Part shown: in pieces, positions 1 through 64,000 of the stretch | How the letters are laid out: each line of letters begins with the position of its first letter | Position numbering within the stretch: position 1 is the first letter of the stretch | Source of the DNA: an uncultured Bacilli bacterium | GTDB lineage: Bacteria; Bacillota_I; Bacilli_A; RF39; UBA660 | Assembly: GCA_947624045.1 (NCBI GenBank) | Contig: CANQIL010000002.1 | Location: 2,055 to 66,054, forward strand | DNA: 64,000 nucleotides | Direction: 5' to 3' | Made by a program: the position numbers and the translations under genes | The notes under the pieces: generated by a model | Told to the model about the DNA's origin: nothing | What the model saw: only the letters and a program-made list of their open reading frames with translations | Database searches by the model: none

Positions 1-1
1 T

Positions 2-190
2 ACTAATATTTTAAATAATACATTGATAAGACCAGACCAAATATATTCAGTTTATTTTGATTCAAAAAAAGGTTCTGTATTAAAAAGATTCTCTGATGAA
101 ATGCCAAGAGAATCACAAAATACGGAAAAAATGTATTTAAATGGAGTGTTTAATGGAGTGCCTAGATACAACAAAGTCTTTAAAGATTAA
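2..190 (+). CDS. 3' end of a gene entering from the left window edge (partial). Product not identifiable; possibly the NTPase partner of the downstream RloB-like gene.
   Basis: Frame 2 is open from nt 2 to TAA 188-190 (...EMPRESQNTEKMYLNGVFNGVPRYNKVFKD*) and overlaps the next ORF. The functional guess rests on gene neighbourhood only. Confidence 0.3.
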   Translation, partial: TNILNNTLIRPDQIYSVYFDSKKGSVLKRFSDEMPRESQNTEKMYLNGVFNGVPRYNKVFKD

Positions 191-938
191 TTTTAAAAGA
201 AATATTGGTTCGGTATTAATTGTTGTAGAAGGTGCATCGTATGAGTTTGCTTTATTAAAACAAATATTTAAAAAAATTCTTCATTATAATTATATAGAAA
301 AGAGTAGAAATCAACAAAATTTTAAAAATTATGATGAATTTGTAATGAAAGGAAATGAGAACTCACGAGTCATAGTAATAAATGCTAAAAATTCCAATTT
401 ATCATCTATAAAAAAAGATGAGAATTATCTTAATGAAATTTATAAAAAATTATATTTAGAATATGGAATAGATATAAAAAATATTAATGTATATTTTCTC
501 TGGGATAGAGATAATAGTTCTAATCCTGCAAGTGTTACCAAAGACTTATTAAGCCGATTAGGAAATTCAATTGAGAATAAAAATGGTGAAATGAATGGTC
601 TATTATTACTAAGTTATCCCTGTATAGAAGCTTTTACTATTTCAAATTTTGATAAAAAGACAATGTTTTTAAAAGAAAAAAACTTAAAAAAATATGTTAG
701 AGATAATAATTACAAGATAAGTAAAATAGATAGGTATACTCTGTTAAAAGCAACTATTATGATGAATAAAGGATTATTAGAATGTGGAATTAGTGATTAT
801 GATTTGGATGATTTTTCAAAAACTTCTTTAAAAGTTTTTAACAAACAAGAGTTATTTTTACGTAGTAAAAGTTACTATAATTTATTGTCATTAGTTTCAA
901 TAATGCTTCTAGATTTAAATATTATAACAGTTAGATAA
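141..938 (+). CDS. RloB-like Toprim-domain protein (AbiLii-like, defence-associated)
   Basis: 265-aa ORF. The likelier start is ATG 153, preceded by GGAG (144-147). VLIVVEGASYEF, YFLWDRD and LSYPCIEAF resemble the RloB pattern (cEGe.tE ... D.D ... SNPCFE). Confidence 0.5.
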   Translation: MECLMECLDTTKSLKINFKRNIGSVLIVVEGASYEFALLKQIFKKILHYNYIEKSRNQQNFKNYDEFVMKGNENSRVIVINAKNSNLSSIKKDENYLNEIYKKLYLEYGIDIKNINVYFLWDRDNSSNPASVTKDLLSRLGNSIENKNGEMNGLLLLSYPCIEAFTISNFDKKTMFLKEKNLKKYVRDNNYKISKIDRYTLLKATIMMNKGLLECGISDYDLDDFSKTSLKVFNKQELFLRSKSYYNLLSLVSIMLLDLNIITVR

Positions 939-1054
939 ATGCATAATAAGTCAAAGAGAAATAATAGATTTATTAGCTTAAGTTTTAAAAATAAGAAATT
1001 TAATTAAAATTATTTGTTATTAAAGGAATATTATGATAATATATTCTTACAAGA

Positions 1055-1118
1055 CCTAAGGTAGGTAGCTCAATGCTAATCGTATGTTAAGTACGCTGCC
1101 CCTCAGGCATTTTTTTTT
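1055..1118 (+). terminator. Rho-independent terminator candidate
   Basis: Imperfect long hairpin CCTAAGGTAGGTAGC ... GCTGCCCCTCAGG followed by a T9 run (1110-1118). Confidence 0.5.
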
Positions 1119-1122
1119 GAAA

Positions 1123-1380
1123 TTAAATATAGTTTTTATAATAATTATATAGCTCAACTAATTTATCATACAAATCACTTCGTAAGGACTTTTTTAATAT
1201 GCCAAAGCTTTCTGTATTTTTATCTAAAAGCTCATTATAATACTTTTTTAAATACTTATAAATTATCATTACTTCATCATTAGATAAGTCTACTTTTTGT
1301 TTTTTAGCATAATTTATAATATCTTGGGGTTTTAAGAAAATAATATACTTTCTTACTAGTTCTTTATAAATAAAAATCAC
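1123..1380 (-). CDS. Small helical protein, tentatively DUF2624-like
   Basis: 85-aa ORF. The pattern (..KPQDIINYAKKQKVDLSNDEV..) recalls DUF2624. Weak, from memory only. Confidence 0.35.
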   Translation of the reverse strand: MIFIYKELVRKYIIFLKPQDIINYAKKQKVDLSNDEVMIIYKYLKKYYNELLDKNTESFGILKKSLRSDLYDKLVELYNYYKNYI

Positions 1381-1442
1381 CTCAGTAAAATATATTAAAT
1401 AACTTTTAAAATATGTGATAAACTAATAATGGTGGTGCTGAT

Positions 1443-3494
1443 ATGAAGAAATATAAAAGTAGAAAAAAGATTGATTATGATAAAATTATTAATAAACGAT
1501 TTACGTTATTTTTAATTGTTATTTTAATTGTCTTTAGTTTAGTTTTATTTAAAATGATAGATGTAATGCTTATTAAAGAGGCAGTATATAAAGATAAATT
1601 ATCATCACTTAGTTACTCAACTACTTTAGGAAGTAGTACTCCTCGAGGTAGAATTTATGATAGAAACTATAATATTATTGTAGATAATAAATCATTAAAA
1701 ACAATTACTTATAAAAAAGAAAAAGGCACAACAACAAAAGATATGCTTAAAGTTGCCTATGAAGTTGCGCCTCACTTAGACTTAGATTTATCTAGATTAA
1801 ATGAGCAAATGAAAAGAGAGTTTTACTATGCTAAATATAAAGAAAAATGTGATAAGCTTGTTAGTAAAAAAGAAATTAATCAAGTAAATACAAGAAAAAT
1901 GACTACTAGAGATTTAGAAGAATTAAAACTAAAAAGAATTAGTACTGAAGAACTAGCTAAATTAACAGATGAAGATTTAGAAGTAGCTTATTTATATTAC
2001 TTAATGAATAAAGGTTATACTTATGAAGAAAAGACTATTAAAAGTGATGTAACAGATAAAGAATATGCTTATATTTCCGAAAATAATGCAAACTTAAAAG
2101 GTTTTAATACTAAGCTTGATTGGGAAAGAGTTTATCCTTATGGCGATACTTTTAAAGCTATTTTAGGAACAGTTTCCTCATCAACACAAGGAATTCCAGC
2201 TGAAGAAAAAGATTACTATTTAAATAAAGGTTACTTTTTAAATGATAGAGTAGGTATTAGTTATATTGAAAAGCAATATGAAGATTATTTGAAAGGTGAA
2301 AAGCCCGTTTATGAAGTAGTTAATTCTCATGAAACAAAACTAATAAAAGAGGGTAGTCGTGGTAAAGATATTGTTTTATCAATTGATATAAATTTGCAAA
2401 AAGAATTAGAAAAAGTAATTGATGAACAAATTAGAAGAGCTAAAAGTGAAGCTAATACTGATTATTTTGACCATTCAAGTGTTGTTATTGAAGATCCAAA
2501 TACCGGGGAAATTCTAGCTATGGTTTCCAGAAAATTAGTAAATGGAGAATTTATTGATAATACAACAAGTATATTAACATCTCCCATCACACCAGGCTCT
2601 GTTGTTAAAGGGGCATCTATGTTAGTAGGTTATAATACTGGTGTATTAAAAATAGGTGAATATCTTAAAGATGAATGTATTAAAGTAGCGGGTGCACCGG
2701 AAAAATGTTCTTCGGTAAAGACCCTTGGAACGATTAATGATATAACTGCTTTAGCTAAAAGTAGTAATGTTTATCAATTTAAAGTAGCTATTAGGGTAAA
2801 TGGTCAAGAATATTCAAGAGGTATGAAACTTAATCTAAATCAAAAAGCTTTTGATACTTACCGAAATATGTATCACTCTTTTGGACTAGGCGTTAAAACA
2901 GGTATTGATTTACCTTTTGAAAGTGCCGGTGTTTCCTCAAAAAAAGATGTTAATGCTGGTAACTTGTTAGACTTTGTTATGGGACAGTACGAAACATATA
3001 CTCCGTTACAAATACTTCAATATATGTCTACTATAGCTAATGGTAAAGATAGAATAGCTCTGCATCTTTTAAAAGAAGTACATAAAGCTAGTAATACTGA
3101 AGAAATAGGTGAGTTAGAGTACACTAAAGAAAAAGAAATATTAAATTCAATTGATACCAAAGAAGAATATATGAACCGAGTAAAAGAGGGATTCATTGCG
3201 GTTATGAATGCACCGGGTGGTTATGGAGTTGGCTATATTGATAGAGGCTTAAAGCCTGCTGGTAAGACAGGAACTTCTCAAAGTTTTATTGATACAAATA
3301 ATGATAATATAATTGATACCGAAACTATCACAACTACTTTTGCCGGCTATTATCCAAGTGATAATCCTAAAGTAACTATATTAGTAACATCGCCTAATTC
3401 CTCTAGGCCCAATCCTAATAATTCTTTTATGAGCCTTGTTAACTATCGTCTAACACAAGAAGTTAGTAAAGTCTATCATAATATGTATGATTAG
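1443..3494 (+). CDS. Class B penicillin-binding protein (transpeptidase, PBP2-type)
   Basis: N-terminal TM anchor, SxxK (GSVVKG), SxN (KSSNVY), KTG (AGKTGTSQ). 683 aa, full length. Confidence 0.9.
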   Translation: MKKYKSRKKIDYDKIINKRFTLFLIVILIVFSLVLFKMIDVMLIKEAVYKDKLSSLSYSTTLGSSTPRGRIYDRNYNIIVDNKSLKTITYKKEKGTTTKDMLKVAYEVAPHLDLDLSRLNEQMKREFYYAKYKEKCDKLVSKKEINQVNTRKMTTRDLEELKLKRISTEELAKLTDEDLEVAYLYYLMNKGYTYEEKTIKSDVTDKEYAYISENNANLKGFNTKLDWERVYPYGDTFKAILGTVSSSTQGIPAEEKDYYLNKGYFLNDRVGISYIEKQYEDYLKGEKPVYEVVNSHETKLIKEGSRGKDIVLSIDINLQKELEKVIDEQIRRAKSEANTDYFDHSSVVIEDPNTGEILAMVSRKLVNGEFIDNTTSILTSPITPGSVVKGASMLVGYNTGVLKIGEYLKDECIKVAGAPEKCSSVKTLGTINDITALAKSSNVYQFKVAIRVNGQEYSRGMKLNLNQKAFDTYRNMYHSFGLGVKTGIDLPFESAGVSSKKDVNAGNLLDFVMGQYETYTPLQILQYMSTIANGKDRIALHLLKEVHKASNTEEIGELEYTKEKEILNSIDTKEEYMNRVKEGFIAVMNAPGGYGVGYIDRGLKPAGKTGTSQSFIDTNNDNIIDTETITTTFAGYYPSDNPKVTILVTSPNSSRPNPNNSFMSLVNYRLTQEVSKVYHNMYD

Positions 3495-3568
3495 CTATTA
3501 ATTAAAGTTTTTCTTGCTAAGAAAGAAAAATTTGTGTATAATAAGACTACTCAAAGGGGGAGTATATT

Positions 3569-4000
3569 ATGATGAATGATGAAATTAGTACTTTAGAAGA
3601 AAAAAGTATTAGTAAGGACAAAACTAAAGATGAATTAATAGAAGAATTAATGAAAGAAAATAAAAAAATTTATAAAAAAAGTATATTTGTTGTTGTTTTT
3701 AGTTTCATTGTTGCTTTAATGGGAACACATTATGGTTACAAGCAAGCTGAAAAAGACTTAAAAAAAGAAGAGTCATTAAATCATCTTAAAGTCTATAACT
3801 TTTTACAAGATAAGATTGATGAACTTGACTATCCATTACAATATTTACTAACAAAATTAAACGATTTTGAATATGAATTAATGAATAATGCTAGTCAAAT
3901 AACGGATGAAGATTATCTATTAGATATCAATAATGAGATAGACGAAGCCTTTACCTATTTTCAAAATGATATGGAAAAAAATAAAGTTTACACAAAATAA
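3569..4000 (+). CDS. Hypothetical single-pass membrane protein
   Basis: 143-aa ORF with RBS GGGGGAG, one TM (IFVVVFSFIVALMG), and promoter TTGCTA-17-TATAAT upstream. Confidence 0.5.
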   Translation: MMNDEISTLEEKSISKDKTKDELIEELMKENKKIYKKSIFVVVFSFIVALMGTHYGYKQAEKDLKKEESLNHLKVYNFLQDKIDELDYPLQYLLTKLNDFEYELMNNASQITDEDYLLDINNEIDEAFTYFQNDMEKNKVYTK

Positions 4001-4078
4001 AAGTGACTTTTCACTTATTTTACTTGAAAATATAAAAAAATTTGGTATAATACCTATAGGCGTGTAAGGAGGGATATT

Positions 4079-4243
4079 ATGGCTAAAGTAGGAAATAGAC
4101 AATTAAAAACTCTTGTATGTAGTGAATGTAAAGAAGAAAACTATAGAGAACAAAGAAATGTAAAAAATACAACAGAACGTCTTGAATTAAATAGATACTG
4201 TCCTAGATGTAGAAAACATACAGTACATAAGGAAAAAAAGTAA
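4079..4243 (+). CDS. rpmG: 50S ribosomal protein L33 (four-Cys, zinc-ribbon form)
   Basis: Not in the ORF track (54 aa). [65 protein letters not shown], CxxC...CxxC. Confidence 0.9.
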
Positions 4244-4283
4244 AAATAAGCTAAAACTTATTTTTTAATTTAGAGGTGAAAAA

Positions 4284-4841
4284 ATGATAAGTACAAATGA
4301 TTTAAAAAATGGTATCACTATTGAATATGAAGGTAACATTTATGTTGTAATGGATACGCAACATGTTAAACCTGGTAAAGGAGCTGCCATTGTCAAAGCT
4401 AAACTTAAAAATTTAAGAACAGGAGCTATCTTTGAACAGACTTTTAATGCTGGTGTTAAAGTCGCAACTGCTCATATTGAAAAGCAATTAATGCAATATT
4501 TATATAATATGAATGATGTATATTATTTTATGAATATGGATACTTATGAGCAATTAGAATTAAATGCTGAAGCTGTTTCTGAAAATGCTAAGTTCTTAAA
4601 AGAAAACTTAGAAGTTTATATTACTAGTTACAATGGAGAAATACTAGGACTTGACTTACCTGATAAAGTTGAACTTGTTGTTACCCATACTGAGCCAGCT
4701 GTTAAAGGTAATACAACTACTAATGCTATGAAAGATGCTACATTAGAAACAGGCTTAGTAGTAAGAGTTCCATTATTTATTGAAGAAAATGAAACAATTG
4801 TTATTTCAACTAGTGATGGTAAATACGTATCAAGAGCATAG
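4284..4841 (+). CDS. efp: Elongation factor P
   Basis: MISTNDLKNGITIEYEGNIYVV..HVKPGKGAAIVKAKLKNLRTG is the canonical EF-P N-terminus. 185 aa. Confidence 0.95.
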   Translation: MISTNDLKNGITIEYEGNIYVVMDTQHVKPGKGAAIVKAKLKNLRTGAIFEQTFNAGVKVATAHIEKQLMQYLYNMNDVYYFMNMDTYEQLELNAEAVSENAKFLKENLEVYITSYNGEILGLDLPDKVELVVTHTEPAVKGNTTTNAMKDATLETGLVVRVPLFIEENETIVISTSDGKYVSRA

Positions 4842-4926
4842 AAATATGCTTTTTCTTTTTAGTTAATTTATCCTTTTCTAAAACAAATTATTATGATACA
4901 ATTGAAATGATAGAAAGGGTGAAATC

Positions 4927-5499
4927 ATGGCAAAAAAAGAAGAAATTTATGATGATAGTTGGCTATATTCTCTTATTTTAATAACAATGACAATATTTTT
5001 AGAGGCTTTAAAAAAATATACTTTTACAATTTTTAATGTTAATTTAACTTATGCTTTATTTTTACTACCAGTTGTTTATCTTATTGCGAATTATATAATG
5101 AAAAAATATGGCTATAAAAAGGCCGTTGTATCTATTTCAATATCCGGCTTAGCTTTAGTTTTATTTTATACTTTAGTAACAGTACTCTTAAAAAGGGAAC
5201 TACTCTTAACAAATATAAGTGGCGAGTTTTGTGGTTATGTAATTAGTCAATTTGCTAATCTAACTATTTATGCCTTTTTACTAAATAATACTAAGTTAAA
5301 TTATTTTTTAGTAGTTATCAATTATATTTTTGCCTTAGTAATTAACTATATGTTTTATACATTAATATATCTAAATAAAGTTGTATTAAATAATTTTTGG
5401 AAAGGCTATTTAATAACTTTACTAATACAAACAGTAATTTGTTTTATAATAGGCTTTTTAGATATTAAGATAAAAAGAGGAATAGAAAAAGATGCTTAA
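4927..5499 (+). CDS. Polytopic membrane protein, possibly VUT/YhhQ-family (queuosine precursor transporter-like)
   Basis: 190 aa with about 5-6 TM segments. LLPVVYLIANYIMKKYGYKKA resembles the fP..f...D...E.YG motif region. Tentative. Confidence 0.4.
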   Translation: MAKKEEIYDDSWLYSLILITMTIFLEALKKYTFTIFNVNLTYALFLLPVVYLIANYIMKKYGYKKAVVSISISGLALVLFYTLVTVLLKRELLLTNISGEFCGYVISQFANLTIYAFLLNNTKLNYFLVVINYIFALVINYMFYTLIYLNKVVLNNFWKGYLITLLIQTVICFIIGFLDIKIKRGIEKDA

Positions 5500-5517
5500 C
5501 TTAAGGCATCTTTTAAT

Positions 5518-6228
5518 TTAAAATATAGCTAGTAAAATTGAAAATAGAGTCAGTGAAAAATTATGAAACATATGCATAAACATAGAAGTAAAAACGCTAT
5601 CGGTCTTATAATAAGCTAAAGCGAATGCTCCACCAAGAGCTCCATAAGGAACAATATATAAATAATCAACCCATGAAGTGGCACTTCCTAAAACATGAAC
5701 AAGACCAAAGATAAAAAATGATAAAAAGACAAAAACATATTTATTTTTAAAAACATTTCTTAAGGTTTTTCTAAAAACAATTTCTTCATTAAAAGGAGCA
5801 ATAATACCGGCATTAATAAGCATTATCCAAGGAAGAGAAGAAATCATCTTTTGCACAGCTTGTTCATTTGCGGCCCCACCTGTTTTAAAAAACATATTAA
5901 TCAAAACATTCGAAATAATCATAATAAAAAGTCCAACTACCCAACAATTAAAAGCAATATTTATATTATCAAAAAGCTTACTTTTAAACTTTTTAAATTC
6001 TTGAAATAATTCTTTTTTATACATAAGACTAAAAATTACTACTAAAACTAAATTGGCAAAACAATTAAGTAAAACATTAGTTGAATAAGAAATCTTTTTG
6101 ACATCTAATTTAAATAAAAATATTGGAATATACTGAAATAGATAACTTTCAAAAAAAATAATCATTACAAGTACACCCTTTAAAATATTTTTAAGTAAAT
6201 CTTTTTTATCTTCCATTAAGTAACACAT
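5518..6228 (-). CDS. CPBP-family intramembrane glutamic endopeptidase (CAAX protease/Abi type)
   Basis: Polytopic. EExxxR motif (APFNEEIVFRKTL), FGLVH and FMHMFHN His motifs. Confidence 0.75.
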   Translation of the reverse strand: MCYLMEDKKDLLKNILKGVLVMIIFFESYLFQYIPIFLFKLDVKKISYSTNVLLNCFANLVLVVIFSLMYKKELFQEFKKFKSKLFDNINIAFNCWVVGLFIMIISNVLINMFFKTGGAANEQAVQKMISSLPWIMLINAGIIAPFNEEIVFRKTLRNVFKNKYVFVFLSFFIFGLVHVLGSATSWVDYLYIVPYGALGGAFALAYYKTDSVFTSMFMHMFHNFSLTLFSILLAIF

Positions 6229-6332
6229 CCTTTTTTTTAATAATATACTATCAATAGTTTATAAAGACTATTTAGCGCTACTAATAATATATCACACTTT
6301 TATCCTTAAATATTACTAAAATGAAAATATTC

Positions 6333-6361
6333 TTGCATATAATGTATATTTATTGTATAAT
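6333..6361 (+). promoter_or_regulatory. Sigma-A-type promoter of rpsO (TTGCAT-17-TATAAT), followed by a ~78-nt leader
   Basis: TTGCAT 6333-6338, 17-nt spacer, TATAAT 6356-6361. Confidence 0.5.
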
Positions 6362-6445
6362 ACAACTAGCTTACTGGTACTCAGTTTGAAGAATTTCCGA
6401 CTTCTTACTTAGTAGTGGCGAATTTATTAGAAAGGAAGTGTTAAT

Positions 6446-6715
6446 ATGGCATTAACAAAAGAAGAAAAAGCAAGTATAATTAAAGAATTTGCTAAAAGCG
6501 AAAACGATACTGGTTCATGTGAAGTACAAATTGCTATTTTAACTAAAGAAATCAACGATTTGACTGAGCATTTAAAAGTACATATTCACGACCATCATTC
6601 TCGTAGAGGACTTCTTAAGAAAGTAGGTCAACGTAGAAATATGTTACAGTATTTAGCTAAGAAGGATATTCAAAGCTATCGTGAAGTAATTAAAAAATTA
6701 GGTTTAAGAAAGTAG
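6446..6715 (+). CDS. rpsO: 30S ribosomal protein S15
   Basis: 89 aa, ...[29 protein letters not shown]... typical of S15. Confidence 0.95.
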
Positions 6716-6743
6716 ACATTTGTTTTTTGTGTCTATTTTTTTT
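6713..6743 (+). terminator. rpsO terminator/attenuator before pnp
   Basis: TAGACA ... TGTCTA hairpin followed by T8. Confidence 0.6.
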
Positions 6744-6780
6744 CGAGGAAAGATTTTCGAAACTAGAAAAGAGGTAACTT

Positions 6781-8964
6781 ATGAAAAAGAAAGTATTTGA
6801 ATTAGATTTCCATGGCAGAAAATTAGTAGTAGAACATGGTGAATTAGCTAAGCAAGCTGATGGAGCTGTTTTAGTAAGATATAATGACACCGTTGTTTTA
6901 ACGGCTGCTGTCGTATCTAAAAATGTTAATTTATTATCTGATTTTTTTCCATTAACTGTAAATTATCAAGAAAAATTATACTCTGTTGGTAAAATACCAG
7001 GAGGATTTATAAAAAGAGAAGGTCGTCCTAGTGAAGCTGCTACTTTAGCCGCTAGAATGATTGATAGACCTATGCGACCTTTATTTCCAGAGGGCTTTAA
7101 AAATGAAGTACAAATTATTTCGACTGTTTTATCAGTTGACCAAGACTGTTCACCAGAACTAACAGCTATGTTTGCTTCATCACTAGCCGTTTCAATTTCC
7201 AAAATTCCTTTTAATGGACCAATTGCTGGAGTAAAAGTGGGCCGTGTTAATGGTAAGTTCATCATAAATCCAACTCCAGAAGAATTAGAAATATCTGAAC
7301 TTGACTTAACAGTAGCCGGTACGAAAGATGCTATTAATATGGTTGAATCTAGTGCTAAACAAGTTGATGAAGATATTATGCTAGAAGCTTTAATGTTTGG
7401 CCATAAAGCTGTAAAAGAATTAATCAAGTTTGAAGAAAAGATTATTAAAGAAATTGGCGAAGAAAAAATGGAATATGAAACGCTAGTTCCTGAAGCAGAA
7501 ATGGTTGAAAGAATTAGAAGCTTGATTACTAAAAAGATGGATAAAGCACTAAGAATAAAAGATAAATTAAAAAAATATGCTGCCATTGATGAAATAAAAG
7601 AAGAAGTAATTAATCTATATACTACAGAAAATGAAGATAAACTAAAAGATGAAGAATTAAAAGAATTGCTTGTAAAAGCAGAAATGGTTGTATCTGATGT
7701 TGAGTATGAATTATTTAGAAATATCGTTGTTAAAGAACACATTAGGTCTGATGGTCGAAAAATGGATGAAATTAGAAAGCTATCAACTGATATTGATATT
7801 TTACCAAGAACTCACGGCTCTGCTCTTTTCACAAGAGGGGAAACACAGAGCTTATCCGTAACAACGTTAGGTGCCCTAAATGAACATCAAATTATTGATG
7901 GTTTAAGTATGGAAGACCAAAAACGTTTTATGCTTCATTATAATTTCCCACAATTTTCTGTAGGTGAAACAGGTAGATATGGAGCACCAGGTCGCAGAGA
8001 AATTGGTCATGGAGCTTTAGGCGAAAAAGCTTTAGCTCAAGTTATTCCAAGTGAAGAAGAATTCCCATACACTATCCGTGTTGTTTCTGAGATTCTTGAG
8101 TCTAACGGCTCATCTTCTCAAGCTAGTATTTGTGCCGGTTGTATGTCTTTAATGGCTGCCGGAGTTCCTATTAAAGCTCCTGTTGCTGGTATCGCTATGG
8201 GCTTAATTACAGCAGGGGATGATTATACTATCCTAACAGATATTCAAGGTATGGAAGACCATTTAGGCGATATGGATTTCAAAGTTGCAGGTACTAAAAA
8301 CGGTATTACGGCTTTACAAATGGATATAAAAATTAAAGGTATAACTGAGCCAATTTTAAAAGAAGCTTTATATCAAGCTAAAAAAGCTCGTCTAGAGATT
8401 TTAAAAGTAATTGAAAAACAAATAAAAGAGCCAAGAAAAGAAGTCTCTAAATACGCACCAAAGATGGAAACCTTTACAATTAATCCATTACGTATTAAAG
8501 ATGTCATTGGTAAAGGTGGCGAGATGATTACTAAAATCATTTGTGAAGCTTCTAACGTTAGAGAAGTTACTAATGTTAATGCTGTTAAAGTTGAGCTTGA
8601 AGATGATGGTCGTGTAATTATTTATCACTCTGATAAAGAAATAATTGACAAGACTAGAAAAATGATTGAAGATATTGTCAGAGAAGTTGAAGTAGGCAAA
8701 ATTTATGAAGCAAAAGTTGTTAAGATTGAAGATTTTGGTTGCTTTGTAGAGTTATGGCCAGGTTGTGAGGGCTTAGTTCATGTTTCTCAATTAGCTTATG
8801 AGCATGTTGATAAACCAGAAGATGTTGTTAATGTTGGTGATGAGATAATAGTTAAAGCTCTAGGTACTGACAAGAAAGGTCGTCAAAACTTCTCTAGAAA
8901 AGAAGCTCTTCCTAAGCCAAAAAAAGAAGATAAAGCTAAAGATAAAAAGAAAAGTAAAAATTAG
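6781..8964 (+). CDS. pnp: Polynucleotide phosphorylase
   Basis: 727 aa with two RNase PH domains, then KH and S1 ([21 protein letters not shown]) and a Lys-rich tail. Confidence 0.97.
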
Positions 8965-9060
8965 TAAAATGAAAAGTAAACATAAAATTTTGTGCTTACT
9001 TTTTTTTAATATTCTCAAAAATCATGCTATAATTCTATTAGGTATTAAGGATTTGGTATT

Positions 9061-9999
9061 ATGAAAAAGAAGTTAGTATTAATTTTAGTAGCTTTAAGTT
9101 TTGTTTTTAGTTTTTCAACTAGTCTAGTAAAAGCTGATTCCGGTTGGGATTTTGATTATGATGTTGGAGGTAGTGACTGGGGAAGTAGCTGGGATAGTGA
9201 TTGGAGCTCAAGTAGTTGGGATGATGACTGGAGTTCTAGTAGTTGGAGCTCTTCATATGATGATGACTATCACAGTTCAAGCTCTCATTCGGGAATACCT
9301 AGTGGTGACCAAACTTTAGCTAATGTATTCGGAGCCTTTTTCTTTGGTATGTTAATTTTCTTCGTTGTTTTATCAATAATTATGGAGCAAAATAGAAAAC
9401 AACAAAGCCTTATCAAGAAAAGAGCCATTGATTTTTCTTATTATAAAGATTTAACCCCAGAAGAATTGAAGAAGATTGATGCTACTTTAGATGTGGAAAC
9501 GGCTAAGCAAGAGTTCTTTGAAATTTATAAAAAACTCCAAATTGCTTGGATGGACTTTGATACAGAAACTATAAAAGAAAATACAACTGATGAAATGTAT
9601 AATATGTATAGCAGTCAATTAAAGACTTTAAGTATGAAAAAACAAAAAAATATAATGTCCGAAATTACTTATGAAGACGCTAAGATATATGATATCAAAG
9701 AAGAAAATGGCATAATAACTTTAAGAGTTTTCTTAACCGTAAAATGTTTTGATTATGTTTGTGATGAGAACAATAATGTTGTAAGAGGTCGTAAAGATAA
9801 AAAGGTAAGAATCAGTTACTCCCTTACATTTGTTAAATCAAAGGTAAGTAAGGATAAAGAAAAATGTCCTAATTGTGGTGCTTTAGTTGATATAACATCA
9901 TCTGAAGTTTGTCCATATTGTCGAAGCCTTTTAGTAAGAACAGCTAATAAGTATGTCTTAAGTAAAAAGACTAATATTTGGCAAGAGTTTGATAGGTAA
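9061..9999 (+). CDS. Membrane protein: signal peptide, W/S/D-rich segment, TM, Tim44-like domain, C-terminal zinc ribbon
   Basis: MKKKLVLILVALSF.. signal. SSSW/DDDW repeats. TM FGAFFFGMLIFFVVLSIIM. Tim44-like core (FFEIYKKLQIAWMDFD...). CPNCG..x13..CPYC. Confidence 0.6.
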   Translation: MKKKLVLILVALSFVFSFSTSLVKADSGWDFDYDVGGSDWGSSWDSDWSSSSWDDDWSSSSWSSSYDDDYHSSSSHSGIPSGDQTLANVFGAFFFGMLIFFVVLSIIMEQNRKQQSLIKKRAIDFSYYKDLTPEELKKIDATLDVETAKQEFFEIYKKLQIAWMDFDTETIKENTTDEMYNMYSSQLKTLSMKKQKNIMSEITYEDAKIYDIKEENGIITLRVFLTVKCFDYVCDENNNVVRGRKDKKVRISYSLTFVKSKVSKDKEKCPNCGALVDITSSEVCPYCRSLLVRTANKYVLSKKTNIWQEFDR

Positions 10000-10019
10000 A
10001 AAAGAAAGGAATATTTAAA

Positions 10020-10535
10020 ATGACAGAATTTAATGAAGCTTTATTTAAAACTAAAGTAGATAATATTTTTATAAAGATTCATAATGCGATAATGGAAGGT
10101 AGTCTAAAAGATGTTAAGCATTTTATGAATGAAGAAGTTTTTACCAAGTTAAATAACTACATAAATGACTTAGCCTTAAAAAAGCAAAGACAAATTTATG
10201 ATGAAGTAAATGTCAAAAGCTCTTTTATAAAGGAAAGAAAAGTTGTCGATGAAAAGGAAGTTGTAACAGTAGGAATTTTTGCTAAATACATGGACTATAT
10301 CATTGATATTGATAGTGGTAAAATTATTTCAGGAACTGATAAAAAGCGTATTGAAAAATCATACACTCTAGTTTTTGAAAAAAATATTAATACTAAAACA
10401 TTAGGACTAAATCGTAAATGCCCTAACTGTGGAGCTAGTATGGATATAAATAATTCCGGTAAATGTTCTTTTTGTGGTAGTACTTTTGACCTTTATAATT
10501 ATGATTACATATTAACTTCTCTTACTAAATATTAA
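10020..10535 (+). CDS. Cytoplasmic Tim44-like domain protein with C-terminal zinc ribbon (paralogue of the preceding gene)
   Basis: 171 aa with the same domain order as 9061-9999 but without the signal/TM part. CPNCG...CSFCG. Confidence 0.6.
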   Translation: MTEFNEALFKTKVDNIFIKIHNAIMEGSLKDVKHFMNEEVFTKLNNYINDLALKKQRQIYDEVNVKSSFIKERKVVDEKEVVTVGIFAKYMDYIIDIDSGKIISGTDKKRIEKSYTLVFEKNINTKTLGLNRKCPNCGASMDINNSGKCSFCGSTFDLYNYDYILTSLTKY

Positions 10536-10583
10536 AAAGAAATTTTAAAATATTAAAGCAATTATTAACATATATTTAATTGG

Positions 10584-11447
10584 GTGATTATAATGAATTA
10601 TCAAAAATTAAAAGAGGGAATAATTGCTTTTTTTCTACTTATTTTTAGTTTTTTTTATACCAATAAAGCTGTTGAATTAGTAAGACAAGCCGACCCTATT
10701 ATGAAAGAGATTAAATCTTCTAGTAGTAAATATGCCGTTGAAGCTAAAAATGCTTTTATTATTGGTGAAAAAATAATTCCGGGTCAAAATGGCTTAGAAG
10801 TAGACTTAGAAAAAAGTTATCAAAAAATGAAAAAGTATGGCTCATACAATGAAGCCTTAACAACCTTAAAGGAAACAAAGCCAACTATTTCTGTAAATGA
10901 CTATTATGATAAATATGTAGTTACAGGTAATAGTGAAAATAAAGAAGTAGCCTTAATATTTAAAATTGAAAAAGGTGATGATATTGAAAGATTAAACAAT
11001 GTCTTAAAATCTAAAAATGTTCTTGCCACTTTTTTTATTGACGGAGTTCTCTTAGAAGACAATCTTAATAGTATACTACAACTTAATAATCACGAAATAG
11101 AACTTTTAAATTACAATGGCAAGTATGAAAGAGATTTTTTTATTAATGCTAAAAATTACCTAGAAGATATTACAAAAAAAGAAGCTAAATATTGCTACTT
11201 AGATTATGATAAAGAAGAAGTAATTAATTTATGCTCTTCTTTAAAAATGCATACCGTTATGCCTAGTATAAAAGTTGCCAAAAATGCTTATGCTGAAGTA
11301 AAAGCAAAACTAAGTAATTCAGCTATTATAACGATACCAAGCAACATTTCTGTTGAAAATTTATCTATAACTATAGACTATTTAAAAAATAGAGCTTATC
11401 GTTTTTTACTTTTAGATACACTTATTAGTGAAAGCCTTGAAAAATAA
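10584..11447 (+). CDS. Polysaccharide-deacetylase-like (NodB-fold) protein without canonical catalytic motifs
   Basis: N-terminal TM. VALIFKIEKGDD..VLATFFIDG..NHEIELLNY occupy the positions of NodB motifs, but TFDDG and HxxxH are not conserved. Likelier start is ATG 10593. Confidence 0.4.
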   Translation: MIIMNYQKLKEGIIAFFLLIFSFFYTNKAVELVRQADPIMKEIKSSSSKYAVEAKNAFIIGEKIIPGQNGLEVDLEKSYQKMKKYGSYNEALTTLKETKPTISVNDYYDKYVVTGNSENKEVALIFKIEKGDDIERLNNVLKSKNVLATFFIDGVLLEDNLNSILQLNNHEIELLNYNGKYERDFFINAKNYLEDITKKEAKYCYLDYDKEEVINLCSSLKMHTVMPSIKVAKNAYAEVKAKLSNSAIITIPSNISVENLSITIDYLKNRAYRFLLLDTLISESLEK

Positions 11448-11514
11448 TTTAATTGTTTTAAACTTAAAAATATAGTATACTTAGATAAGATGAAGAAGAT
11501 AAGGTGAAGAATGT

Positions 11515-14469
11515 ATGTATTTAAAAGAAATTACGGCTAGTGGGTTTAAATCTTTTGCCGACAAGATAAGTATTAAATTAGACGGAAAGACTACTTGTAT
11601 TGTTGGACCTAATGGCTCAGGAAAAAGTAATATTGTTGATGCGGTTAGATGGGTCTTAGGTGAACAGTCAGTTAAATCTCTTCGTGGTGATGGCTCTATG
11701 AGTGATGTTATCTTCTCAGGAAGTAAATCGCGTAATCCTTTAAATGTAGCGAGTGTTGAACTTATCTTTGATAATTCAGACCATTACTTAAATGTTTCTT
11801 ATACCGATATTTCCATAAAAAGAAGAGTCTATCGTAGTGGTGAAAATGAATACTTTCTAAATAATGAAAAGTGTCGTTTAAAAGATATTACTAATTTATT
11901 ATTAGATTCTGGTATGGCCAAAGAGTCTTATAATATTATTTCTCAAGGTGAAGTTGAACGAATCTTATCTAATTCAGCTATAGATAGAAGAATTATTTTT
12001 GAAGAAGCATCAGGTATTTTAAAATATAAAAGAAGAAAAGAAGAAGCTTTACGAAAACTAGATAAAACTCATAATAATCTAGATAGAGTAAATGATATTA
12101 TCGCCGAGTTAGAAAGACAAATAGAGCCTTTAAAAGAGCAAAGTAGTAAAGCAATGGATTACCTAGAAAATAAAAAAGGCCTAGATAAATATGAAGTAGC
12201 CTTACTAGCTTATGATATTGAAAATTTAAACTCTACTTTAGAACAAGCTCACATAAAAAAAGAAAAACTAGATAAAGAAATTCTTAATTTACAAACTGAA
12301 ACTAATAAATATGAAACTTTTAATCTCGAGATAAATACTTCTTTAGAAAAACTAGAAAATGAAAGAAGTCTTTTAAATACTGAACTTTTGCAGTTAGTAG
12401 AAGAAGTAGAAAAAATTAATGGTGAAAAGAAGCTTTTAAAAGAAAAGAGCAAAACTACTAAGGAAGAAGATATTTTAAAAGAAGAATTACGTAGTGTTTT
12501 AGAACAAAAAGGTAGTTTAGAAAAGACGCAGATGCTCTTACAAGAAGAACTTAAAAACTCATCTAGTGAACTAGGTTCTATTACTACTAAAAAAAGTATA
12601 GTTGATGAAAATATTAAAAGTCTAACTACTAAGAAGAATATGTTAAATAGTGATTATGCTAAAATGCAAAGAGAAATTATTCTTCTTGATGAAAAAATTA
12701 GTAGTCTTCAAAGTGAAATAGAACGGGGAGGGGATATGCCTAATAGTGTATCAAAGGTTTTATCTTCTTCAAGCTTAACAGGTATTCATAATACTATTGG
12801 TAATATTTTAAAAACAACTGATGAATATGTAAAAGCTTTAGATATTGCGATTGCCTCTAATAAAAATTTTATTATCACAACTGATGAGGCATCTGCTAAA
12901 AAAGCTATTAATTATTTAAAAGATAATCATTATGGTAGAGCTACTTTTTTTCCTCTTTCTGTTATTAAAGAAAGATATGTAGATAGTAATACGTTAAGTA
13001 TTCTAAAGAATAATCAAGACTTTTTAGGCATAATGAGTGAGCTAGTTACTTATGATAAAAAGTATGAAAATATCGTTAAAAATCAACTTGGTACTGTTTT
13101 AGTTTGTAAAGACTTAGATAGCGCTACAAACATTTCTCATTCAATTGGCGCTAAATACAAAATAGTTACCCTAGATGGGGATGTTGTTAATGTAGGAGGC
13201 TCTTTAGTAGGAGGAACTTACTATAAAAGTAAAAGCGTTATTTCCTTAAGACAAGAGCTTCATCACTTAGAAGAAAAGAAAAATGTCTATCAAAATGAAG
13301 TCTTAGAAATAACTAAAGAAATTGAAGCTACAGACAAAGATATTTCTTTAAGTAATGAAAATTTATTTGCTTATGCTAAAGAAGAAGTAACCTTAAAAGA
13401 AAAATACTTATCTAAAAAGAAAGAGTTAGATGATGTTTCTTTAAAATTAGAAGAGGCTAATAAAGAATATGGGCAACTTGATTTAATAAAAAATAATTCT
13501 TTAGAAGATAAAGAAAAAGAATTAATTAATGAGTTTGCGACTAAAAGTGCTGAAAAAGAAAAATTACAAATTAGACTAGAAGCCCTTAATAAAAAAATAG
13601 CTAACCTAAAAGATGAAGAAGAAAAAAATGAAGCAGATAATAGACTAAAACAAGCTAATTTGCGTAGTCTAGAAAAAGAAAATAAAGATATTGAAATAGA
13701 GATTAACAGAATAGATGTAAAATTAGATAATATGTTAAATGAATTAAATACCACTTATGAAATATCTTTTGATAAAGCTAAAAATGATTATAAGCTAGAT
13801 ATTGAAGTAGAAGAAGCTAGAGAAAAAGTTACTATTTATAAGAATAATATTAAAAAAATTGGCATGGTTAATTTAGATGCTATTGAAGAATATAAAATGG
13901 TTAATACGAGATATGTCTTTTTAACTAATCAAAAAGAAGATTTATTAAAAGCCGAAGATACTTTGTTAGAAATAATGAATGAGATGGACGGAGTTATGAA
14001 AGAGGAATTTTATAATACGTTCATGGCTATAAAAGATGAATTTAAAAAAGTCTTTAAAGAATTGTTTAGAGGGGGTCAAGCTGATTTAAAGCTTACTAAT
14101 GAAGATGACTTACTGACAACTGGTGTTGATATAGTCGCATCCCCTCCAGGTAAAAAGCTAACGACCATTTCACTATTATCAGGTGGTGAGAAAACTTTAA
14201 CGGCTATTTCATTATTGTTTGCTATTTTAAATGTTAGAAGTGTTCCATTTTGCTTATTTGATGAAGTTGAAGCTGCCTTAGATGAAGCTAATGTATCAAG
14301 ATTTGGTAAGTATTTAGAGCATTATCGTGATAAAACACAATTTTTAATTATTACGCATAAGAAGAAAACAATGGAGTATGCAAAGACTTTATATGGTATT
14401 ACTATGCAAGAGTCTGGTGTTTCTAAATTAGTAAGTGTAAAATTAGAAGACCATGCAGATGTTATTTAA
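11515..14469 (+). CDS. smc: Chromosome segregation protein SMC
   Basis: Walker A GPNGSGKSN, long coiled coils, hinge, signature LSGGEKTLTA, Walker B CLFDEVEAALD. 984 aa. Confidence 0.9.
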   Translation: MYLKEITASGFKSFADKISIKLDGKTTCIVGPNGSGKSNIVDAVRWVLGEQSVKSLRGDGSMSDVIFSGSKSRNPLNVASVELIFDNSDHYLNVSYTDISIKRRVYRSGENEYFLNNEKCRLKDITNLLLDSGMAKESYNIISQGEVERILSNSAIDRRIIFEEASGILKYKRRKEEALRKLDKTHNNLDRVNDIIAELERQIEPLKEQSSKAMDYLENKKGLDKYEVALLAYDIENLNSTLEQAHIKKEKLDKEILNLQTETNKYETFNLEINTSLEKLENERSLLNTELLQLVEEVEKINGEKKLLKEKSKTTKEEDILKEELRSVLEQKGSLEKTQMLLQEELKNSSSELGSITTKKSIVDENIKSLTTKKNMLNSDYAKMQREIILLDEKISSLQSEIERGGDMPNSVSKVLSSSSLTGIHNTIGNILKTTDEYVKALDIAIASNKNFIITTDEASAKKAINYLKDNHYGRATFFPLSVIKERYVDSNTLSILKNNQDFLGIMSELVTYDKKYENIVKNQLGTVLVCKDLDSATNISHSIGAKYKIVTLDGDVVNVGGSLVGGTYYKSKSVISLRQELHHLEEKKNVYQNEVLEITKEIEATDKDISLSNENLFAYAKEEVTLKEKYLSKKKELDDVSLKLEEANKEYGQLDLIKNNSLEDKEKELINEFATKSAEKEKLQIRLEALNKKIANLKDEEEKNEADNRLKQANLRSLEKENKDIEIEINRIDVKLDNMLNELNTTYEISFDKAKNDYKLDIEVEEAREKVTIYKNNIKKIGMVNLDAIEEYKMVNTRYVFLTNQKEDLLKAEDTLLEIMNEMDGVMKEEFYNTFMAIKDEFKKVFKELFRGGQADLKLTNEDDLLTTGVDIVASPPGKKLTTISLLSGGEKTLTAISLLFAILNVRSVPFCLFDEVEAALDEANVSRFGKYLEHYRDKTQFLIITHKKKTMEYAKTLYGITMQESGVSKLVSVKLEDHADVI

Positions 14470-14471
14470 AG

Positions 14472-14497
14472 TACACTACTTAACTAGTGTATTTTTT
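14472..14497 (+). terminator. smc terminator
   Basis: TACACTA ... TAGTGTA hairpin followed by T6. Confidence 0.6.
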
Positions 14498-15743
14498 CTG
14501 CTTCTATGGTACAATAACAGTAGAAAGTGGGTGCCTTATGAAAGTTGTCCTTTTGAATAAAAATACAGAAATTTTAGTGGCTAAATATGATACTGCTACT
14601 AGTGTTTTTACTAAAATATATGAGGTTAAAAATATTGATTATGCTCCCTACATATTAAAAAGTCTTTATCTTGCCAATGATATTAATGATGCTTCTTTTA
14701 GGACTAATCTAAGTGAGTGGTTTAAAGAAAGAGGTATCCCTCAATGGCGTGATAAATTAGATTTATTGCTCCATAGATTAAATATAACTGCACCTTATGA
14801 GCTTTTAGACAAAGCTTTTGGCTTATCTCTATCAGACCAATATTGGTTAAAACCTTATGATAGTGATATTTCCTATGATGATATAAACTTTTTTGATAAT
14901 GATTTTGATTATGCTGAGTTTATGGAGGCATCATTATCTACAAATAGTAAATTGATAACTAAAGAATCATCTTTAAAAACTCCTAATAATACAACTGATG
15001 GCATGCTTAAAAAAGCTTGGATTATTGATAATGGTACCAGATATTTATTAAAAGGTGGCTACAAAAATGAGATTTTGCAACCTTTTAATGAAGTTTTAGC
15101 TAGTATGATTTGTGAAAGATTAGGTTTTGCTCATGTAACTTATACACTAGATATTTATAAAGATATGGTCGTTTCAAAATGTCCTTGTTTTATAACTAAA
15201 GATACAGAACTTATAACTTGTCATCAATTAAGAAACGATATGTCAAGAGGAGATAATAGTATTGAAGACTATGAAGAGTACATTAAAAAGTTAGAAAGTA
15301 ATGGAATTAAAAAAGCTCGTGAAAAAGTAGAAAATATGTATATTTTAGATTTCCTAATTATGAATGAAGATAGACATTTAAATAATTTTGGTATTATAAG
15401 AGATGTTAATACTTTAAAGTGGTTAGATGTTGCCCCTATATTTGATAATGGTCAAAGTATGAATGTTGAATACTACGATGATGAAGAGATGCATATTTCC
15501 GGTAAAGGTAGATTTTTCTATGAAGTAAAACCATTTGCTGAAATTATAAAAGTCGTCAAAGATATTACAAGAATTGATGTTAAAAAAATAGAGGACTTAC
15601 CAGAAGAATTTGCTAAATTACTACATCAGTATCAAAATATTACCAAAATGAGTGATAAAAGAATTAATCTTTTATGTATTCTTTTAACTAGACAGATTAA
15701 TAAACTTAAAAAAATAATAAAAGACACTAAAAGTAGTGCCTGA
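14487..15743 (+). CDS. HipA-like Ser/Thr kinase domain protein (no adjacent HTH antitoxin)
   Basis: Catalytic-loop-like ILDFLIMNEDRHLNNFG and DVAPIFDNGQS motifs. Likelier start is ATG 14538 (MKVVLLNK) after GAAAGTGGGTG. Confidence 0.65.
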   Translation: MYFFCFYGTITVESGCLMKVVLLNKNTEILVAKYDTATSVFTKIYEVKNIDYAPYILKSLYLANDINDASFRTNLSEWFKERGIPQWRDKLDLLLHRLNITAPYELLDKAFGLSLSDQYWLKPYDSDISYDDINFFDNDFDYAEFMEASLSTNSKLITKESSLKTPNNTTDGMLKKAWIIDNGTRYLLKGGYKNEILQPFNEVLASMICERLGFAHVTYTLDIYKDMVVSKCPCFITKDTELITCHQLRNDMSRGDNSIEDYEEYIKKLESNGIKKAREKVENMYILDFLIMNEDRHLNNFGIIRDVNTLKWLDVAPIFDNGQSMNVEYYDDEEMHISGKGRFFYEVKPFAEIIKVVKDITRIDVKKIEDLPEEFAKLLHQYQNITKMSDKRINLLCILLTRQINKLKKIIKDTKSSA

Positions 15744-15761
15744 ATCAATAATTCTATATAG

Positions 15762-16325
15762 CTATATAGCTCTCATTTGTTCTTTCCCTTTAAAAGGGTC
15801 TTTTTTATCTATTTTATCAGTAAAGATTATTCCGTCTAAATGGTCAATTTCATGTTGAAAGGCAATAGCTAATTCTTCACGACCACGTACTTGTATTTTT
15901 CGACCGTCCATATCATAGCCCTCTACTGTAACTCTGGCATATCTTGGTACAATTCCCTCAACAGGTCTATTGACACTCAAGCAACCCTCGCCATTTTCAA
16001 CATAAATTTGCTCAACTGAATTACTTATTATTCTAGGATTTATAAGGACATAAGTTTCAAACTGCCCCTCATCATATTCATTTACTACCACAAAATATCT
16101 CTTCGCAACTCCTAATTGGATTGCGGCCATTCCCATACCAGGTCGTAAATCATATTTTTCAGCTAACTCTTCAATTTGCGAATTGTGCAAATATTCTATC
16201 ATTGTATTAATTAATTCTTTATCTTTATTTGTTAATGGAAATACTACTTCTTTACTTATTACACGTAATCTTTTATCTTTTTCATCTAGTATATCTTTTG
16301 TTTTTAACACAAGTAACCACCTCAA
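15762..16325 (-). CDS. def: Peptide deformylase
   Basis: GMAAIQLG, EGCLSV, QHEIDHLDG motifs. Likelier start is GTG 16310 after GAGGTGG. Confidence 0.95.
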   Translation of the reverse strand: MRWLLVLKTKDILDEKDKRLRVISKEVVFPLTNKDKELINTMIEYLHNSQIEELAEKYDLRPGMGMAAIQLGVAKRYFVVVNEYDEGQFETYVLINPRIISNSVEQIYVENGEGCLSVNRPVEGIVPRYARVTVEGYDMDGRKIQVRGREELAIAFQHEIDHLDGIIFTDKIDKKDPFKGKEQMRAI

Positions 16326-16344
16326 TTTCCTTTATTTTACTACA

Positions 16345-17292
16345 TTATTTGTTTTTTTTAAAGCTTTTGCTTGGTAATTTTTTCTTATTCTTTATATGAA
16401 TATTTATAAGTTCAATAATATTTTTTACTAAAAGATAGGCGTCAATATTATCTTCTTCAAAACAAATATCAACTGCCCAAGCTAGTTTATCAAATAACTC
16501 ATCATTTACTAGATTATTAAAATTAGCTTTAATATTAGAAATATTTCCTAGTATAAGCTCATCTTCAAAAATATCTCTAAATTCTTCTTCTTTCCAAATA
16601 TCTAAGAAAAGATAAGTTACTTTATCATAGCCATTAATATCTTCTAAGATAGAGTAGTCTAGTTGTTTTAAGAAAGACTTTTCTTTAGGAAGCAAATAAT
16701 CCTCCTCAATATTTTTAACGTTTTCCGTCATATCTTTTGTTTGTAGAGTATTAATAACTTCATCTAATATTTTGTACTTAAATCTTTCAGTACCATCAGC
16801 CCAACTTTCACAAATATCTAAGCCATTTCTCATTAGACAGTAACCACTAGGAGTATAGGCATAGCTTTTGAAAAAAGATTTAATTAAATGAGCAAACTCA
16901 TGAACTAGAGTGCTTAAAGTTTCACTAGAATTATCTACCGAACTAATGATGATTTTAGCGTTATCTAAAAATACCTCATTTTCATCAAAGCAAATACCGT
17001 TAGAAGAAGCCGCTACGGGTTTATTTTCTAAATCATAGTAATCTAAGTCTTCTTCTAAATCAAGGTCCTCTATTTTTTTAGCAATCTCTTCTAAAGGCTC
17101 ATCTTCAATTATTACTTCAGTATTTAACACTACATACCTTACTACATCTATACAATTATTAAACTTAGTTAAAAGACAAAAACAAGCAAATACTAAGTAA
17201 GAGTAATTTTTATCATCAACCGTATATCTTTGTAAAACAATCTCTCTAGCTACACTAAAAAGCTCATTCATAAAATACCCCCAAATGCTCAA
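16345..17292 (-). CDS. Hypothetical protein with HExxH zinc-metallopeptidase-like motif
   Basis: LVHEFAHLIKS, with ILDEVINT about 37 aa downstream. Likelier start is ATG 17271 after GGGGG. Confidence 0.5.
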   Translation of the reverse strand: MSIWGYFMNELFSVAREIVLQRYTVDDKNYSYLVFACFCLLTKFNNCIDVVRYVVLNTEVIIEDEPLEEIAKKIEDLDLEEDLDYYDLENKPVAASSNGICFDENEVFLDNAKIIISSVDNSSETLSTLVHEFAHLIKSFFKSYAYTPSGYCLMRNGLDICESWADGTERFKYKILDEVINTLQTKDMTENVKNIEEDYLLPKEKSFLKQLDYSILEDINGYDKVTYLFLDIWKEEEFRDIFEDELILGNISNIKANFNNLVNDELFDKLAWAVDICFEEDNIDAYLLVKNIIELINIHIKNKKKLPSKSFKKNK

Positions 17293-17384
17293 AATATAAT
17301 ACTACAATTAACTTTGAAAGTCAAATTGCCACTTTACAAATAAAAAAACTGTCAATAATTAACAGTTAATTATTTAACAGCCTT

Positions 17385-17549
17385 TTAATAGTTAGTAAAG
17401 CGTGCTCCTAAAACTATTACTAATAAGATAAATAATACTAAAATTATTGCATAACCAGAATTTGTATTGTTATTAGTATTATAATTATTCATTGGATAGT
17501 AATATGGAGTTTGGTTGCAGCAAGAACTTCCGCCACCATAGTAATACAT
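17385..17549 (-). CDS. YjcZ-like small sporulation-type peptide (54 aa)
   Basis: Not in the ORF track. RBS AGGAGG. MYYYGGGSSCCNQTPYYYPMNNYNTNNNTNSGYAIILVLFILLVIVLGARFTNY*. The G/Y-rich head plus (F/Y)A(L/I)I(V/L)VLFILL(I/V)IV tail matches the YjcZ family pattern. A terminator hairpin lies downstream. Confidence 0.55.
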   Translation of the reverse strand: MYYYGGGSSCCNQTPYYYPMNNYNTNNNTNSGYAIILVLFILLVIVLGARFTNY

Positions 17550-17645
17550 AAGACTTTCCTCCTTTACTTAATCTATTATAAAATATGTAAATTTACAGGA
17601 ATTGTTAATAAAACTAACCTATAAATAATAGATTTAGTTTTATTT

Positions 17646-18815
17646 ATGTTATATTATATAGTAAAGGGTGAAATTATGAAGAGAGTACTTAAATGTATTG
17701 ATAAACCATTACTTATATCTACAATAATTTTATTTGCTTTGGGGCTAATAATGGTTTTTTCTGCTTCTAATGTAACTGCCTATATGTATCATGGTGTAAG
17801 TACTTATTATTACTTTGTAAGACAACTAATCATTTTAGCGCTTGGCGTTATTTTAGCTTTCGTTTTACTACTGATAAAGCCTAAACACTATTATGCTATT
17901 GCGACAATTGGTATGATAGGAATTCTTGGTAGTCTTATTGTCTTACTTATTTTTGGTGACCCTCAAAATGATATGGTTGGTTGGTTTGATTTAGGCTTTT
18001 TCAATGTGCAACCTAGTGAATTTGCCAAGATTATCACCATAGTTTGGCTAGCAAGTTATTATGATACTTATAAAAATAAACTAACTACTTATGTCAAAAG
18101 CTTATTTCCTATCGTTATATGTGTAATAGTAGCTGCTTTAATTTTCTTAGAGCCTGATTTAGGTACTACGATTATTTATAGTGCTATTGTCGGTTTAATC
18201 TTTTTAGCGTCGCCAATTCAAAAAGATTTAAAGGCTAAGATTATTTTTATCATTATGAGTTTTATTGTCTTTGGGGTTATCTTTGTTTTAAGTTTTGGTA
18301 AAAATATTTTAGAAGATAGACAGATTAGTCGTTTTAACTTTACCAAGCCTTGTGAACGTATATTAAATGATGGAAATCAAGTTTGTAACTGTTATATTGC
18401 GATAAATAATGGCGGCTTAACCGGTGTTGGCCTAGGTAATTCAACTCAAAAATATTTGTATCTTCCCGAGCCTTATACAGACTTTATCTTTGCGATTATA
18501 GTAGAAGAGTTAGGTGTCTTAACGGGTATAGGTATTATACTTATGTATATGTTTGTTCTTTATCGTATTTTACGAATAGGTCGAAAAAGTAATAATAGGG
18601 GAGCCTTAATTTGTTATGGAGTTGCTTGTTATATCTTTTTACATATAGCGATTAATCTTTTAGGAATTTTTGGTCTTATGCCTATGACCGGTGTACCGCT
18701 TCCTTTTATGAGTTATGGAGGTAGCTTTACGATTTGTTTAATTGCTTCTTTAACTTTTGTACAACGGGTAAGTATTGAAAATGGCTTAACGAATGAAAAA
18801 GAGAAAAGTCATTAA
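17646..18815 (+). CDS. SEDS-family peptidoglycan polymerase (FtsW/RodA/SpoVE)
   Basis: About 10 TM segments. ..FNVQPSEFAKI.., ..PEPYTDFIFA.., ..GVPLPFMSYGGS... Likelier start is ATG 17676. Confidence 0.9.
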   Translation: MLYYIVKGEIMKRVLKCIDKPLLISTIILFALGLIMVFSASNVTAYMYHGVSTYYYFVRQLIILALGVILAFVLLLIKPKHYYAIATIGMIGILGSLIVLLIFGDPQNDMVGWFDLGFFNVQPSEFAKIITIVWLASYYDTYKNKLTTYVKSLFPIVICVIVAALIFLEPDLGTTIIYSAIVGLIFLASPIQKDLKAKIIFIIMSFIVFGVIFVLSFGKNILEDRQISRFNFTKPCERILNDGNQVCNCYIAINNGGLTGVGLGNSTQKYLYLPEPYTDFIFAIIVEELGVLTGIGIILMYMFVLYRILRIGRKSNNRGALICYGVACYIFLHIAINLLGIFGLMPMTGVPLPFMSYGGSFTICLIASLTFVQRVSIENGLTNEKEKSH

Positions 18816-20251
18816 TAAGACTTTCCCCACATAACCATATGTTTTCCTTTCTTGCCACAACACACACAATTATCAACATGCTCATCATTTTCTAAAATAC
18901 ATCTAGAGCCAAAACCATTTGTGTCTGTTTTAATTTTTTCTTCACAGTCTTTACTACCACACCAACTGGCTTTAACAAAACCAGTTTTTTCTTCGGCTAT
19001 TTGCTTAAATTCATCTAAGCTCTTAGCTGTATAAATATGTTCATCCAAGAACTTTTTCGCTTTAGCATACATATTTTTTTGAATAAGTTCTAAAACCTCA
19101 TTAACTTTAGTAGTAAGCTCTTCAAGTTTAACTATTATTTTTTCACTAGTATCTCTTCTAACAATAACGGCTTGTCCTTGCTCAATATCTTTAGGACCAA
19201 TTTCAATTCTAATTGGAATACCTAGCATTTCTTGTTCAGAAAATTTATAACCTGGAGACTTTTCACTATCATCAATTTTTACTCTTACATTGTTTTCTTT
19301 TAAAAGATTAGTAATCTCTAACGCCTTATCCAACACTCCTTCTTTATGCTGCGCAATAGGAATAACCATGATTTGAACAGGGGCAATTCTAGGTGGTAAA
19401 ACTAAGCCACTATCATCACCATGCACCATAATTAAAGCACCAATAATTCTAGTAGACATACCCCAAGAAGTTTCATAAGCACTATGCAAATTATTTTCTT
19501 TATCTAAATATTTAATACCAAACGCATCGGCAAAACTGTGTCCAAAAAAATGACTAGTTCCTGACTGTAAAGCTTTACCATCATGCATCATAGCTTCAAT
19601 GGTATAAGTATCTTCAGCTCCCGCAAACTTTTCACTTTCTGTTTTCTTGCCACATATTAAAGGTATCGCTAAATCTTCTGTGACAAAGTCTATATAGACT
19701 TTAAACATTTGCTCACACCTATTTCTAGCTTCTTCTTCCGTTGCATGAAGTGTATGACCCTCTTGCCATAAAAATTCTCTTGACCTTAAAAACGGCCTTG
19801 TTGTCTTTTCCCAACGTAATACTGAATTCCATTGATTCCAAACTAACGGTAAATCACGATAAGACTTAACAATTTTTTGCCAATAATCACAAAATAGCGT
19901 TTCACTAGTTGGTCTAATACAACATCTTTCTTCTAATTCTTCTAAGCCCCCATGCGTAACCCAAGCTACTTCCGGAGCAAAGCCCTCGATATGGTCTTTT
20001 TCTTTTTGTAAAAGACTCTCAGGAATTAAAACAGGTAAGTAGACATTAGAAACATCCACATCTTTAAATCTCTTATCTAAGTCATTTTTGATATTTTCCC
20101 AAAGAGCATATCCATTCGGCAAATAATTCAAACACCCCTTAACACTAGAATAATCACACAACTTAGCTTCTCTAACAACATCAGTATACCATTTAGCAAA
20201 GTCAACATCACGGGCCGTAATCTTTTCAACTAATTTTTTTTCATTTGCCAC
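18812..20251 (-). CDS. proS: Prolyl-tRNA synthetase, short archaeal/eukaryote-like type
   Basis: 479 aa, N-terminus ..DFAKWYTDVV..A.L.DYS.VKGC, class II motifs, C-terminal Cys cluster. No T-box upstream. Confidence 0.92.
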   Translation of the reverse strand: MANEKKLVEKITARDVDFAKWYTDVVREAKLCDYSSVKGCLNYLPNGYALWENIKNDLDKRFKDVDVSNVYLPVLIPESLLQKEKDHIEGFAPEVAWVTHGGLEELEERCCIRPTSETLFCDYWQKIVKSYRDLPLVWNQWNSVLRWEKTTRPFLRSREFLWQEGHTLHATEEEARNRCEQMFKVYIDFVTEDLAIPLICGKKTESEKFAGAEDTYTIEAMMHDGKALQSGTSHFFGHSFADAFGIKYLDKENNLHSAYETSWGMSTRIIGALIMVHGDDSGLVLPPRIAPVQIMVIPIAQHKEGVLDKALEITNLLKENNVRVKIDDSEKSPGYKFSEQEMLGIPIRIEIGPKDIEQGQAVIVRRDTSEKIIVKLEELTTKVNEVLELIQKNMYAKAKKFLDEHIYTAKSLDEFKQIAEEKTGFVKASWCGSKDCEEKIKTDTNGFGSRCILENDEHVDNCVCCGKKGKHMVMWGKSY

Positions 20252-20428
20252 AAAACATCTCTCCTTTTTCTATTCATAATACTATCATATATTTAAATCT
20301 ATTACAAATAAAATTACCAAATTCTTTATTTAAAAAATACTACTAAGTTTTACACTAGCTTAATCTTGTTTTCTAAAAGTATTCATAAATTCACAATTTT
20401 TCCTATAAGATTAAATAGGTGAATTTTC

Positions 20429-21487
20429 ATGTTTAAAAAGCTTAGTCTTATTCTTATATTAATATCTTTTTTCTACCTAAGGCCTGTTTTAGCTAGTTCT
20501 AGTATTGTTATGGATTTAGATACTGGTAGAGTACTTTATCAAAAGAATAGTAAAGAAAAGCGTCTTATTGCTTCAACTACTAAGATACTTACGGCTATTG
20601 TAACCCTTGAAAATGCTGATATTGAAAAAGAAGTTACTATTGGTGATGAAGTTTTAAAAATGTATGGTACGAATATTTATATAGAAGTAGGGGAGAAGAT
20701 GAAAATAAAAGATTTGTTATATGGTCTACTTTTACGTAGTGGCAATGATGCCGCCGTAGCTTTAGCGGTAGCGGTAAGTGGTAGTGAAGAAGACTTTGTT
20801 AGACTAATGAATGAAAAAGCCCAAAAAATAGGTATGAAAGATAGTATTTTTGAAAATCCGCACGGTCTAGATGATGATACTAAGAATTATTCAACGGCCT
20901 ATGATATGGCGCTTTTATCTCGATATGCCTATCAAAATAAGACTTACCGGGAAATTGTTTCTACCAAAAAGTATACAACTAAGACTAAAGACAAAAACTA
21001 TCTTTGGTATAACAGAAACAAATTACTAAATAATTATGATTATTGTACTGGTGGCAAAAATGGCTACACCCCCGCAGCTGGCAAAACTCTAGTTACAACG
21101 GCTTCTAAAGATAATCTAAATTTAACAATAGTTACTTTAGATGATGCCGATGAATATGATACACACGAATATTACTATAACTTAGCCTATAAAAATTATC
21201 GTAAATATCTTCTTATTGATAAAGATAATTTTAAGATAGATAAAAATTTTTATAATGGTGATATCTACCTAAAGAATTCTTTTTATTATCCTTTAACTGT
21301 TCCTGAAACTAAAGAGATAAAGACTTATCTTTCTATAGAAAATAAAAACTCTAAAAATAAAATTGTCGGTAAGATAAACATCTATTTAGATGATGACTTA
21401 ATTGGTAATGTTGATATTTTTCAAAAACCACAAGAAAAAAAGAAGATGAATCTCCTTTCTAAAATTAAGTCTTTCTTTTCTAATTAG
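20429..21487 (+). CDS. Serine-type D-Ala-D-Ala carboxypeptidase (S11, DacB/DacF-like)
   Basis: Signal peptide, SxxK (ASTTKILT), SxN (RSGNDAA), K(T/N)G (GGKNGYT). Confidence 0.85.
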   Translation: MFKKLSLILILISFFYLRPVLASSSIVMDLDTGRVLYQKNSKEKRLIASTTKILTAIVTLENADIEKEVTIGDEVLKMYGTNIYIEVGEKMKIKDLLYGLLLRSGNDAAVALAVAVSGSEEDFVRLMNEKAQKIGMKDSIFENPHGLDDDTKNYSTAYDMALLSRYAYQNKTYREIVSTKKYTTKTKDKNYLWYNRNKLLNNYDYCTGGKNGYTPAAGKTLVTTASKDNLNLTIVTLDDADEYDTHEYYYNLAYKNYRKYLLIDKDNFKIDKNFYNGDIYLKNSFYYPLTVPETKEIKTYLSIENKNSKNKIVGKINIYLDDDLIGNVDIFQKPQEKKKMNLLSKIKSFFSN

Positions 21488-22398
21488 TTATTTGAAAATC
21501 TAAAAAAATTAATACTAGGTCGACAGAATAATCTAATATCAAATTTAGAAGTTCCTAGTCCACTAGATACATAGATATCGGTATCATTATCTTTATAATA
21601 TTTATCATAATAAGTTTTACTTCCCGAAAACTTAACAATGCCTCCTATATAGGGAATCCTAATTTCCCCATTATGGGAGTGTCCCGCTAAAACTAAATCG
21701 GTTTGATAATCTTTAATATTTAAGTAATTATCTCCCTCATGCATTAAAGTAATATTATAAATATTAGTATTTGCTCCTTCTTGTTTGAAATAGCTAAAAG
21801 CCTTATCAACATCAGTTTCTTTTTTTAATAAACTAGCAAGACCCGTTATTAATATGGGTTTATTATTATCTTTATAGATTAAGTCATAATCATTATTTAA
21901 AATAGTAAAACCACTTTGATTTAGAATAGTCGTAACACTTTCTTTATCTTCTTCTCCTAAAACAGCATACTTGCCTAGAGTTGTATCAATACTTTGTAAA
22001 AGCTTAATTAGTTTTTCTTGGTCTTTATTTTTTAAATTATAATCTTTTTTTATTAAATCCCCTGTAAATACAACAATATCTGGCTTTCTTTCATTGATTA
22101 AGTTTACTAATTTTTTAGTTTCATCATACAAAAAAGTACTACCATAATGTAAATCACTAAATTGAATTAGCTTTAGTCCATTAAAGCTTGCATCTATTTT
22201 TTCACTTGTAATTCTTTTTTCATTCACAACAATACTTACTGTAGATATATAGGTCGTATAACAAAAAATTAAACAGCTAAGAGTAGTAATTAGAAGAACT
22301 ATTTTAAATATTTTACCAATTAGACTTTTTCTTTTTTCTTTTCTTTCTTCATCAAATATTTCTTCTTGTTTTTCTGAGCTTCTTTCTTCTCTTGTCAT
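21484..22398 (-). CDS. Membrane-anchored metallophosphoesterase (calcineurin-like)
   Basis: TM, then QFSDLHYG, TGDL, LGEED, MHEG, GHSHNG motifs. Confidence 0.8.
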   Translation of the reverse strand: MTREERSSEKQEEIFDEERKEKRKSLIGKIFKIVLLITTLSCLIFCYTTYISTVSIVVNEKRITSEKIDASFNGLKLIQFSDLHYGSTFLYDETKKLVNLINERKPDIVVFTGDLIKKDYNLKNKDQEKLIKLLQSIDTTLGKYAVLGEEDKESVTTILNQSGFTILNNDYDLIYKDNNKPILITGLASLLKKETDVDKAFSYFKQEGANTNIYNITLMHEGDNYLNIKDYQTDLVLAGHSHNGEIRIPYIGGIVKFSGSKTYYDKYYKDNDTDIYVSSGLGTSKFDIRLFCRPSINFFRFSNN

Positions 22399-22567
22399 TA
22401 TTAATCACCATCTTTACTTTATTTTAGCAGATAACTATAAAAGTTTCTATATTTTTAGTAATAAAATGAGAAATTGACAAGTAGAATAATAATTTTTCTA
22501 AATTTAATTTGCTTTTAAGTTATTTTACAATTTTTAATTTACGTGCTAGAATTAAAGTGGTGGTAAA

Positions 22568-23965
22568 ATGAAAGTTGATGTTGCGATTATAGGTGCTGGG
22601 CCTGCGGGTTTGTTTAGTGCTTATGAGTTAATTACAAAGAATAAAGATTTAAAGGTAGTTATATTAGATAAAGGTAGTAGGGTAAAATCACGTTTTTGTC
22701 CTATGAACAAATTAAAAGTTCCATGCAAGAACTGTAACCCTTGTGCTATTTTATCAGGCTATGGGGGAGCAGGTACATTTTCAGATGGTAAGCTTAATTT
22801 TATTCCACGTCTAGGTAAGAGCGATTTAACTAAGTATATGTCTGAAAGTGAAGCTAATCAGTTAATAGATGACTGTGAAGAAATTTTTAATAAGTTTAAT
22901 ATGGATTCAAAAGTTTATCCATCTAATATGGAAGAAGCTCAAGAGATTAGAAAGAAAGTTTCTATAGCTGGAGCTAAATTGCTTTTAATTAAACAAAAGC
23001 ACTTAGGTAGCGACCATCTTCCTGAATATATTGAAAGTATTTGTAACTTTTTAGAAGAGCATAATGTTTCTTTATATGAAAAAACAACTGTTACTGATAT
23101 TAAAACTATAAAGGAAGACTGTCATGAAATTACTTATACTAAAGATGGTCAAGAAGAAAAGCTAACGGCATCAACGGTGATTGTTGCTCCGGGGAGAACG
23201 GGAGCTAAATGGGTTCAAGAATTAGCTGATAAATATAATATTTCTTATCTATCTCAAAGTATTGAAATAGGGGTAAGAGTTGAGGTAAGAAAAGATATTA
23301 TGGAAGATTTAACAAATGTTATTTATGATCCAACTATTTTTATAAAAACGAAAACGTATGGTGATGAAATTAGAACTTTTTGTACTAACCCAGGTGGCTT
23401 TGTTGCGAAAGAAAATTACTATGGCTACATTTGTGTTAATGGACATGCTTTAAAAGATGTAAAGAGTAATAATACAAATTTTGCTTTTATATCTAAAGTT
23501 ACTTTAACGGAGCCTGTTACTAATACAAGAGAATATGGTGAGTCAATTGCTAAGATTGCTAATGTTTTAGGAGATGGCAAGCCAATTATTCAGTCATTGA
23601 AAGATTTAAAAAATGCTAGAAGAAGTGAGTGGCACCGTTTAAATAAAGGCTTTATTGAGCCTACATTGAAAGACTGTGTAGCTGGGGACTTAGCTTTAGT
23701 TATGCCTCATAGAATTATTACCAATATTTTAGAGGGACTAGAAACACTTGATAAAATTATTCCGGGAGTTGCCAATGATGATACCTTACTTTATGGACCG
23801 GAAATTAAATTCTTTAGTAATGAAATTGAAACTAATAAAAAGTTTAAATTAGAACAAGCTAATATTTATTTTATAGGTGATGGAGCCGGTAAAGCCGGCA
23901 ACATTGTTACGGCCGCCGCAACAGGTTTAGTGGCAGCACGTGATATTATTGAGAGGATGAAGTAA
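22568..23965 (+). CDS. FAD-dependent oxidoreductase (COG2509-like)
   Basis: VAIIGAGPAGLFSAYEL dinucleotide-binding motif. C-terminal GDGAGKAGNIVTAAATG. Confidence 0.75.
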   Translation: MKVDVAIIGAGPAGLFSAYELITKNKDLKVVILDKGSRVKSRFCPMNKLKVPCKNCNPCAILSGYGGAGTFSDGKLNFIPRLGKSDLTKYMSESEANQLIDDCEEIFNKFNMDSKVYPSNMEEAQEIRKKVSIAGAKLLLIKQKHLGSDHLPEYIESICNFLEEHNVSLYEKTTVTDIKTIKEDCHEITYTKDGQEEKLTASTVIVAPGRTGAKWVQELADKYNISYLSQSIEIGVRVEVRKDIMEDLTNVIYDPTIFIKTKTYGDEIRTFCTNPGGFVAKENYYGYICVNGHALKDVKSNNTNFAFISKVTLTEPVTNTREYGESIAKIANVLGDGKPIIQSLKDLKNARRSEWHRLNKGFIEPTLKDCVAGDLALVMPHRIITNILEGLETLDKIIPGVANDDTLLYGPEIKFFSNEIETNKKFKLEQANIYFIGDGAGKAGNIVTAAATGLVAARDIIERMK

Positions 23966-23966
23966 A

Positions 23967-24632
23967 ATGATAAAGAAATTATTAGTTATTTTAATTGTAG
24001 TAGTACTTTTAACTGGTTGTGGTAAAAAAGAAATAAAGGAAAACTTACTAGGTATAGATTATGATGTAAAATCTAATGAAGCTAAGCTAGATAATTATGA
24101 TACAGAAAATCCAGTAGTTGCTATGTATATTAAAAAATATGGCTCAATAGTTATTGAACTATATCCTGATATTGCCCCTAATACAGTAAATAATTTTATC
24201 TCTTTAGTTAAAGAGGGCTTTTATGATGAAAATACTATGCATAGATTAGTACCAGGCTTTGTTTTACAAGGTGGCGATCCTAGTGGAAATGGAACAGGTG
24301 GACCTGATTATACTATTAAAGGTGAGTTTACTAATAATGGCTTTGAAAATAATTTGAAACACGAAGAAAAAGTTGTATCTATGGCTAGAAGTCAAGATAA
24401 TGATAGTGCTGGTAGTCAATTTTTTATAGTATTAAAAGAAGCTCCTAACTTAGATGGCGACTATGCTGCCTTTGGCAAGGTAATTGATGGTTGGGATAAT
24501 GTTTTAAATATCGTGGACAACGAAAAAATAGCTAATCAAGAAACAGGGCAGTTACGAACAAATCTAAGAATAAAAAAAGCTCTTGTCGATTTAAAGAGCT
24601 ATGAGTATAAAGAAGTAGAAAAGATACAATAG
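23967..24632 (+). CDS. Cyclophilin-type peptidyl-prolyl isomerase lipoprotein
   Basis: Lipobox LLTGCG. FHRLVPGFVLQGGDP, SMARS..DSAGSQFFI. Confidence 0.9.
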   Translation: MIKKLLVILIVVVLLTGCGKKEIKENLLGIDYDVKSNEAKLDNYDTENPVVAMYIKKYGSIVIELYPDIAPNTVNNFISLVKEGFYDENTMHRLVPGFVLQGGDPSGNGTGGPDYTIKGEFTNNGFENNLKHEEKVVSMARSQDNDSAGSQFFIVLKEAPNLDGDYAAFGKVIDGWDNVLNIVDNEKIANQETGQLRTNLRIKKALVDLKSYEYKEVEKIQ

Positions 24633-24645
24633 AGGGGAATTGTTT

Positions 24646-25800
24646 ATGAGTAGTAATAGTAAATGTAATAGGGATAATATCAATGAAAATGTTTTCGCAG
24701 ATATTGATGTAAATAAAAAACAAGCAAAATTTTATTTTGAAAGGTAAGTTAGTTATGATGAAATTTACAAAAATAAGTTTAGCCCCGAGTCAAGACCTCA
24801 TAGATTAAGAATATATTTAGTCTTTTTCATTATTTTAATTATTGCCTATTCTTTATTATTAAAAATTTTCAAGTTTAAATTTGATTTTTCTATTATAAAC
24901 ATATTAGCATTTACTGTTATATTATTTTTAACTTATTATCTATCAAATAGATTTTTAAAAAAAGGTGCATTATATCAGTTTAATTCTCGCAGTACAAAAA
25001 TCTATTTTTATGATAATTTTGTAATTTTTGCTACTAAAAATAGAATTTTAAAATGTCCTTATTATGAGTTAAGAAGCATAAAAGAAGATAGTAAAGATTT
25101 TGTTATTAGTGCTAGGGACTTAGAAATCTTAGTTTATGTTAGTAAAGAATATATTGATGACGATTTTCTAGAATTTTTAAGAAAATTACAAGTAAATTAT
25201 AAACTTATACAATATGATAATAACGACTTAAATAAAAAAATATGGTCTTCAATAGTTAAACAAATTAAAAATTATAAGTTTTCTTGTGATAATAATTTAA
25301 ATAATGATAATCTGATTTCGTATTGTACTAATAAGACTACAAAAAGAAATCATTTTTGGAAATTCTTTATATCATTATATATAGGCTATACCATTATTAT
25401 GTTTTTTGCATTTTCTTCAATATTTATTTTTTCAATTATTGATAAAAATATAAGTACTATTCTTTATGCTCTTATATTAACATTAATTGCAGTAGCTGTT
25501 CTTACTACTTCTAAAATGCCCTCATATACAAGAGAATATATAGAATTATATTCTAATACTAAAAGTAAATTTTTCTTCTTTGATGATTTCATTATATTTT
25601 GTGATGAAAGTAAAATTTTAAAATGGAACTATGATTATTTAAAATATATCTTTGAAAATGATAATTATATTTATATGAAAACTAAACTAAAATCAACAAA
25701 ATTTTTTGATGAGATGCCAATAATAATTGATAAGAAAAACTTATCACCAAAAGAAGAAAAATTTTTAAAAGAAAAACTTAATATTAAAAAAGGCTTATAA
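24646..25800 (+). pseudogene. Tandem YcxB-like membrane protein gene interrupted by an in-frame TAA (24745-24747)
   Basis: ATG 24646 with RBS GAGGGG, 33 codons, TAA. The same frame then stays open for 351 codons to 25800, and the first 217 contain no ATG/GTG/TTG. There are two modules, each with 2 TM plus a YcxB-like fold (KIYFYDNFVIFATKNRILKCPY.. and KFFFFDDFIIFCDESKILKWNY..). The track ORF 25399-25800 begins inside a TM helix. Confidence 0.55.
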
Positions 25801-25847
25801 ATGCTTGAAAATTTATGAGCCTTGTTAATTAGATATATAATTTTTTA

Positions 25848-25887
25848 AGGCTACTGAATAATTGTCTATTCAATAGCCTATTTTTTT
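25848..25887 (+). terminator. Rho-independent terminator
   Basis: AGGCTACTGAATA ... TATTCAATAGCCT (13 bp, 1 mismatch) followed by T7. Confidence 0.55.
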
Positions 25888-26428
25888 ACTCATCTACTAT
25901 TGTTACGGGAACATCAGGCTTTATAGATAATTTTAAAGTTTTTTGATGTTCTTTTTCAAGTTGTCTATAAGTAACATTTGATTTATCAAACAAATATTTA
26001 GAGGCAATTGTTTCTTTAGAATTGGCATATTTATCGGATAAGTAAATTACTTCTTTTATACCAAACTGAATAATTGCTTTAGCACACTCATTACAAGGGA
26101 ATAAGTCAACATAAATACGTGCTCCTTTTAACGAAAGTCTATTTCCGTTTGCGATAGCATTTCTTTCAGCATGACATACATATAAATATTTTGTTTCTAA
26201 CTCTTCACCATCTCTGTCCCAAGGAAAATCATCATCATTAAAATTATTTGGTGTACCATTATAGCCTATGGCTAAAACCCTATTATTCTCATCAACAATA
26301 CAAGCACCTACTTGCGTTGAGGGGTCTTTACTTCTAGCTCCTGCTAACTTAGCAATACTCATAAAAAACTCATCCCAACTTAAATAATCTTGTCTTTTGT
26401 TTCCTAATTTTTCTTTATTTATTTCCAT
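25886..26428 (-). CDS. comEB: Deoxycytidylate (dCMP) deaminase, ComEB-type
   Basis: HAERNAI and PCNECAKAI zinc motifs. 180 aa. Confidence 0.88.
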   Translation of the reverse strand: MEINKEKLGNKRQDYLSWDEFFMSIAKLAGARSKDPSTQVGACIVDENNRVLAIGYNGTPNNFNDDDFPWDRDGEELETKYLYVCHAERNAIANGNRLSLKGARIYVDLFPCNECAKAIIQFGIKEVIYLSDKYANSKETIASKYLFDKSNVTYRQLEKEHQKTLKLSIKPDVPVTIVDE

Positions 26429-26538
26429 ATACTCCTCCTTCCATTATTGTAGCAGTACTTTTTTAAATTTACAATATTTTCTGCCTTTCTGTTTCTTATT
26501 TTAAAGAAAATGATATAATATTAAAGAAGTGATGAAGT

Positions 26539-28269
26539 ATGAAAGAGTTAAAGAAAAATTTACATTTTGCTTGGAAATATGCTAAATATCAAAAGAAAAA
26601 TCTTTTCTTTTTAATTTTGTGTAATTTTCTAAGTATTATAATAAGCGTTATCATACCTATATTTAGTGCTAAGATAATAGTAGAATTAACAGCTAATGAA
26701 CTATACCAAGTAATAATAATTTCTCTTATAATTTTACTAATAGAATTAATGAGTAATATAATTCATTATTTTCGTCGTAACTTATCATCAGTAGTTTACC
26801 GTGAAACTTTTAAAAAGATACAAATTGATTTAGGCAGAGAAATTTTAAAACTAGAAAATAAATGTTTAGATGAAACTTCATCTGGTGTATTCATTCAAAG
26901 ACTTACTAATGATACCGGCAAAATTGCGGACCTTTTTAATTCTCTTAATATGGATTTTACTAATATTTTAACTAATATAGGTATTTTTGTCGCTATCTTT
27001 TTGATTAATAAAATAGCCTTTTTCTTAATTTTGCTTATGGTTATAATTATGTATGTAGTAGAACAAAAAAGAGTAACGACACGTACTAAAAATGATAAAG
27101 CTCTTAGAAAAACTAATGAAAAAGTATCGGGTTTTGTGTCTGAATTAGTTAGAGGTTGTCGTGATATTAAAATGCTTAGTGCCGAAGATAGTTTTATGAA
27201 AGAATTAGAGGGCAAAATTGTTAATTTAAATAACGAAAGATATAAAATGTTAAAAACAGACTCTAAATATTCTTTAACTAGAGATTTTATGATGGATTCT
27301 TTTGATACTATTTTAATTGCTTTACTAGTTTATTTAATTTTTACAAAACAATTAGTCGTTGCTACTGCATTAGTTATTTATAATTATATGGGTCGCGTTA
27401 CTTCAATTGTTACTTTCTTTAGCATGCTTCTTGAAAAATTAAAAGATTTTAATCTCTCATCAGAAAGAATTTTTTCTATTTTAGAAAGTCCAGAATTTCC
27501 TAAAGAAAAGTTTGGTACTAAACATTTAGCTAAAGTAAAAGGCAATTTTGAATTTAAAAATGTAACATTCTCTTATAACGATGAACAACAGCCTGTTTTA
27601 AAAAATATTAGTTTTAAAGTAAAAGCTAATGAAACAGTAGCCTTTGTTGGTAAAAGTGGAGCTGGAAAGAGTACCATCTTTAATCTTTTATGTAAAATGT
27701 ATGAGTTAAAGAAAGGCGTAATTACTATTGATGGAGAAGATATTAAAATTCTAGACAAATCTTCTATTCGGGATAATATAACTATTATCAGTCAAAATCC
27801 TTACATTTTCAATCTAAGTATTAAAGATAATCTTCGTTTAGTTAAAGAAAATTTAACTGATGAAGAAATGGTTGAAGCTTGTAAGTTAGCTTGTCTTGAT
27901 GAATTTATTAATACACTTCCTAATAAATATGACACTATTGTAGGTGAGGGAGGAATTAGTCTAAGTGGTGGGCAACGTCAAAGACTAGCGATTGCTAGAG
28001 CGTTGGTTCAAAAAACAGAGATAATTCTTTTTGATGAAGCAACAAGTGCCCTTGATAATGAAACCCAAATGCAAATTCAACAAGCTATCGATAACTTGAA
28101 AAAAGACTACACTATCTTAATAATTGCTCATCGCCTAAGCACTATAATTAACAGTGACCACATCTTATTTTTAAATAATGGCCAAATTGAAGATAGTGGA
28201 ACTCATGAAGAATTACTAAAGAAAAATAAGAATTATAAAAATTTATATGAGGCTGAACTTGAAAAATAA
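26539..28269 (+). CDS. ABC exporter, fused permease/ATPase (MsbA/type I exporter-like)
   Basis: Six-TM N-domain. Walker A GKSGAGKST, signature LSGGQRQR, Walker B ILFDEATSALD. Confidence 0.9.
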   Translation: MKELKKNLHFAWKYAKYQKKNLFFLILCNFLSIIISVIIPIFSAKIIVELTANELYQVIIISLIILLIELMSNIIHYFRRNLSSVVYRETFKKIQIDLGREILKLENKCLDETSSGVFIQRLTNDTGKIADLFNSLNMDFTNILTNIGIFVAIFLINKIAFFLILLMVIIMYVVEQKRVTTRTKNDKALRKTNEKVSGFVSELVRGCRDIKMLSAEDSFMKELEGKIVNLNNERYKMLKTDSKYSLTRDFMMDSFDTILIALLVYLIFTKQLVVATALVIYNYMGRVTSIVTFFSMLLEKLKDFNLSSERIFSILESPEFPKEKFGTKHLAKVKGNFEFKNVTFSYNDEQQPVLKNISFKVKANETVAFVGKSGAGKSTIFNLLCKMYELKKGVITIDGEDIKILDKSSIRDNITIISQNPYIFNLSIKDNLRLVKENLTDEEMVEACKLACLDEFINTLPNKYDTIVGEGGISLSGGQRQRLAIARALVQKTEIILFDEATSALDNETQMQIQQAIDNLKKDYTILIIAHRLSTIINSDHILFLNNGQIEDSGTHEELLKKNKNYKNLYEAELEK

Positions 28270-28299
28270 GCCTTTTTCTGTTAAAATAAAGCCCATGAA

Positions 28300-29637
28300 A
28301 TGGGGAATACTATGGGAAATATCAATGAGCTTGCTTCTTTCTCAGAAAAAGAATTACTTTGTGCACTTTTAATAAGAGAACATTTAGAAGATAAAAATCT
28401 TTCTAAAGAATTTTTCTCTAAAGAAATGATAGTTAAAACTATTCGTTCTAAATACTTACAATTACATAAAACTTGTTCTTTAACTGATGAAGAGTTAATT
28501 ACTTGGTTAAAGAAAAATTATCGTTATCCACTATTAACTGATTTAATCGCAGGAGAGCTTGCAAAGTTAATTAGACCTCAAAAAAGAAATAACGAAATAA
28601 TTGACTTAACGGATAGATTCTTATATCAAAATCTAGAAGTAGTTTTGCATCTTTTAACTGATGAAGTTACTAAAGCTTTATATCTTGATGCAAACTATGA
28701 AAATAAAAATGTATCACTACCACCTTTAGATGATAAAAACTTTAATTTACTTATTCATAAATTTTTACAAATAGTTGACCCCACTTTAAAATGGACATCT
28801 ATCTATGAAGAAGCCCTAAAAAAAGAAAATATTATCTTTGTAAATAAAGATGACTTAGACTTAAAAGAAAAATTAGTTACTACTTTTGAGTTAGATACTT
28901 TAGGCATAACTAAAAGTAGTCCCTTATGGAATTTTACTATATATAAAGATAATGAAGTATTTTCAATAGTAGAAAGAACTAATACTATAGATGACATACC
29001 TAGAATAGTACATGAATTTAGCCATTTCTTAGAATTAAAGCTAAATAAAGATAAGAATTTTTCTATCTTCCTTAGTGAATATAGTCCTATCTTTTATGAA
29101 CTAGTTAGCTATGACTTTTTAAAAATGCTAGGTTATGATGAAATTTATATAGAAAAACTTAGACATAAACGAAATAGTAATACTTACTTAGCTGGTATAT
29201 TAACTTTAAATATCTTTAATTTTATGAAAAAAGTTCTAAATAATAAGACTATTTCTAAAGAAGAAGAGATAAATGAAGCTAAGAGAATAGTTAATCTTAA
29301 TGAAAAGCTAGATAAAAAAACTAAAGATGAATTAAGAAAAACTAAGCCATATTATTTTGATAGTGTTTTATATAGTGAGCATATTTGTGATGAGACAATA
29401 ATTAGATTATTAGAAAATCCTAATGAGATTAGTAAAAAATACCCATATATTATAGGAAGCTTTCTAGCCAATAAAACTCTTGCTAGTATTAAAGAAAATA
29501 AAACTACTTTTGAAGATATTAAATTTATAGTTGAGCATATCTCTAAAATAGAGCCCTCTTGGATATTTAAGTTTTTAGATATAGATATAGTAAAACTTTA
29601 TCAAGAAAATGGTAAAAATAAAATCAAGAAGTATTGA
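28300..29637 (+). CDS. Hypothetical HExxH protein, possibly a distant M3/oligoendopeptidase-like fold
   Basis: IVHEFSHFLE followed by LSEYSPIFYE. Start ambiguous (28300 or 28312). Confidence 0.4.
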   Translation: MGNTMGNINELASFSEKELLCALLIREHLEDKNLSKEFFSKEMIVKTIRSKYLQLHKTCSLTDEELITWLKKNYRYPLLTDLIAGELAKLIRPQKRNNEIIDLTDRFLYQNLEVVLHLLTDEVTKALYLDANYENKNVSLPPLDDKNFNLLIHKFLQIVDPTLKWTSIYEEALKKENIIFVNKDDLDLKEKLVTTFELDTLGITKSSPLWNFTIYKDNEVFSIVERTNTIDDIPRIVHEFSHFLELKLNKDKNFSIFLSEYSPIFYELVSYDFLKMLGYDEIYIEKLRHKRNSNTYLAGILTLNIFNFMKKVLNNKTISKEEEINEAKRIVNLNEKLDKKTKDELRKTKPYYFDSVLYSEHICDETIIRLLENPNEISKKYPYIIGSFLANKTLASIKENKTTFEDIKFIVEHISKIEPSWIFKFLDIDIVKLYQENGKNKIKKY

Positions 29638-29668
29638 AATTAATTGTTATTTGTTATATAATCAAGCC

Positions 29669-29880
29669 AGATGTTTTGATTCTGAGGAGTAAATAATTAT
29701 TTTTATTAAGAGAGTTCATGGTTGGTGCAAATGAATTAAAAAAATTATTGAAGGTAGCAGAGGAACATGATTTCTGAAATTAAGTAAGATATCCCGGATA
29801 ATTCCGTTATAAATTTTAGAGTATAATATAAGGTGGTACCACGAATACTTCGTCCTTAGGGATGGAAGTATTCTTTTTAT
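29669..29880 (+). promoter_or_regulatory. T-box riboswitch leader (tRNA-sensing transcription attenuator), most likely Val-specific
   Basis: Promoter TTGAAA-17-TATAAT (29634-29662). Stem I has AGUA (29688-29691) and GAA (29750-29752) flanking the AATAATT/AATTATT helix, plus AGAGAG and GGTTGGTGCAAAT distal elements. T-box sequence AAGGTGGTACCACG (29830-29843). Terminator GAATACTTC/GAAGTATTC followed by T5. Confidence 0.85.
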
Positions 29881-29889
29881 TTTAAGAGG

Positions 29890-30630
29890 GTGAAATTTAT
29901 GGATAAGTTTTTTGAAGAATTTATAAAGTATACTGATAACTATAAAGAATATGGTGTAAATATTTTAAGAAAAATAGACCATACTTTCCGAGTCGTTAAG
30001 TTATGTGAAGAAATAGCCAAAAGCCTAAACTTAGAAGAAGATGATATCTACTTAGCTAAATTAGGAGGACTATTACATGATATAGGTCGGTTTGAACAAT
30101 ATAAAAATTATCGTACCTTTAAAGATGAGGAAAGTATTGACCATGGTGACTTAGGGTGCCAATTATTAGAAAAAGAACTTAAAAATAAATTCACAACATC
30201 TGAAAATGAAGAAATAATTAAAAAGATAGTTAAAAATCATAATAAATATAAAATAGAAGAAGACTTAACTGATAAAGAAATCTTACTTTGTAATATTATA
30301 AGAGATGCTGATAAAATTGATATTTTTAATTTAGTATTAAATTCAAATATCTTAGATTTAGAAAATTCTACCATTTCTGATGATGTCTATGAAGCCTTTT
30401 TAAATAAACAATTAGTTTTAAAAGAACAAAGAAAAACTAAAGCCGATAACTTAGTTTGTAACTTAGCTTTTATTTATGATATAAATTTTAAAAAAAGTCT
30501 AGAAATTATTAAAAATGAAGATTATCTAAATAGATTAATTAATAAATATTTAGATACTGAAAATAGTGATTTAAAAGAAAAACTATTACATATTCAAGAA
30601 TTTTTAAATAATTATTTGAAAGGAGTTTAA
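29890..30630 (+). CDS. HD-domain metal-dependent phosphohydrolase
   Basis: HTFRV ... LLHDIGR ... DADKID motifs. Likelier start is ATG 29899 after GAGGG. The stop lies 3 nt before valS. Confidence 0.8.
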   Translation: MKFMDKFFEEFIKYTDNYKEYGVNILRKIDHTFRVVKLCEEIAKSLNLEEDDIYLAKLGGLLHDIGRFEQYKNYRTFKDEESIDHGDLGCQLLEKELKNKFTTSENEEIIKKIVKNHNKYKIEEDLTDKEILLCNIIRDADKIDIFNLVLNSNILDLENSTISDDVYEAFLNKQLVLKEQRKTKADNLVCNLAFIYDINFKKSLEIIKNEDYLNRLINKYLDTENSDLKEKLLHIQEFLNNYLKGV

Positions 30631-30633
30631 ATT

Positions 30634-33177
30634 ATGTTAGATAAAAAATACAATCATTTAGAAGTAGAAAAAGGTAAATATGAAACTTGGAAAAATAATA
30701 ATTATTTTGCTTCTGATAGTAAAAGTAGTAAAGAACCTTTTTGTATTGTTATTCCTCCACCTAATGTTACGGGAAAACTTCATTTAGGTCATGCTTGGGA
30801 TGTAACACTTCAAGATATCATTATTCGTTATAAAAGAATGCAAGGTTTTGATTGCTTATGGTTACCTGGAATGGACCATGCGGGTATTGCGACACAAGCA
30901 AAGATTGATAAACGTTTAAAAGAGCAAGGTATTAAGCCACGTGAAATGAAAAGAGAAGAGTGGTTAGAAAAAGCTTGGTCTTGGAAAGAAGAATACGCTA
31001 ATACTATTCATGAACAATGGGCTAAGATGGGTATTTCTGTAGATTATTCTAAAGAGCGTTTTACTCTTGATGAGGGTTTAAATAAAGCCGTTAATCAAGT
31101 ATTTATTGACTTATATAATAAAGGCTTAATCTATCGTGGTGAAAAAATAATCAACTGGGACCCTGAACAAATGACAGCTCTTTCTAATGAAGAAGTTATT
31201 TATAAAGAAGATAAAGGAGCCTTTTATCATTTAAAATATTATTTAGAAGATAAAAGCACTTATCTAGAAGTAGCGACAACACGTCCGGAAACTTTATTTG
31301 GTGATACGGCAGTTGCGGTTAATCCTAATGATGAAAGATATAAACATTTAATTGGTCAAAAAGTTATTTTACCTATTGTTAATAAACTAATTCCTATAGT
31401 TGGTGATGAGCATGCTGATATGGAATTTGGAACAGGAGTAGTTAAAATTACACCAGCCCATGACCCTAACGACTTTGAAGTTGGAAATAGACACAATTTA
31501 GAAAGAATCGTTTGTATGAATCCTGATGCCACTATGAATGAAAATGCTAAAGGTTATGAAGGACTAACTAGAGAAGAATGCCGTAAAAAATTAGTGGCTG
31601 ATTTGAAAAAAGCTGATCTTTTAGTTAAAGTAGAAGAAATAACGCACTCAGTTGGACATAGTGAAAGAAGTGATACTGTCGTTGAGCCATACTTATCAAA
31701 GCAATGGTTTGTTAAAATGCGCCCCTTAGCCGATGCGGTTTTAGAAAATCAAAAGAATAAAGAAACTAAAGTTAACTTTATTCCAGCTCGTTTTGAAAAG
31801 ACTATGAATCATTGGATGGAAATTACTTATGACTGGTGCATATCTAGACAATTATGGTGGGGTCATCGTATCCCGGCTTGGTATAAAGGTGATGAAATAA
31901 AAGTACAAGTAACTTCACCAGGTAAAGGTTGGGTTCAAGATTCTGATGTTTTAGATACATGGTTTTCATCAGCCCTATGGCCATTTTCAACTCTAGGTTG
32001 GCCTGAAAAAACAGATCTTTTAAAAAGATATTTTCCTAATAATGTCTTAGTAACAGGTTATGATATTATTCCTTTTTGGGTTAACCGAATGACTTTTCAA
32101 GCTTTACAATTTACTGGCCAAAGACCATTTAAAGATTGTCTAATTCACGGACTTATTCGTGATAAAGAAGGTCGTAAAATGTCTAAGTCTTTGGGTAATG
32201 GTGTCGACCCAATTGAAATAATTGATAAATATGGAGCTGATTCTCTTCGGTATTTTCTAACTACTAATTCTGCTCCTGGTATGGATTTACGTTTTGATGA
32301 AGAAAAAGTAAAATCTTCCTGGAATTTTTCTAATAAATTATGGAATGCCTCTCGTTATGTTTTGATGAATATCGAATCATTACAAGAAGACGAGCTTACT
32401 AAAGAAGATTTATCTTTAGCTGATAAATGGATTCTAACTAAGAAAAATGAACTTATTAAAAATGTTACTAAAAATATGGATAAGTATAATTTCCATAATG
32501 TCGGTAATGAACTTTATACTTTTATTTGGGAAGATTTTTGTGATTGGTATATTGAATTAAGTAAAGCATCTATGAATAACACTACTAAGACAGTTTTATT
32601 AGATGTCTTAACAACAATATTAAAATTACTTCATCCCTTTATGCCTTATATAACAGAAGAAATTTATACAAAATTACCTATTAAAGCTACTGAATCTATT
32701 ATGATTTCTGAGTATCCTAAATTTTCTAAAGATGAAATATTTAAAGAAGAAAAAGAACAACTTGATAAAGTTTTAGAAGACATTGTAGCGATTAGAAATT
32801 TAAAGGCAGTTAATAAAATTACTAAAAATGCTTTAGTTAATTTTGAATGTAATAAAGAAGAATTAATAAGTATTTATGCTTCTCAATTAAAAATAACCGA
32901 AGATAATCTTACAAGTAGTGATTCTTTTGATATGATTAGCTGTAATTACAAATCAAATAATATTGATATTACATATTATTTTGAAAGAGAAATTGTTGAT
33001 ACTAAGTCAATTGAAGAAGAAATAGCTAAATTAGAAGCCTCTATCTTAAGAAGAAAAACTCTTCTTGCTAATGAAAATTATGTTAAAAAAGCTCCAAGTA
33101 ATATAGTAGAGTTAGACCGTAAGAAATTATCTGAGGAAGAAGAAAAATTAGAAATATTAAAAAAACAAATGAAGTAG
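30634..33177 (+). CDS. valS: Valyl-tRNA synthetase
   Basis: [15 protein letters not shown] (HIGH), KMSKSLGN, C-terminal coiled coil. 847 aa. Confidence 0.97.
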
Positions 33178-33256
33178 CCGAGGTAAGGGTTACTTTTTCT
33201 TGTTATTTTAATTAGAATTTGCTATAATATGTTGCAAAAAAAGGGAGTACTCGGTT

Positions 33257-34222
33257 ATGTTAGATTTAGATTTAGATTTACAAATATTACAATTAATAAA
33301 AGAAGATGCTAGTATTAATGAAATTGCTTCTGCTTTAAATATTTCTCATAAAAAAATTTTATATAGATTACAAAATTTACGTAATAAAGGATATACATTT
33401 GTAAAAAAATATTATTCTGATGGTGAAGTTGTTTTTAAAATGAATAATACTTTAGGCATTCCCAAAGATGTTCGCTTAATAACAAAACCTAATGAAAAAG
33501 CCTTAAATATGCTTTTTATTTCTGATTTACACTTTGGAAATGTTAATGAAAGAATAGATTTATTAAAAAGAGTTTATGAAATATGTGCTAAAGAAAATAT
33601 TAATATAATTATAAATGCCGGCGACTTAGTTGATGGTTATTTAGGAACTTCCAGTGATAAGAAATTTCTAAGTTCTGAAGACCAAATTAATCACGTTATA
33701 AAAAAATATCCTTTTGATAAAAATATAATTAATTTTATTTGTTTTGGAGACCATGATTATAGTGTTTTTGAAACGACTGGTCAAAATATTGAAAACGTTT
33801 TAGAAAGATATCGTTATGATTTAGTTCCTTTAGGTTATAAAAATGGTAAATTAAAAATAAAGAATGATGATATTTTAGTAAGTCATTATATAAAAGGTAT
33901 TAACTATAATGAGCCTCCTAGAAATGGCCTTACCGTACTAGGACATAGTCATATAAGTAAATATAACTATGGAGGAAAAAATGCTAATATAACTATCCCT
34001 GCTTTATCTAGTGTAATTTCTAATAGACTACCAGGCTTTTTAAAAGCCAAAGTTTTTTTCAATAAAGGTATTATAAATTTTCTTGAATTAGAAGAATATA
34101 TTTATTTTGATAAATTTTATTTAGTAAATACTTCAGCTATTGAAGTAGCAAGTAATAAAAAAAATAAATCTTTTAAAATAGAAAACGAAGAAATAAGAAC
34201 CCCTTACTGTAAAAAAAAATAA
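33257..34222 (+). CDS. Winged-HTH (AsnC/MarR-like) fused to a metallophosphoesterase domain
   Basis: LQILQLIKEDASINEIASALNISHKKILYRLQNLRNKGY, then FISDLHFGN, AGDLVDG, FGDHD, LGHSH. Confidence 0.6.
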   Translation: MLDLDLDLQILQLIKEDASINEIASALNISHKKILYRLQNLRNKGYTFVKKYYSDGEVVFKMNNTLGIPKDVRLITKPNEKALNMLFISDLHFGNVNERIDLLKRVYEICAKENINIIINAGDLVDGYLGTSSDKKFLSSEDQINHVIKKYPFDKNIINFICFGDHDYSVFETTGQNIENVLERYRYDLVPLGYKNGKLKIKNDDILVSHYIKGINYNEPPRNGLTVLGHSHISKYNYGGKNANITIPALSSVISNRLPGFLKAKVFFNKGIINFLELEEYIYFDKFYLVNTSAIEVASNKKNKSFKIENEEIRTPYCKKK

Positions 34223-34293
34223 AGAAAAAGCTTTACAAATTAAGAAAAATGTAGTATAATTTATACGTTTTTTGAAAAAGGGGGACTTATATT

Positions 34294-35295
34294 ATGAAAT
34301 TTGTTGATTATTATAAGATTTTAAATGTTAATTTAGATGACTCATCAGATATAATTAAGAAAAGTTATCATCGTTTAGTCAAAGTGTATCATCCTGATGA
34401 AAATATAAATAAAAGTGCCGAAGAAAAAGCTCAAAATGAAGCGAAATTAAAAGAAGTTAGTACTGCCTATGAAGTTTTAAGTGATGATTTAAAAAGACTA
34501 GAGTATGATAAGATTTACTATAGACATTTAAGAAATGAAAAGAAATGCGAAAAGTTAAAAAAGATGAATCAAGAAACTACTAATGCTAAAAAAGTCAAAA
34601 CAGATTTTGCAAAAAGACATAGTAATTTTGAAGCAAATATAAATAAGAATTATACCTTTAGTCAAAATACCTTTTTTGCTAATGTAGAAAAGACTACTTT
34701 ACATACTTGTGCTGAGATACTTTATCAATTTAATAAGCTTATTAATAGTACTGCTTTTAAATATGCGATGGAAAATAAATTACTAATAATTGCAACGTTA
34801 GCTTGCCTAATATCACTTACTAATATTAAGGGTAAAGAAATTACTCCAAGAACTATTATAAATGACTCTTTATATGATTTAGACAATTACAAAAGCTATG
34901 TTGATTTAACTAGACTATATGAAGTAAAACAGGGAGATACTTTAGAAGATTTATCTAAAAATACAAACGTACCAGTACATATGATTAAAAGAATTAATAA
35001 TAAATATTCTGATGATTTATCTGAAGGTGAAATTATTACATTACCTTACAAAATACCTAATAGTGAACTAGAGTATTATACTTATTCAGTACCGTATGAT
35101 AGGAATATTTCCTTAGAAGAGTTTGCTTTATTGTATGACACAAGTGCTAGTGATTTAATGGCTTTAAATGAAGAAGCAATTATTTTAAACAATGGTACTT
35201 ATATTGTATTAAGTGATTATTTAAATGTACCTAACTTTATAACTAAAGACGAGTTAGCAGCAAAGAAAGATTCTAAAAGTTTACAAAAAAAGTAA
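34294..35295 (+). CDS. J-domain / TM / LysM membrane protein
   Basis: J domain (DYYKILNV..YHRLVKVYHPDEN), TM LLIIATLACLISLT, LysM (YEVKQGDTLEDLSKNTNVPVHMIKRINN) plus a second degenerate LysM. Confidence 0.65.
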   Translation: MKFVDYYKILNVNLDDSSDIIKKSYHRLVKVYHPDENINKSAEEKAQNEAKLKEVSTAYEVLSDDLKRLEYDKIYYRHLRNEKKCEKLKKMNQETTNAKKVKTDFAKRHSNFEANINKNYTFSQNTFFANVEKTTLHTCAEILYQFNKLINSTAFKYAMENKLLIIATLACLISLTNIKGKEITPRTIINDSLYDLDNYKSYVDLTRLYEVKQGDTLEDLSKNTNVPVHMIKRINNKYSDDLSEGEIITLPYKIPNSELEYYTYSVPYDRNISLEEFALLYDTSASDLMALNEEAIILNNGTYIVLSDYLNVPNFITKDELAAKKDSKSLQKK

Positions 35296-35361
35296 TCAGA
35301 ATATACAACTTATTTAGTACATAATGTTGTATTTTGAAAAAAAATATGATATATTAAATAT

Positions 35362-35479
35362 GTCAAGGAAACTTGCATATAATAAAAAAAGGAACATTCA
35401 ATTTTTGCATGTTGAGTGTTGCCATTAATGTGCATCACCTAATTCATAGCTGAGTTAGGTGATTATTCTTTTATATTTT
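35362..35479 (+). ncRNA. Candidate antitoxin sRNA (copy 1), convergent with and overlapping the 3' end of the 22-aa peptide gene
   Basis: Promoter TTGTAT-17-TATATT (35327-35355). Hairpin ATCACCTAA/TTAGGTGAT (35434-35463) plus a T-rich tail. About 80% identical to copy 2. No conserved ORF. Confidence 0.45.
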
Positions 35480-35539
35480 GAATAGAAGAATTATAATTAT
35501 GATTAATAAAAATAAGACTAAAAAATCTTTTTTATTCAT
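35471..35539 (-). CDS. 22-aa hydrophobic peptide, candidate type I toxin
   Basis: MNKKDFLVLFLLIIIIILLFKI*. RBS GGGAGG 8 nt upstream. Promoter TTGCTT-17-TATAAT on the minus strand (35633-35605). Minus-strand terminator AACACTCAA/TTGAATGTT followed by CCTTTTTTT (35420-35381). Confidence 0.45.
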   Translation of the reverse strand: MNKKDFLVLFLLIIIIILLFKI

Positions 35540-35691
35540 AACAACGGCCTCCCTTCTGTTTACGAAGATAGGCAATCACCCAACTATTGAAAGTTCCTAA
35601 ATTCATTATAAACTAAAATCAAAATAAAAGCAACCAATAAAGTACGTTTTTTTCTCTTGCATTAGAAATAAAAATGTGATATATTAAATAC

Positions 35692-35805
35692 AACAAGGAA
35701 ACTTGCCTAAAATAAAAAAGGAACATTCAATATTGCTCGTTGGGTATTGCCATATGTTTTGACATAACCTAATTCAAAGATGAGTTATGTGATTCTTTTT
35801 ATTTT
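35692..35805 (+). ncRNA. Candidate sRNA (copy 2, paralogue of 35362-35479)
   Basis: Promoter TTGCAT-17-TATATT (35657-35685). Aligns with copy 1 over about 140 nt. Weaker terminal hairpin (ACATAAC/GTTATGT) plus a T-rich tail. Confidence 0.4.
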
Positions 35806-35888
35806 GAATTTACAAATAGTAATACTATATGTAAAAGGATAATGATTATTAAAGATAAAATTAGAAAGTTTTTCTTTCTTTTTTTATC
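35799..35888 (-). pseudogene. Degenerate paralogue of the hydrophobic peptide gene (no canonical start codon or RBS)
   Basis: Open frame DKKRKKNFLILSLIIIILLHIVLLFVNSK*, bounded upstream by TGA. Contains no ATG/GTG/TTG, and only a weak promoter-like sequence lies upstream. Confidence 0.35.
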
Positions 35889-35998
35889 TCAATTTTCTTA
35901 ACAAATTTCAAAAAATGCTTGGTATTTCTTAGAAGATATGCTATAATCTTTACAGAAAGGAGTGGGAACTGACCCACTTCTTATTATTTAGGAGGCCT

Positions 35999-36262
35999 AT
36001 GAAAGAAGAAGTAGAAAAATTAGTTGGAGATAGTATTAAAGACTTAGATGTTTACATTGATGATGTATACACAACTACTGAAGAAGGTAAAAAGCTATTT
36101 AATATTGTCTTAGACAGCAGTCAAGTAATTGATTTAAACAAAATAACAGAAGCATCACGAATAATAAACAAACTTATTGATGATGCCAAATTACTACCTA
36201 CTGATATTGATGAATTAGATATTTTTTCAAAAGAAAAGGGAGATGAATTAGATGAACGGTAA
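35999..36262 (+). CDS. rimP: Ribosome maturation factor RimP, N-terminal domain only
   Basis: Sits directly before nusA and resembles the RimP N-domain (..LFNIVLDSSQVIDLNKITEASRIINKLID..). 87 aa against the usual ~150. RBS AGGAGG. Confidence 0.6.
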   Translation: MKEEVEKLVGDSIKDLDVYIDDVYTTTEEGKKLFNIVLDSSQVIDLNKITEASRIINKLIDDAKLLPTDIDELDIFSKEKGDELDER

Positions 36263-37466
36263 AGAATTTAAAAAGGCACTTGATAATATTGTCAAAGAAA
36301 AAGATATTGACCCAGAAATAGTTTATAATGCGATGGAGTTAGCTTTAACATCAGCTTATAAGAAAAACTTTAAATCTAAAACAAACGTAAAAGTTTTATT
36401 TGATAGGGAAACAGGAGATATAAAAGTCTATTCATACTTAACCGTTGTTCCTGATGATAAGATGACTAAAGAAGAATATGATGATTATGTATTTGAAAGT
36501 TATGCTTTAGATGATGAAAAAGATACTAAGATGGATGAAGAAGAAAAAGAAGAAGCAAGTGAAGAGGAAGAAAGCGAAAAAGCACCTAAACCAAAAGAAA
36601 CTATTTCCTACTTCAATCCTGAAATAGAAATAAAACTAAGTGAAGCTAAAAAGATTGATAAAACTTTAGAAGTAGGGGACACTATTGATACTGAAGTTAC
36701 ACCAAAAGACTTTGGTAGAGTCGCAACATCAACAGCTAAACAAGTAGTTATTCAAAAAATAAGAGAAGCTGAAAGAAACAGTATTATGGAAGAATTTGGT
36801 GATAAGCAAGATGAATTATTAATTGGTACTGTTGCTTTAGAAGATACTGATAATTACTTTATAGACTTAGGAAGAACTAATGGTATATTACCTAAAAAAG
36901 ATATAATTCCAGGTGAAAAAATTGAGATGGGTTCTCAAATAAAAGTCTATGTTTCTAAAGTAGATAACAATGGTAAAAATTTACTTATTTTACTTAGTAG
37001 AAATCATTATGGCTTTGTTAAAAGATTATTTGAACTTGAAATACCAGAACTATCTGATGGAACAGTTATGCTTTACAGTGTCGCAAGAGATGCGGGCAAT
37101 AGAAGTAAAGTAGCAGTTTATTCAGAAAATCCTAATGTAGACCCAATAGGAGCTTGTATTGGTGAAAAAGGTTCTAGAATAGCTCGTATCATCGAAGAGT
37201 TACATGGTGAAAAACTAGATGTTGTTCGTTATGATAAAGACCCAGCTGTCTTTATTGAAAATGCCCTAGCTCCTGCTAAAGAATTAACTGTTTGTATAAC
37301 AGATGCTAAAAAGCAAGAAGCTATGGTTATAGCTGATGGTGATAATTTCTCCTTGGCTATAGGTAAAAAAGGACAAAATGCTCGTCTAGCCTCTAAACTT
37401 ACACACTATAAAATAGATATAAAAACAACCGAACAAGCCAGAGAAGCCGGAATAAACTTTAGATAA
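36252..37466 (+). CDS. nusA: Transcription termination/antitermination factor NusA
   Basis: NTD, S1 (IGTVALEDTDNYFIDLG), two KH domains (GACIGEKGSRIARI, LAIGKKGQNARLAS). Acidic insertion near aa 70-115. Confidence 0.93.
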   Translation: MNGKEFKKALDNIVKEKDIDPEIVYNAMELALTSAYKKNFKSKTNVKVLFDRETGDIKVYSYLTVVPDDKMTKEEYDDYVFESYALDDEKDTKMDEEEKEEASEEEESEKAPKPKETISYFNPEIEIKLSEAKKIDKTLEVGDTIDTEVTPKDFGRVATSTAKQVVIQKIREAERNSIMEEFGDKQDELLIGTVALEDTDNYFIDLGRTNGILPKKDIIPGEKIEMGSQIKVYVSKVDNNGKNLLILLSRNHYGFVKRLFELEIPELSDGTVMLYSVARDAGNRSKVAVYSENPNVDPIGACIGEKGSRIARIIEELHGEKLDVVRYDKDPAVFIENALAPAKELTVCITDAKKQEAMVIADGDNFSLAIGKKGQNARLASKLTHYKIDIKTTEQAREAGINFR

Positions 37467-37726
37467 TGAAAAAAAGAAAAATACCTTTAAGAACGTGTGT
37501 AGTTACTAAAGAAACATTACCTAAACAAGAACTTTTACGTATCGTAAAAAATAAAGATGGTGAAGTAAAAGTTGATGAAACTGGAAAATTAAACGGTAGA
37601 GGAGCATATATTAAAAAAGATATTGCTGTTTTAGAACAAGCAATAAAAAATAAAACATTAGAAAAAAAATTAGAATGTGAAATAGAGGATAGTATCTATG
37701 ATGAAATAAGAAGAATAATAAAATAG
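37466..37726 (+). CDS. ylxR: YlxR/RnpM-family (DUF448) RNA-binding protein
   Basis: PLRTCVVTKE...LLRIV...GRGAYI pattern, in the conserved nusA-infB position. Confidence 0.85.
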   Translation: MKKRKIPLRTCVVTKETLPKQELLRIVKNKDGEVKVDETGKLNGRGAYIKKDIAVLEQAIKNKTLEKKLECEIEDSIYDEIRRIIK

Positions 37727-37740
37727 TGAGGTGATTCTTA

Positions 37741-39879
37741 ATGATGACTGTTGAAGATTATGCAACTGATGTAGGTAAAACAAAAGAAGAAATACTAGCT
37801 TTATGTGAAAAAATTGGCATTTCTGTTGAAGATGAAACATCAACATTAGATGAAGAAAGTATAATATTACTTGATAATGAATTACAAGACCAAGAAGACT
37901 ATATTACAGGTACAGTGGAAGATTTAGAAGAAAAAAGATTAGATGAAGAAGTAACAGATAAAGCAGAAGAGTTAGCTAGAAATACTAAAATTGATTTAGA
38001 TAATGAAACATCTTTTACTAAAGTAAAATCTAAAAATACTAAAAAGACTGAAAATACTAAGAAAGATTTTTTCAAAGAAAGAAAAAATATCTATAAGCAC
38101 CGTGAAAAATTACAAAGTAATGAAGTCCCTAAAGATGATAATGTAATTCTTTATCATGATAAAATGACTGTTTCAGAATTAGCTAATTTACTTGAAGTAG
38201 GAGCAGTTGAAATAGTTAAGAAATTAATGAGTCTAGGAGTAATGGCTAATGTTAATCAAGCAATTGATTATGATACAGCTGAATTAATAACAGCTGATTA
38301 TGATAAAGTTTTAAAGAAAGAAGAAACAGCTGATATTTCTAATTTTGAGAATTTTGAAATAGAAGAAAACGAGGAAGATTTAGTTACTCGTCCACCTGTT
38401 GTTACTGTTATGGGACATGTTGACCATGGTAAAACAACTTTACTAGATACAATTAGAAAGACAGATGTTGTTAGTGGCGAAGCCGGAGGAATTACTCAAG
38501 CTATTGGAGCTTATTCTGTTAAATATAATGGTAAAACTATTACGTTTATTGATACACCAGGACATGCTGCTTTTACTGAAATGCGTGCTCGGGGAGCTTC
38601 TATTACAGATATAGTTATTATTATAGTTGCGGCTGATGATGGTATTATGCCCCAAACTAAAGAAGCAATTGACCATGCTAAGGCAGCTAATGTGCCTATA
38701 ATTGTTGCGATTAATAAGATTGATAAACCTGATGCTAATATTGATAGAGTAATGAGTGGTTTAGTTGAAAATGGTCTTACTCCAGAAGAATGGGGCGGAG
38801 ATGTCATTGTCAATAAAATTTCGGCTAAGACAGGTGAAGGTGTTAATGAATTACTTGAAAATATTTTATTAGTAGCTGAAATGCAAGAATATAAAGCCAA
38901 CCCATCACGTTATGCAACTGGCGCAGTAATTGAATCAAAGAAAGACAGTAAGGTAGGTTCAGTTGCAACTCTTTTAATTCAAAATGGTACACTACGTTTA
39001 GGTGACCCTATTGTTATTGGTAATTATGCTGGTAAGGTGCGTACTTTAAAAGATGATAAAGGTAGAAATATTGTTGAAGCTTTGCCATCTACACCTGTTG
39101 AAGTAACCGGAATTTCTGAAGTACCAAGTGCTGGTGACAAATTTATGGCTTTTGAATCAGAAAAGAAAGCTAAAGAAATTGCTACATCAAGACAACTTCG
39201 TTTTAAAGAACAAGATACTAACTTTTCTGGTATGTCTTTAGAAGATTTATTTGGACGTATCCAAGAAGGCATTAAAGAAGTTAATATTGTCTTAAAAGCC
39301 GATGTAAATGGTAGCTTGGAAGCTGTTAAGAATGCCTTAGAAAAAATAGAAGTTGAAGGTGTTAAAGTAAACATCGTCAGAGCTGCCGTAGGTGCTATTA
39401 CAGAAAGTGATGTTGTTCTAGCTAGTGCATCAGATGCTTTAATAATAGGTTTTAATGTTCGTGGTAGTAATGCTACTATTGAAACAGCTAAGAATTATAA
39501 TATAACCATTAAGACTTATGATATTATTTATAAAGTTGTTGAAGATATGGAAAGTGCTATGAAAGGAATGCTTGACCCTGAATTTGAAGAAAAAGTAGTG
39601 GGAACATTAGAAGTAAGACAAATATTCAAATTCTCTAAAGTCGGCTTAATAGCTGGTTGTCATGTTACAAGTGGTATTGTTAAAAAAGAAGCTAAAGCCA
39701 GATTAATTAGAGATGATGTTGTTATTTATAATGGCGAAGTAAAAACCCTACAACATGAAAAAGACCAAGTAAAAGAAGTTAAAAAAGATATGGACTGTGG
39801 TATTACTCTTGAAAATTGTCAAGATTATAAAGAGGGCGATATCATTGAAATATACGAACTAGTAGAAATAGAAAGATAA
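37741..39879 (+). CDS. infB: Translation initiation factor IF-2
   Basis: GHVDHGKTTLLD, DTPGH, NKID G-domain motifs. 712 aa. Confidence 0.97.
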   Translation: MMTVEDYATDVGKTKEEILALCEKIGISVEDETSTLDEESIILLDNELQDQEDYITGTVEDLEEKRLDEEVTDKAEELARNTKIDLDNETSFTKVKSKNTKKTENTKKDFFKERKNIYKHREKLQSNEVPKDDNVILYHDKMTVSELANLLEVGAVEIVKKLMSLGVMANVNQAIDYDTAELITADYDKVLKKEETADISNFENFEIEENEEDLVTRPPVVTVMGHVDHGKTTLLDTIRKTDVVSGEAGGITQAIGAYSVKYNGKTITFIDTPGHAAFTEMRARGASITDIVIIIVAADDGIMPQTKEAIDHAKAANVPIIVAINKIDKPDANIDRVMSGLVENGLTPEEWGGDVIVNKISAKTGEGVNELLENILLVAEMQEYKANPSRYATGAVIESKKDSKVGSVATLLIQNGTLRLGDPIVIGNYAGKVRTLKDDKGRNIVEALPSTPVEVTGISEVPSAGDKFMAFESEKKAKEIATSRQLRFKEQDTNFSGMSLEDLFGRIQEGIKEVNIVLKADVNGSLEAVKNALEKIEVEGVKVNIVRAAVGAITESDVVLASASDALIIGFNVRGSNATIETAKNYNITIKTYDIIYKVVEDMESAMKGMLDPEFEEKVVGTLEVRQIFKFSKVGLIAGCHVTSGIVKKEAKARLIRDDVVIYNGEVKTLQHEKDQVKEVKKDMDCGITLENCQDYKEGDIIEIYELVEIER

Positions 39880-39900
39880 GAAAAAGGAGTAAAGTAAATT

Positions 39901-40245
39901 ATGGCAAATATAAAAATAGAAAGATTAAATCATACTTTTCAAGAAGAAATTAGTATGATACTAATGACAGAAATAAAAGATGATGACATAAAATTTGTAA
40001 CTATAACAGGAGTAGATACAACAAATGACTTAAGTTTTGCTAAAGTTTACTTTACTGTTTTAGATGAAAATAAAAAAGAATCAACCCTAAAAGCTTTAGA
40101 AAAAGCTTCTTCTTTTATTAGAACAAAACTAGCAGAAAAAGTTGAAATAAGACATACACCTGAATTAAAATTCATATTTGATACTTCAATTGAATATGGT
40201 AATCATATAGAAAAAATAATTAATGACATTAACAAGAAGGAGTAA
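39901..40245 (+). CDS. rbfA: Ribosome-binding factor A
   Basis: 114 aa. ..ITGVDTTNDLSFAKVYFTVL.. and ..IRHTPELKFIFD.. typical of RbfA. Confidence 0.92.
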   Translation: MANIKIERLNHTFQEEISMILMTEIKDDDIKFVTITGVDTTNDLSFAKVYFTVLDENKKESTLKALEKASSFIRTKLAEKVEIRHTPELKFIFDTSIEYGNHIEKIINDINKKE

Positions 40246-40247
40246 TT

Positions 40248-40967
40248 ATGCACAAAAAAGAACTCAAAGAATTAATCAGATTAAACATAGATGAAGCTTT
40301 AAAACAAACAAAAGAATATTTACAAGTATATGCTATTTCTTTTGTTTATGATAAAAATGCTCAAAAAAGAAAGATACTTAAAGAAAAACTAAAAGAATAT
40401 CTTTCTATTATTAGAGAAGAAAATAAATATTATGAATTTCTTTTGAAAAATTTAGATAAAATAAAAAATGAAGATAGTTTGGATGCTATTTTAAATAAGT
40501 TAGATATTTTAAATGAAAAGACTTATCTTTACTTTAATGCTATTTGTACTGAATGTGAAAGTAGTATTTGTATGCATGAAGATAGAAATTTTGTTCCTTT
40601 TAAAGATTTTAAAACTCTTAAAGAAAGAGAAGATTTAAAAGAAGAAACTATCGCTCTAGCAACATCTTTTTATGATATATTAAATTATTTTTCTAAAGAT
40701 GATGCAATCTATTATTTAGTTCCTAGAACTAAGTTTTTAGATAATGCTGATGATTTTTATGGCTGCTTTGTAGATGAAAATGAAGAAATAAGAATTTGTA
40801 TGCCTTATATAAAAGATAAAGAATCTTTAGAAAAATGTATTTATTTATATGAATCAGGTATATTACTATATCATAATTTAAATAAAAATATTTCTAATAA
40901 GACTTATGATATGTTAGCTCAAAATGGATTAGCTAAATTTAAAGAAAAACAATTAAAGGCTTTTTAA
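40248..40967 (+). CDS. Hypothetical protein
   Basis: 239-aa ORF starting 3 nt after rbfA. No motif recognised. Confidence 0.5.
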   Translation: MHKKELKELIRLNIDEALKQTKEYLQVYAISFVYDKNAQKRKILKEKLKEYLSIIREENKYYEFLLKNLDKIKNEDSLDAILNKLDILNEKTYLYFNAICTECESSICMHEDRNFVPFKDFKTLKEREDLKEETIALATSFYDILNYFSKDDAIYYLVPRTKFLDNADDFYGCFVDENEEIRICMPYIKDKESLEKCIYLYESGILLYHNLNKNISNKTYDMLAQNGLAKFKEKQLKAF

Positions 40968-41081
40968 CTTAATTGTTTTTTTATTTTACAAAGTAAACCA
41001 TAAATCTACATATTTTTACTATTCATAGTTGTATAATTTTTATATATACTAGTTTAGTAATATTTTGGTACTATAAAGGAT

Positions 41082-43142
41082 TTGAAGATTATGGATAGTA
41101 GAAAACAAAAATATATAATAATAGCTTGTCTTTGCTTAGTTGTAGTAGGCTTATCTATTGGATATGCAGCACTTTCAGCTAATTTAAATATAAATGGTAC
41201 AGCAGATGTCCAAGGTGGTAGTTGGGAAGTTAAGTTTTTAAGCGATAATAAAGTAGTAGCTAAAAAAGGTTTAGCTGTATGTGAAATTGGAACAATTACT
41301 AATACTTCTATTACTGGTATGTCTGCTTCATTGAAAGCACCAGGAGATTCTTGTACTTTTAAAGTTCAAGCTAAAAATACTGGTAGTTTAAATGCTGGTT
41401 TAAGCGAAGTTGAAAATAAAGATTTAAATTTAACTTTTACAGGTAGTGGAACAGATAAAATAAATGACGAAGACTTATTAAAAAGTAATGTTACTTATGA
41501 AGTTTATTATGGAGATACCCAAATAAATGAAAAAACTATTTTTGATAATATTCCTATCTTAAAACCTGATGATGAAGAAACTATTATTTTAAGAATTGCT
41601 TTTAATAAAGATTCTACTAAAGTACCAAAAGAGGCTGTAGAAGTAACAGGCTTAGATAGAACATTTATTTTTGGAAACATTGATACAAGACCAACAACAC
41701 CAGAGGGAACACCAGTAACTTGTAAAGTTCCATCATACGTAGATACAAGTGGCGCAAATGCACCAGTATTAAATGGAGATATGATACCAGTAGTATATAG
41801 TGAAAATTGTGAAAAATGGGTAAAGCAAGACTTAAATAAAAGTTATGATTATTCTAAACAAGTATGGGCCAATGCCGTAACTGTTACATCTGATGTACGA
41901 GATGAAATAAAGAAAGCTCCAGCAGGAACTCCAATAGAAATGGATAATATAAATACCATGTGGGTATGGATACCAAGGTATTCATATACAATAAAAAGTG
42001 AAGATGGAGGGACAAACTATTTTGGCAAAGCTAGTTTTGGAAATGATAGTCCTTCAAAAGCTTTACCAGGAGAAATAGATGTAAAATTTATCTCAAAAAA
42101 TGTAAATGAATTAACAGGAAGTGCTCAATATACAGAACATACACCAACAAATTGGAGAACAAATGAAGCCTTTAACTTTGGAGGAACTAGCCAATCAGGA
42201 ATATGGGTTGGAAAATTTGAAGTAACTGGAACACTAGATTCTCAAGATGTTTGTGTTGATGAAACCTGTAATGTAAGTAATGTAACAATAAAGCCAGCAG
42301 AGGTATCATTAAGGAATCAAAGAGTAAGTAGTTTCTTTTATGCTGCAAGAAGTATGCAAGTAAGTTATGCAGATACTTATGGATTTAATGAAAATAGTGG
42401 TGATTTACATATGATGAAGAATGATGAATGGGGAGCGGCAGCTTACCTTTCCCAAAGTAAATATGGAAAGTATGGCAATTCTAATTATTCAGGAAAATAT
42501 AAAGAAGTTTATCAAAATAAATCAAATGATTTTATAACAGGTTCAAGTAATGGAACACCATGTCAAAGTAATACAACTGAGCCTCAATATAGTTATAATG
42601 ATTTAACTAAATTAGGTGAAGGTCGAGGTCAAGCAGGACCAGGAGCCTCAACTACAGGAAATATATATGGAATATATGATATGAGTGGTGGTACATGGGA
42701 TTATACTATGGGAGTTTTAGCTTACTATGAAGGTGGTTTGCCAATGAGTGGATATTCAGCAAGATTTAATTCAGGCTTCACAGGAAAAGTATATGAAGAT
42801 AATACATATGTAGATTTTGTAAATTCATCAAAAGCAATTCCATTTCCAGTAGAAAAATATTATAATTTATACAGAGTTGGAGCAACAATTGATACAATGC
42901 CAACCAGTCCAAGTTTATCAAAATCAGATAATGCTTGTAATGGAGAAGTATGTTATGGGCACGCTTTATCAGAAACTTCAGGTTGGTATGATAATGGAGT
43001 TGGATTTGTATACCGTGAAGCACCATGGTCCTTACGTGGCGGTCGTTATAGTGACACCACTGATGCAGGAGTGTTCCGTTCTAATGGTGCTATCGGTAAT
43101 ACTTATATTGACTATGGTTCTCGTTTCGTTTTAACACCTTGA
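41082..43142 (+). CDS. Signal-anchored extracellular protein with a possible FGE-sulfatase/SUMF1-like C-terminal fold
   Basis: Likelier start is ATG 41091. N-terminus IIIACLCLVVVGLSIGYAALSANLNINGTADV. GIWVGKFEVTG and ..WSLRGGRYSDTTDAGVFR...GSRFVL resemble FGE-domain landmarks. Tentative. Confidence 0.4.
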   Translation: MKIMDSRKQKYIIIACLCLVVVGLSIGYAALSANLNINGTADVQGGSWEVKFLSDNKVVAKKGLAVCEIGTITNTSITGMSASLKAPGDSCTFKVQAKNTGSLNAGLSEVENKDLNLTFTGSGTDKINDEDLLKSNVTYEVYYGDTQINEKTIFDNIPILKPDDEETIILRIAFNKDSTKVPKEAVEVTGLDRTFIFGNIDTRPTTPEGTPVTCKVPSYVDTSGANAPVLNGDMIPVVYSENCEKWVKQDLNKSYDYSKQVWANAVTVTSDVRDEIKKAPAGTPIEMDNINTMWVWIPRYSYTIKSEDGGTNYFGKASFGNDSPSKALPGEIDVKFISKNVNELTGSAQYTEHTPTNWRTNEAFNFGGTSQSGIWVGKFEVTGTLDSQDVCVDETCNVSNVTIKPAEVSLRNQRVSSFFYAARSMQVSYADTYGFNENSGDLHMMKNDEWGAAAYLSQSKYGKYGNSNYSGKYKEVYQNKSNDFITGSSNGTPCQSNTTEPQYSYNDLTKLGEGRGQAGPGASTTGNIYGIYDMSGGTWDYTMGVLAYYEGGLPMSGYSARFNSGFTGKVYEDNTYVDFVNSSKAIPFPVEKYYNLYRVGATIDTMPTSPSLSKSDNACNGEVCYGHALSETSGWYDNGVGFVYREAPWSLRGGRYSDTTDAGVFRSNGAIGNTYIDYGSRFVLTP

Positions 43143-43189
43143 TTGGCCTTATCATTTTATCCAAATTTTCTTGACAAAGAATTTGTGTT

Positions 43190-44104
43190 GTGATAATTTT
43201 AGCTTATCAAGAATTAAAGGGTAGTGGTGTTATGGAAAAGATTATGAAAAATAAGACAATGAAAGAAATAATCGATATAATTATGCTTACAATAGGTACT
43301 ATTATTTCTTCATATGCCCTAGAAGCTTTCTTAATACATAATACTATTTTAGATGGAGGCGTTACTGGTATTGGTATTATTATTTCTAAATTAACCTCTA
43401 TACCACTAAGCTTTCTCGTTCTAGTAATAAGCATTCCTTTTTTCTTTGTAGGTTTTAAGAATCTAGGAAAAGGCTTCTTATTAAGATCAATTTATACAAT
43501 GATACTTTTTTCATTATCTTTAAGTCTTTTTGAGCTTATAGAGCCTGCAACAGAAGAGATGCTTTTAGCAACGGTTTTTGGTGGTATTTTACTTGGCGTT
43601 GGTACGGGAATAGTAATACGCTTTGGTGGTTGCCTAGATGGAACAGAATCAGTTGCCTTAGTCATAAGTAAAAATTCTAATTTATCAGTAGGGCAGATTG
43701 TTCTTATCTTTAACCTCATAATCTATGGCGTAGCTGGCTTTATTTTTGGTCTAGATAGAGCCATGTATTCGCTTCTTACTTACTTTATAACTTTTAAAGT
43801 AATAGACTTTATTTCTGAAGGACTAGAACAAGCTAAAGCAGCTTTAATAATTACTGACCAAGGAACAACTCTTTCTAAAGAAATATATAAAAAATTAGGA
43901 AGAACTACAACTACCTTAAGAGGTAAAGGTCTAATAAGTGGCCAAAAGGAAGTCCTATATTGTGTTTTAACTAGAATAGAAATTTATGAATTAAAGAAAA
44001 TCGTTGATAATATGGATACAAGTGCCTTTATCACAATATTAGATGTATCTGATATAATAGGTAATCATATAAAGTCAAAAAATAAAATAAGGAAGATTAG
44101 ATAG
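43190..44104 (+). CDS. YitT-family membrane protein (DUF161 + DUF2179)
   Basis: LDGGVTGIGIIISK repeat motifs. C-terminal LRGKG...EVLYCVLTRIEIYELKKIV...AFITILDV. Likelier start is ATG 43232. Confidence 0.8.
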   Translation: MIILAYQELKGSGVMEKIMKNKTMKEIIDIIMLTIGTIISSYALEAFLIHNTILDGGVTGIGIIISKLTSIPLSFLVLVISIPFFFVGFKNLGKGFLLRSIYTMILFSLSLSLFELIEPATEEMLLATVFGGILLGVGTGIVIRFGGCLDGTESVALVISKNSNLSVGQIVLIFNLIIYGVAGFIFGLDRAMYSLLTYFITFKVIDFISEGLEQAKAALIITDQGTTLSKEIYKKLGRTTTTLRGKGLISGQKEVLYCVLTRIEIYELKKIVDNMDTSAFITILDVSDIIGNHIKSKNKIRKIR

Positions 44105-44105
44105 T

Positions 44106-44594
44106 ATGCATTTAAATGAAGTAGCTGGAATTGTTTTAACTGAAGATGGCATTGCTCATCCTTTTGGTGTAAGTGATGAAATCTGTGGAGCAGAAAATAA
44201 CAAATCACACGAAGAATATTTCTCTAACGAAATAGCAACACAATCCTGGTTTAAAAAATTAAATATAGCTTTTGAACCTCAAAACTTATATTATCAAATA
44301 CCCGAAATGACTTCTTATAATCTAACTTTTATTCTTAATGCTTCAAGCGTTTCTCATAATAAACATGACGTTTATACCTATGCTATCTTTGCGCCTCAAC
44401 AACTGTCTCAACAGACTAAAGACTATTTTTCTAAACACTACTTAGAATTTAAAAATTTAATTGATAGAGACAAAGCCTTTTTTCAAGCAGATACATTTCA
44501 AGATGGAAAATATCAAAATTCTATGCCAATAGGCAATTTAGATAAATTTTATGAGTTTATGAATATAGAAAAAAATTTAAAAACACTAAAATAA
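44106..44594 (+). CDS. Hypothetical protein
   Basis: 162-aa ORF abutting yitT. No motif recognised. Confidence 0.5.
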   Translation: MHLNEVAGIVLTEDGIAHPFGVSDEICGAENNKSHEEYFSNEIATQSWFKKLNIAFEPQNLYYQIPEMTSYNLTFILNASSVSHNKHDVYTYAIFAPQQLSQQTKDYFSKHYLEFKNLIDRDKAFFQADTFQDGKYQNSMPIGNLDKFYEFMNIEKNLKTLK

Positions 44595-44626
44595 TCTAAA
44601 AAATATAGCATTTTAGATTATTTTTT
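44592..44626 (+). terminator. Rho-independent terminator
   Basis: AATCTAAAA ... TTTTAGATT hairpin followed by a T-run. Confidence 0.6.
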
Positions 44627-44753
44627 TCACTAAACTTTTATTTTACAACTGTGCTAATCAGTGATATAATAAAAGACGTCTGTGACTAAAAAGATAATTT
44701 TTAAGTTATAAAGCAAAATAACATAAATATATTTATAATGAAGGAGAATTTTA

Positions 44754-45284
44754 ATGCTTGAAAAAATAGAATATAAAGAAATAAATTATGAAGGAGCATT
44801 GCCTTTAGAGGCTATAACAGAGATTAAAGATTTACTTACTATTACTAAAGAAAATAGTTTACTTTATATCTGTCACCCTAGGCATATCTTTGAAAGAATA
44901 ATAGAAGATGATAAAACGAAAATTATTATTGGAGTTGATTGGGATAGTATAAATACTAGCTTAATAACTAAATATGATGATTATGGAAGATTTTCTATTG
45001 TTGATGAGTATTTTCGTAGTGGTAAAGACCAATTTACTTATGTTAATAAAAGATTTACCAATATGTTAAAGAAATATTCATCAAAAGGTAATAATGATTT
45101 TACTTATCCGCTTGCCATTATAGAAGAAGAAAAGGATAGAATTACTAATGAAAAAACATATATTCCTCGCGGTATAATTTGTGCTAAACAAGGTGGTGTT
45201 TTACTTTGCAATAAGATGAATTCCTTGGAGAAAACTCCTCAAAAGGTTTATAAGAGTAAAAATTATGAGCAAGTTATAATTTAA
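44754..45284 (+). CDS. Hypothetical protein
   Basis: 176-aa ORF with RBS AAGGAG. Confidence 0.5.
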   Translation: MLEKIEYKEINYEGALPLEAITEIKDLLTITKENSLLYICHPRHIFERIIEDDKTKIIIGVDWDSINTSLITKYDDYGRFSIVDEYFRSGKDQFTYVNKRFTNMLKKYSSKGNNDFTYPLAIIEEEKDRITNEKTYIPRGIICAKQGGVLLCNKMNSLEKTPQKVYKSKNYEQVII

Positions 45285-45303
45285 GAAGTAATGAAGTGAT
45301 AAA

Positions 45304-45810
45304 GTGCAAGAAGGTTATAAGATTTTTAACAGTAAACAAGAAAATAGATATGGTTATAAAATGGAAGCAGGTAAAACTTATTCAGTAGAAGGTAATATAT
45401 CCTATGGTAATTTTGGCAATGGGTATCATTTTTGTAAAAAATTAAGTGATGTTTTTCGCTTTAAAGATACTAAAGATTTTGACTTTTTAGTGGCACGTGT
45501 AATTGGCTCTGGGAAAATTATTACTTATAATGATGATTATTATGGTTACTATGATTTATTTTCTAGTGAAAAAATATTCATAAAAGATTTTCTAAGTAGA
45601 GAAGAAATAATTATGCAAATGCTTAATGAAACTAATATTTTATCTCTTAAAAACTTTATCACTACCTTTACTATGACTAAAGAAGAAATAGCTCTTTTTA
45701 AAGAAAAATTTAAAACTAATAAAGAGATTATGAATTTAATTAGTTATTATCAAGAAAGAAACTTAGAAGTTTATGAAAAAAATTATTTGAAGAGGAGAAC
45801 TTATGAATAA
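45304..45810 (+). CDS. Hypothetical protein
   Basis: 168-aa ORF with a GTG start. GNGYHFCKKL motif of unknown meaning. Overlaps murI by 8 nt. Confidence 0.5.
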   Translation: MQEGYKIFNSKQENRYGYKMEAGKTYSVEGNISYGNFGNGYHFCKKLSDVFRFKDTKDFDFLVARVIGSGKIITYNDDYYGYYDLFSSEKIFIKDFLSREEIIMQMLNETNILSLKNFITTFTMTKEEIALFKEKFKTNKEIMNLISYYQERNLEVYEKNYLKRRTYE

Positions 45811-46516
45811 TAATTTTATAGGTGTTTTTGATTCAGGAGTAGGTGGGTTAAATATTTTAGAAAAATTAAAAGAACTTCTACCTAATGAAAGTTTCTTATA
45901 TTATGCTGATAAAAATAATTTTCCTTATGGTAATAAAGATACAGATGAGTTATTAAATATAACATTTAGAATTACAGAAGAATTTATTAAAAGAAATTGT
46001 AAATTAATAGTAATTGCTTGTAATACTGCTACAACTAAGTGTCTTAAAAAATTAGAAGAAAAGTATAGTGAGACTTTATTTGTAGGTATTACTCCTGCTA
46101 TTAAAAAAGCCTGTAATTCTAATTATAAAAATATTTTAGTAATGGCAACTCCTGCTACTATTGGTTCTAAAAAAACAAAGCAATTAGTACAAGACTATAA
46201 AAAAGAAGACCAAAATGTATATTTAGAAGCTTTTCCTACTTTAGCTACTTCTATTGAAAAAGAAAATTCCAAAGAAATATTAGAAATACTTAATAATACT
46301 TATTTAAAGTATAAGGATAAAAATATAGATGCTATCGTTTTAGGTTGTACCCATTATTCATTTATAAGAAAACAACTACAAAGTTTATTTACAAATGTAA
46401 CAATAATAGATGCTATAGATGATTTAGCCTATGAAGTAAAAAGTAAATTAGAAGAGAATAATCTTCTTAGTAATAATTCAAAAAGAGAAGTCCTTTTTCT
46501 AGATAAACTATCTTAA
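45803..46516 (+). CDS. murI: Glutamate racemase
   Basis: GVFDSGVGGL, ACNTAT, GCTHY motifs. Confidence 0.9.
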   Translation: MNNNFIGVFDSGVGGLNILEKLKELLPNESFLYYADKNNFPYGNKDTDELLNITFRITEEFIKRNCKLIVIACNTATTKCLKKLEEKYSETLFVGITPAIKKACNSNYKNILVMATPATIGSKKTKQLVQDYKKEDQNVYLEAFPTLATSIEKENSKEILEILNNTYLKYKDKNIDAIVLGCTHYSFIRKQLQSLFTNVTIIDAIDDLAYEVKSKLEENNLLSNNSKREVLFLDKLS

Positions 46517-46578
46517 AAAAGTGTCAAGTAAAAGAGTTAAATAACTATTTAGCTTTTTTTTATGGTATTATTATACTG

Positions 46579-47454
46579 GTGGTAGTAATGAAAAAAGATT
46601 TTTTTACTAATAAGAATACATATAAATTATATCGCGAAGTAAGAGAATTACTTCATCCTGTTATATCTAAAAGAAATATCTCCAATTATAAAATAGTTTT
46701 TCAAGATGAAATTATGCCCGTAAGAGTTTTTTATCCGAAGAAAGTATCTTTTATAAATGGTGTTTTAATCTTTATCCCCGGTATAGCAGCAGTCACTGAT
46801 TCTTATTATAAATATGGTGATATATGTAAAGAAATGGCAATAGAAACAGATAAAATGGTTATTGCCTTAGATTATGAAGATGAATCATTTAACTATTTAA
46901 ATTTAGTAGCTAAGTGTTATGAAATGATAACTTATTTATATGAAAATTTAACTAAAAATGGTGTCTTAGAAAAAAACATCACATTAATAGGAGACTCTAT
47001 TGGAGCTAGTATAATAGGTACAATTAATTATCGAAATATAAAAACTAAAAAAATAAATATAGCTAGAAATATCTTATTATATCCCATTTTAAGTGGCGAA
47101 TATTTCAAAGAAAGTAAGTTTTTATCTATTACAAAGAATGATAAATATGACTTATTAGTACTAAGAAATATTAAAGATTATTATCAAAAATATGCTAAGG
47201 ATGATTTAGCTAATGAAGATGTTTTTCTACTAAAAAGAAAAGACTTTTCAAAATTTTCTAAAACTCTTCTTATTACTGGTAACTTAGATTGCTTAAAAGA
47301 CGAGGGTGAGTATTTTTATCATAAACTAACAGAAGCAAATGTTATTTGTGAATATTATAATTTAAATTTTGAAAATCATGGTTTTTTAAAAGACATAGAT
47401 ATGGAAATGAAAAACGAATTATATGCTAAAATAAGGGATTTCTTAGCTAAATAA
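46579..47454 (+). CDS. Alpha/beta-hydrolase (esterase/lipase-like)
   Basis: GxSxG nucleophile elbow GDSIGAS. Late Asp/His (LDCLKDEG, ENHGF). Likelier start is ATG 46588. Confidence 0.6.
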   Translation: MVVMKKDFFTNKNTYKLYREVRELLHPVISKRNISNYKIVFQDEIMPVRVFYPKKVSFINGVLIFIPGIAAVTDSYYKYGDICKEMAIETDKMVIALDYEDESFNYLNLVAKCYEMITYLYENLTKNGVLEKNITLIGDSIGASIIGTINYRNIKTKKINIARNILLYPILSGEYFKESKFLSITKNDKYDLLVLRNIKDYYQKYAKDDLANEDVFLLKRKDFSKFSKTLLITGNLDCLKDEGEYFYHKLTEANVICEYYNLNFENHGFLKDIDMEMKNELYAKIRDFLAK

Positions 47455-47485
47455 AATATGTTATAATGATGAGGGAGGCATAATA

Positions 47486-48010
47486 ATGGAAAAGAAAAAG
47501 ACAAAAAAAGAAATAGTACAAATGCTTCTTAGAAATAATGAAATAGATGAAAAAGATGAAGAAGAATTACTTGATTTACTAATCGATCAACCTATTAGTA
47601 TTGATGTTGATAAACAAGAAGAAGCTAAAATGACCTTTGGTGATAGAGTAGCAGATAAGGTAAGTGAAGTAGCTGGTAGTTGGACCTTTATTGGCCTTTT
47701 TATCTTCTTTTTAGTCGCTTGGACTATTGTAAATGTTATTTTAAAAGATAATGCTATTGACCCATATCCATTTATTCTTCTTAACTTAGTTCTTTCATGT
47801 ATTGCCGCTATTCAAGCACCAATAATTATGATGAGTCAAAATAGACAAGCTGAAAAAGATAGCTTGCGCAATCAAAATGATTATCGTACTGATTTAAAAA
47901 GCGAATTAATACTTGAAGAGTTACATGATAAAATGGAACTCATTTTAAAAAATCAAAATAAGATTTTAAAAGCTTTAGAAGAGGAAGATGAAAAAAATGA
48001 AAAAAATTAG
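47486..48010 (+). CDS. DUF1003-family membrane protein
   Basis: FGDRVADKVSEVAGSWTFI...DPYPFILLNL...IMMSQNRQAEKD pattern. Confidence 0.7.
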   Translation: MEKKKTKKEIVQMLLRNNEIDEKDEEELLDLLIDQPISIDVDKQEEAKMTFGDRVADKVSEVAGSWTFIGLFIFFLVAWTIVNVILKDNAIDPYPFILLNLVLSCIAAIQAPIIMMSQNRQAEKDSLRNQNDYRTDLKSELILEELHDKMELILKNQNKILKALEEEDEKNEKN

Positions 48011-48518
48011 TCTTATTATACTCTTTATAGTCTTATCATTATTTTTAACCGCATGTGAAAATAATGATGAAGTAAAAGAAAAAACTAATGAAGGTAAAAT
48101 AGATAGTATTGATGATGTTACCAGTACTAAAGGTACATTAGTATGTACAAGAAGTGCTTCTGCTGATAATGCTGAACCTTTTTTCAATTATACTATTGAT
48201 TATAAAGATGATGAAATTTTAAAACTTCATTCTATAGAGGGAATTACTTCTGAAGATTCTTCTGTCTTAGATGAGTATGAAGAAGCTTATAAAAAAATAA
48301 ATAGTTATTATGTAGGCTTAAAATATTATGATACTAATGTTTATAGAACAAACAACTCCGTAACTTGGGATACAACTATTAATTATGAAAAAATAGATAT
48401 AGGTGCGTTGCTAGACTTAGAAGGTGAAGAGGATAATATTATTGAAAATGGTAAAGCCAAGCTTTCCACTTGGCTAGAATTATCTAAAAAAGTTGGTACT
48501 ACTTGTAGCGAAAAGTAG
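47988..48518 (+). CDS. Lipoprotein, possibly DUF1307/YehR-like
   Basis: Lipobox LFLTACEN. Overlaps the upstream gene by 23 nt. Confidence 0.55.
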   Translation: MKKMKKISLIILFIVLSLFLTACENNDEVKEKTNEGKIDSIDDVTSTKGTLVCTRSASADNAEPFFNYTIDYKDDEILKLHSIEGITSEDSSVLDEYEEAYKKINSYYVGLKYYDTNVYRTNNSVTWDTTINYEKIDIGALLDLEGEEDNIIENGKAKLSTWLELSKKVGTTCSEK

Positions 48519-48526
48519 TCTCTTTT

Positions 48527-48601
48527 GTTCTGGTAGTTTAATGGATAAAATGTTTCCCTCCGACGGAAATGATATGGGTTCGACTCCCTTCCAGAACACC
48601 A
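48527..48601 (+). tRNA. tRNA-Arg (anticodon CCG), CCA encoded
   Basis: Hand-folded cloverleaf. Acceptor GTTCTGG/CCAGAAC, anticodon arm TTTCC-CTCCGAC-GGAAA, T-loop TTCGACT. One U-U in the T stem and G-U in the D stem. Confidence 0.85.
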
Positions 48602-48604
48602 TTA

Positions 48605-49324
48605 TTAATTTTTAAAAGGAATATTACATATATAGCCAATATTTTTTTCTTGATAAGAAATTTCTTTTCTACTATTAATTGTCCAGACTAAAATGGGCAT
48701 TTTTTCTTTATATTTTTGCCATTTCTTTTGAGTTAACATTTTTTTAGATATAGCTAAAAAATCTGGTTGACAGTAATTTATAATTAGTTTACTTTTTACT
48801 AAGATATTTATAAGTTTATTATTAGTATATTTTTCTGTTATGAGTAAGCCTCTAGGAATATTTTGAGCATTTTTCTTAAACCATAATACTATTAATGGAT
48901 TAAAAGACTTAACTAAATAATTATTAGGATAATTTTTTAAAAGTTCAACTAGCTTATTACAAGTATCATCTATTCTTTTAGTATTTTTAATTTCAATATC
49001 TAAAAGAACTTGTCCTTTAACAAGCTTTAAGACTTCTTCAAAAGTAGGTATTTTCTCATTAGTATCTAATAAGTTAAATTTTTGTATTTCTTTATAAGTT
49101 AAGTCTTGTACAAATAAGTTTTCTTTAGTCATTCGATACAAATTATAATCATGAAAAACAACTAAAACATTATCTTTAGTAAGTTGGATATCTAACTCAA
49201 TAGGTCTATTTTCTTTTAAACTAATTTTAAAAGCCGCTAGAGAATTTTCAGGAATTTTTTCATTATGATTACCTCTATGCGCAATAATTATATTTTCAAT
49301 ATTAGGAATTTGCTTCATTATCAT
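48605..49324 (-). CDS. Glycerophosphodiester phosphodiesterase
   Basis: IIAHRG..ENS.., ELDIQLTKDNVLVVFHD motifs. Confidence 0.85.
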   Translation of the reverse strand: MIMKQIPNIENIIIAHRGNHNEKIPENSLAAFKISLKENRPIELDIQLTKDNVLVVFHDYNLYRMTKENLFVQDLTYKEIQKFNLLDTNEKIPTFEEVLKLVKGQVLLDIEIKNTKRIDDTCNKLVELLKNYPNNYLVKSFNPLIVLWFKKNAQNIPRGLLITEKYTNNKLINILVKSKLIINYCQPDFLAISKKMLTQKKWQKYKEKMPILVWTINSRKEISYQEKNIGYICNIPFKN

Positions 49325-49374
49325 TCTTCTTTCTAATAAATAATATTTCTAAAAAAATATTTTATTAAAATAAA

Positions 49375-50469
49375 CTACATTTTATGTGCTCTTTCGGTTA
49401 TATCATCAATTTCTTCTTTTGAAAAATGAGCATCATATTCTGTTTGCATTTGCCTAAAAATATGATTAAATTTACTTGCAAGTTCAGCAAATTCTTCATA
49501 AGTAAAAATACCTTTTCTATAATAATCTCTAACTCGTAAATTAGCGAATGTTTGTAATTTATCCATTACCAATTTAATTTCTTCTTTTCTTGGCGAAATT
49601 CCCGATACTTGATATTTAAAAATATTATCTAAAAAACTTGATAAATCTCTAAAAGCACCGTCTCCCATATAGGTATCATAAACCATATCTATATGTAAGG
49701 GATCACACATAATACCATACAAGAAATCGTTAAATAAATAAGCTTTTTTTTGTCCTTCTTTTTTGACTCTACCTCTAAATATAGAACCACCTAAATTTAC
49801 AATATCTTGGTATTTATAAGAAGCAACATTTGAAAAAGCCGCTACTGTTAGTCTTGTAATAGAAGTTATTGGTGAATAAACATCAAGTTCACATCCCCAA
49901 TCTCTATAATTTAGGCTTAAAATATCATCAACAGTTAAATTGCCACCTTCTATTTTAGTTTTAGTAGCAATCGCAGTAATAATATCCATCATTGTTTCAT
50001 TATAAAATTTTCCATACATACTATATCCAACCGGCTTTTTAGTTTCTACATAATCTTGCTTTACCATACCCAAATTATTTTTAAACTCTATCCCATTTTT
50101 AACAACAGAATAAGAATTTCTTAAACAAAATACATCACAAAAAGCATGACAAAGCTCATGAAGCACCGTCATTTTAACAACTGGCAATTTATTCGCTTGC
50201 AAGCCTTCATAACCACGTAACTCTATATTAATTTTACCTGCTTCTTCATCTTTATATACAACACCATAATAATTTTTAAGTAACCGAATTGTTTCCTCAG
50301 TTCGGTTATAAAAAGTGATTTTAACATGTTTGTTAAAAAAATCTACAAATTTCTCTTTTTCTTCTGAATTTTTAGAGCCAAAAATCAAATTAGATAAAAC
50401 CAAAAAAGACTCATTCATCAAATTACGTTCTGCTTGATACTTACTATTTATAATTCTATCATCTAACAT
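49375..50469 (-). CDS. Hypothetical protein with HExxH zinc-metallopeptidase-like motif
   Basis: VLHELCHAF with FYNETMMD downstream. Promoter TTGAAT-17-TATGAT upstream on the minus strand. Confidence 0.5.
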   Translation of the reverse strand: MLDDRIINSKYQAERNLMNESFLVLSNLIFGSKNSEEKEKFVDFFNKHVKITFYNRTEETIRLLKNYYGVVYKDEEAGKINIELRGYEGLQANKLPVVKMTVLHELCHAFCDVFCLRNSYSVVKNGIEFKNNLGMVKQDYVETKKPVGYSMYGKFYNETMMDIITAIATKTKIEGGNLTVDDILSLNYRDWGCELDVYSPITSITRLTVAAFSNVASYKYQDIVNLGGSIFRGRVKKEGQKKAYLFNDFLYGIMCDPLHIDMVYDTYMGDGAFRDLSSFLDNIFKYQVSGISPRKEEIKLVMDKLQTFANLRVRDYYRKGIFTYEEFAELASKFNHIFRQMQTEYDAHFSKEEIDDITERAHKM

Positions 50470-50704
50470 AATAACCTTCCTTCTACACTAAAAGCTTAAA
50501 TCTTACAAATTAATCATACTATTTTAAATTGATAAATTCAATATAATTATTATCTTTTCTCACAAAATACTTTTTTCTAATAATTTGTGTCATAATAAAC
50601 AGCAAGTTTTTTGATTGTTCCATAATTTATTTATCCAAATTATATAACATAAACTCTACCATTTTAAAACTCGAACTAATTAAAAGTTCGAGTATCAATC
50701 AATC

Positions 50705-50778
50705 TGGTGCCGAAAGTAAGAATTGAACTTACCGCTGATCCTTACCAAGGATCTGTTTTACCACTAAACTATATCGGC
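50705..50778 (-). tRNA. tRNA-Thr (anticodon GGU), CCA encoded
   Basis: Reverse complement is GCCGATATAGTTTAGTGGTAAAACAGATCCTTGGTAAGGATCAGCGGTAAGTTCAATTCTTACTTTCGGCACCA. One U-U at position 6-67. Hairpin ACTCGAAC/GTTCGAGT lies downstream. Confidence 0.85.
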
Positions 50779-50938
50779 AAATCTACTTATATAATATCAT
50801 AAATAAATCATTTATTAAAGACTATTTTTGTACTTACTATAAAAGTGTCAAATAAAAAGCATTTATTTCATAAAAATTGACTTTTTTTCACTAAAATGGT
50901 AATCTATTCTTATAAAATAGATAATATGGAGGCTAACT

Positions 50939-51208
50939 ATGGATTTTGATATTGATAAAGAAAAAATAACTATTGAAAAAGATGGTAAAGAAGTACAATG
51001 TGATATATTATTCACATTTGATTCTGAAGATACCAATAAATCTTATATCGGTTATACTGATAACACTATCGCAAAAAATGGACGTAAAAATATATATGTT
51101 TCCTCATTTGACCCTTTAAATGGCCCTTCAAAGTTAGAAAATATAACTGATGAAAAAGAACTTGTTATGGTAAGAGATGTCTTAAAAGAAATAGACAGTA
51201 GTAATTAA
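50939..51208 (+). CDS. DUF1292-family small protein
   Basis: ..KEVQCDILFTFDSEDTNKSYIGYTDN...NIYVSSFDP...LENITDEKELVMV.. fits the DUF1292 pattern. Promoter TTGACT-17-TAATCT. Confidence 0.65.
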   Translation: MDFDIDKEKITIEKDGKEVQCDILFTFDSEDTNKSYIGYTDNTIAKNGRKNIYVSSFDPLNGPSKLENITDEKELVMVRDVLKEIDSSN

Positions 51209-51225
51209 TAAAGGGGGAAAAAACG

Positions 51226-54200
51226 ATGAATACATATTTTGAAAGATTAGAAGAAATAATAAAAAGACATGAACAAGAAATAGACCATTTAAATGCTGAA
51301 AGAAATGCTCTACGTCAAGAAGAAAGAAATATGCCTTTAGAAGAATTCAATAGGGAATATCAAAAGATTATAAATTATTTAGAAAATGAAACGAGAAGTT
51401 TGAATGAAGCTCAAACAACTTTAGAATCATATCACTATAATTATGATAAATCTGAAGGTTTAATAAGAGACTTAAGAGTTTTACGTGATGAACTAACCTC
51501 AGCTAGAGACGATAAAGATGAAGATGATATAAATGAAGAAATTACTAGAAAAGAAGAAGAATTAAGAGCCTCTATATCTTTATTACCACTAGAAATGGCT
51601 GATTATTTAAGAAATTCTTTTTTGACCCAAGATAGACTTGATAGAGATGAGTATGATATTGAAGTTCCTACGAATGGTGCTGATGGTGGAGATTTACCCG
51701 AAGAAGTAACGCCTGAAGCACCTTTAAATAATAATGGTGATACCCTAGCTCCATCTTTAGATGTCTTACCAGAAGTAGCCCAGAATGAGTACGATGCAAT
51801 TCAAGTAGAAATAGACAAATTAAGCCAAAGTCAAGTGGAAAACGACGGCATTATCCAAGAAAGTACTACTAAGCTTAATGACATTATGCAAGAAGAACAA
51901 GCTAAATATGAAGAAGAAGGACTACTTGATAGTGAAGATTTAAATAAGTTGCAAGTATATTATATGGGATTAAAAGAAGCAGAAAAAATTACTTTGCAAG
52001 AGGCTAAAAGAAAGAAAGCCTCACTTTCAAGAAAAATAAGAAATTTAGAAAAAAAGCAAGCCGAAATTATTGAAATAAATAATTTTGCTAAGGAAAATAA
52101 TATTTCTTATGAAGAAAGTAAAGTAATATTCTCAAGTATGAAAAACAAAAAAATTAAGAATGCTTTAGAACAAAGAGGTTTAGGTGATATAATTCATAAG
52201 AGTAGTAGAACTAAAGCTGAAAAAGAAACATATAAAAAAGCTCAAGATGAAATAAAAGATGAGATAATTAATTTTCACAAAACTCATCAAGAGATGAATA
52301 TAAAAGATATTATTAATGTTTTATATGGAATGGATAACAAAGTAAGCAAAGTTAAAGAACCTAGAAAGACAAAAGTATCTAAAGATGAGCTTTCCTTAAT
52401 TAATAGTAATGTTAAGCAATTACCTGCGGTTGTAAGAAAAGATGACTTTATACAAAAAAACAAAGATGAAGCTTCTAAATGGACAACTCCTAAATCACCA
52501 TTAGAATTGCCTGCTGCCGTTATAAAAGATGATTCAAAACAAGATAAAAATATCCAACCACAACCAAAAGATACTAAAGACGATAAAGATACTAAAAATA
52601 ATAGTGATAAAGATAATCAACCTCAAAAAAATAAAATTGAGCCTCCTAAAAAGAAGGAGAGTATAAAAGTAAAAAGAGGCTTAAGAGAAATAATAGGAGA
52701 TTTACGTAAGGACTTATATGTAGGTAAAAAAGATGGTAGTCGTTATCGTCGTAGTAATTTAAAGGTAAGTCAAAACTTTGTAAAAGAGTTGCAGTCTGGT
52801 AATACTTTATATAATATAGTTCATGTAGTACCGGCTACAATTAAAGCTAGTATCCAATTACTAGGAAAATTATCGGGCAAGATAATGCTAAGTGAAGAAG
52901 CTAAAGAAATGATGCAGACTCTAGAAACAAGGGTAGATAACTTATCAGCTGAAGATTTAGAAACAATTTATAGGGAATATCGTGGTAATAGAATAAATCA
53001 AGAAAGATATCCACAAGCTTTAAATATGGTAATTGAGAAAAAAGTATCTGAATATATTTTAGGTAAAGTTACGGTTATTAATAATAAAATAGAAGGAAAT
53101 TATGCTTGCTTATTTAGAGATATCCAATTGTTAAAAGAATTAGATGGTGAACTTCGCAAAGGCAAGTTATCAATTGAGAAAAAGACAGAGAAATTAGACC
53201 AAAGAAATTTCGTCTTAGAAGATGCAGCTGATTCTATAAAAGCAATTAGAGAGTTAAAAGTTCAAGCTGATAATTTACTTTCTGGTGGACTTCATGGATT
53301 AAGTGAAGATATGAAAGCTGCTGCTACTAAACTAAATTGTGTAGGTATGCGCTTTACTAAAGAGCATGATTTAGATAATGAATTAGAAGATGCTTTAATG
53401 GATTGCGAAAAAAGAGAAAATAAAGCTATAGCCGAACAAAATGATGAAGAATTACTTAAAGCTTTTATAGAAAGTGAAATGCTTCTAAGCAAGAATACGG
53501 AAATAAGTTATAGTATTTTTGGTAAACGCTCAACTGGTAAAAAATATTATTCTCCATTAGCGGAGCAATTAAATTATAGTAATGACCCTTTTATAAGAGA
53601 TTTATTCTCAACAATTGCGGTTGCTACTTCAGTTATTAGTGCTGTAAATGCTTCTAATAATATTAAAGCTCATCAAGAAGAGACTGAACAATTACTAGTT
53701 TCTGAAAAAGAAATACTCGATAAAGTTCATAAAGCAGGTGAAGAAATTACTTCTAAGAAGGGTGCTATGTATGAAGGAATGCGTGCTCAAGCTAATCAAG
53801 ATGTTTTAACCAATTCTGGTACAATTGAAAGAGCAACCTTAGATGCTAATGGCTGGGCACTTGGAACAGATGCTTATCATGCTGCTGATAAAGCAGGACA
53901 TGCCTTTACTAATAATTTTTATAATAGTGTTCAAGACCGTTTTGCTAGTGTATCTCAAGCTTATACAACAAAGGCTATTGACGAAGCTGGTGCCCTACAA
54001 GAATTAATTAAAATTTCTAATGATTCTCATGCCACACTAGTTAATGTTACTGATAAATGCTTAGAAATACTAAGACCATATGCTCAAAATAATCCACAAT
54101 TTGATTTAGCGGCTGCCCAGGATGCTATGCAATATATCGTTGATCATCCTGATGCTATTGCTAATATGAATCAAGCTATGGCAGATGTTCAAAATGTAGG

Positions 54201-54426
54201 TGAGCAGTTACTTAATATTTCTCAAACTAATATAGAAACTATTTCTAATCTTCCAGGAAATTTAGGAACAACAATAGCATCAGCTGCCTCAGCTTGTGCC
54301 TTAGCTAGTCGTGTATCTAGTACTATGAATACTACTAGAAAAGCAAGATACGGCAATGCTGTAACAGATATGGTAGATGAATATAGTGAACAGCTTGCTA
54401 ATGAAGAAAGTGAAAAAACGCGTTAA
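51226..54426 (+). CDS. 1066-aa coiled-coil-rich protein of unknown function
   Basis: RBS AAGGGGGA, 17 nt after the DUF1292 gene. Long heptad-like E/K-rich stretches, a K/D/P-rich linker with an LPA(V/A)V(R/I)KDD repeat, and two hydrophobic segments near the C-terminus. Confidence 0.6.
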   Translation: MNTYFERLEEIIKRHEQEIDHLNAERNALRQEERNMPLEEFNREYQKIINYLENETRSLNEAQTTLESYHYNYDKSEGLIRDLRVLRDELTSARDDKDEDDINEEITRKEEELRASISLLPLEMADYLRNSFLTQDRLDRDEYDIEVPTNGADGGDLPEEVTPEAPLNNNGDTLAPSLDVLPEVAQNEYDAIQVEIDKLSQSQVENDGIIQESTTKLNDIMQEEQAKYEEEGLLDSEDLNKLQVYYMGLKEAEKITLQEAKRKKASLSRKIRNLEKKQAEIIEINNFAKENNISYEESKVIFSSMKNKKIKNALEQRGLGDIIHKSSRTKAEKETYKKAQDEIKDEIINFHKTHQEMNIKDIINVLYGMDNKVSKVKEPRKTKVSKDELSLINSNVKQLPAVVRKDDFIQKNKDEASKWTTPKSPLELPAAVIKDDSKQDKNIQPQPKDTKDDKDTKNNSDKDNQPQKNKIEPPKKKESIKVKRGLREIIGDLRKDLYVGKKDGSRYRRSNLKVSQNFVKELQSGNTLYNIVHVVPATIKASIQLLGKLSGKIMLSEEAKEMMQTLETRVDNLSAEDLETIYREYRGNRINQERYPQALNMVIEKKVSEYILGKVTVINNKIEGNYACLFRDIQLLKELDGELRKGKLSIEKKTEKLDQRNFVLEDAADSIKAIRELKVQADNLLSGGLHGLSEDMKAAATKLNCVGMRFTKEHDLDNELEDALMDCEKRENKAIAEQNDEELLKAFIESEMLLSKNTEISYSIFGKRSTGKKYYSPLAEQLNYSNDPFIRDLFSTIAVATSVISAVNASNNIKAHQEETEQLLVSEKEILDKVHKAGEEITSKKGAMYEGMRAQANQDVLTNSGTIERATLDANGWALGTDAYHAADKAGHAFTNNFYNSVQDRFASVSQAYTTKAIDEAGALQELIKISNDSHATLVNVTDKCLEILRPYAQNNPQFDLAAAQDAMQYIVDHPDAIANMNQAMADVQNVGEQLLNISQTNIETISNLPGNLGTTIASAASACALASRVSSTMNTTRKARYGNAVTDMVDEYSEQLANEESEKTR

Positions 54427-54430
54427 TAAA

Positions 54431-54463
54431 AACAATGTGAACTAAAAAGTACATTGTTTTTTT
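54431..54463 (+). terminator. Terminator hairpin between convergent genes
   Basis: AACAATGT ... ACATTGTT followed by T5. An A/T run on the other side could also serve the minus-strand operon. Confidence 0.55.
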
Positions 54464-54469
54464 CTGGAC

Positions 54470-55627
54470 TTACTCACTAAATAAAATCTTTTCACTATCA
54501 TATTCTTTAATAATATAGGCTAAGACTAAACTAACAAATACTATAATTGATATAGTCATTAGAACAATATGTAAAACATTAATATTACCACTATTTACAT
54601 CATTAAATATTTGAATATGATTGATAAAAGGGATTAAAGCAATCAAGTTAGTTGTTTTTAAATTAGCCATAAAAGAAATCATTCCCGGGAAGAAGCAAAT
54701 AAAACTAAGCGGTGTCAAAGCACTTTGGGCTTCTTTAAATGTCTTAGCTTTAGAAGCAACGGCAATACATAAGCCACTTATTAAGAAAGAGTATAAAAGT
54801 ATAATTAAAAGCGTTATTAAAATAGTTGTAGTATTAGGTAAAATATTTATCTCTTCATAAATAGAAAACCACTTATTGGAATAGAATAGGGCAACAAGAG
54901 CAAGTATGAATCCTAAAAAGCCTGTAATTATCGAAGTAATAGTTACACTTAAGAATTTACCAATAATTATATCCTTACTCTTAATAGGAAAACTCAAAAG
55001 TGTCTCCAACGTACCTCTTTCTTTTTCACCCGCCGTAGCATCTGTTGCTGGATAAGTTGCTGATACTGTTATGGCCATAATAACAAACAGAAAAGCATAA
55101 CTCGTTGTATAATTAACATAAAAATTCTTTTCTTTTTCATTTATTGTTTTATAAGAAATATTAATAATATCAAAAACTTCATCACTATTAACATTATTTT
55201 TTTTCAAATAATCATCTTGTAAATATTTTTTATAATCATTTAAAAACTTTTCAGCTAAATAAACTGTTTGCGAACTTTTTTCATTATTTTCATCATAATT
55301 TATTTCATAATTATTACCATTCTTAGTAATATATAAATCAATTTTTTCTTCTTCATAAAGTTTTTTTATCTCTTTTTCACTACCAACTTTATAATCAAGA
55401 TTATAATATTTTGCCAAACTCTCCTCAATAAAACCAAATTCATAAGTAAAGCCCATTTTATTAAAATCATCTAAGCTTGTATTAACTTCCATATTAAATA
55501 AAGCTGATATGCCAATAATTAGAAAAGGTATTAAAAAGGGTAGCAGTAACATCATAGCTAAAGATTTTTTATCACGAAAAACTTCTCTTAATTCTTTTTT
55601 TAATATAAGTCCTACTTTATTTTTCAT
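54470..55627 (-). CDS. ABC-2 type transporter permease (NatB-like)
   Basis: N-terminal TM, large extracytoplasmic loop, 5 C-terminal TM segments. Overlaps the ATPase gene. Confidence 0.7.
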   Translation of the reverse strand: MKNKVGLILKKELREVFRDKKSLAMMLLLPFLIPFLIIGISALFNMEVNTSLDDFNKMGFTYEFGFIEESLAKYYNLDYKVGSEKEIKKLYEEEKIDLYITKNGNNYEINYDENNEKSSQTVYLAEKFLNDYKKYLQDDYLKKNNVNSDEVFDIINISYKTINEKEKNFYVNYTTSYAFLFVIMAITVSATYPATDATAGEKERGTLETLLSFPIKSKDIIIGKFLSVTITSIITGFLGFILALVALFYSNKWFSIYEEINILPNTTTILITLLIILLYSFLISGLCIAVASKAKTFKEAQSALTPLSFICFFPGMISFMANLKTTNLIALIPFINHIQIFNDVNSGNINVLHIVLMTISIIVFVSLVLAYIIKEYDSEKILFSE

Positions 55628-56372
55628 CGTTTCCTCCTATAATTTTAAAAAAGCTATCTCTTAGATTAGTTGTTTTTGTTTTCTTCTTTATCTCATTAGG
55701 AGTACCACTCATAATTATTTTTCCCTCATTTATTAAATAAACTCTATCACAAATGTTTTCAGCTTCTTCCATATAATGTGTTGAGTAAAGAATCGTTTTT
55801 TTCTTCTCTTTTTCTTTTTTTATAAAGTCTAAAATTATCTGACTAGAAATTATATCAAGACCACTAGTTGCTTCATCTAATATATAATACTTGGGGTCAT
55901 GAACTAAGCATCTAGCTAAATTAACACGCTGCGTCTGACCAGTTGATAATTTAGCTATTTTATTATATAAAAAATCATCCATCTTAAGAATTTTACTAAT
56001 CTCTTTAATTCTTGCTTCTATTTTTTCTTTAGGATACTCATAAAATAAAAGGCACATCTTCATTAATTCATAAGGTGAAATACTTTGATAAATCTTGGTA
56101 TTACCTGAAAGGTAAGCAATCTTTTTCTTAATATTTATTTCATCTTGTAAAAATGTTACATCATCATAATAAACTTCTCCACTAGTTGCCTCCATAATAC
56201 CACCAATCATTCTAAGTAGAGTAGTCTTACCAGCTCCATTAGGACCTAAAATACCAATTATTTCTCCATCTTTAGCTTCAAGTGATATATCGTTAACAGC
56301 GAAAAATTTCGTCTTTTTCTTTTTCTTAGTAGTTCTTTCAAATTGCTTTTTTAAATTTTTAACAGTAATCAT
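55617..56372 (-). CDS. ABC transporter ATP-binding protein (NatA-like)
   Basis: Walker A GPNGAGKTT, signature LSTGQTQR, Walker B YILDEATSGLD. Confidence 0.92.
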   Translation of the reverse strand: MITVKNLKKQFERTTKKKKKTKFFAVNDISLEAKDGEIIGILGPNGAGKTTLLRMIGGIMEATSGEVYYDDVTFLQDEINIKKKIAYLSGNTKIYQSISPYELMKMCLLFYEYPKEKIEARIKEISKILKMDDFLYNKIAKLSTGQTQRVNLARCLVHDPKYYILDEATSGLDIISSQIILDFIKKEKEKKKTILYSTHYMEEAENICDRVYLINEGKIIMSGTPNEIKKKTKTTNLRDSFFKIIGGNDEK

Positions 56373-56430
56373 AAAATCAATCCTTTACTAAAAGATAAAT
56401 CTATTATATCATAGATTTAGGAGGTTAAAA

Positions 56431-56778
56431 ATGATTATTATTGAATATCCAAAATGTTCTACTTGTAAAAAGGCTGTAGCATTTCTAAAGAAACATAATT
56501 TCGTCTTTGAAACTAGAAATATAAAAGAAAATACTCCATCAAAAGATGAGTTACAAAAAATTATTTTACTAAGTAATTTAGATATTGATAAGTTTTTTAA
56601 TACTAGTGGCCTTGTCTATAGAGAACTTAACTTAAAAGAAAAACTAAAAGATATGTCTTTTGATGAAAAACTAACTCTTTTAAGTAGTAAAGGTATGCTT
56701 ATTAAAAGACCACTTTTAGTTACTGATGACTTTGCCTTAGTTGGCTTTAAAGAAAAAGAATGGGAGGATAGATTATGA
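56431..56778 (+). CDS. ArsC/Spx-superfamily thioredoxin-fold protein
   Basis: N-terminal IIEYPKCSTCKKA..FLKKH...FETRNI pattern. 115 aa. Confidence 0.75.
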   Translation: MIIIEYPKCSTCKKAVAFLKKHNFVFETRNIKENTPSKDELQKIILLSNLDIDKFFNTSGLVYRELNLKEKLKDMSFDEKLTLLSSKGMLIKRPLLVTDDFALVGFKEKEWEDRL

Positions 56779-57137
56779 GAGAATTAAAATTAAAAAGATG
56801 CCTAAAATGTAATAATTTAGTTGAAGATACTTTAAATAAGGAAATTATTTGTTGTGGGGAAGTAATGCAAAATGTTATTCCAAATGAAAATGATGCCAGT
56901 AAAGAAAAACATCTTCCTAATTATGAAGTAGTAGGTGATAAGCTTATTGTTAGTGTTAATCACGTAATGGAAGAAGAGCACTTTATAGAGTGGCTTATGG
57001 TTAAAGGAAAAAATATAACAATAAAGAAAGAATTTACTCCTGATGATAAACCTATCTTAGAAGTTCCTTATGAAAAGGATGTTTTTCTTTATAGTTATTG
57101 TAATAAGCATGGTTTATGGATGAAGAAAGTTTCTTAG
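56775..57137 (+). CDS. Desulfoferrodoxin-type superoxide reductase
   Basis: Desulforedoxin-like CxxC...CC (CLKC..CCGE). Centre II ligands: KEKHLP, EEEHFIEW, CNKHGLW. Confidence 0.8.
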   Translation: MRELKLKRCLKCNNLVEDTLNKEIICCGEVMQNVIPNENDASKEKHLPNYEVVGDKLIVSVNHVMEEEHFIEWLMVKGKNITIKKEFTPDDKPILEVPYEKDVFLYSYCNKHGLWMKKVS

Positions 57138-57424
57138 AAAAAGCACTTGTCTATTCATTATAATGAGGACAGGCGCTATTTGTTTTTACCTAGAAAAAAC
57201 TAAAAAGATGACAAAAAATAAGAGGTTAAAAATGAAAACTATAGAAAAAATTTACAATACTGTGATGATACTTATAATGATTTTAAGAAGAATCTAGATT
57301 CTAATGAATTAATGCAAAACTTAAATGATAGACAAGTAATTGTTACTATAGAAGATGATGATGTTATAATAATTCTAATAATATTAAAAGACTAAGTATT
57401 TATAGATTATGGAGGGTTTGTTTT

Positions 57425-58381
57425 ATGTTAATTAGTGAATTAAAAAGTGAAATTAAAAAATATAAAAAAGAAGAATTAGAAAAAATAATTGTTGAATTAT
57501 ATAAGAGAATTCCTAAATCAAAAAAAGAAGATTATGATATTGATTATTTTATTAAAAATATTGATAGTAAAAAAGTAGAAAAAAAAGAGGTGAATTTTGA
57601 AACTTTAACTAAGGAAATATCTTATTTTTTAGGATGCGTTGATAATGGTTTATATCGCGTTCCTAATAGAATAATTTCAAAAAAGGAACGTAGTACTTGG
57701 CGTTTTAAAGTAAAAAGATATTATAAAGAATTAATTAAAGTTTTACCAGATTCTGAAAATGGTGGTATGGCAACATTTTTATTAATAGAATTATTTAAAA
57801 GATTAAGTACTGGCTCTAATACCTTATTATTTGTTAATTGGGATACATTTAAAGCATTAGGAGTATCTCAATATAATTATTATGATATTATTATGAAAAG
57901 AATTTTATATAATGGTTATACAAAGGATGCTTTAAAAAATTGTATTGATCTTTTGAATGTAAAAAAAGATCCAGATGAACTATCTTATAGTATGTTTGAA
58001 GCTTTATTTGATAATTTAAAGACTTCTAGTACTAAAGAAGAAGCATTAGAATTATTAAATGACAAAATTATAGAATTAAAAAAGGATTTGAAAAATGCCA
58101 AGGACTTTGAGAAATCATTTGCTATAAGTGAATTATTAAATAATTATGTTGAATTAGTTTTTAACATATATATTAGTTTACATGAAAATGAAAAAGCAAT
58201 AGCATTTTTTCAGAATAATTATAATGAAAGAGATAATGAAGTTAAAGAATATGTATTGCTATGTAATCTAGAAGATTTGAATTTAATAGATGAATGGATT
58301 AAAGAGTATGAAGCTAAGCAAAGCAAAATAAATTTTAGAGATTCCCTAAAGAGTAAATATGAAAACTTTAAACATCACTAA
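57425..58381 (+). CDS. Hypothetical protein (N-terminus reminiscent of DUF6155)
   Basis: 318-aa ORF with RBS GGAGGG. SELKSEIKKYKKEELEKIIVELYKRIPKSKKEDY pattern. Weak assignment. Confidence 0.4.
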   Translation: MLISELKSEIKKYKKEELEKIIVELYKRIPKSKKEDYDIDYFIKNIDSKKVEKKEVNFETLTKEISYFLGCVDNGLYRVPNRIISKKERSTWRFKVKRYYKELIKVLPDSENGGMATFLLIELFKRLSTGSNTLLFVNWDTFKALGVSQYNYYDIIMKRILYNGYTKDALKNCIDLLNVKKDPDELSYSMFEALFDNLKTSSTKEEALELLNDKIIELKKDLKNAKDFEKSFAISELLNNYVELVFNIYISLHENEKAIAFFQNNYNERDNEVKEYVLLCNLEDLNLIDEWIKEYEAKQSKINFRDSLKSKYENFKHH

Positions 58382-58626
58382 ATGATAATAACGTTATAGT
58401 TTAAACAATGACAATTTTTGAAAAAACATTGTTAATTCAAAATAAGTAAGTACGATATTGGAAAGAAAAAGGATATGGTGATTAAACATTTTTATGAGTA
58501 TTACAAAACCTTTGTAACCCAGGATTTGTTTAACTGGGATAAAAATTAGGTAAAAACTCTTTATTATCATTTAAAAACCTAGCATTTTCTAGTCTTTTTA
58601 TCATAATTTTTAATAGAGGTGATTTT

Positions 58627-59721
58627 TTGTTTCTAAAGAAAATTGATGAAAGAATAAAAATGCTCTTTTTAATAATCTTAGTATTTTTAGGTTTAATAAT
58701 AGGAAAAGTATTTTATATACAAGTATTTGATTATAAAAAATTAAATAAATTTGCTAAAGACTTATGGAGTAGAGATTTACCTATAGAAGCTGATAGGGGT
58801 AAGATTTTAGATAGAAATGGTAATGTATTAGCTGATAATTTAACGACTACTTCACTTGTTTTAATACCCAATCAAATAAAAAATAAAGAAGAAGTATGTA
58901 ATAATTTAGCCCAAATTTTAAATGTTTCTTATGATGAGATGAAAAAACACGTTTATAAAAAAACTTCTATTGAAAGAGTTCACCCTGAGGGTAGAAGGTT
59001 ACCTTATGAAACAGCTGAAAAAATAGCTGCTTTAAATTATGAAGGGGTTTATTTAGTAAAAGAAGCTAAAAGATATTATCCTTATGGAAATTTACTTTCC
59101 CATAGTTTAGGTTATGTTGGTATTGATAATCAAGGCTTATCCGGATTAGAATTACAATATGATAAGTATTTATCAGGTAAGAGTGGGGCAATTAAGTACT
59201 TTTCTGATTCAAAAGGAAATAAGCTAAATTTATCAGATGTTTATGTAAAACCTCAATCAGGTATGAATTTAACTTTAACAATAGATATAAATATTCAAAA
59301 ATCTTTAGAAAGAGAACTTACTAACGTTATGGATATGTTTGAGGCAGAAAATGCTCTTGCTATTGTGATGGACCCTAATACAGGTGAAATACTAGGTATG
59401 GCTTCTAGGCCTGATTATGACCCTAATAATTATAAAAATTATACTCAAGAAGTTTTAAGTAGAAACTTACCAATTTGGAAGTCTTATGAACCAGGTAGTA
59501 CTTTTAAAGTTGTCACAATGGCAACAGCTATTGAAGAGGGTGTAGTTGATTTAGAAAAAGACCATTTTTATGACTCGGGCAAAGTTAATGTCGACGGTAG
59601 TGTTTTACGTTGTTGGAAAGCCGGGGGACATGGCGACCAGACATTCCTCCAAGTACTGCAGAATTCTTGTAATCTTGGTGTCGATACAGCAACACATATC
59701 AATTTGAGGAAAACCTTATAA
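58627..59721 (+). pseudogene. 5' portion of a SpoVD/FtsI-type class B PBP gene, truncated after the SxN motif
   Basis: TTG start after AGAGGTGA. TM anchor, AKDLWSRDLPIEADRGKILDRNGNVLA, SRPDYDPNNY, SxxK (GSTFK), CWKAGGHGDQTFLQVLQNSCN, then LGVDTATHINLRKTL*. No KTG box or C-terminal domains. Confidence 0.7.
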
Positions 59722-59783
59722 ATAATAAGAATAGTCTTACCCAAATTGATGTTTGTTCTACCTTTAATCTAATCTATAATAAT

Positions 59784-60602
59784 GTGTCATATACGAATAA
59801 TGAAGATATTAAAATAGATAATTCAATGATAAAAATTACTTCTAATAAAAAAGATAACATAAAAAAAATTAACAGTAAGCTATACAATGCTAATACAAAT
59901 ACTTATGAAAATATAATATATAACAAACAGCAAGTTGCTATTGATTTATTAAATAAATTAGATTTTTATATAATGGCTATCAGTAAAAATATTGTCAGAA
60001 ATTATCTTGTAAAAAATATTGTTTATAAGTTAAATAATAGAATTGTTGAAGTACAAGTTAAACAAAATAACTTATTAGTATCTTTTCATAAAGTTGCTAA
60101 AAATTTTGACACTGAAAACAAATTAATAAATCGTAAAGGATATGAAAATAATAGTATATGTTATTCACTAATTGTTGAAGATGATAATAGTTTTAATTAC
60201 GCTATTAGAACTATTGAAAATATTTATAACTTCTTTACTGCCCCAAAAGAAAGTTTAAGTGATAAATTGTTTAATGAATTAAAGTTTAAAATTAAGACTT
60301 TAAATATTTCTATAAGTGAGCATAAAACTAACAAAGGCTTAATGTTTAAGGGAAAAAGAAATTTTGTACTATTATCAAAAACAAATTATGGTGTTTATGT
60401 TAGATTATTAAATGTTAGTAATTCTAATAATGAATTGCATATTGTTACTAGAAAAAACTATGAGCCATTATGTTTATCTTATAAAGTTAGAAAAAATGAA
60501 GATATTGATATTCTACTCCCATATATTAAAGAAAGTTATGAGAAATGTAATATAAATCCTATTGATTTAAAATATGAATTTTATAAATTATATAACAAAT
60601 AA
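59784..60602 (+). CDS. Protein with two DUF5655-like repeats
   Basis: Two copies of the pattern ..helix..(I/M)(V/F)(Y/F)K..(R/N)(I/F)(V/L)..(Q/L).. ending ..LLPYIKESYEK. Start uncertain (GTG 59784 or ATG 59826), with no clear RBS. Confidence 0.45.
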   Translation: MSYTNNEDIKIDNSMIKITSNKKDNIKKINSKLYNANTNTYENIIYNKQQVAIDLLNKLDFYIMAISKNIVRNYLVKNIVYKLNNRIVEVQVKQNNLLVSFHKVAKNFDTENKLINRKGYENNSICYSLIVEDDNSFNYAIRTIENIYNFFTAPKESLSDKLFNELKFKIKTLNISISEHKTNKGLMFKGKRNFVLLSKTNYGVYVRLLNVSNSNNELHIVTRKNYEPLCLSYKVRKNEDIDILLPYIKESYEKCNINPIDLKYEFYKLYNK

Positions 60603-60628
60603 CAAGCACATTTTACTGCTTGTTTTTT
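60602..60628 (+). terminator. Rho-independent terminator
   Basis: ACAAGCA ... TGCTTGT followed by T5. Confidence 0.6.
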
Positions 60629-60729
60629 ATACAAATGTTAATAAAATCGTAGGAAAGTTGACGCTTTCGTGATATAATTTTAATACAAATTAAAATCTAA
60701 ATTTGTCTTGATAAAACTGAGGTGATTAG

Positions 60730-63090
60730 ATGAAAAGTATATTCATATTAAATAACTATGGAATTTCAATGACAGTATTAAAAAAAATTTATGAACTTGG
60801 AATTACATATCTCGATTTAGAATTCTTTGGTGAAAGCATATTAAAGGAAAAAGGTATTAGCACTTCACAAAGGCAAGAGATAATAAAAGCTTTTTGGAAA
60901 TCAAAAAATGATCAATATGCATATACAAATATCATAAATGAGTTACAATTCTACTACATTAAAAGAAATGTTTTAATGATGATGAATGATAGAAAAGTTG
61001 TATTAAATGATATATCTGCATTAAATGAAGATGAGTTTTGTGTTAAATATGCAATAAATCCAAAATATTATCAAGGAATTAAAACTAGCTATGAAATGTT
61101 AAAAAATAATAATTTTCATATTCCAAAAAAAGATGATTATTCTGATTACTTGTTAAAAGCTATTAGCTCATTAGACGATGATAAAGATATAGAAATGTCA
61201 AAAATTTTATGTTACTTATTAAATACAACTTATCCAATTTCTCATTTTTATACAGACATAAGCAAACTAGAAAGAGAAAATAAAATAAAAGTTATTGATG
61301 AAAAAATTTCTTTGATTTTTCCAAGTATATTGTTACGAATTCAAGATTTAAATGAGCAACATAAAAATATTCTTTTGGAAAGACTGAGTGGCCAAACATT
61401 AAAGCAAGTTGGCGATAAGTATAATTTAACAAGAGAAAGAATTAGACAAATTATTGAGAAAGAATATATGAAAATAGAAAAAGTTGCAGAAGACAAATAT
61501 AAGCATATTTATGAGAAATATGATTTATCTGAGAATGAATTTCTTACTATCTTTAACGAAAAAAAATCTACTTACTATTACTTGTTTGATAAATATCAAA
61601 AAGGAAAATTAAACTTTGTAGAATTAGAAAAAGAATATTTCAATAATGAAGATATATTAAAAAGAATAAAATCGTTAAAAAAAGAAATATATATAGATAA
61701 TATGTATATTATTGGTGATAGAGCTAATGTAACAAAGTATTATTTAAAATATAAATGCAATAATGAAATTAAAGTAAAAGATTTATTCTATCGCATAAAT
61801 GATTTCATTATAAATGATTTATCAAATTATAAAATAGATATTTATGAATCTATACATAATTTAGAGGGATTTTTAGAAAGACAAAGTTGGTGCATTTCTG
61901 GAAATAAATATAATATACGTTACTATGAAATGGAATTACTATCGGAAAATGATTTGATTAACTTAAAGGAAATGCTTAATGTAGAATATGGATTATATAG
62001 TTCACTATATTTTTATGAGAACAATAAAGACTTAATGGAAGAATTGAATATTAAAAATGAACAAGAATTACACAATTTACTAAGAAATTTGATTTTTTTA
62101 GATAATGTAACTTATTTAAGAATGCCAAACATTTTAATTGGTTACAAAAATAGAAAGGATTTTTTCGAAGACAAAATGACAGAGTTAGCACCATTATCAG
62201 TTTCTGATTTTTTAAAAATTTTAAGAAACAATTATGGACATCGTGAAGATACAATGGCATCTTATTTGGCATTAGAATTTAAAGAATATATAACTGGTGA
62301 TAAGATTATTGCCAATGTAGTTGAATTACCAACTGATTATTTAGACAATATAATTTCAAAGTTAAATAAAAACGTGTACTCTATAAATGAATTTAGAGAA
62401 ATTTTAAATAATTTTAATTTATCTTCTAATAACACTCAACAAATACTTAATAATTTAAATTTAAGCAAACTTAATTATAAAATCATAGGAAATTATATAA
62501 TAAAAAATAATTATAATAACTTAGAAGAAGCATTTTATAATGCAATTATAAGAGGAGAAATATCTTGTTCAAATTTAAGAATGAGTAGTACAACCTACGC
62601 AATTATTTCTAAGTTGGAAAAAAATTATAAAATTATTGAAATAGATAAAAAGTATTATGCTTTTGAAAGACTTTATAATTTAGGATTAACTAAAAATGAA
62701 ATTTTTGATTTTATTAATGTTATAAAAGAAACGTTTTCTATAAATAATTATTACATCACACCAACATTGATTAGAGCAAAAATATCTCATAGCCTATTGC
62801 AAAATAAAATGATTAACGACTCTATAATTTGCTCATTAATAAAATTAATAGATGGTTTTAGAAAAATTTCTTGGCATAACAACATTATATTTTGTTACTG
62901 TCCTAAAGGAAATGCATCTAGAAAAACATTTTTACTAAGCATTTTAGAAGAAAACAAAGACATAAAACTGTCTGAAGTGCAAAATATATTAAAAGAAAAA
63001 TACGGTGTAATTTTAAATGAAGAACAAATAAGATATATTGGTTATGATATAGGGGTATTATTCAATAATGATGATGTTAATCATTATTGA
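60730..63090 (+). CDS. 786-aa protein of unknown function with a sigma-70 region-4-like HTH
   Basis: RBS GAGGTGA. ILLERLSGQTLKQVGDKYNLTRERIRQIIEKE (aa ~213-245) matches the sigma region 4 pattern. No NTPase or nuclease motif seen. Confidence 0.5.
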   Translation: MKSIFILNNYGISMTVLKKIYELGITYLDLEFFGESILKEKGISTSQRQEIIKAFWKSKNDQYAYTNIINELQFYYIKRNVLMMMNDRKVVLNDISALNEDEFCVKYAINPKYYQGIKTSYEMLKNNNFHIPKKDDYSDYLLKAISSLDDDKDIEMSKILCYLLNTTYPISHFYTDISKLERENKIKVIDEKISLIFPSILLRIQDLNEQHKNILLERLSGQTLKQVGDKYNLTRERIRQIIEKEYMKIEKVAEDKYKHIYEKYDLSENEFLTIFNEKKSTYYYLFDKYQKGKLNFVELEKEYFNNEDILKRIKSLKKEIYIDNMYIIGDRANVTKYYLKYKCNNEIKVKDLFYRINDFIINDLSNYKIDIYESIHNLEGFLERQSWCISGNKYNIRYYEMELLSENDLINLKEMLNVEYGLYSSLYFYENNKDLMEELNIKNEQELHNLLRNLIFLDNVTYLRMPNILIGYKNRKDFFEDKMTELAPLSVSDFLKILRNNYGHREDTMASYLALEFKEYITGDKIIANVVELPTDYLDNIISKLNKNVYSINEFREILNNFNLSSNNTQQILNNLNLSKLNYKIIGNYIIKNNYNNLEEAFYNAIIRGEISCSNLRMSSTTYAIISKLEKNYKIIEIDKKYYAFERLYNLGLTKNEIFDFINVIKETFSINNYYITPTLIRAKISHSLLQNKMINDSIICSLIKLIDGFRKISWHNNIIFCYCPKGNASRKTFLLSILEENKDIKLSEVQNILKEKYGVILNEEQIRYIGYDIGVLFNNDDVNHY

Positions 63091-63128
63091 TATAATTATA
63101 GAAAAATATTTTCTAGGAGGTAATTTTT

Positions 63129-64000
63129 ATGGAAACAACTAATTTATCAAAAATAAAAAGAGAAAAAATGTTACAAACTATTAAAAATATTAAGAATAGT
63201 ATTAATGATGAAGATGTTTTAAATGACTTATCATTGATAGAATATGAACTTACAAAAAAGAAATATGGTTTAGTATGGGAAGAACACGAAGAAAAAGTTG
63301 ACGTAGAATTAAAAACTAAGATACCAACTTTTGAGGAAATAAAAGAAAAAGAAATAATATCAAATAAAAATGACAAATTTAATTTCTTGTTAGAGGGCGA
63401 TAATTTACACAGTTTATATCTTCTACAAAAAACACATAATGAAAGAGTTGATGTTATATATATAGATCCACCCTATAATACAAAAAGCTCTGATTTTATT
63501 TATGATGATAAAATAGTTAATTCAGAAGATACATTCAAACATAGCAAATGGTTATCTTTTATGGGTGTGCGGTTAAGATTAGCAAGAAATCTTTTATCAA
63601 ACAATGGAGTTATATTTATAAGTATAGATGAAAATGAATTTGCACAACTTAAATTATTGTGTGATGAAATATTTGGAGAACAAAATTTTATAGATTGCAT
63701 TATTTGGAATAAGAGAGTCCCTAAAAATGATAAGGGAATTGGTAACATCCACGAATATATTTTATTATATGCCAAAAGGGCTGATTATAAATACAAATTT
63801 TTAATGCCAAAAGATGGTATGAGTGATATTGAAAAATTATTAAATGAGTTTAAAAAGAAAAAAAAGTCTATTCAAGAATCAGAAATTGAATTAAAAAAAT
63901 TGTATAGAAAAAATAAGTATGACAGAGCAATCACCCTTTACAATAATTTAGATGACAATTATAACATTTGGGGAAAAATAAATCTTAGTTGGCCCAATGG
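63129..64000 (+). CDS. mod: Type III restriction-modification methyltransferase (Mod, N6-adenine, beta class), 5' partial
   Basis: RBS AGGAGG. FLLEGDNLHSLYLL, VDVIYIDPPYNT (motif IV), HSKWLSFM, NGVIFISIDENE. The frame is open to the window end, so it is absent from the ORF track. Confidence 0.8.
   Translation, partial: METTNLSKIKREKMLQTIKNIKNSINDEDVLNDLSLIEYELTKKKYGLVWEEHEEKVDVELKTKIPTFEEIKEKEIISNKNDKFNFLLEGDNLHSLYLLQKTHNERVDVIYIDPPYNTKSSDFIYDDKIVNSEDTFKHSKWLSFMGVRLRLARNLLSNNGVIFISIDENEFAQLKLLCDEIFGEQNFIDCIIWNKRVPKNDKGIGNIHEYILLYAKRADYKYKFLMPKDGMSDIEKLLNEFKKKKKSIQESEIELKKLYRKNKYDRAITLYNNLDDNYNIWGKINLSWPN

Follow-up and report, generated by a model that had tools for sequence, protein, structure and literature searches.

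A pair of tandem repeats in a 64,000-nucleotide stretch of contig CANQIL010000002.1 from an uncultured Bacilli bacterium (the whole stretch is hereafter called the window) probably constitutes two copies of a chromosomal type I toxin-antitoxin (TA)-like module belonging to a previously undescribed family. The module would be a new family of a known kind, in which a tiny, previously unannotated membrane-peptide gene faces the gene of a small antisense RNA (sRNA). The type I TA reading of these predicted elements is supported by comparative data, and the generic marks of such systems are found in silico: a small (< 60 aa) hydrophobic ORF that is coding and carries translation signals, and an antisense sRNA gene with a promoter and a terminator. 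We use "toxin" and "antitoxin" below for the putative roles of the two products.

Organization of the locus

The two copies form a direct tandem repeat in DNA of 26% GC, copy 1 being complete and copy 2 decayed (Table 1). A first-pass annotation, made from the sequence alone, had described copy 1 as a peptide gene convergent with an sRNA gene; on reading the sequence again, we found the minus-strand promoter, 5' UTR, ATG, ORF and hairpin all where it had placed them, together with the plus-strand promoter and the hairpin with its T-rich tail, the latter hairpin being recovered by a terminator scan as well. In all, that scan returns 3 terminator-like sites in 1.3 kb versus 0.1 expected. A simple promoter scan lists neither of the copy 1 promoters; both -35 boxes match in TTG only.

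Table 1. Features of the two module copies, in window coordinates.
Feature	Position	Strand	Details
Copy 1, complete	35327-35633		
sRNA copy 1 promoter	35327-35355	+	-35 TTGTAT 35327-35332, 17-nt spacer, -10 TATATT 35350-35355; TG before the -10 gives an extended -10, TGATATATT; read directly
Antitoxin-like sRNA copy 1, ~115 nt	35362-35476	+	covariance-model match, 115.8 bits, E = 3.6e-18
sRNA hairpin 1 (HP1)	35364-35375	+	CAAG-GAAA-CUUG
sRNA hairpin 2 (HP2)	35391-35423	+	covariation in the family
sRNA hairpin 3 (HP3), intrinsic terminator	35434-35463	+	T-rich tail to 35472-35479; terminator scan; AUCACCUAA at 35434-35442
Predicted sRNA/toxin mRNA overlap	35383-35476		
Predicted toxin mRNA, ~216 nt	~35598 to ~35383	-	predicted transcription start ~A35598
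Toxin mRNA promoter	35605-35633	-	-35 TTGCTT 35633-35628, 17-nt spacer, -10 TATAAT 35610-35605; read directly
Toxin mRNA 5' UTR, ~59 nt	35540-35598	-	U1 GGAACUUUCAAU 35597-35586; U2 GUUGGGUGAUUGCC 35584-35571, including the box UUGGGUGAU 35583-35575; anti-SD CCUAUCUUC 35572-35564; SD GAAGGGAGG 35556-35548; family-conserved
Toxin-like ORF, 22 aa	35471-35539	-	MNKKDFLVLFLLIIIIILLFKI; ATG 35539, stop 35473-35471; aligned to the family with a 15-nt gap
Toxin mRNA 3' UTR	35383-35470	-	complement of HP3 (35463-35434); terminator hairpin GGCAACACUCAA/UUGAAUGUUCC 35423-35391; U-run 35390-35383
Copy 2, decayed	35657-35888		
sRNA copy 2 promoter	35657-35685	+	TTGCAT, 17-nt spacer, TGTGATATATT; direct repeat 83-89% identical to copy 1
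sRNA copy 2	35692-35802	+	covariance-model match, 98.5 bits, E = 4.3e-15; 3 non-standard pairs (one in HP2, two in HP3)
Second toxin ORF remnant (...KNFLILSLIIIILLHIVLLFVNSK*)	35799-35888	-	minus-strand translation; without start codon, SD, 5' UTR or promoter

The toxin-dead copy 2 had been overlooked at first pass. Its toxin remnant has no ATG, GTG or TTG ORF in the ORF list, and the similarity of copy 2 to the family stops ~170 nt past the sRNA anchor. As read here, copy 2 is an orphan antitoxin: the putative sRNA gene has been kept, and the toxin promoter, 5' UTR, Shine-Dalgarno sequence (SD) and start codon have been lost.

The peptide gene

The 22-aa ORF reported earlier is present in copy 1; what had escaped notice is that its product is the 27-aa peptide of the family (consensus MNKKDFLILSLVIIIFLLLFLLFIVLI) in shortened form, 5 codons having been deleted in frame from the hydrophobic core and the C-terminus being altered. 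Across the family the coding signature is clear: there are 61 distinct alleles, each of exactly 27 codons, with an invariant ATG and with stop codons that interchange among TAA, TGA and TAG; the codon-position entropy of these 27-codon alleles is 17.6/5.0/20.0 at positions 1/2/3, and their pN/pS is 0.29. Length variants and indels of the ORF are likewise in frame. Comparison shows that the predicted ORF is under purifying selection as coding sequence. Other members too encode peptides of 22-24 aa (L149 and L142); two 22-aa genes among them stand in tandem, with their sRNAs intact. The hydrophobic run of the window peptide spans 15-16 residues and may be too short to cross a membrane fully, so copy 1 may be weakened as a toxin.

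Motifs of characterised toxins are missing: the window peptide and the consensus alike are free of Pro and Gly, and have no PXXXG or charged tail. Searches of Pfam and NCBIfam at E <= 10 gave chance-level matches only, the best being HokA (E = 0.12; 12 bits against a cut-off of 89), and a 52-aa read-through form used as protein query retrieved only 7 unnamed ORFs among 5.8 billion database proteins.

The toxin mRNA

The toxin promoter is well conserved: TATAAT is perfect in 60 of 79 family members and matches at 5 or more of its 6 positions in 75 of 79, and TTGnnn is present in 64 of 79. The SD, ~7 nt upstream of the ATG, is fixed in the family, as is the ATG itself. Occlusion of the SD in cis, proposed at first pass, is supported by RNAfold, which pairs the anti-SD with the SD; the hairpin is predicted both in the 5' part alone and in the full-length mRNA, the SD core being paired at 0.55 in the former versus 0.92 in the latter. 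At the other end, the terminator hairpin is followed by U7, and the corresponding minus-strand T-run follows the hairpin in the two window copies and in the family at large. The whole predicted mRNA folds with z = -6.0, and 0 of 200 shuffles fold as well.

The first-pass annotation had also proposed ~100 nt of perfect complementarity between the 3' ends of the two RNAs. The predicted overlap is indeed ~90-100 nt long, fully complementary, and takes in the entire toxin 3' UTR; of the ORF itself it covers only the stop codon and about 2 codons (at most 2-3). [quoted passage not shown]

The antisense sRNA and its predicted contacts

The sRNA promoter, TTGnnn-16/18-TGnTAnnnT, is present in 107 of 121 members at a constant distance from HP1. 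The sRNA folds with z = -4.8, a stability that 0 of 200 shuffles reach. In HP2 and HP3 taken together, pairing stands at 98.5%, both partners have changed in 9 pairs, and 0 of 500 shuffles are equal to this, the sequences being related so that such shuffle controls overstate the significance of covariation. HP1 was placed in two registers by MAFFT and was therefore missed by RNAalifold; assessed hairpin by hairpin, it is folded in 33 of 35 sequences through 22 different stems, the first set of family sequences having been selected by HP1 and HP2 motifs. Because of many U·G pairs, HP2 is stronger on the sRNA strand.

Further complementarities involve the 5' end of the toxin mRNA. Its first ~27 nt are an imperfect copy of HP2, and U1 can pair with the 12 nt that immediately precede the mRNA U-run, with 11.7 of 12 positions paired in the family and compensatory changes between them. 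The resulting long-range 5'-3' helix appears in the minimum-energy fold of 71 of 73 family mRNAs and is also predicted for the window mRNA. U2, a 9-12-nt box ~15 nt upstream of the SD, covaries with the 5' arm of HP3; the complementarity of the 9-nt box to the sRNA that the earlier reading had pointed out is present in the window (UUGGGUGAU to AUCACCUAA) and recurs family-wide, being paired in 87 of 93 cases with 0 of 5000 shuffles as good, a control that the relatedness of the sequences again makes too generous. The mRNA's own 3' UTR has the same complementary sequence as the sRNA, and cognate versus non-cognate duplex energies do not separate the two partners. We used box-by-box pair counts here, as whole-length RNAduplex predictions for the sRNA and the 5' UTR contain long internal loops and are uninterpretable.

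Family distribution and genomic setting

An sRNA-anchored scan places the ~430-bp family element in at least 117 stretches from at least ~100 MAGs of uncultured gut Bacilli/'Tenericutes', and a toxin-anchored scan finds it in 55 metagenome contigs. The element is often multi-copy, with several per genome, or tandem; besides the window, tandem arrays are seen at L059, L104, L126 (4 matches) and L149. The convergent arrangement of a peptide gene with an antisense sRNA that overlaps its 3' UTR holds throughout the family, and the co-conservation of peptide and sRNA in related genomes, suggested earlier as a check, is seen in covariance-model and sequence scans of MAG and metagenome contigs. Every toxin gene with enough flank has a convergent sRNA gene, 46 loci having covariance-model matches, and variant subfamilies carry their own sRNA. 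Conversely, ~24 sRNA genes, including that of window copy 2, lie beside a truncated, start-less or missing toxin; one locus, L147, is without both the hydrophobic peptide and the sRNA. The predicted toxin is never without an sRNA in the sampled loci and an orphan sRNA is tolerated, an asymmetry that appears typical of TA systems.

Directly after tRNA genes lie 26-37% of family members, an adjacency that the first-pass annotation had overlooked. In these tRNA-adjacent modules the -35 box of the sRNA promoter is inside the tRNA terminator hairpin, and at least one of them (L093) has no separate promoter. We rejected the idea that the module carries tRNA-proximal sequence along with it, as in transposon-like targeting: a GATTGAT-plus-hairpin trailer also follows a module-free tRNA of the window, and we therefore assign the trailer to the tRNA genes, with the module beginning downstream of it. 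Phage records (50,697), plasmids (72,556) and IMG/VR gave no match that would point to a mobile element as the origin. In the window the module lies between a DnaJ-LysM gene and rimP-nusA, a setting shared by 0 of 174 other loci, so the insertion site is specific to the window genome.

The first-pass annotation had named, as an outcome that would speak against it, a match of the region to a known cis-regulatory leader of rimP-nusA. No such match was found, and we rejected the identity: rimP has its own promoter-like site and a hairpin at 35919-35982, outside the module. No Rfam family matches the element, either at E <= 10 over 34000-37500 or at gathering score over the whole window; elsewhere in the window, Rfam matches are limited to a T-box and two tRNAs. 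The literature that we searched held nothing relevant on the peptide, on toxin-antitoxin systems in RF39, or on type I TA systems with tRNA or in Mollicutes.

Alternative explanations

The coding and antisense signals by themselves establish no more than a translated hydrophobic peptide and an antisense RNA, which is also what one would expect of a conserved gene for a small membrane protein under antisense control; the peptide would then be harmless or useful (one that modulates a transporter or sensor, for instance), with the sRNA tuning its level and no TA function. That the peptide matches no known toxin family, and that the modules are chromosomal and absent from the searched phages, plasmids and viral contigs, fits such a gene. 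However, the modules occur in multi-copy genomes, in tandem arrays and at many independent insertion sites, and their peptide gene is often decayed with the sRNA retained and is never found without the sRNA, all of which typifies selfish TA modules rather than a housekeeping small protein; and two layers of translational silencing suggest a product that needs to be kept off. We consider this explanation improbable. A non-coding repeat, that is, a terminator or insulator cassette spreading in intergenic regions and especially after tRNA operons, with an ORF that is an accident of AT-rich DNA, could account for a module made mostly of hairpins with T-runs on both strands and for the 26-37% of copies directly behind tRNA genes, and short hydrophobic ORFs do arise easily at 26% GC. 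It is nevertheless very hard to reconcile with an ORF that lies outside the hairpins and yet keeps its 27-codon length, ATG, SD and stop position while stop codons interchange, with variation almost wholly at codon positions 1 and 3 and indels in frame, or with two conserved promoters that face each other.

A different doubt concerns the window alone, where the module might be an inactive relic of a TA family, with copy 2 dead and copy 1 encoding a shortened, non-toxic peptide kept by drift. Toxin decay is common in the family, copy 2 is left without a toxin start codon, SD or promoter and with 3 of its sRNA pairs broken, and copy 1 itself is missing 15 nt, in frame, from the hydrophobic core, and its peptide has a changed C-terminus. 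Against this, the regulatory elements of copy 1 are all intact (both promoters, SD, anti-SD, U1, U2 and three hairpins), and peptides of 22-24 aa are found elsewhere in the family, as in the tandem 22-aa pair with intact sRNAs (L149, L142). Characterised type I toxins as short as this also exist, the Ibs peptides being 18-19 aa long. We regard a relic as rather unlikely, and a type I TA-like module remains our preferred reading of the locus.

Proposed mechanism

Under the TA reading, a promoter with a weak -35 box would drive an mRNA of ~216 nt that encodes a membrane-type peptide of 22 aa, and on the opposite strand a stronger, extended -10 promoter would drive an sRNA of ~115 nt. The sRNA would stop at its own terminator within the mRNA 3' UTR, and it is therefore over those ~90-100 nt that the RNAs would be fully complementary. 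The toxin mRNA would be silent in cis, with a local hairpin burying the SD and with its first ~27 nt pairing with both arms of its own 3' terminator hairpin in the long-range helix. The sRNA would pair with the toxin 3' UTR, contact probably beginning at the complementary hairpin-3 loops, and this pairing would lead to cleavage of the duplex and decay, by analogy with bsrG/SR4 and txpA/RatA. Pairing of U2 with the hairpin-3 arm of the sRNA is a possible second contact beside the SD. In this model the long-range helix and the sRNA would compete for one 3' site, and simple binding of the sRNA would release the 5' UTR, silencing or activating translation.

More tentatively, and with considerable doubt, the family might combine two unusual properties: a three-partner RNA switch, and an antitoxin supply coupled to the transcription of tRNA operons. 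In the switch, the mRNA 5' end, as a degenerate HP2 copy, would compete with the antitoxin for the mRNA 3' terminator, U2 and hairpin 3 would provide a further contact, and the choice would be among storage, decay and translation. As for supply, modules seem to settle preferentially right behind tRNA operon terminators; given that position and the locus without a separate sRNA promoter (L093), antitoxin supply could be coupled to tRNA operon transcription, and so follow growth rate.

Significance

To our knowledge, almost nothing is known of the regulatory RNA biology of uncultured small-genome gut Bacilli; to this the present work would add an abundant multi-copy family in such bacteria from rabbits, ruminants, mice and humans. 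Its more than 150 variants form a natural dataset on toxin mRNA silencing, covering the SD hairpin, 5'-3' pairing, antisense pairing and several covarying specificity classes, and the strong association with tRNA flanks raises the testable question of where and why such modules insert. A covariance model together with a peptide profile would annotate hundreds of blank intergenic regions and would explain assembly breaks at module repeats. Type I TA systems are considered narrowly distributed and hard to find, their toxins being too short for gene callers (PMC12390103, PMC8594479).

Comparison with known type I systems

The layout that the first-pass annotation had likened to bsrG/SR4 and txpA/RatA is indeed similar, with both the peptide and the RNA falling outside those families. 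BsrG is 38 aa long and TxpA 59 aa. As in bsrG/SR4 of the Bacillus subtilis SPβ prophage, the module here has convergent RNAs with a 3' overlap, a small hydrophobic peptide and an SD in a cis helix. It differs in having no sequence, Rfam or Pfam kinship to that system, in an sRNA that hardly reaches into the ORF, in an mRNA whose 5' end is predicted to form a helix with the mRNA's own terminator, in lying outside a prophage, and in a peptide of 22-27 aa versus 38. In bsrG/SR4 the short helix that sequesters the SD is affected by antitoxin binding at the distant 3' end, first contact is made via the terminator loop, and the antitoxin influences translation as well as decay (PMC3834814). With txpA/RatA of the B. 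subtilis skin element the module shares convergent transcription and a 3' overlap of ~100 nt or more, whereas no homology was found in NCBIfam, Pfam or Rfam, and TxpA is longer and unrelated in sequence. RatA is thought to act via duplex formation and RNase III-dependent decay (PMC3531473; layout in PMC8594479). In the TxpA/RatA family the overlap extends into the 3' part of the ORF (PMC8594479); here, unlike in TxpA/RatA and BsrG/SR4, the T-tail of the sRNA, ending at 35472-35479, reaches the stop and at most 2-3 codons of an ORF that ends at 35471.

The par system (Fst/RNA II of Enterococcus faecalis pAD1; Fst/Ldr) resembles the module in its convergent promoters, its overlap in the terminator and 3' UTR, and its uncovered ORF, and further in an SD-hiding stem-loop and a sequestered 5' end (both predicted here), in N-terminal Lys/Asp charges and, as a candidate likeness only, in a second complementary region within the 5' portion of the toxin mRNA. 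In par/Fst the toxin mRNA folds back on itself, with the SD hidden in a stem-loop and the extreme 5' end sequestered in a helix, and a direct repeat in the DNA, transcribed both ways, creates the second complementary region (PMC7472228; PMC8594479). Fst has an essential PXXXG in its transmembrane segment and a charged C-terminal tail (PMC7472228), both missing here, and there is no Pfam match at E <= 10; the Rfam covariance model of RNA II likewise has no match on the element, at E <= 10 or gathering score. Unlike par, the module has two separate terminators (HP3 on the plus strand, HP2 on the minus) instead of one shared bidirectional terminator, an overlap of ~100 nt, an sRNA of ~115 nt with three hairpins versus ~40-65 nt, and one box (U2) upstream of the SD versus DRa/DRb flanking the start site. 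The 3'-only overlap that leaves out the ORF is also found in SprA1/SprA1AS of Staphylococcus aureus, where the functional pairing takes place outside the overlap (PMC8594479); its toxin PepA1 belongs to the Fst family, with no homology here, and the contact outside the overlap is in our case only a possible one.

With the Gram-negative hok/sok and aapA/IsoA systems the module shares a full-length mRNA predicted to be locked by 5'-3' pairing with the SD buried, and an organization in tandem, multi-copy chromosomal families. HokA is the only similarity to the hok/sok side and is at chance level, its score (E = 0.12) falling well short of the cut-off. The antisense RNA of hok/sok and aapA/IsoA is directed against the 5' region and is contained wholly in the mRNA (PMC8594479), whereas here the sRNA is predicted to target the 3' end, at a site with which the mRNA's own 5' end would also pair.

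Anatomy and setting of the locus

On the comparative evidence below, the locus upstream of rimP-nusA probably comprises a complete and a decayed copy of a type I toxin-antitoxin-like module whose family is new and widespread; the kind of system is already known. The first-pass annotation had described the complete copy (copy 1) as a 22-aa peptide gene convergent with an sRNA, and a direct reading of the sequence finds the minus-strand promoter, 5'-UTR pairing, start codon, ORF and 3' hairpin, as well as the plus-strand promoter and the hairpin with its T-rich tail, where it placed them. In this window of ~26% G+C, the terminator scan returns 3 terminator-like sites in the region vs 0.1 expected, and both predicted RNAs fold well (sRNA, 35362-35476, z = -4.8; mRNA, 35598-35383, z = -6.0), with 0 of 200 shuffles as good in either case. 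Neither module promoter is listed by a simple promoter scan of the region because the -35 boxes agree only at TTG; despite the missed scan, conservation across the family upholds both as putative promoters.

Features of the two module copies in the window
Feature	Position	Strand	Remarks
Gap holding the module			700 bp; between DnaJ-LysM gene (34294-35295) and rimP-nusA-ylxR-infB (35999 onward)
Copy 1 toxin mRNA promoter	35633-35605	minus	TTGCTT-17-TATAAT; read from sequence
Copy 1 toxin mRNA 5' UTR		minus	~59 nt; CCUAUCUUC able to pair with GAAGGGAGG
Copy 1 toxin-like ORF	ATG 35539, stop 35473-35471	minus	Product MNKKDFLVLFLLIIIIILLFKI
Copy 1 mRNA 3' hairpin	U7 near 35383	minus	Hairpin, then U7
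Copy 1 sRNA promoter	35327-35355	plus	TTGTAT-17-TATATT, TG in front (extended -10)
Copy 1 sRNA hairpin	35434-35463	plus	T-rich tail; also picked up by terminator scan
Copy 2 sRNA promoter	35657-35685	plus	Kept
Copy 2 sRNA	35692-35802	plus	Nearly intact, three broken pairs
Copy 2 toxin remnant	35799-35888	minus	...KNFLILSLIIIILLHIVLLFVNSK, then stop; final two-thirds of ORF only

The element is tandemly duplicated with a period of ~330 bp, which the first-pass annotation overlooked. The sRNA of the second copy scores 98.5 bits with the covariance model vs 115.8 bits for copy 1, and its toxin lacks start codon, Shine-Dalgarno (SD) sequence, 5' UTR and promoter; judged from its sequence, copy 2 is an orphan antitoxin, an sRNA gene beside a start-less 3' toxin fragment. 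Repeat and covariance-model searches find no further copies in the 64-kb window.

Between the module and rimP, the stretch 35919-35998 holds a promoter-like site (TTGGTA-17-TATAAT with TG) just before the rimP SD and ATG, and a G+C-rich terminator-like hairpin (35957-35982); it is possibly a rimP-nusA leader or attenuator, distinct from the module. The rimP ORF itself (35999-36262) is only 87 aa, unusually short for RimP, overlaps the nusA start and gives a weak N-terminal-domain match (E = 5e-4). Elsewhere in the window, a T-box leader (127.8 bits, 29667-29860) precedes an HD-domain gene and valS.

Distribution of the family

A pattern anchored on the sRNA, consisting of two blocks common to both window copies (AAGGAAACTTGC...GGAACATTCAA), matches at least 117 stretches in a one-genome-per-species collection, and a second, independent scan of metagenomes, anchored only on the toxin SD, start and first five codons, matches 57 contigs, 55 of them genuine. 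The sRNA-anchored matches listed come from ~100 assemblies, several holding 2-3 loci, nearly all of them MAGs labelled uncultured Bacilli, Tenericutes, Bacillales or Firmicutes, from rabbit, mouse, ruminant and human gut. The conserved block is ~430 bp, and modules often lie in tandem arrays, the most extensive (L126) giving four sRNA hits. The module has no match in phage, plasmid or viral-contig collections, and in none of the other loci collected does it lie at the rimP site. The window's DnaJ-LysM protein is also encoded on two short-read contigs (L001 and L002), from independent assemblies of the same organism, and both end at window 35376, inside sRNA hairpin 1, as expected of a multi-copy repeat; such breaks are consistent with further copies of the conserved 5' part of the sRNA in that organism's genome.

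The peptide

An intact opposite-strand ORF is present in 82 of the 121 sRNA-anchored elements among the matches listed, at a fixed distance, with GAAGGGAGG in front and the consensus product MNKKDFLILSLVIIIFLLLFLLFIVLI. All 61 distinct alleles of 27 codons begin with ATG and stop at TAA, TGA or TAG, with a codon-position entropy of 17.6/5.0/20.0 and a pN/pS of 0.29; Leu codons swap among TTA, CTA, CTT and TTG, and length variants of 22-29 aa are in frame every time. By this signature the family peptide is a real coding sequence. The window peptide differs from the family by a 15-nt in-frame deletion within the hydrophobic core, and peptides of 22-24 aa occur in other members too; in one case two 22-aa genes lie in tandem. 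Protein databases hold the peptide as 7 unnamed ORFs only; it has no Pfam or NCBIfam family and was not found in the searchable open-access literature.

Beside a second toxin type, of 30 aa (MKKRIF.../MKTKTF...), the sRNA keeps its 5' part and has another hairpin 3. Related modules (L039, some +330 past its first module, L084 and L117; L004, L041, L078, L093, L097 and L102) have the sRNA promoter in common, together with hairpin 1 and the A-rich 5' part; their 3' hairpins differ (GGAATACCTAAT...), and the 30-aa type of peptide occurs with them. The 5' part of the sRNA has the look of a unit that is shared and can be exchanged.

The sRNA and its association with the toxin

The sRNA promoter (TTGnnn at 16-18 nt plus TGnTAnnnT) is found in 107 of 121 elements among the matches listed, with constant spacing to hairpin 1. 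Structure was judged on an alignment of 33 sRNAs and the two window copies; since the 33 were found through the toxin, they are unbiased for sRNA sequence. RNAalifold predicts hairpins 2 and 3, which are 98.5% paired with both-side changes in 9 of 17 pairs, a level that 0 of 500 shuffles and no slid register come near. Hairpin 1, which MAFFT misaligned and which was analysed separately, forms in 33 of 35 sequences with 22 different stems and a mostly GAAA loop. Hairpin 2 has many U·G pairs on the sRNA strand that become A·C mismatches in the mRNA, which argues that selection for the structure acts on the sRNA strand. Together, these patterns indicate that the sRNA gene is genuine and its product structured. 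The T-tail of hairpin 3 lies on the plus strand and the T-run of hairpin 2 on the minus strand, so that each RNA would have its own terminator hairpin; the 3' complementarity noted in the first-pass annotation is thus predicted to span ~90-100 nt.

No toxin gene with sufficient 3' flank lacks a convergent sRNA gene. Covariance-model hits are obtained at 46 loci, and divergent subfamilies (L122, L131, L149 and L151) have a promoter and two hairpins of their own. The sole locus with the toxin 5' region on an unrelated ORF, L147 (2826-2900), joins the first six codons of the toxin, along with its promoter, 5' UTR and SD, to a non-hydrophobic ORF and has no sRNA gene. Conversely, sRNA-anchored elements with enough flank include, among the matches listed, ~11 with 5'-truncated toxins (the class of window copy 2), 2 with the start codon lost and ~11 with no toxin at all. 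This pattern, in these loci toxin never without sRNA and sRNA often beside decayed toxin, is an asymmetry of toxin-antitoxin type.

Predicted control of the toxin mRNA

In the toxin promoter the -10 is near-perfect (TATAAT in 60 of 79) and the -35 poor, and the sRNA promoter is predicted to be the stronger. Conserved parts of the 5' UTR are two boxes, U1 (GGAACAUUUAAU) and U2 (GUUGGGUGAUUGCC), an anti-SD and the SD, which is buried by a local hairpin when the 5' part is folded alone. Because U1 plus U2 imperfectly copies sRNA hairpin 2, it is complementary to each arm of the terminator hairpin in the same mRNA. The resulting 5'-3' helix appears in the full-length minimum-energy fold of 71 of 73 mRNAs and of the window mRNA, and predicted SD-core pairing rises from 0.55 (5' part alone) to 0.92 (full length). 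In the unbiased set, U1 pairs with the last 12 nt ahead of the U-run at 11.7 of 12 positions in 22 different combinations (for example GGAACACGUGAU with AUCGCGUGUUCC).

The nucleotide 3' of GGGUG in U2 covaries with the base of hairpin 3 (A-U 36, G-C 34, C-G 6, G-U 7), 87 of 93 being paired vs a shuffle mean of 57, and 0 of 5000 shuffles reach 87; the corresponding terminator-arm position is invariant. U2 therefore appears also to pair, in some state, with the 5' arm of hairpin 3. The first-pass annotation had noted that this 5'-UTR segment matches the sRNA and, with it, the mRNA's own 3' part: the pairing stands, and the partner may be either the sRNA or the mRNA 3' UTR, both of which contain the arm.

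The most economical model of the probable control, built on structure and covariation, has three steps. Full-length toxin mRNA would be stored silent; the sRNA would pair with the mRNA 3' UTR and lead to decay, as in bsrG/SR4 and txpA/RatA (PMC3834814, PMC3531473); and a further, translational layer may come from the U2 contact, like DRa/DRb in par (PMC7472228). Binding of the sRNA should also separate the two paired ends of the mRNA, which may either silence or activate translation.

tRNA neighbourhood and other flanks

Among the matches listed, 45 of 121 modules start 82-86 nt past the CCA end of a same-strand tRNA gene, with 15 different anticodon types (L053, for example, begins ~85 nt after tRNA-Met, and L029 follows tRNA-Thr). 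The adjacency is replicated at 11 of 43 toxin-anchored loci, giving a share of 26-37% across the two sets; the window copy is among the majority without an adjoining tRNA. The first ~35 nt past the tRNA are GATTGAT and a hairpin. In the window, GATTGAT, a hairpin (CTCGAAC...GTTCGAG) and a T-run lie on the minus strand at 50650-50704, downstream of tRNA-Thr (50705-50778), which has no module behind it though its trailer matches that of tRNA-adjacent modules elsewhere. The trailer thus belongs to the tRNA gene, and looks like a lineage-wide trailer or terminator motif. The module proper opens with another terminator hairpin, which covaries, and the sRNA -35 box falls within that hairpin's 5' arm and loop.

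At L093 the sRNA begins 33 nt past tRNA-Lys, with nothing recognisable as an sRNA promoter in the interval from the tRNA to hairpin 1, and may be co-transcribed with the tRNA and then released by processing. Many loci (L053, L029 and L022 among them) carry an extra conserved ~70-nt block beyond the toxin promoter, at +270 to +340 from the sRNA anchor (...TTGACAATTTAGAAAACACACTTGCATATTGACAAAnCAATAT, palindrome ATATTG-N6-7-CAATAT); it is absent from the window and could be an outward promoter or operator.

Comparison with known systems

The type I reading of the first-pass annotation is supported by the coding signature, sRNA covariation and toxin-sRNA asymmetry, and a peptide and antisense pair of toxin-antitoxin type is the likely identity of the module, a matter for RNA and toxin-antitoxin specialists and for those annotating uncultured gut Bacilli. 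Its txpA/RatA- and bsrG/SR4-type layout holds as far as convergence and 3' overlap go and does not extend to family membership, Rfam, Pfam and NCBIfam giving no hit for the module; nor did we find a published description of the family in open-access text. T1TAdb lists 24 families, and the layout matches the Gram-positive 3'-overlap families (PMC8594479). In logic the module is closest to bsrG/SR4; in an overlap that spares the ORF, and in a second complementarity within the 5' UTR, it is closest to par/Fst and SprA1; and the predicted 5'-3' lock of the mRNA resembles hok and aapA. Unlike par/Fst it has no PXXXG motif, charged tail or shared bidirectional terminator, and it has no prophage context; it is a member of none of these systems.

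Follow-up and report, generated by a model that had tools for sequence, protein, structure and literature searches.

The window analysed here is a stretch of 64,000 nucleotides from the genome of an uncultured bacterium of the order RF39. Near its right end, an open reading frame (58627-59721, + strand) begins as a class B penicillin-binding protein (PBP) and stops shortly after its SCN motif. The question raised by this locus is whether a sporulation gene is split there by an intervening element or whether a dead pseudogene has been left behind. Elements carrying a large serine recombinase (LSR) are excised during sporulation from sigK, spsM, spoVFB, spoVR and gerE (PMC4191935, PMC5595907, PMC5025042). 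For the window, we favour, with a probability of about 0.6, the reading that spoVD is split by an excisable element, which would be cut out by an LSR in the mother cell during sporulation. Support is good for the split and for the recombinase, and mother-cell-specific excision is suggested by precedent and by CATA-box promoters.

The ORF starts with a TTG codon and encodes 364 residues, corresponding to codons 1-349 of the gene followed by 15 foreign codons. Pfam analysis identified PBP_dimer at residues 53-200 and Transpeptidase at residues 244-352 (model positions 2-107 of 299), in agreement with the dimerisation region and partial transpeptidase domain described in an earlier note on this DNA. 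The 5' segment of spoVD (58627..59672, +) contains codons 1-348 and the AA of the Asn349 codon, and encodes the transmembrane anchor and the dimerisation domain; the STFK and SCN motifs are located at 59497-59508 and 59665-59673, respectively (both +). The SCN motif is directly followed by the element-encoded tail LGVDTATHINLRKTL and a stop codon (59674..59721, +), and the identical tail is found in at least four host lineages. Neither KTG nor PASTA was detected in the ORF alone by Pfam, and tblastn with a full-length orthologue as query revealed no copy of residues 352-633 in the whole window, which confirms that the KTG box and the rest of the PBP are missing from it. The AT-richer DNA reported after the break was also recovered, the GC content falling from 0.35 at 59400-59799 to 0.18-0.21 past 59800.

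The SpoVD assignment was based on the NCBIfam equivalog TIGR02214, with its curated cut-off of 688 bits. The intact orthologue P0002 reaches 717.7 bits, and the window ORF alone reaches 372.8 bits while covering positions 5-348 of the 636 of the profile. The 5' segment shares 91.5% identity with P0002 over residues 1-351, and the full-length orthologues (633-636 aa, with PF03717, PF00905 and PF03793) contain KTG and PASTA. By these profile and alignment data, the ORF is confirmed as the front part of the spoVD equivalog. SpoVD is the mother-cell transpeptidase for the spore cortex, its mother-cell specificity being known from B. subtilis. The window encodes a second, intact class B PBP of 683 residues (1443..3494, +), identified as PBP2B-like by Pfam and NCBIfam; its best NCBIfam match is strep_PBP2B, and it obtains only 142 bits on the spoVD model. 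This protein is likely the vegetative enzyme, so that spoVD would be dispensable for growth.

CATA is a -10-like element typical of mother-cell sigma-E/sigma-K promoters. Upstream of the spoVD start, at -25, a CATA box is present (58602..58605, +) and may be a mother-cell promoter element. A CATA at -26 to -22 was found in 32 of 34 upstream regions of spoVD orthologues, versus 6 of 51 other genes of the window and 10.6% of random 30-nt windows; this box differs from the sigma-A -10 element by a single mismatch. The other sporulation hallmarks proposed earlier for the window turned out to be weak: the SEDS protein is best matched as FtsW/RodA, the YlxY-like match lies far below cut-off, and no decisive further sporulation gene was found in the window. 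A spoVD relic at 58450-58572 was considered as a conserved second attB and rejected, its core (75%) being no better conserved than its flanks (70%). Sporulation in RF39 is predicted only (PMC10868615).

The break in spoVD was mapped to the AA of the Asn349 codon (59671-59672), inside the SCN box. This dinucleotide (59671..59672), at the centre of a CCAAG-CAAT-CTTGG dyad, is the crossover core common to attB, attL, attR and attP. Two related loci define it: the attB of L090, an intact allele, and the attL of L094, a split one, match up to TCTTGCAA and part directly past TGCAA, and the window and L094 are identical from AAT onward. The element-derived attL arm (P'), TCTTGGTGTCGATACAGCAACAC (59673..59695, +), and the attR arm form an imperfect inverted repeat: the reverse complement of the former and the attR arm GTGTTGCCGTGTGAACACCAAG of contig L102 are equal at 18 of 22 positions. 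A related arm is carried by L020, and an attP-type junction in L151 has near-perfect dyad arms. These sites correspond to the LSR type, with only 2 bp of identical core between imperfect dyad arms and without long direct repeats on either side; in place of the short direct repeat expected earlier at the far junction, the two junctions share just the 2-bp core, flanked by inverted-repeat arms. The restored attB allele of the window's strain was not found in the collections searched, and the attP 20-22-mer of its element had no match in IMG/VR or in the metagenome collection. The attP-type junctions of diverged relatives were found twice (L123 and L151).

The left 4.3 kb of the integrated element (59673..64000, +) runs off the end of the window, and from the related locus L044 the whole was estimated at about 14-14.5 kb. 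It begins with a DUF5655 gene (59784..60602, +; PF18899), the conserved left-end gene of site-2 elements, with homologues at the same position in L094, L037, L027, L115, L118 and L137. Next to it lies the gene of a 786-aa cargo protein (60730..63090, +) with a sigma-70 region 4 helix-turn-helix (PF04545, residues 204-244) and without any match in PADLOC or PHROGs. The window then ends within a type III methyltransferase gene, of which it holds the 5' part (63129..64000, +; N6_N4_Mtase, 588 aa in L001), and the presence of restriction-modification genes downstream of the break was thereby confirmed. The methyltransferase corresponds to PADLOC MTase_III (E 2.6e-125), and in L001 the next genes encode REase_III and a C-protein-like helix-turn-helix protein. 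Contigs overlapping the window add the restriction subunit, regulators, DUF7659 and a VirD4/TraG-type type IV coupling protein. Following the contig past nt 64000, as had been suggested, was successful in part: L001 lengthens the window by 7.1 kb and ends within the coupling-protein gene, and the added stretch can be aligned to L044, at about 3 kb from the L044 attR; the far end lies off the contig. The window contains no LSR gene, and neither this gene nor the 3' half of spoVD is found on the window's contig in its longest ORF-bearing version (71.7 kb). Close homologues of the coupling protein were also followed as a route to the far end, and they led to other elements (L095, L100 and L101).

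In the 11.4 kb of the element seen, neither relaxase or secretion-system genes nor phage structural, packaging or lysis genes were detected; the PHROGs matches are limited to methylase, helicase and regulators, and relatives of the LSR are absent from IMG/VR. The idea of a prophage-like element was therefore not borne out. On its gene content, the element is of a non-prophage type, in which a coupling protein and defence genes would be combined with a recombinase.

What lies at the right end was deduced from relatives. In L006, a gene for 576 residues containing the domains Resolvase, Recombinase and Zn_ribbon_recom leads straight into spoVD residues 346-633. The same domain set was found in L020, L030 and L053, and an LSR gene is also located at the junction in L020 and L044. 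Among 77 metagenome loci found with the L006 recombinase, 50 show the LSR gene next to the 3' part of spoVD, as do many species genomes. The LSR matches the PHROGs integrase phrog_95 (E 1e-108), and the best NCBIfam matches of the L006 enzyme are CcrB and CcrC, both below cut-off. Directly upstream of the LSR gene, 15 of 17 elements, at all three insertion sites described below, encode a small protein of 45-81 aa whose N-x-x-L-Y-x4-I core is conserved. It belongs to no known directionality-factor or phage family (a sub-threshold SHOCT match only) and is a putative recombination directionality factor. A T-run and a CATA box precede this small ORF in 9 of the 17 elements. Most of these nine are, like the window's element, of the site-2 and coupling-protein type; the CATA box is absent from this position in site-1 and site-3 elements. 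The smallest element, that of L020 (2.98 kb), consists of RelB, ParE, the small ORF and the LSR, and its toxin-antitoxin pair suggests an element at risk of loss through excision.

Insertions in spoVD were detected in about 22 of 51 related species genomes, at three sites which all fall in conserved motif-coding stretches (STFK, SCN and GVSVTPIQ), and some genes have two sites occupied. At least three separate LSR lineages are involved, and a related element is present in a spoVE-like gene. A single LSR lineage (64-90% identity) spans hosts whose SpoVD proteins are 49-81% identical to P0002. The syntenic locus, proposed earlier for comparison, exists in both forms within one species: L090 carries an intact gene of 633 codons and L094 a split one, with 99.5% DNA identity. 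Since these two also differ at other positions, they come from two strains rather than from one clone in alternative states.

A candidate for the missing far end is L102, which carries 66 nt from the 3' end of an LSR gene, the matching attR arm and spoVD codons 350-634. L102 and L003, which is 100% identical to the window's element, come from one ENA sample with coverages of 10.18 and 10.23, and L102 and L004 come from one Logan run. When the element was excised in silico from the window joined to L102, a 634-aa ORF with STFK291, SCN347 and KTGT493 was obtained, scoring 726.7 bits on TIGR02214 (cut-off 688). Based on sample co-occurrence, coverage and att-arm symmetry, L102 is probably the far end of the window's element and belongs to its genome. 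The phylogenetic distances of the 5' and 3' parts are coherent, yet do not separate L102 from L006, and the genes downstream of L102 match no other locus by synteny. L006, L009 and L012 were considered as the window's 3' half and rejected: in the flanking Dfx/ABC genes they share no more than 75-83% identity with the window, and in the window's sample the coverage of L010 is 2.4 versus 10.9. Of the earlier proposal of a spoVD gene split by an element with a recombinase at its far end, the split was thus established and the recombinase was found in relatives; excision in the mother cell and a 3' half on the same molecule are predicted.

These data are compatible with the following sequence of events. 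The element would have entered by LSR-mediated recombination between attP and attB at the AA of the Asn349 codon. Its right end, as judged from the relatives, would carry the small conserved ORF and the LSR gene, directly followed by spoVD codons 350-634. During sporulation, the LSR and the small upstream protein would recombine attL with attR in the mother cell, the element would leave as a circle, and the 634-aa spoVD frame would be restored, whereas the forespore genome would keep the element.

The age of the insertions bears on how the split gene should be read. Between the window and L094, identity rises from 83.0% over 58627-59674 to 100% over 59675-59783, and the DUF5655 genes agree at 99.4%. 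The sister lineage L183 shows a similar step: its host part (58627-59672) is 93.8% identical to that of the window and the stretch 59673-59783 is 100% identical, while the DUF5655 genes differ at 4 of 812 nt. A near-identical element in hosts whose spoVD 5' parts are 83% and 94% identical indicates that the element is mobile. With a dS of 0.007 for the element versus 0.32 for the host divergence, the elements are, on these distances, far younger than the divergence of their hosts, and the insertions may be recent. No spoVD fragment of a split species contains an in-frame stop, a frameshift being present in the 5' part of L037 only, and dN/dS values are alike for split and intact spoVD (0.03-0.09). 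Because the elements are younger than the hosts, intact fragments do not prove selection while the gene is split, and neither they nor dN/dS were retained as proof of function in that state.

The same youth of the elements speaks for a recent insertional knockout, since intact fragments then need no selection. According to this explanation, the conserved motif DNA serves as a reliable attB, the host is cortex-less or asporogenous, excision occurs at low rate and linked to transfer, and the loss of sporulation is cheap in a gut-adapted, genome-reduced lineage. It agrees with the position of all three sites in motif-coding DNA, with one LSR lineage spread across widely diverged SpoVD hosts, with the L037 frameshift and with the frequent loss of sporulation in RF39 and related orders (PMC10868615). 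We nevertheless regard it as unlikely. Purifying selection on spoVD is strong in the element-bearing lineages (dN/dS 0.03-0.06), and, with some 22 of 51 species representatives split, a knockout would imply that a single essential sporulation gene had been lost recently and at the same time in many lineages. Several LSR lineages converge on this single mother-cell gene, with a related element in the spoVE-like gene, the known tolerated targets of such elements are mother-cell genes only (PMC4191935), and the toxin-antitoxin pair of the L020 element suggests a risk of loss through excision.

A reversible switch, in which excision and re-integration in some vegetative cells would generate sporulating and non-sporulating subpopulations as for yin in yabG, appears improbable. 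The yin element offers a precedent of mixed states depending on growth phase (PMC10747680), attP-type junctions with LSR, attP and DUF5655 occur in the metagenome contigs L151 and L123, and one species has both alleles. However, L123 represents a chromosomal contig with a tandem array and no free circle, L151 is not demonstrably circular (it was discarded as a free circular element for its lack of terminal overlap), L090 and L094 are different strains, and no intact spoVD from the strain of the window was found among the assemblies. The probability that the PBP is naturally short, or that its truncation arose by misassembly or from a chimera, is practically nil. Many database proteins of 353-367 aa do share the architecture, but they all end in unrelated element-encoded tails directly past SCN, whereas the orthologues are of full length with KTG and PASTA and the ORF alone remains far under the TIGR02214 cut-off; the notion of a naturally short family member is hence refuted. 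The identical truncated ORF is present in several independent assemblies, so the truncation is not an assembly accident, and the junction recurs across different samples and hosts.

With excision of the element from spoVD in the mother cell retained as the preferred reading, the window's element would join the class of intervening elements of sporulation genes. A close counterpart is gin in gerE of Bacillus cereus ATCC 10987 (PMC5595907), also a non-prophage element inside a mother-cell gene. It comprises little more than a serine recombinase gene and a small accessory gene, and its precise excision restores the frame; the L020 element is equally minimal. Unlike gin, the window's element targets spoVD, spans about 14.5 kb with a type IV coupling protein and type III restriction-modification genes, and resides in uncultured RF39 hosts; excision is known for gin and is predicted from sequence alone for the window's element. 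As with skin in sigK (B. subtilis, C. difficile) and SPbeta in spsM, where an LSR and a small directionality factor rejoin a mother-cell gene (PMC4191935, PMC5025042, PMC5499854), the recombinase gene adjoins one junction in the relatives of the window's element, and imperfect inverted arms flank a short att core; a directionality-factor role in elements of the window's type is presumed. Skin and SPbeta are prophages or remnants of such, whereas the 11.4 kb covered of the window's element contain no phage structural, packaging or lysis genes, and they represent one element at one site per gene, whereas RF39 spoVD has at least three sites with different LSR lineages, some genes being in three pieces. 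The elements vfbin (spoVFB), vrin (spoVR) and yin (yabG) are likewise excisable and hosted by mother-cell genes (PMC4191935, PMC10747680), but none of them lies in the cortex-synthesis machinery (SpoVD/SpoVE) as the RF39 elements do.

The combination of an LSR, cargo or defence genes and a single conjugation-related gene (that of the coupling protein) is shared with LSR-driven integrative mobilizable elements and SCCmec (Ccr). Such cassettes insert at gene ends or in intergenic DNA, where there is no gene to restore; the RF39 insertion, on the contrary, lies in the middle of a catalytic domain.

A broader reading, for which we see even odds, is that the cortex machinery of RF39 gut bacteria is a hot spot for excisable non-phage elements with defence genes, each of which would have to be excised in the mother cell before cortex formation. 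The main target would be spoVD, with the spoVE-like SEDS gene hit in at least one relative, and the genes in three pieces would represent a multi-lock developmental rearrangement in an uncultured, genome-reduced lineage. With roughly four in ten related species genomes hit, an unusual scale, these insertions offer a natural series on the preference of mobile elements for mother-cell genes, and the RF39 LSRs, with att sites defined to the base, are candidate orthogonal integrases. Within the literature library searched, no paper mentions both spoVD and a serine recombinase. If excision is developmental, spoVD joins sigK, spsM, spoVFB, spoVR, gerE and yabG as a rearranged gene, and no earlier case would then be known from the cortex-synthesis machinery or from the uncultured order RF39. 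In gene-presence surveys, spoVD is scored as reduced or absent in RF39 (PMC10868615). Split genes and the contig breaks that they cause may explain some of this, so that the sporulation capacity deduced from metagenome-assembled genomes may be underestimated.

The truncated penicillin-binding protein ORF (58627-59721, forward strand; TTG start, 364 aa) carries a PBP dimerisation domain and a match to the Pfam transpeptidase model that is confined to the first 107 of its 299 positions, with STFK at 59497-59508 and SCN at 59665-59673, followed by 15 unrelated codons and a stop. The earlier note had described an ORF stopping just past its SxN box, lacking the transpeptidase remainder in the window and followed by more AT-rich DNA, and the three points were upheld: tblastn with a full-length orthologue revealed no copy of spoVD residues 352-633 in the 64-kb window, and GC falls from 0.35 to about 0.2 just beyond the break. 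The nearest full-length relatives of the ORF (633-636 aa) possess PBP_dimer, transpeptidase and PASTA domains. The intact orthologue P0002, 92% identical to the window ORF, scored 717.7 bits on the curated SpoVD equivalog TIGR02214 (cut-off 688 bits). By itself, the window ORF scored 372.8 bits over profile positions 5-348 only and, because coverage stops at position 348, it is on sequence criteria the 5' part of a spoVD orthologue. The alternative of a naturally short family member was ruled out by this partial match and by the length of the relatives. The same break residue, after ..LQNSCN, recurs in many 353-367-aa proteins in the databases that belong to other hosts (77-92% identity), with tails that differ from protein to protein yet are related. 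The second class B PBP (1443-3494) is PBP2B-like and not SpoVD.

Within one species, an intact (L090) and a split (L094) allele were compared (99.5% DNA identity); they are identical up to and including ..TCTTGCAA and diverge from the very next base. The window and L094, which come from different hosts, share 83.0% identity over 58627-59674 (178 mismatches), against 100% over 59675-59783 and 99.4% in the DUF5655 gene (59784-60602) at the left end of the element. In the sister lineage L183, the host part is 93.8% identical to that of the window (differences of 65 nt and 7 aa; dN/dS 0.034, dS 0.32), whereas 59673-59783 matches at all 111 nt, and of the 812 nt compared in the DUF5655 gene 4 differ. 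These comparisons place the crossover core at the AA of the Asn349 codon (59671-59672) and, as judged from the alignments, the DNA from 59673 on is a horizontally mobile element which recently entered several hosts at the same site. It is nearly certain (probability about 0.95) that spoVD is split by a large serine recombinase (LSR) element; the L090/L094 alleles and the jump in identity between the window and L094 or L183 bear out the gene interruption proposed earlier.

The recombinase expected at the far end was found in relatives, where the LSR gene abuts the spoVD 3' part, and is absent from the window's own contig. In L006, it is a protein of 576 aa with Resolvase, Recombinase and zinc-ribbon domains, assigned as integrase by PHROGs, and its gene is directly followed on the same strand by spoVD residues 346-633. 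The attR arm of relatives (..GTGTTGC(C/T)GT..ACACC..GC-AA) and the attL arm of the window (59673-59695; AA-TCTTGGTGTCGATACAGCAACAC) form an imperfect palindrome centred on AA, the architecture expected of an LSR site. No long direct repeats were detected at the att junctions, and the palindrome stands in place of the short direct repeat that had been anticipated. A small ORF of 45-81 aa is located directly upstream of the LSR gene in 15 of 17 elements examined, at all three insertion sites. Its core is conserved (N-x-x-L-Y-x4-I, most often NKELY) and a sub-threshold SHOCT hit was its only match among known families; its conserved synteny makes it a candidate recombination directionality factor. 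In L143, L147, L148 and L152, the LSR belongs to a 543-aa subfamily with about 71% identity to that of L006, and its gene sits on the attL side, about 640 bp past the 5' part of spoVD, instead of preceding the 3' part. Junctions of attP type, with the LSR gene, a near-perfect dyad and the DUF5655 gene in that order, occur in L151 (2880-2960; GTAACACCAAGC-AA-TCTTGGTGTTAC) and, similarly, in L123 (5690-5760). In L123 the arrangement is a tandem array within a chromosome contig, which also carries a second LSR and then the spoVD 3' part (L136); L151, not demonstrably circular, may be either such an array or a free form.

The longest contig bearing the window ORF is 71.7 kb, so the far end of its element is off-contig. 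Contig L001, 100% identical to window 60547-64000, adds 7.1 kb. Encoded on it are a methylase and a restriction subunit, both of type III, an HTH protein resembling C-proteins, a regulator of the LysR type, a pair of small membrane proteins, DUF7659 and, up to residue 335, a VirD4/TraG coupling protein. The coupling-protein end of L001 is 82% identical to the relative L044, in which the matching stretch is followed by the small ORF and the LSR gene; since this end aligns about 3 kb before the L044 attR, the window's element is estimated at about 14.5 kb. P0241, a protein clustering with spoVD 3' fragments, is encoded on L102 (ENA ERZ27249363 NODE_8177, coverage 10.18), from the same sample as L003 (coverage 10.23), which is identical to the window's element; P0241 was also found in ERR10663777, the Logan run from which L004 comes. 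L102 opens with the 3'-terminal 66 nt of an LSR gene, continues through GTGTTGCCGTGTGAACACCAAGC-AA-CCCAGGTTTTGTC and goes on to spoVD codons 350-634, and its arm matches the reverse complement of the window attL arm at 18 of 22 positions. Joined in silico, window 58627-59670 and L102 from the core give a 634-aa ORF (STFK291, SCN347, KTGT493) scoring 726.7 bits on TIGR02214 (cut-off 688). Phylogeny did not separate L102 from L006 as the window's 3' half and synteny gave no support for its link to the window; the case for L102 as the far end is circumstantial. That a spoVD 3' half and an LSR gene are present in the same genome as the window is very likely. No restored attB allele of the window's strain was found among the assemblies.

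Several independent assemblies break within 60547-60700 (L005 ends at 60601 and L183 at 60595; L001-L003 start at 60547) and L094 diverges from the window past about 60696; here a conserved left-end module probably meets variable cargo at a mosaic boundary. A 786-aa element protein (60730-63090) shows a single sigma-70 region 4 motif (aa 204-244), no other recognisable domain, a weak match (22 bits) to MzaA, a component of the anti-phage system MZA, and none in PADLOC or PHROGs. The small-membrane-protein genes of L001 (8400-8810, about window 68946-69356; 53 and 62 aa) are adjacent paralogues, a tandem duplication of about 230 bp with 73% identity.

Upstream of spoVD, 55 bp from its start, lies a decayed 123-bp copy of residues 327-367 (58450-58572, forward strand; tblastn E 8e-10). 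This relic contains stop codons and an uninterrupted attB-like sequence (..TTTGTAACCCAGGATTTGT..), the core of which is conserved no better than its flanks (75% vs 70%). In L183 (433-1881, compared with window 57187-58556), a 470-aa T4SS_pilin-like gene on the minus strand separates desulfoferrodoxin and spoVD; at this position the window has a 318-aa ORF (57425-58381) and most of the relic, and L036 has a truncated homologue of the 318-aa protein just upstream of an intact spoVD. Compared with L006, L012 and L014, the spoVD locus (54470-59721) is inverted relative to its neighbours: desulfoferrodoxin and an ABC transporter are downstream of the spoVD 3' end and convergent in these relatives, whereas in the window and L183 they are upstream of the 5' end, in the orientation of spoVD.

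A single scan of species-representative genomes yielded 51 loci of the clade, with spoVD intact at all sites in about 29 and split in about 22, two of the latter being ambiguous as they begin exactly at a contig end. Three insertion sites were recognised, and a separate LSR lineage uses each of them (identity to the L006 LSR 41-87%): at STFK or immediately past it (site 1, residues ~291-297), between SCN and PGF (site 2, that of the window, 349/350) and after GVSVTPIQ (site 3, residue ~414). Small elements are complete within one locus in L020 (2.98 kb; RelB, ParE, small ORF, LSR), L037 (4.6 kb), L030 (5 kb) and L053 (5.1 kb). In L052, L054, L101, L145, L146, L150 and L161, spoVD is in three pieces, none with stop codons, owing to two different LSR elements (sites 1 and 2 or 2 and 3). 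A metagenome scan with the L006 LSR revealed 77 loci, 50 of which have the spoVD 3' part directly after the LSR; in these hosts, the LSR is 64-90% identical whereas SpoVD is merely 49-81% identical to P0002. The clade is the order RF39; L035 is 'Mycoplasma sp. CAG:877', and the genus CAG-877 has been placed in RF39, family CAG-611 (PMC8035907). A more distant host (L100, 11551-14380; SpoVD 54% identical to P0002; gene order spoVD, mraY, SEDS) has a site-2 insertion in which the same module of coupling protein, small ORF and LSR is accompanied by genes for an RHS-repeat protein and a phage Gp10_C-like product; of its 285-aa spoVD 3' fragment, gene calling recovered only a 129-aa piece. In L095 (5388-7153), a SEDS gene with murG and divIB immediately downstream is interrupted by an element of the same module (DUF7659, coupling protein, small ORF, 525-aa LSR). 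The insertion leaves a C-terminal fragment of 33 aa (GVTLPFLSYGGSS..), which shares 91% identity with the L100 protein of the FtsW/SpoVE family. As this element interrupts a SEDS gene, a spoVE-like gene may be a second target.

In Bacillus, -10 elements of the sigma-E/sigma-K type characteristically begin with an invariant C. Of 34 distinct regions upstream of spoVD orthologues, 32 have CATA at -26 to -22; the background was 6 of 51 for the other genes of the window and 10.6% for random 30-nt stretches. The small ORF has a similar T-run with CATA in front of it in 9 of 17 elements, chiefly those of site-2 and coupling-protein type; the arrangement is absent in site-1 and site-3 elements. Precedents are sigK, spsM, spoVFB, spoVR and gerE, from which LSR elements are removed as the cells sporulate (PMC4191935, PMC5595907, PMC5025042). 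The small ORF, the CATA boxes and these precedents combined make mother-cell excision the best-supported candidate mechanism, in which the LSR would excise the element with the small ORF product as candidate directionality factor; such a programmed event is moderately probable. The spoVD fragments have zero in-frame stops and low dN/dS (0.03-0.09), values which show that spoVD has been important to these lineages over time and are not proof of maintenance while split; the elements are much younger than their hosts. Between L090 and L094, spoVD has dN 0 and dS 0.019, consistent with constraint, though on small numbers. The other sporulation hallmarks claimed in the earlier note are weak, and none of the sporulation genes elsewhere in the window is decisive.

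The spoVD elements are assigned to the already known class of sporulation-gene intervening elements, with developmental excision predicted; the closest analogue is gin, minimal and non-phage, with a recombinase gene and a small accessory gene. No paper pairing spoVD with a serine recombinase or an intervening element was found in the literature searched. As a target, spoVD is new; the element type, an LSR and coupling protein with restriction-modification or toxin-antitoxin cargo, is new for the class (no phage genes were found in the element), as are several sites and several elements in one gene, and the host lineage. Sporulation of RF39 is predicted only (PMC10868615), and split spoVD together with contig breaks at the elements could explain part of the reduced or absent scoring of spoVD in that RF39 survey.
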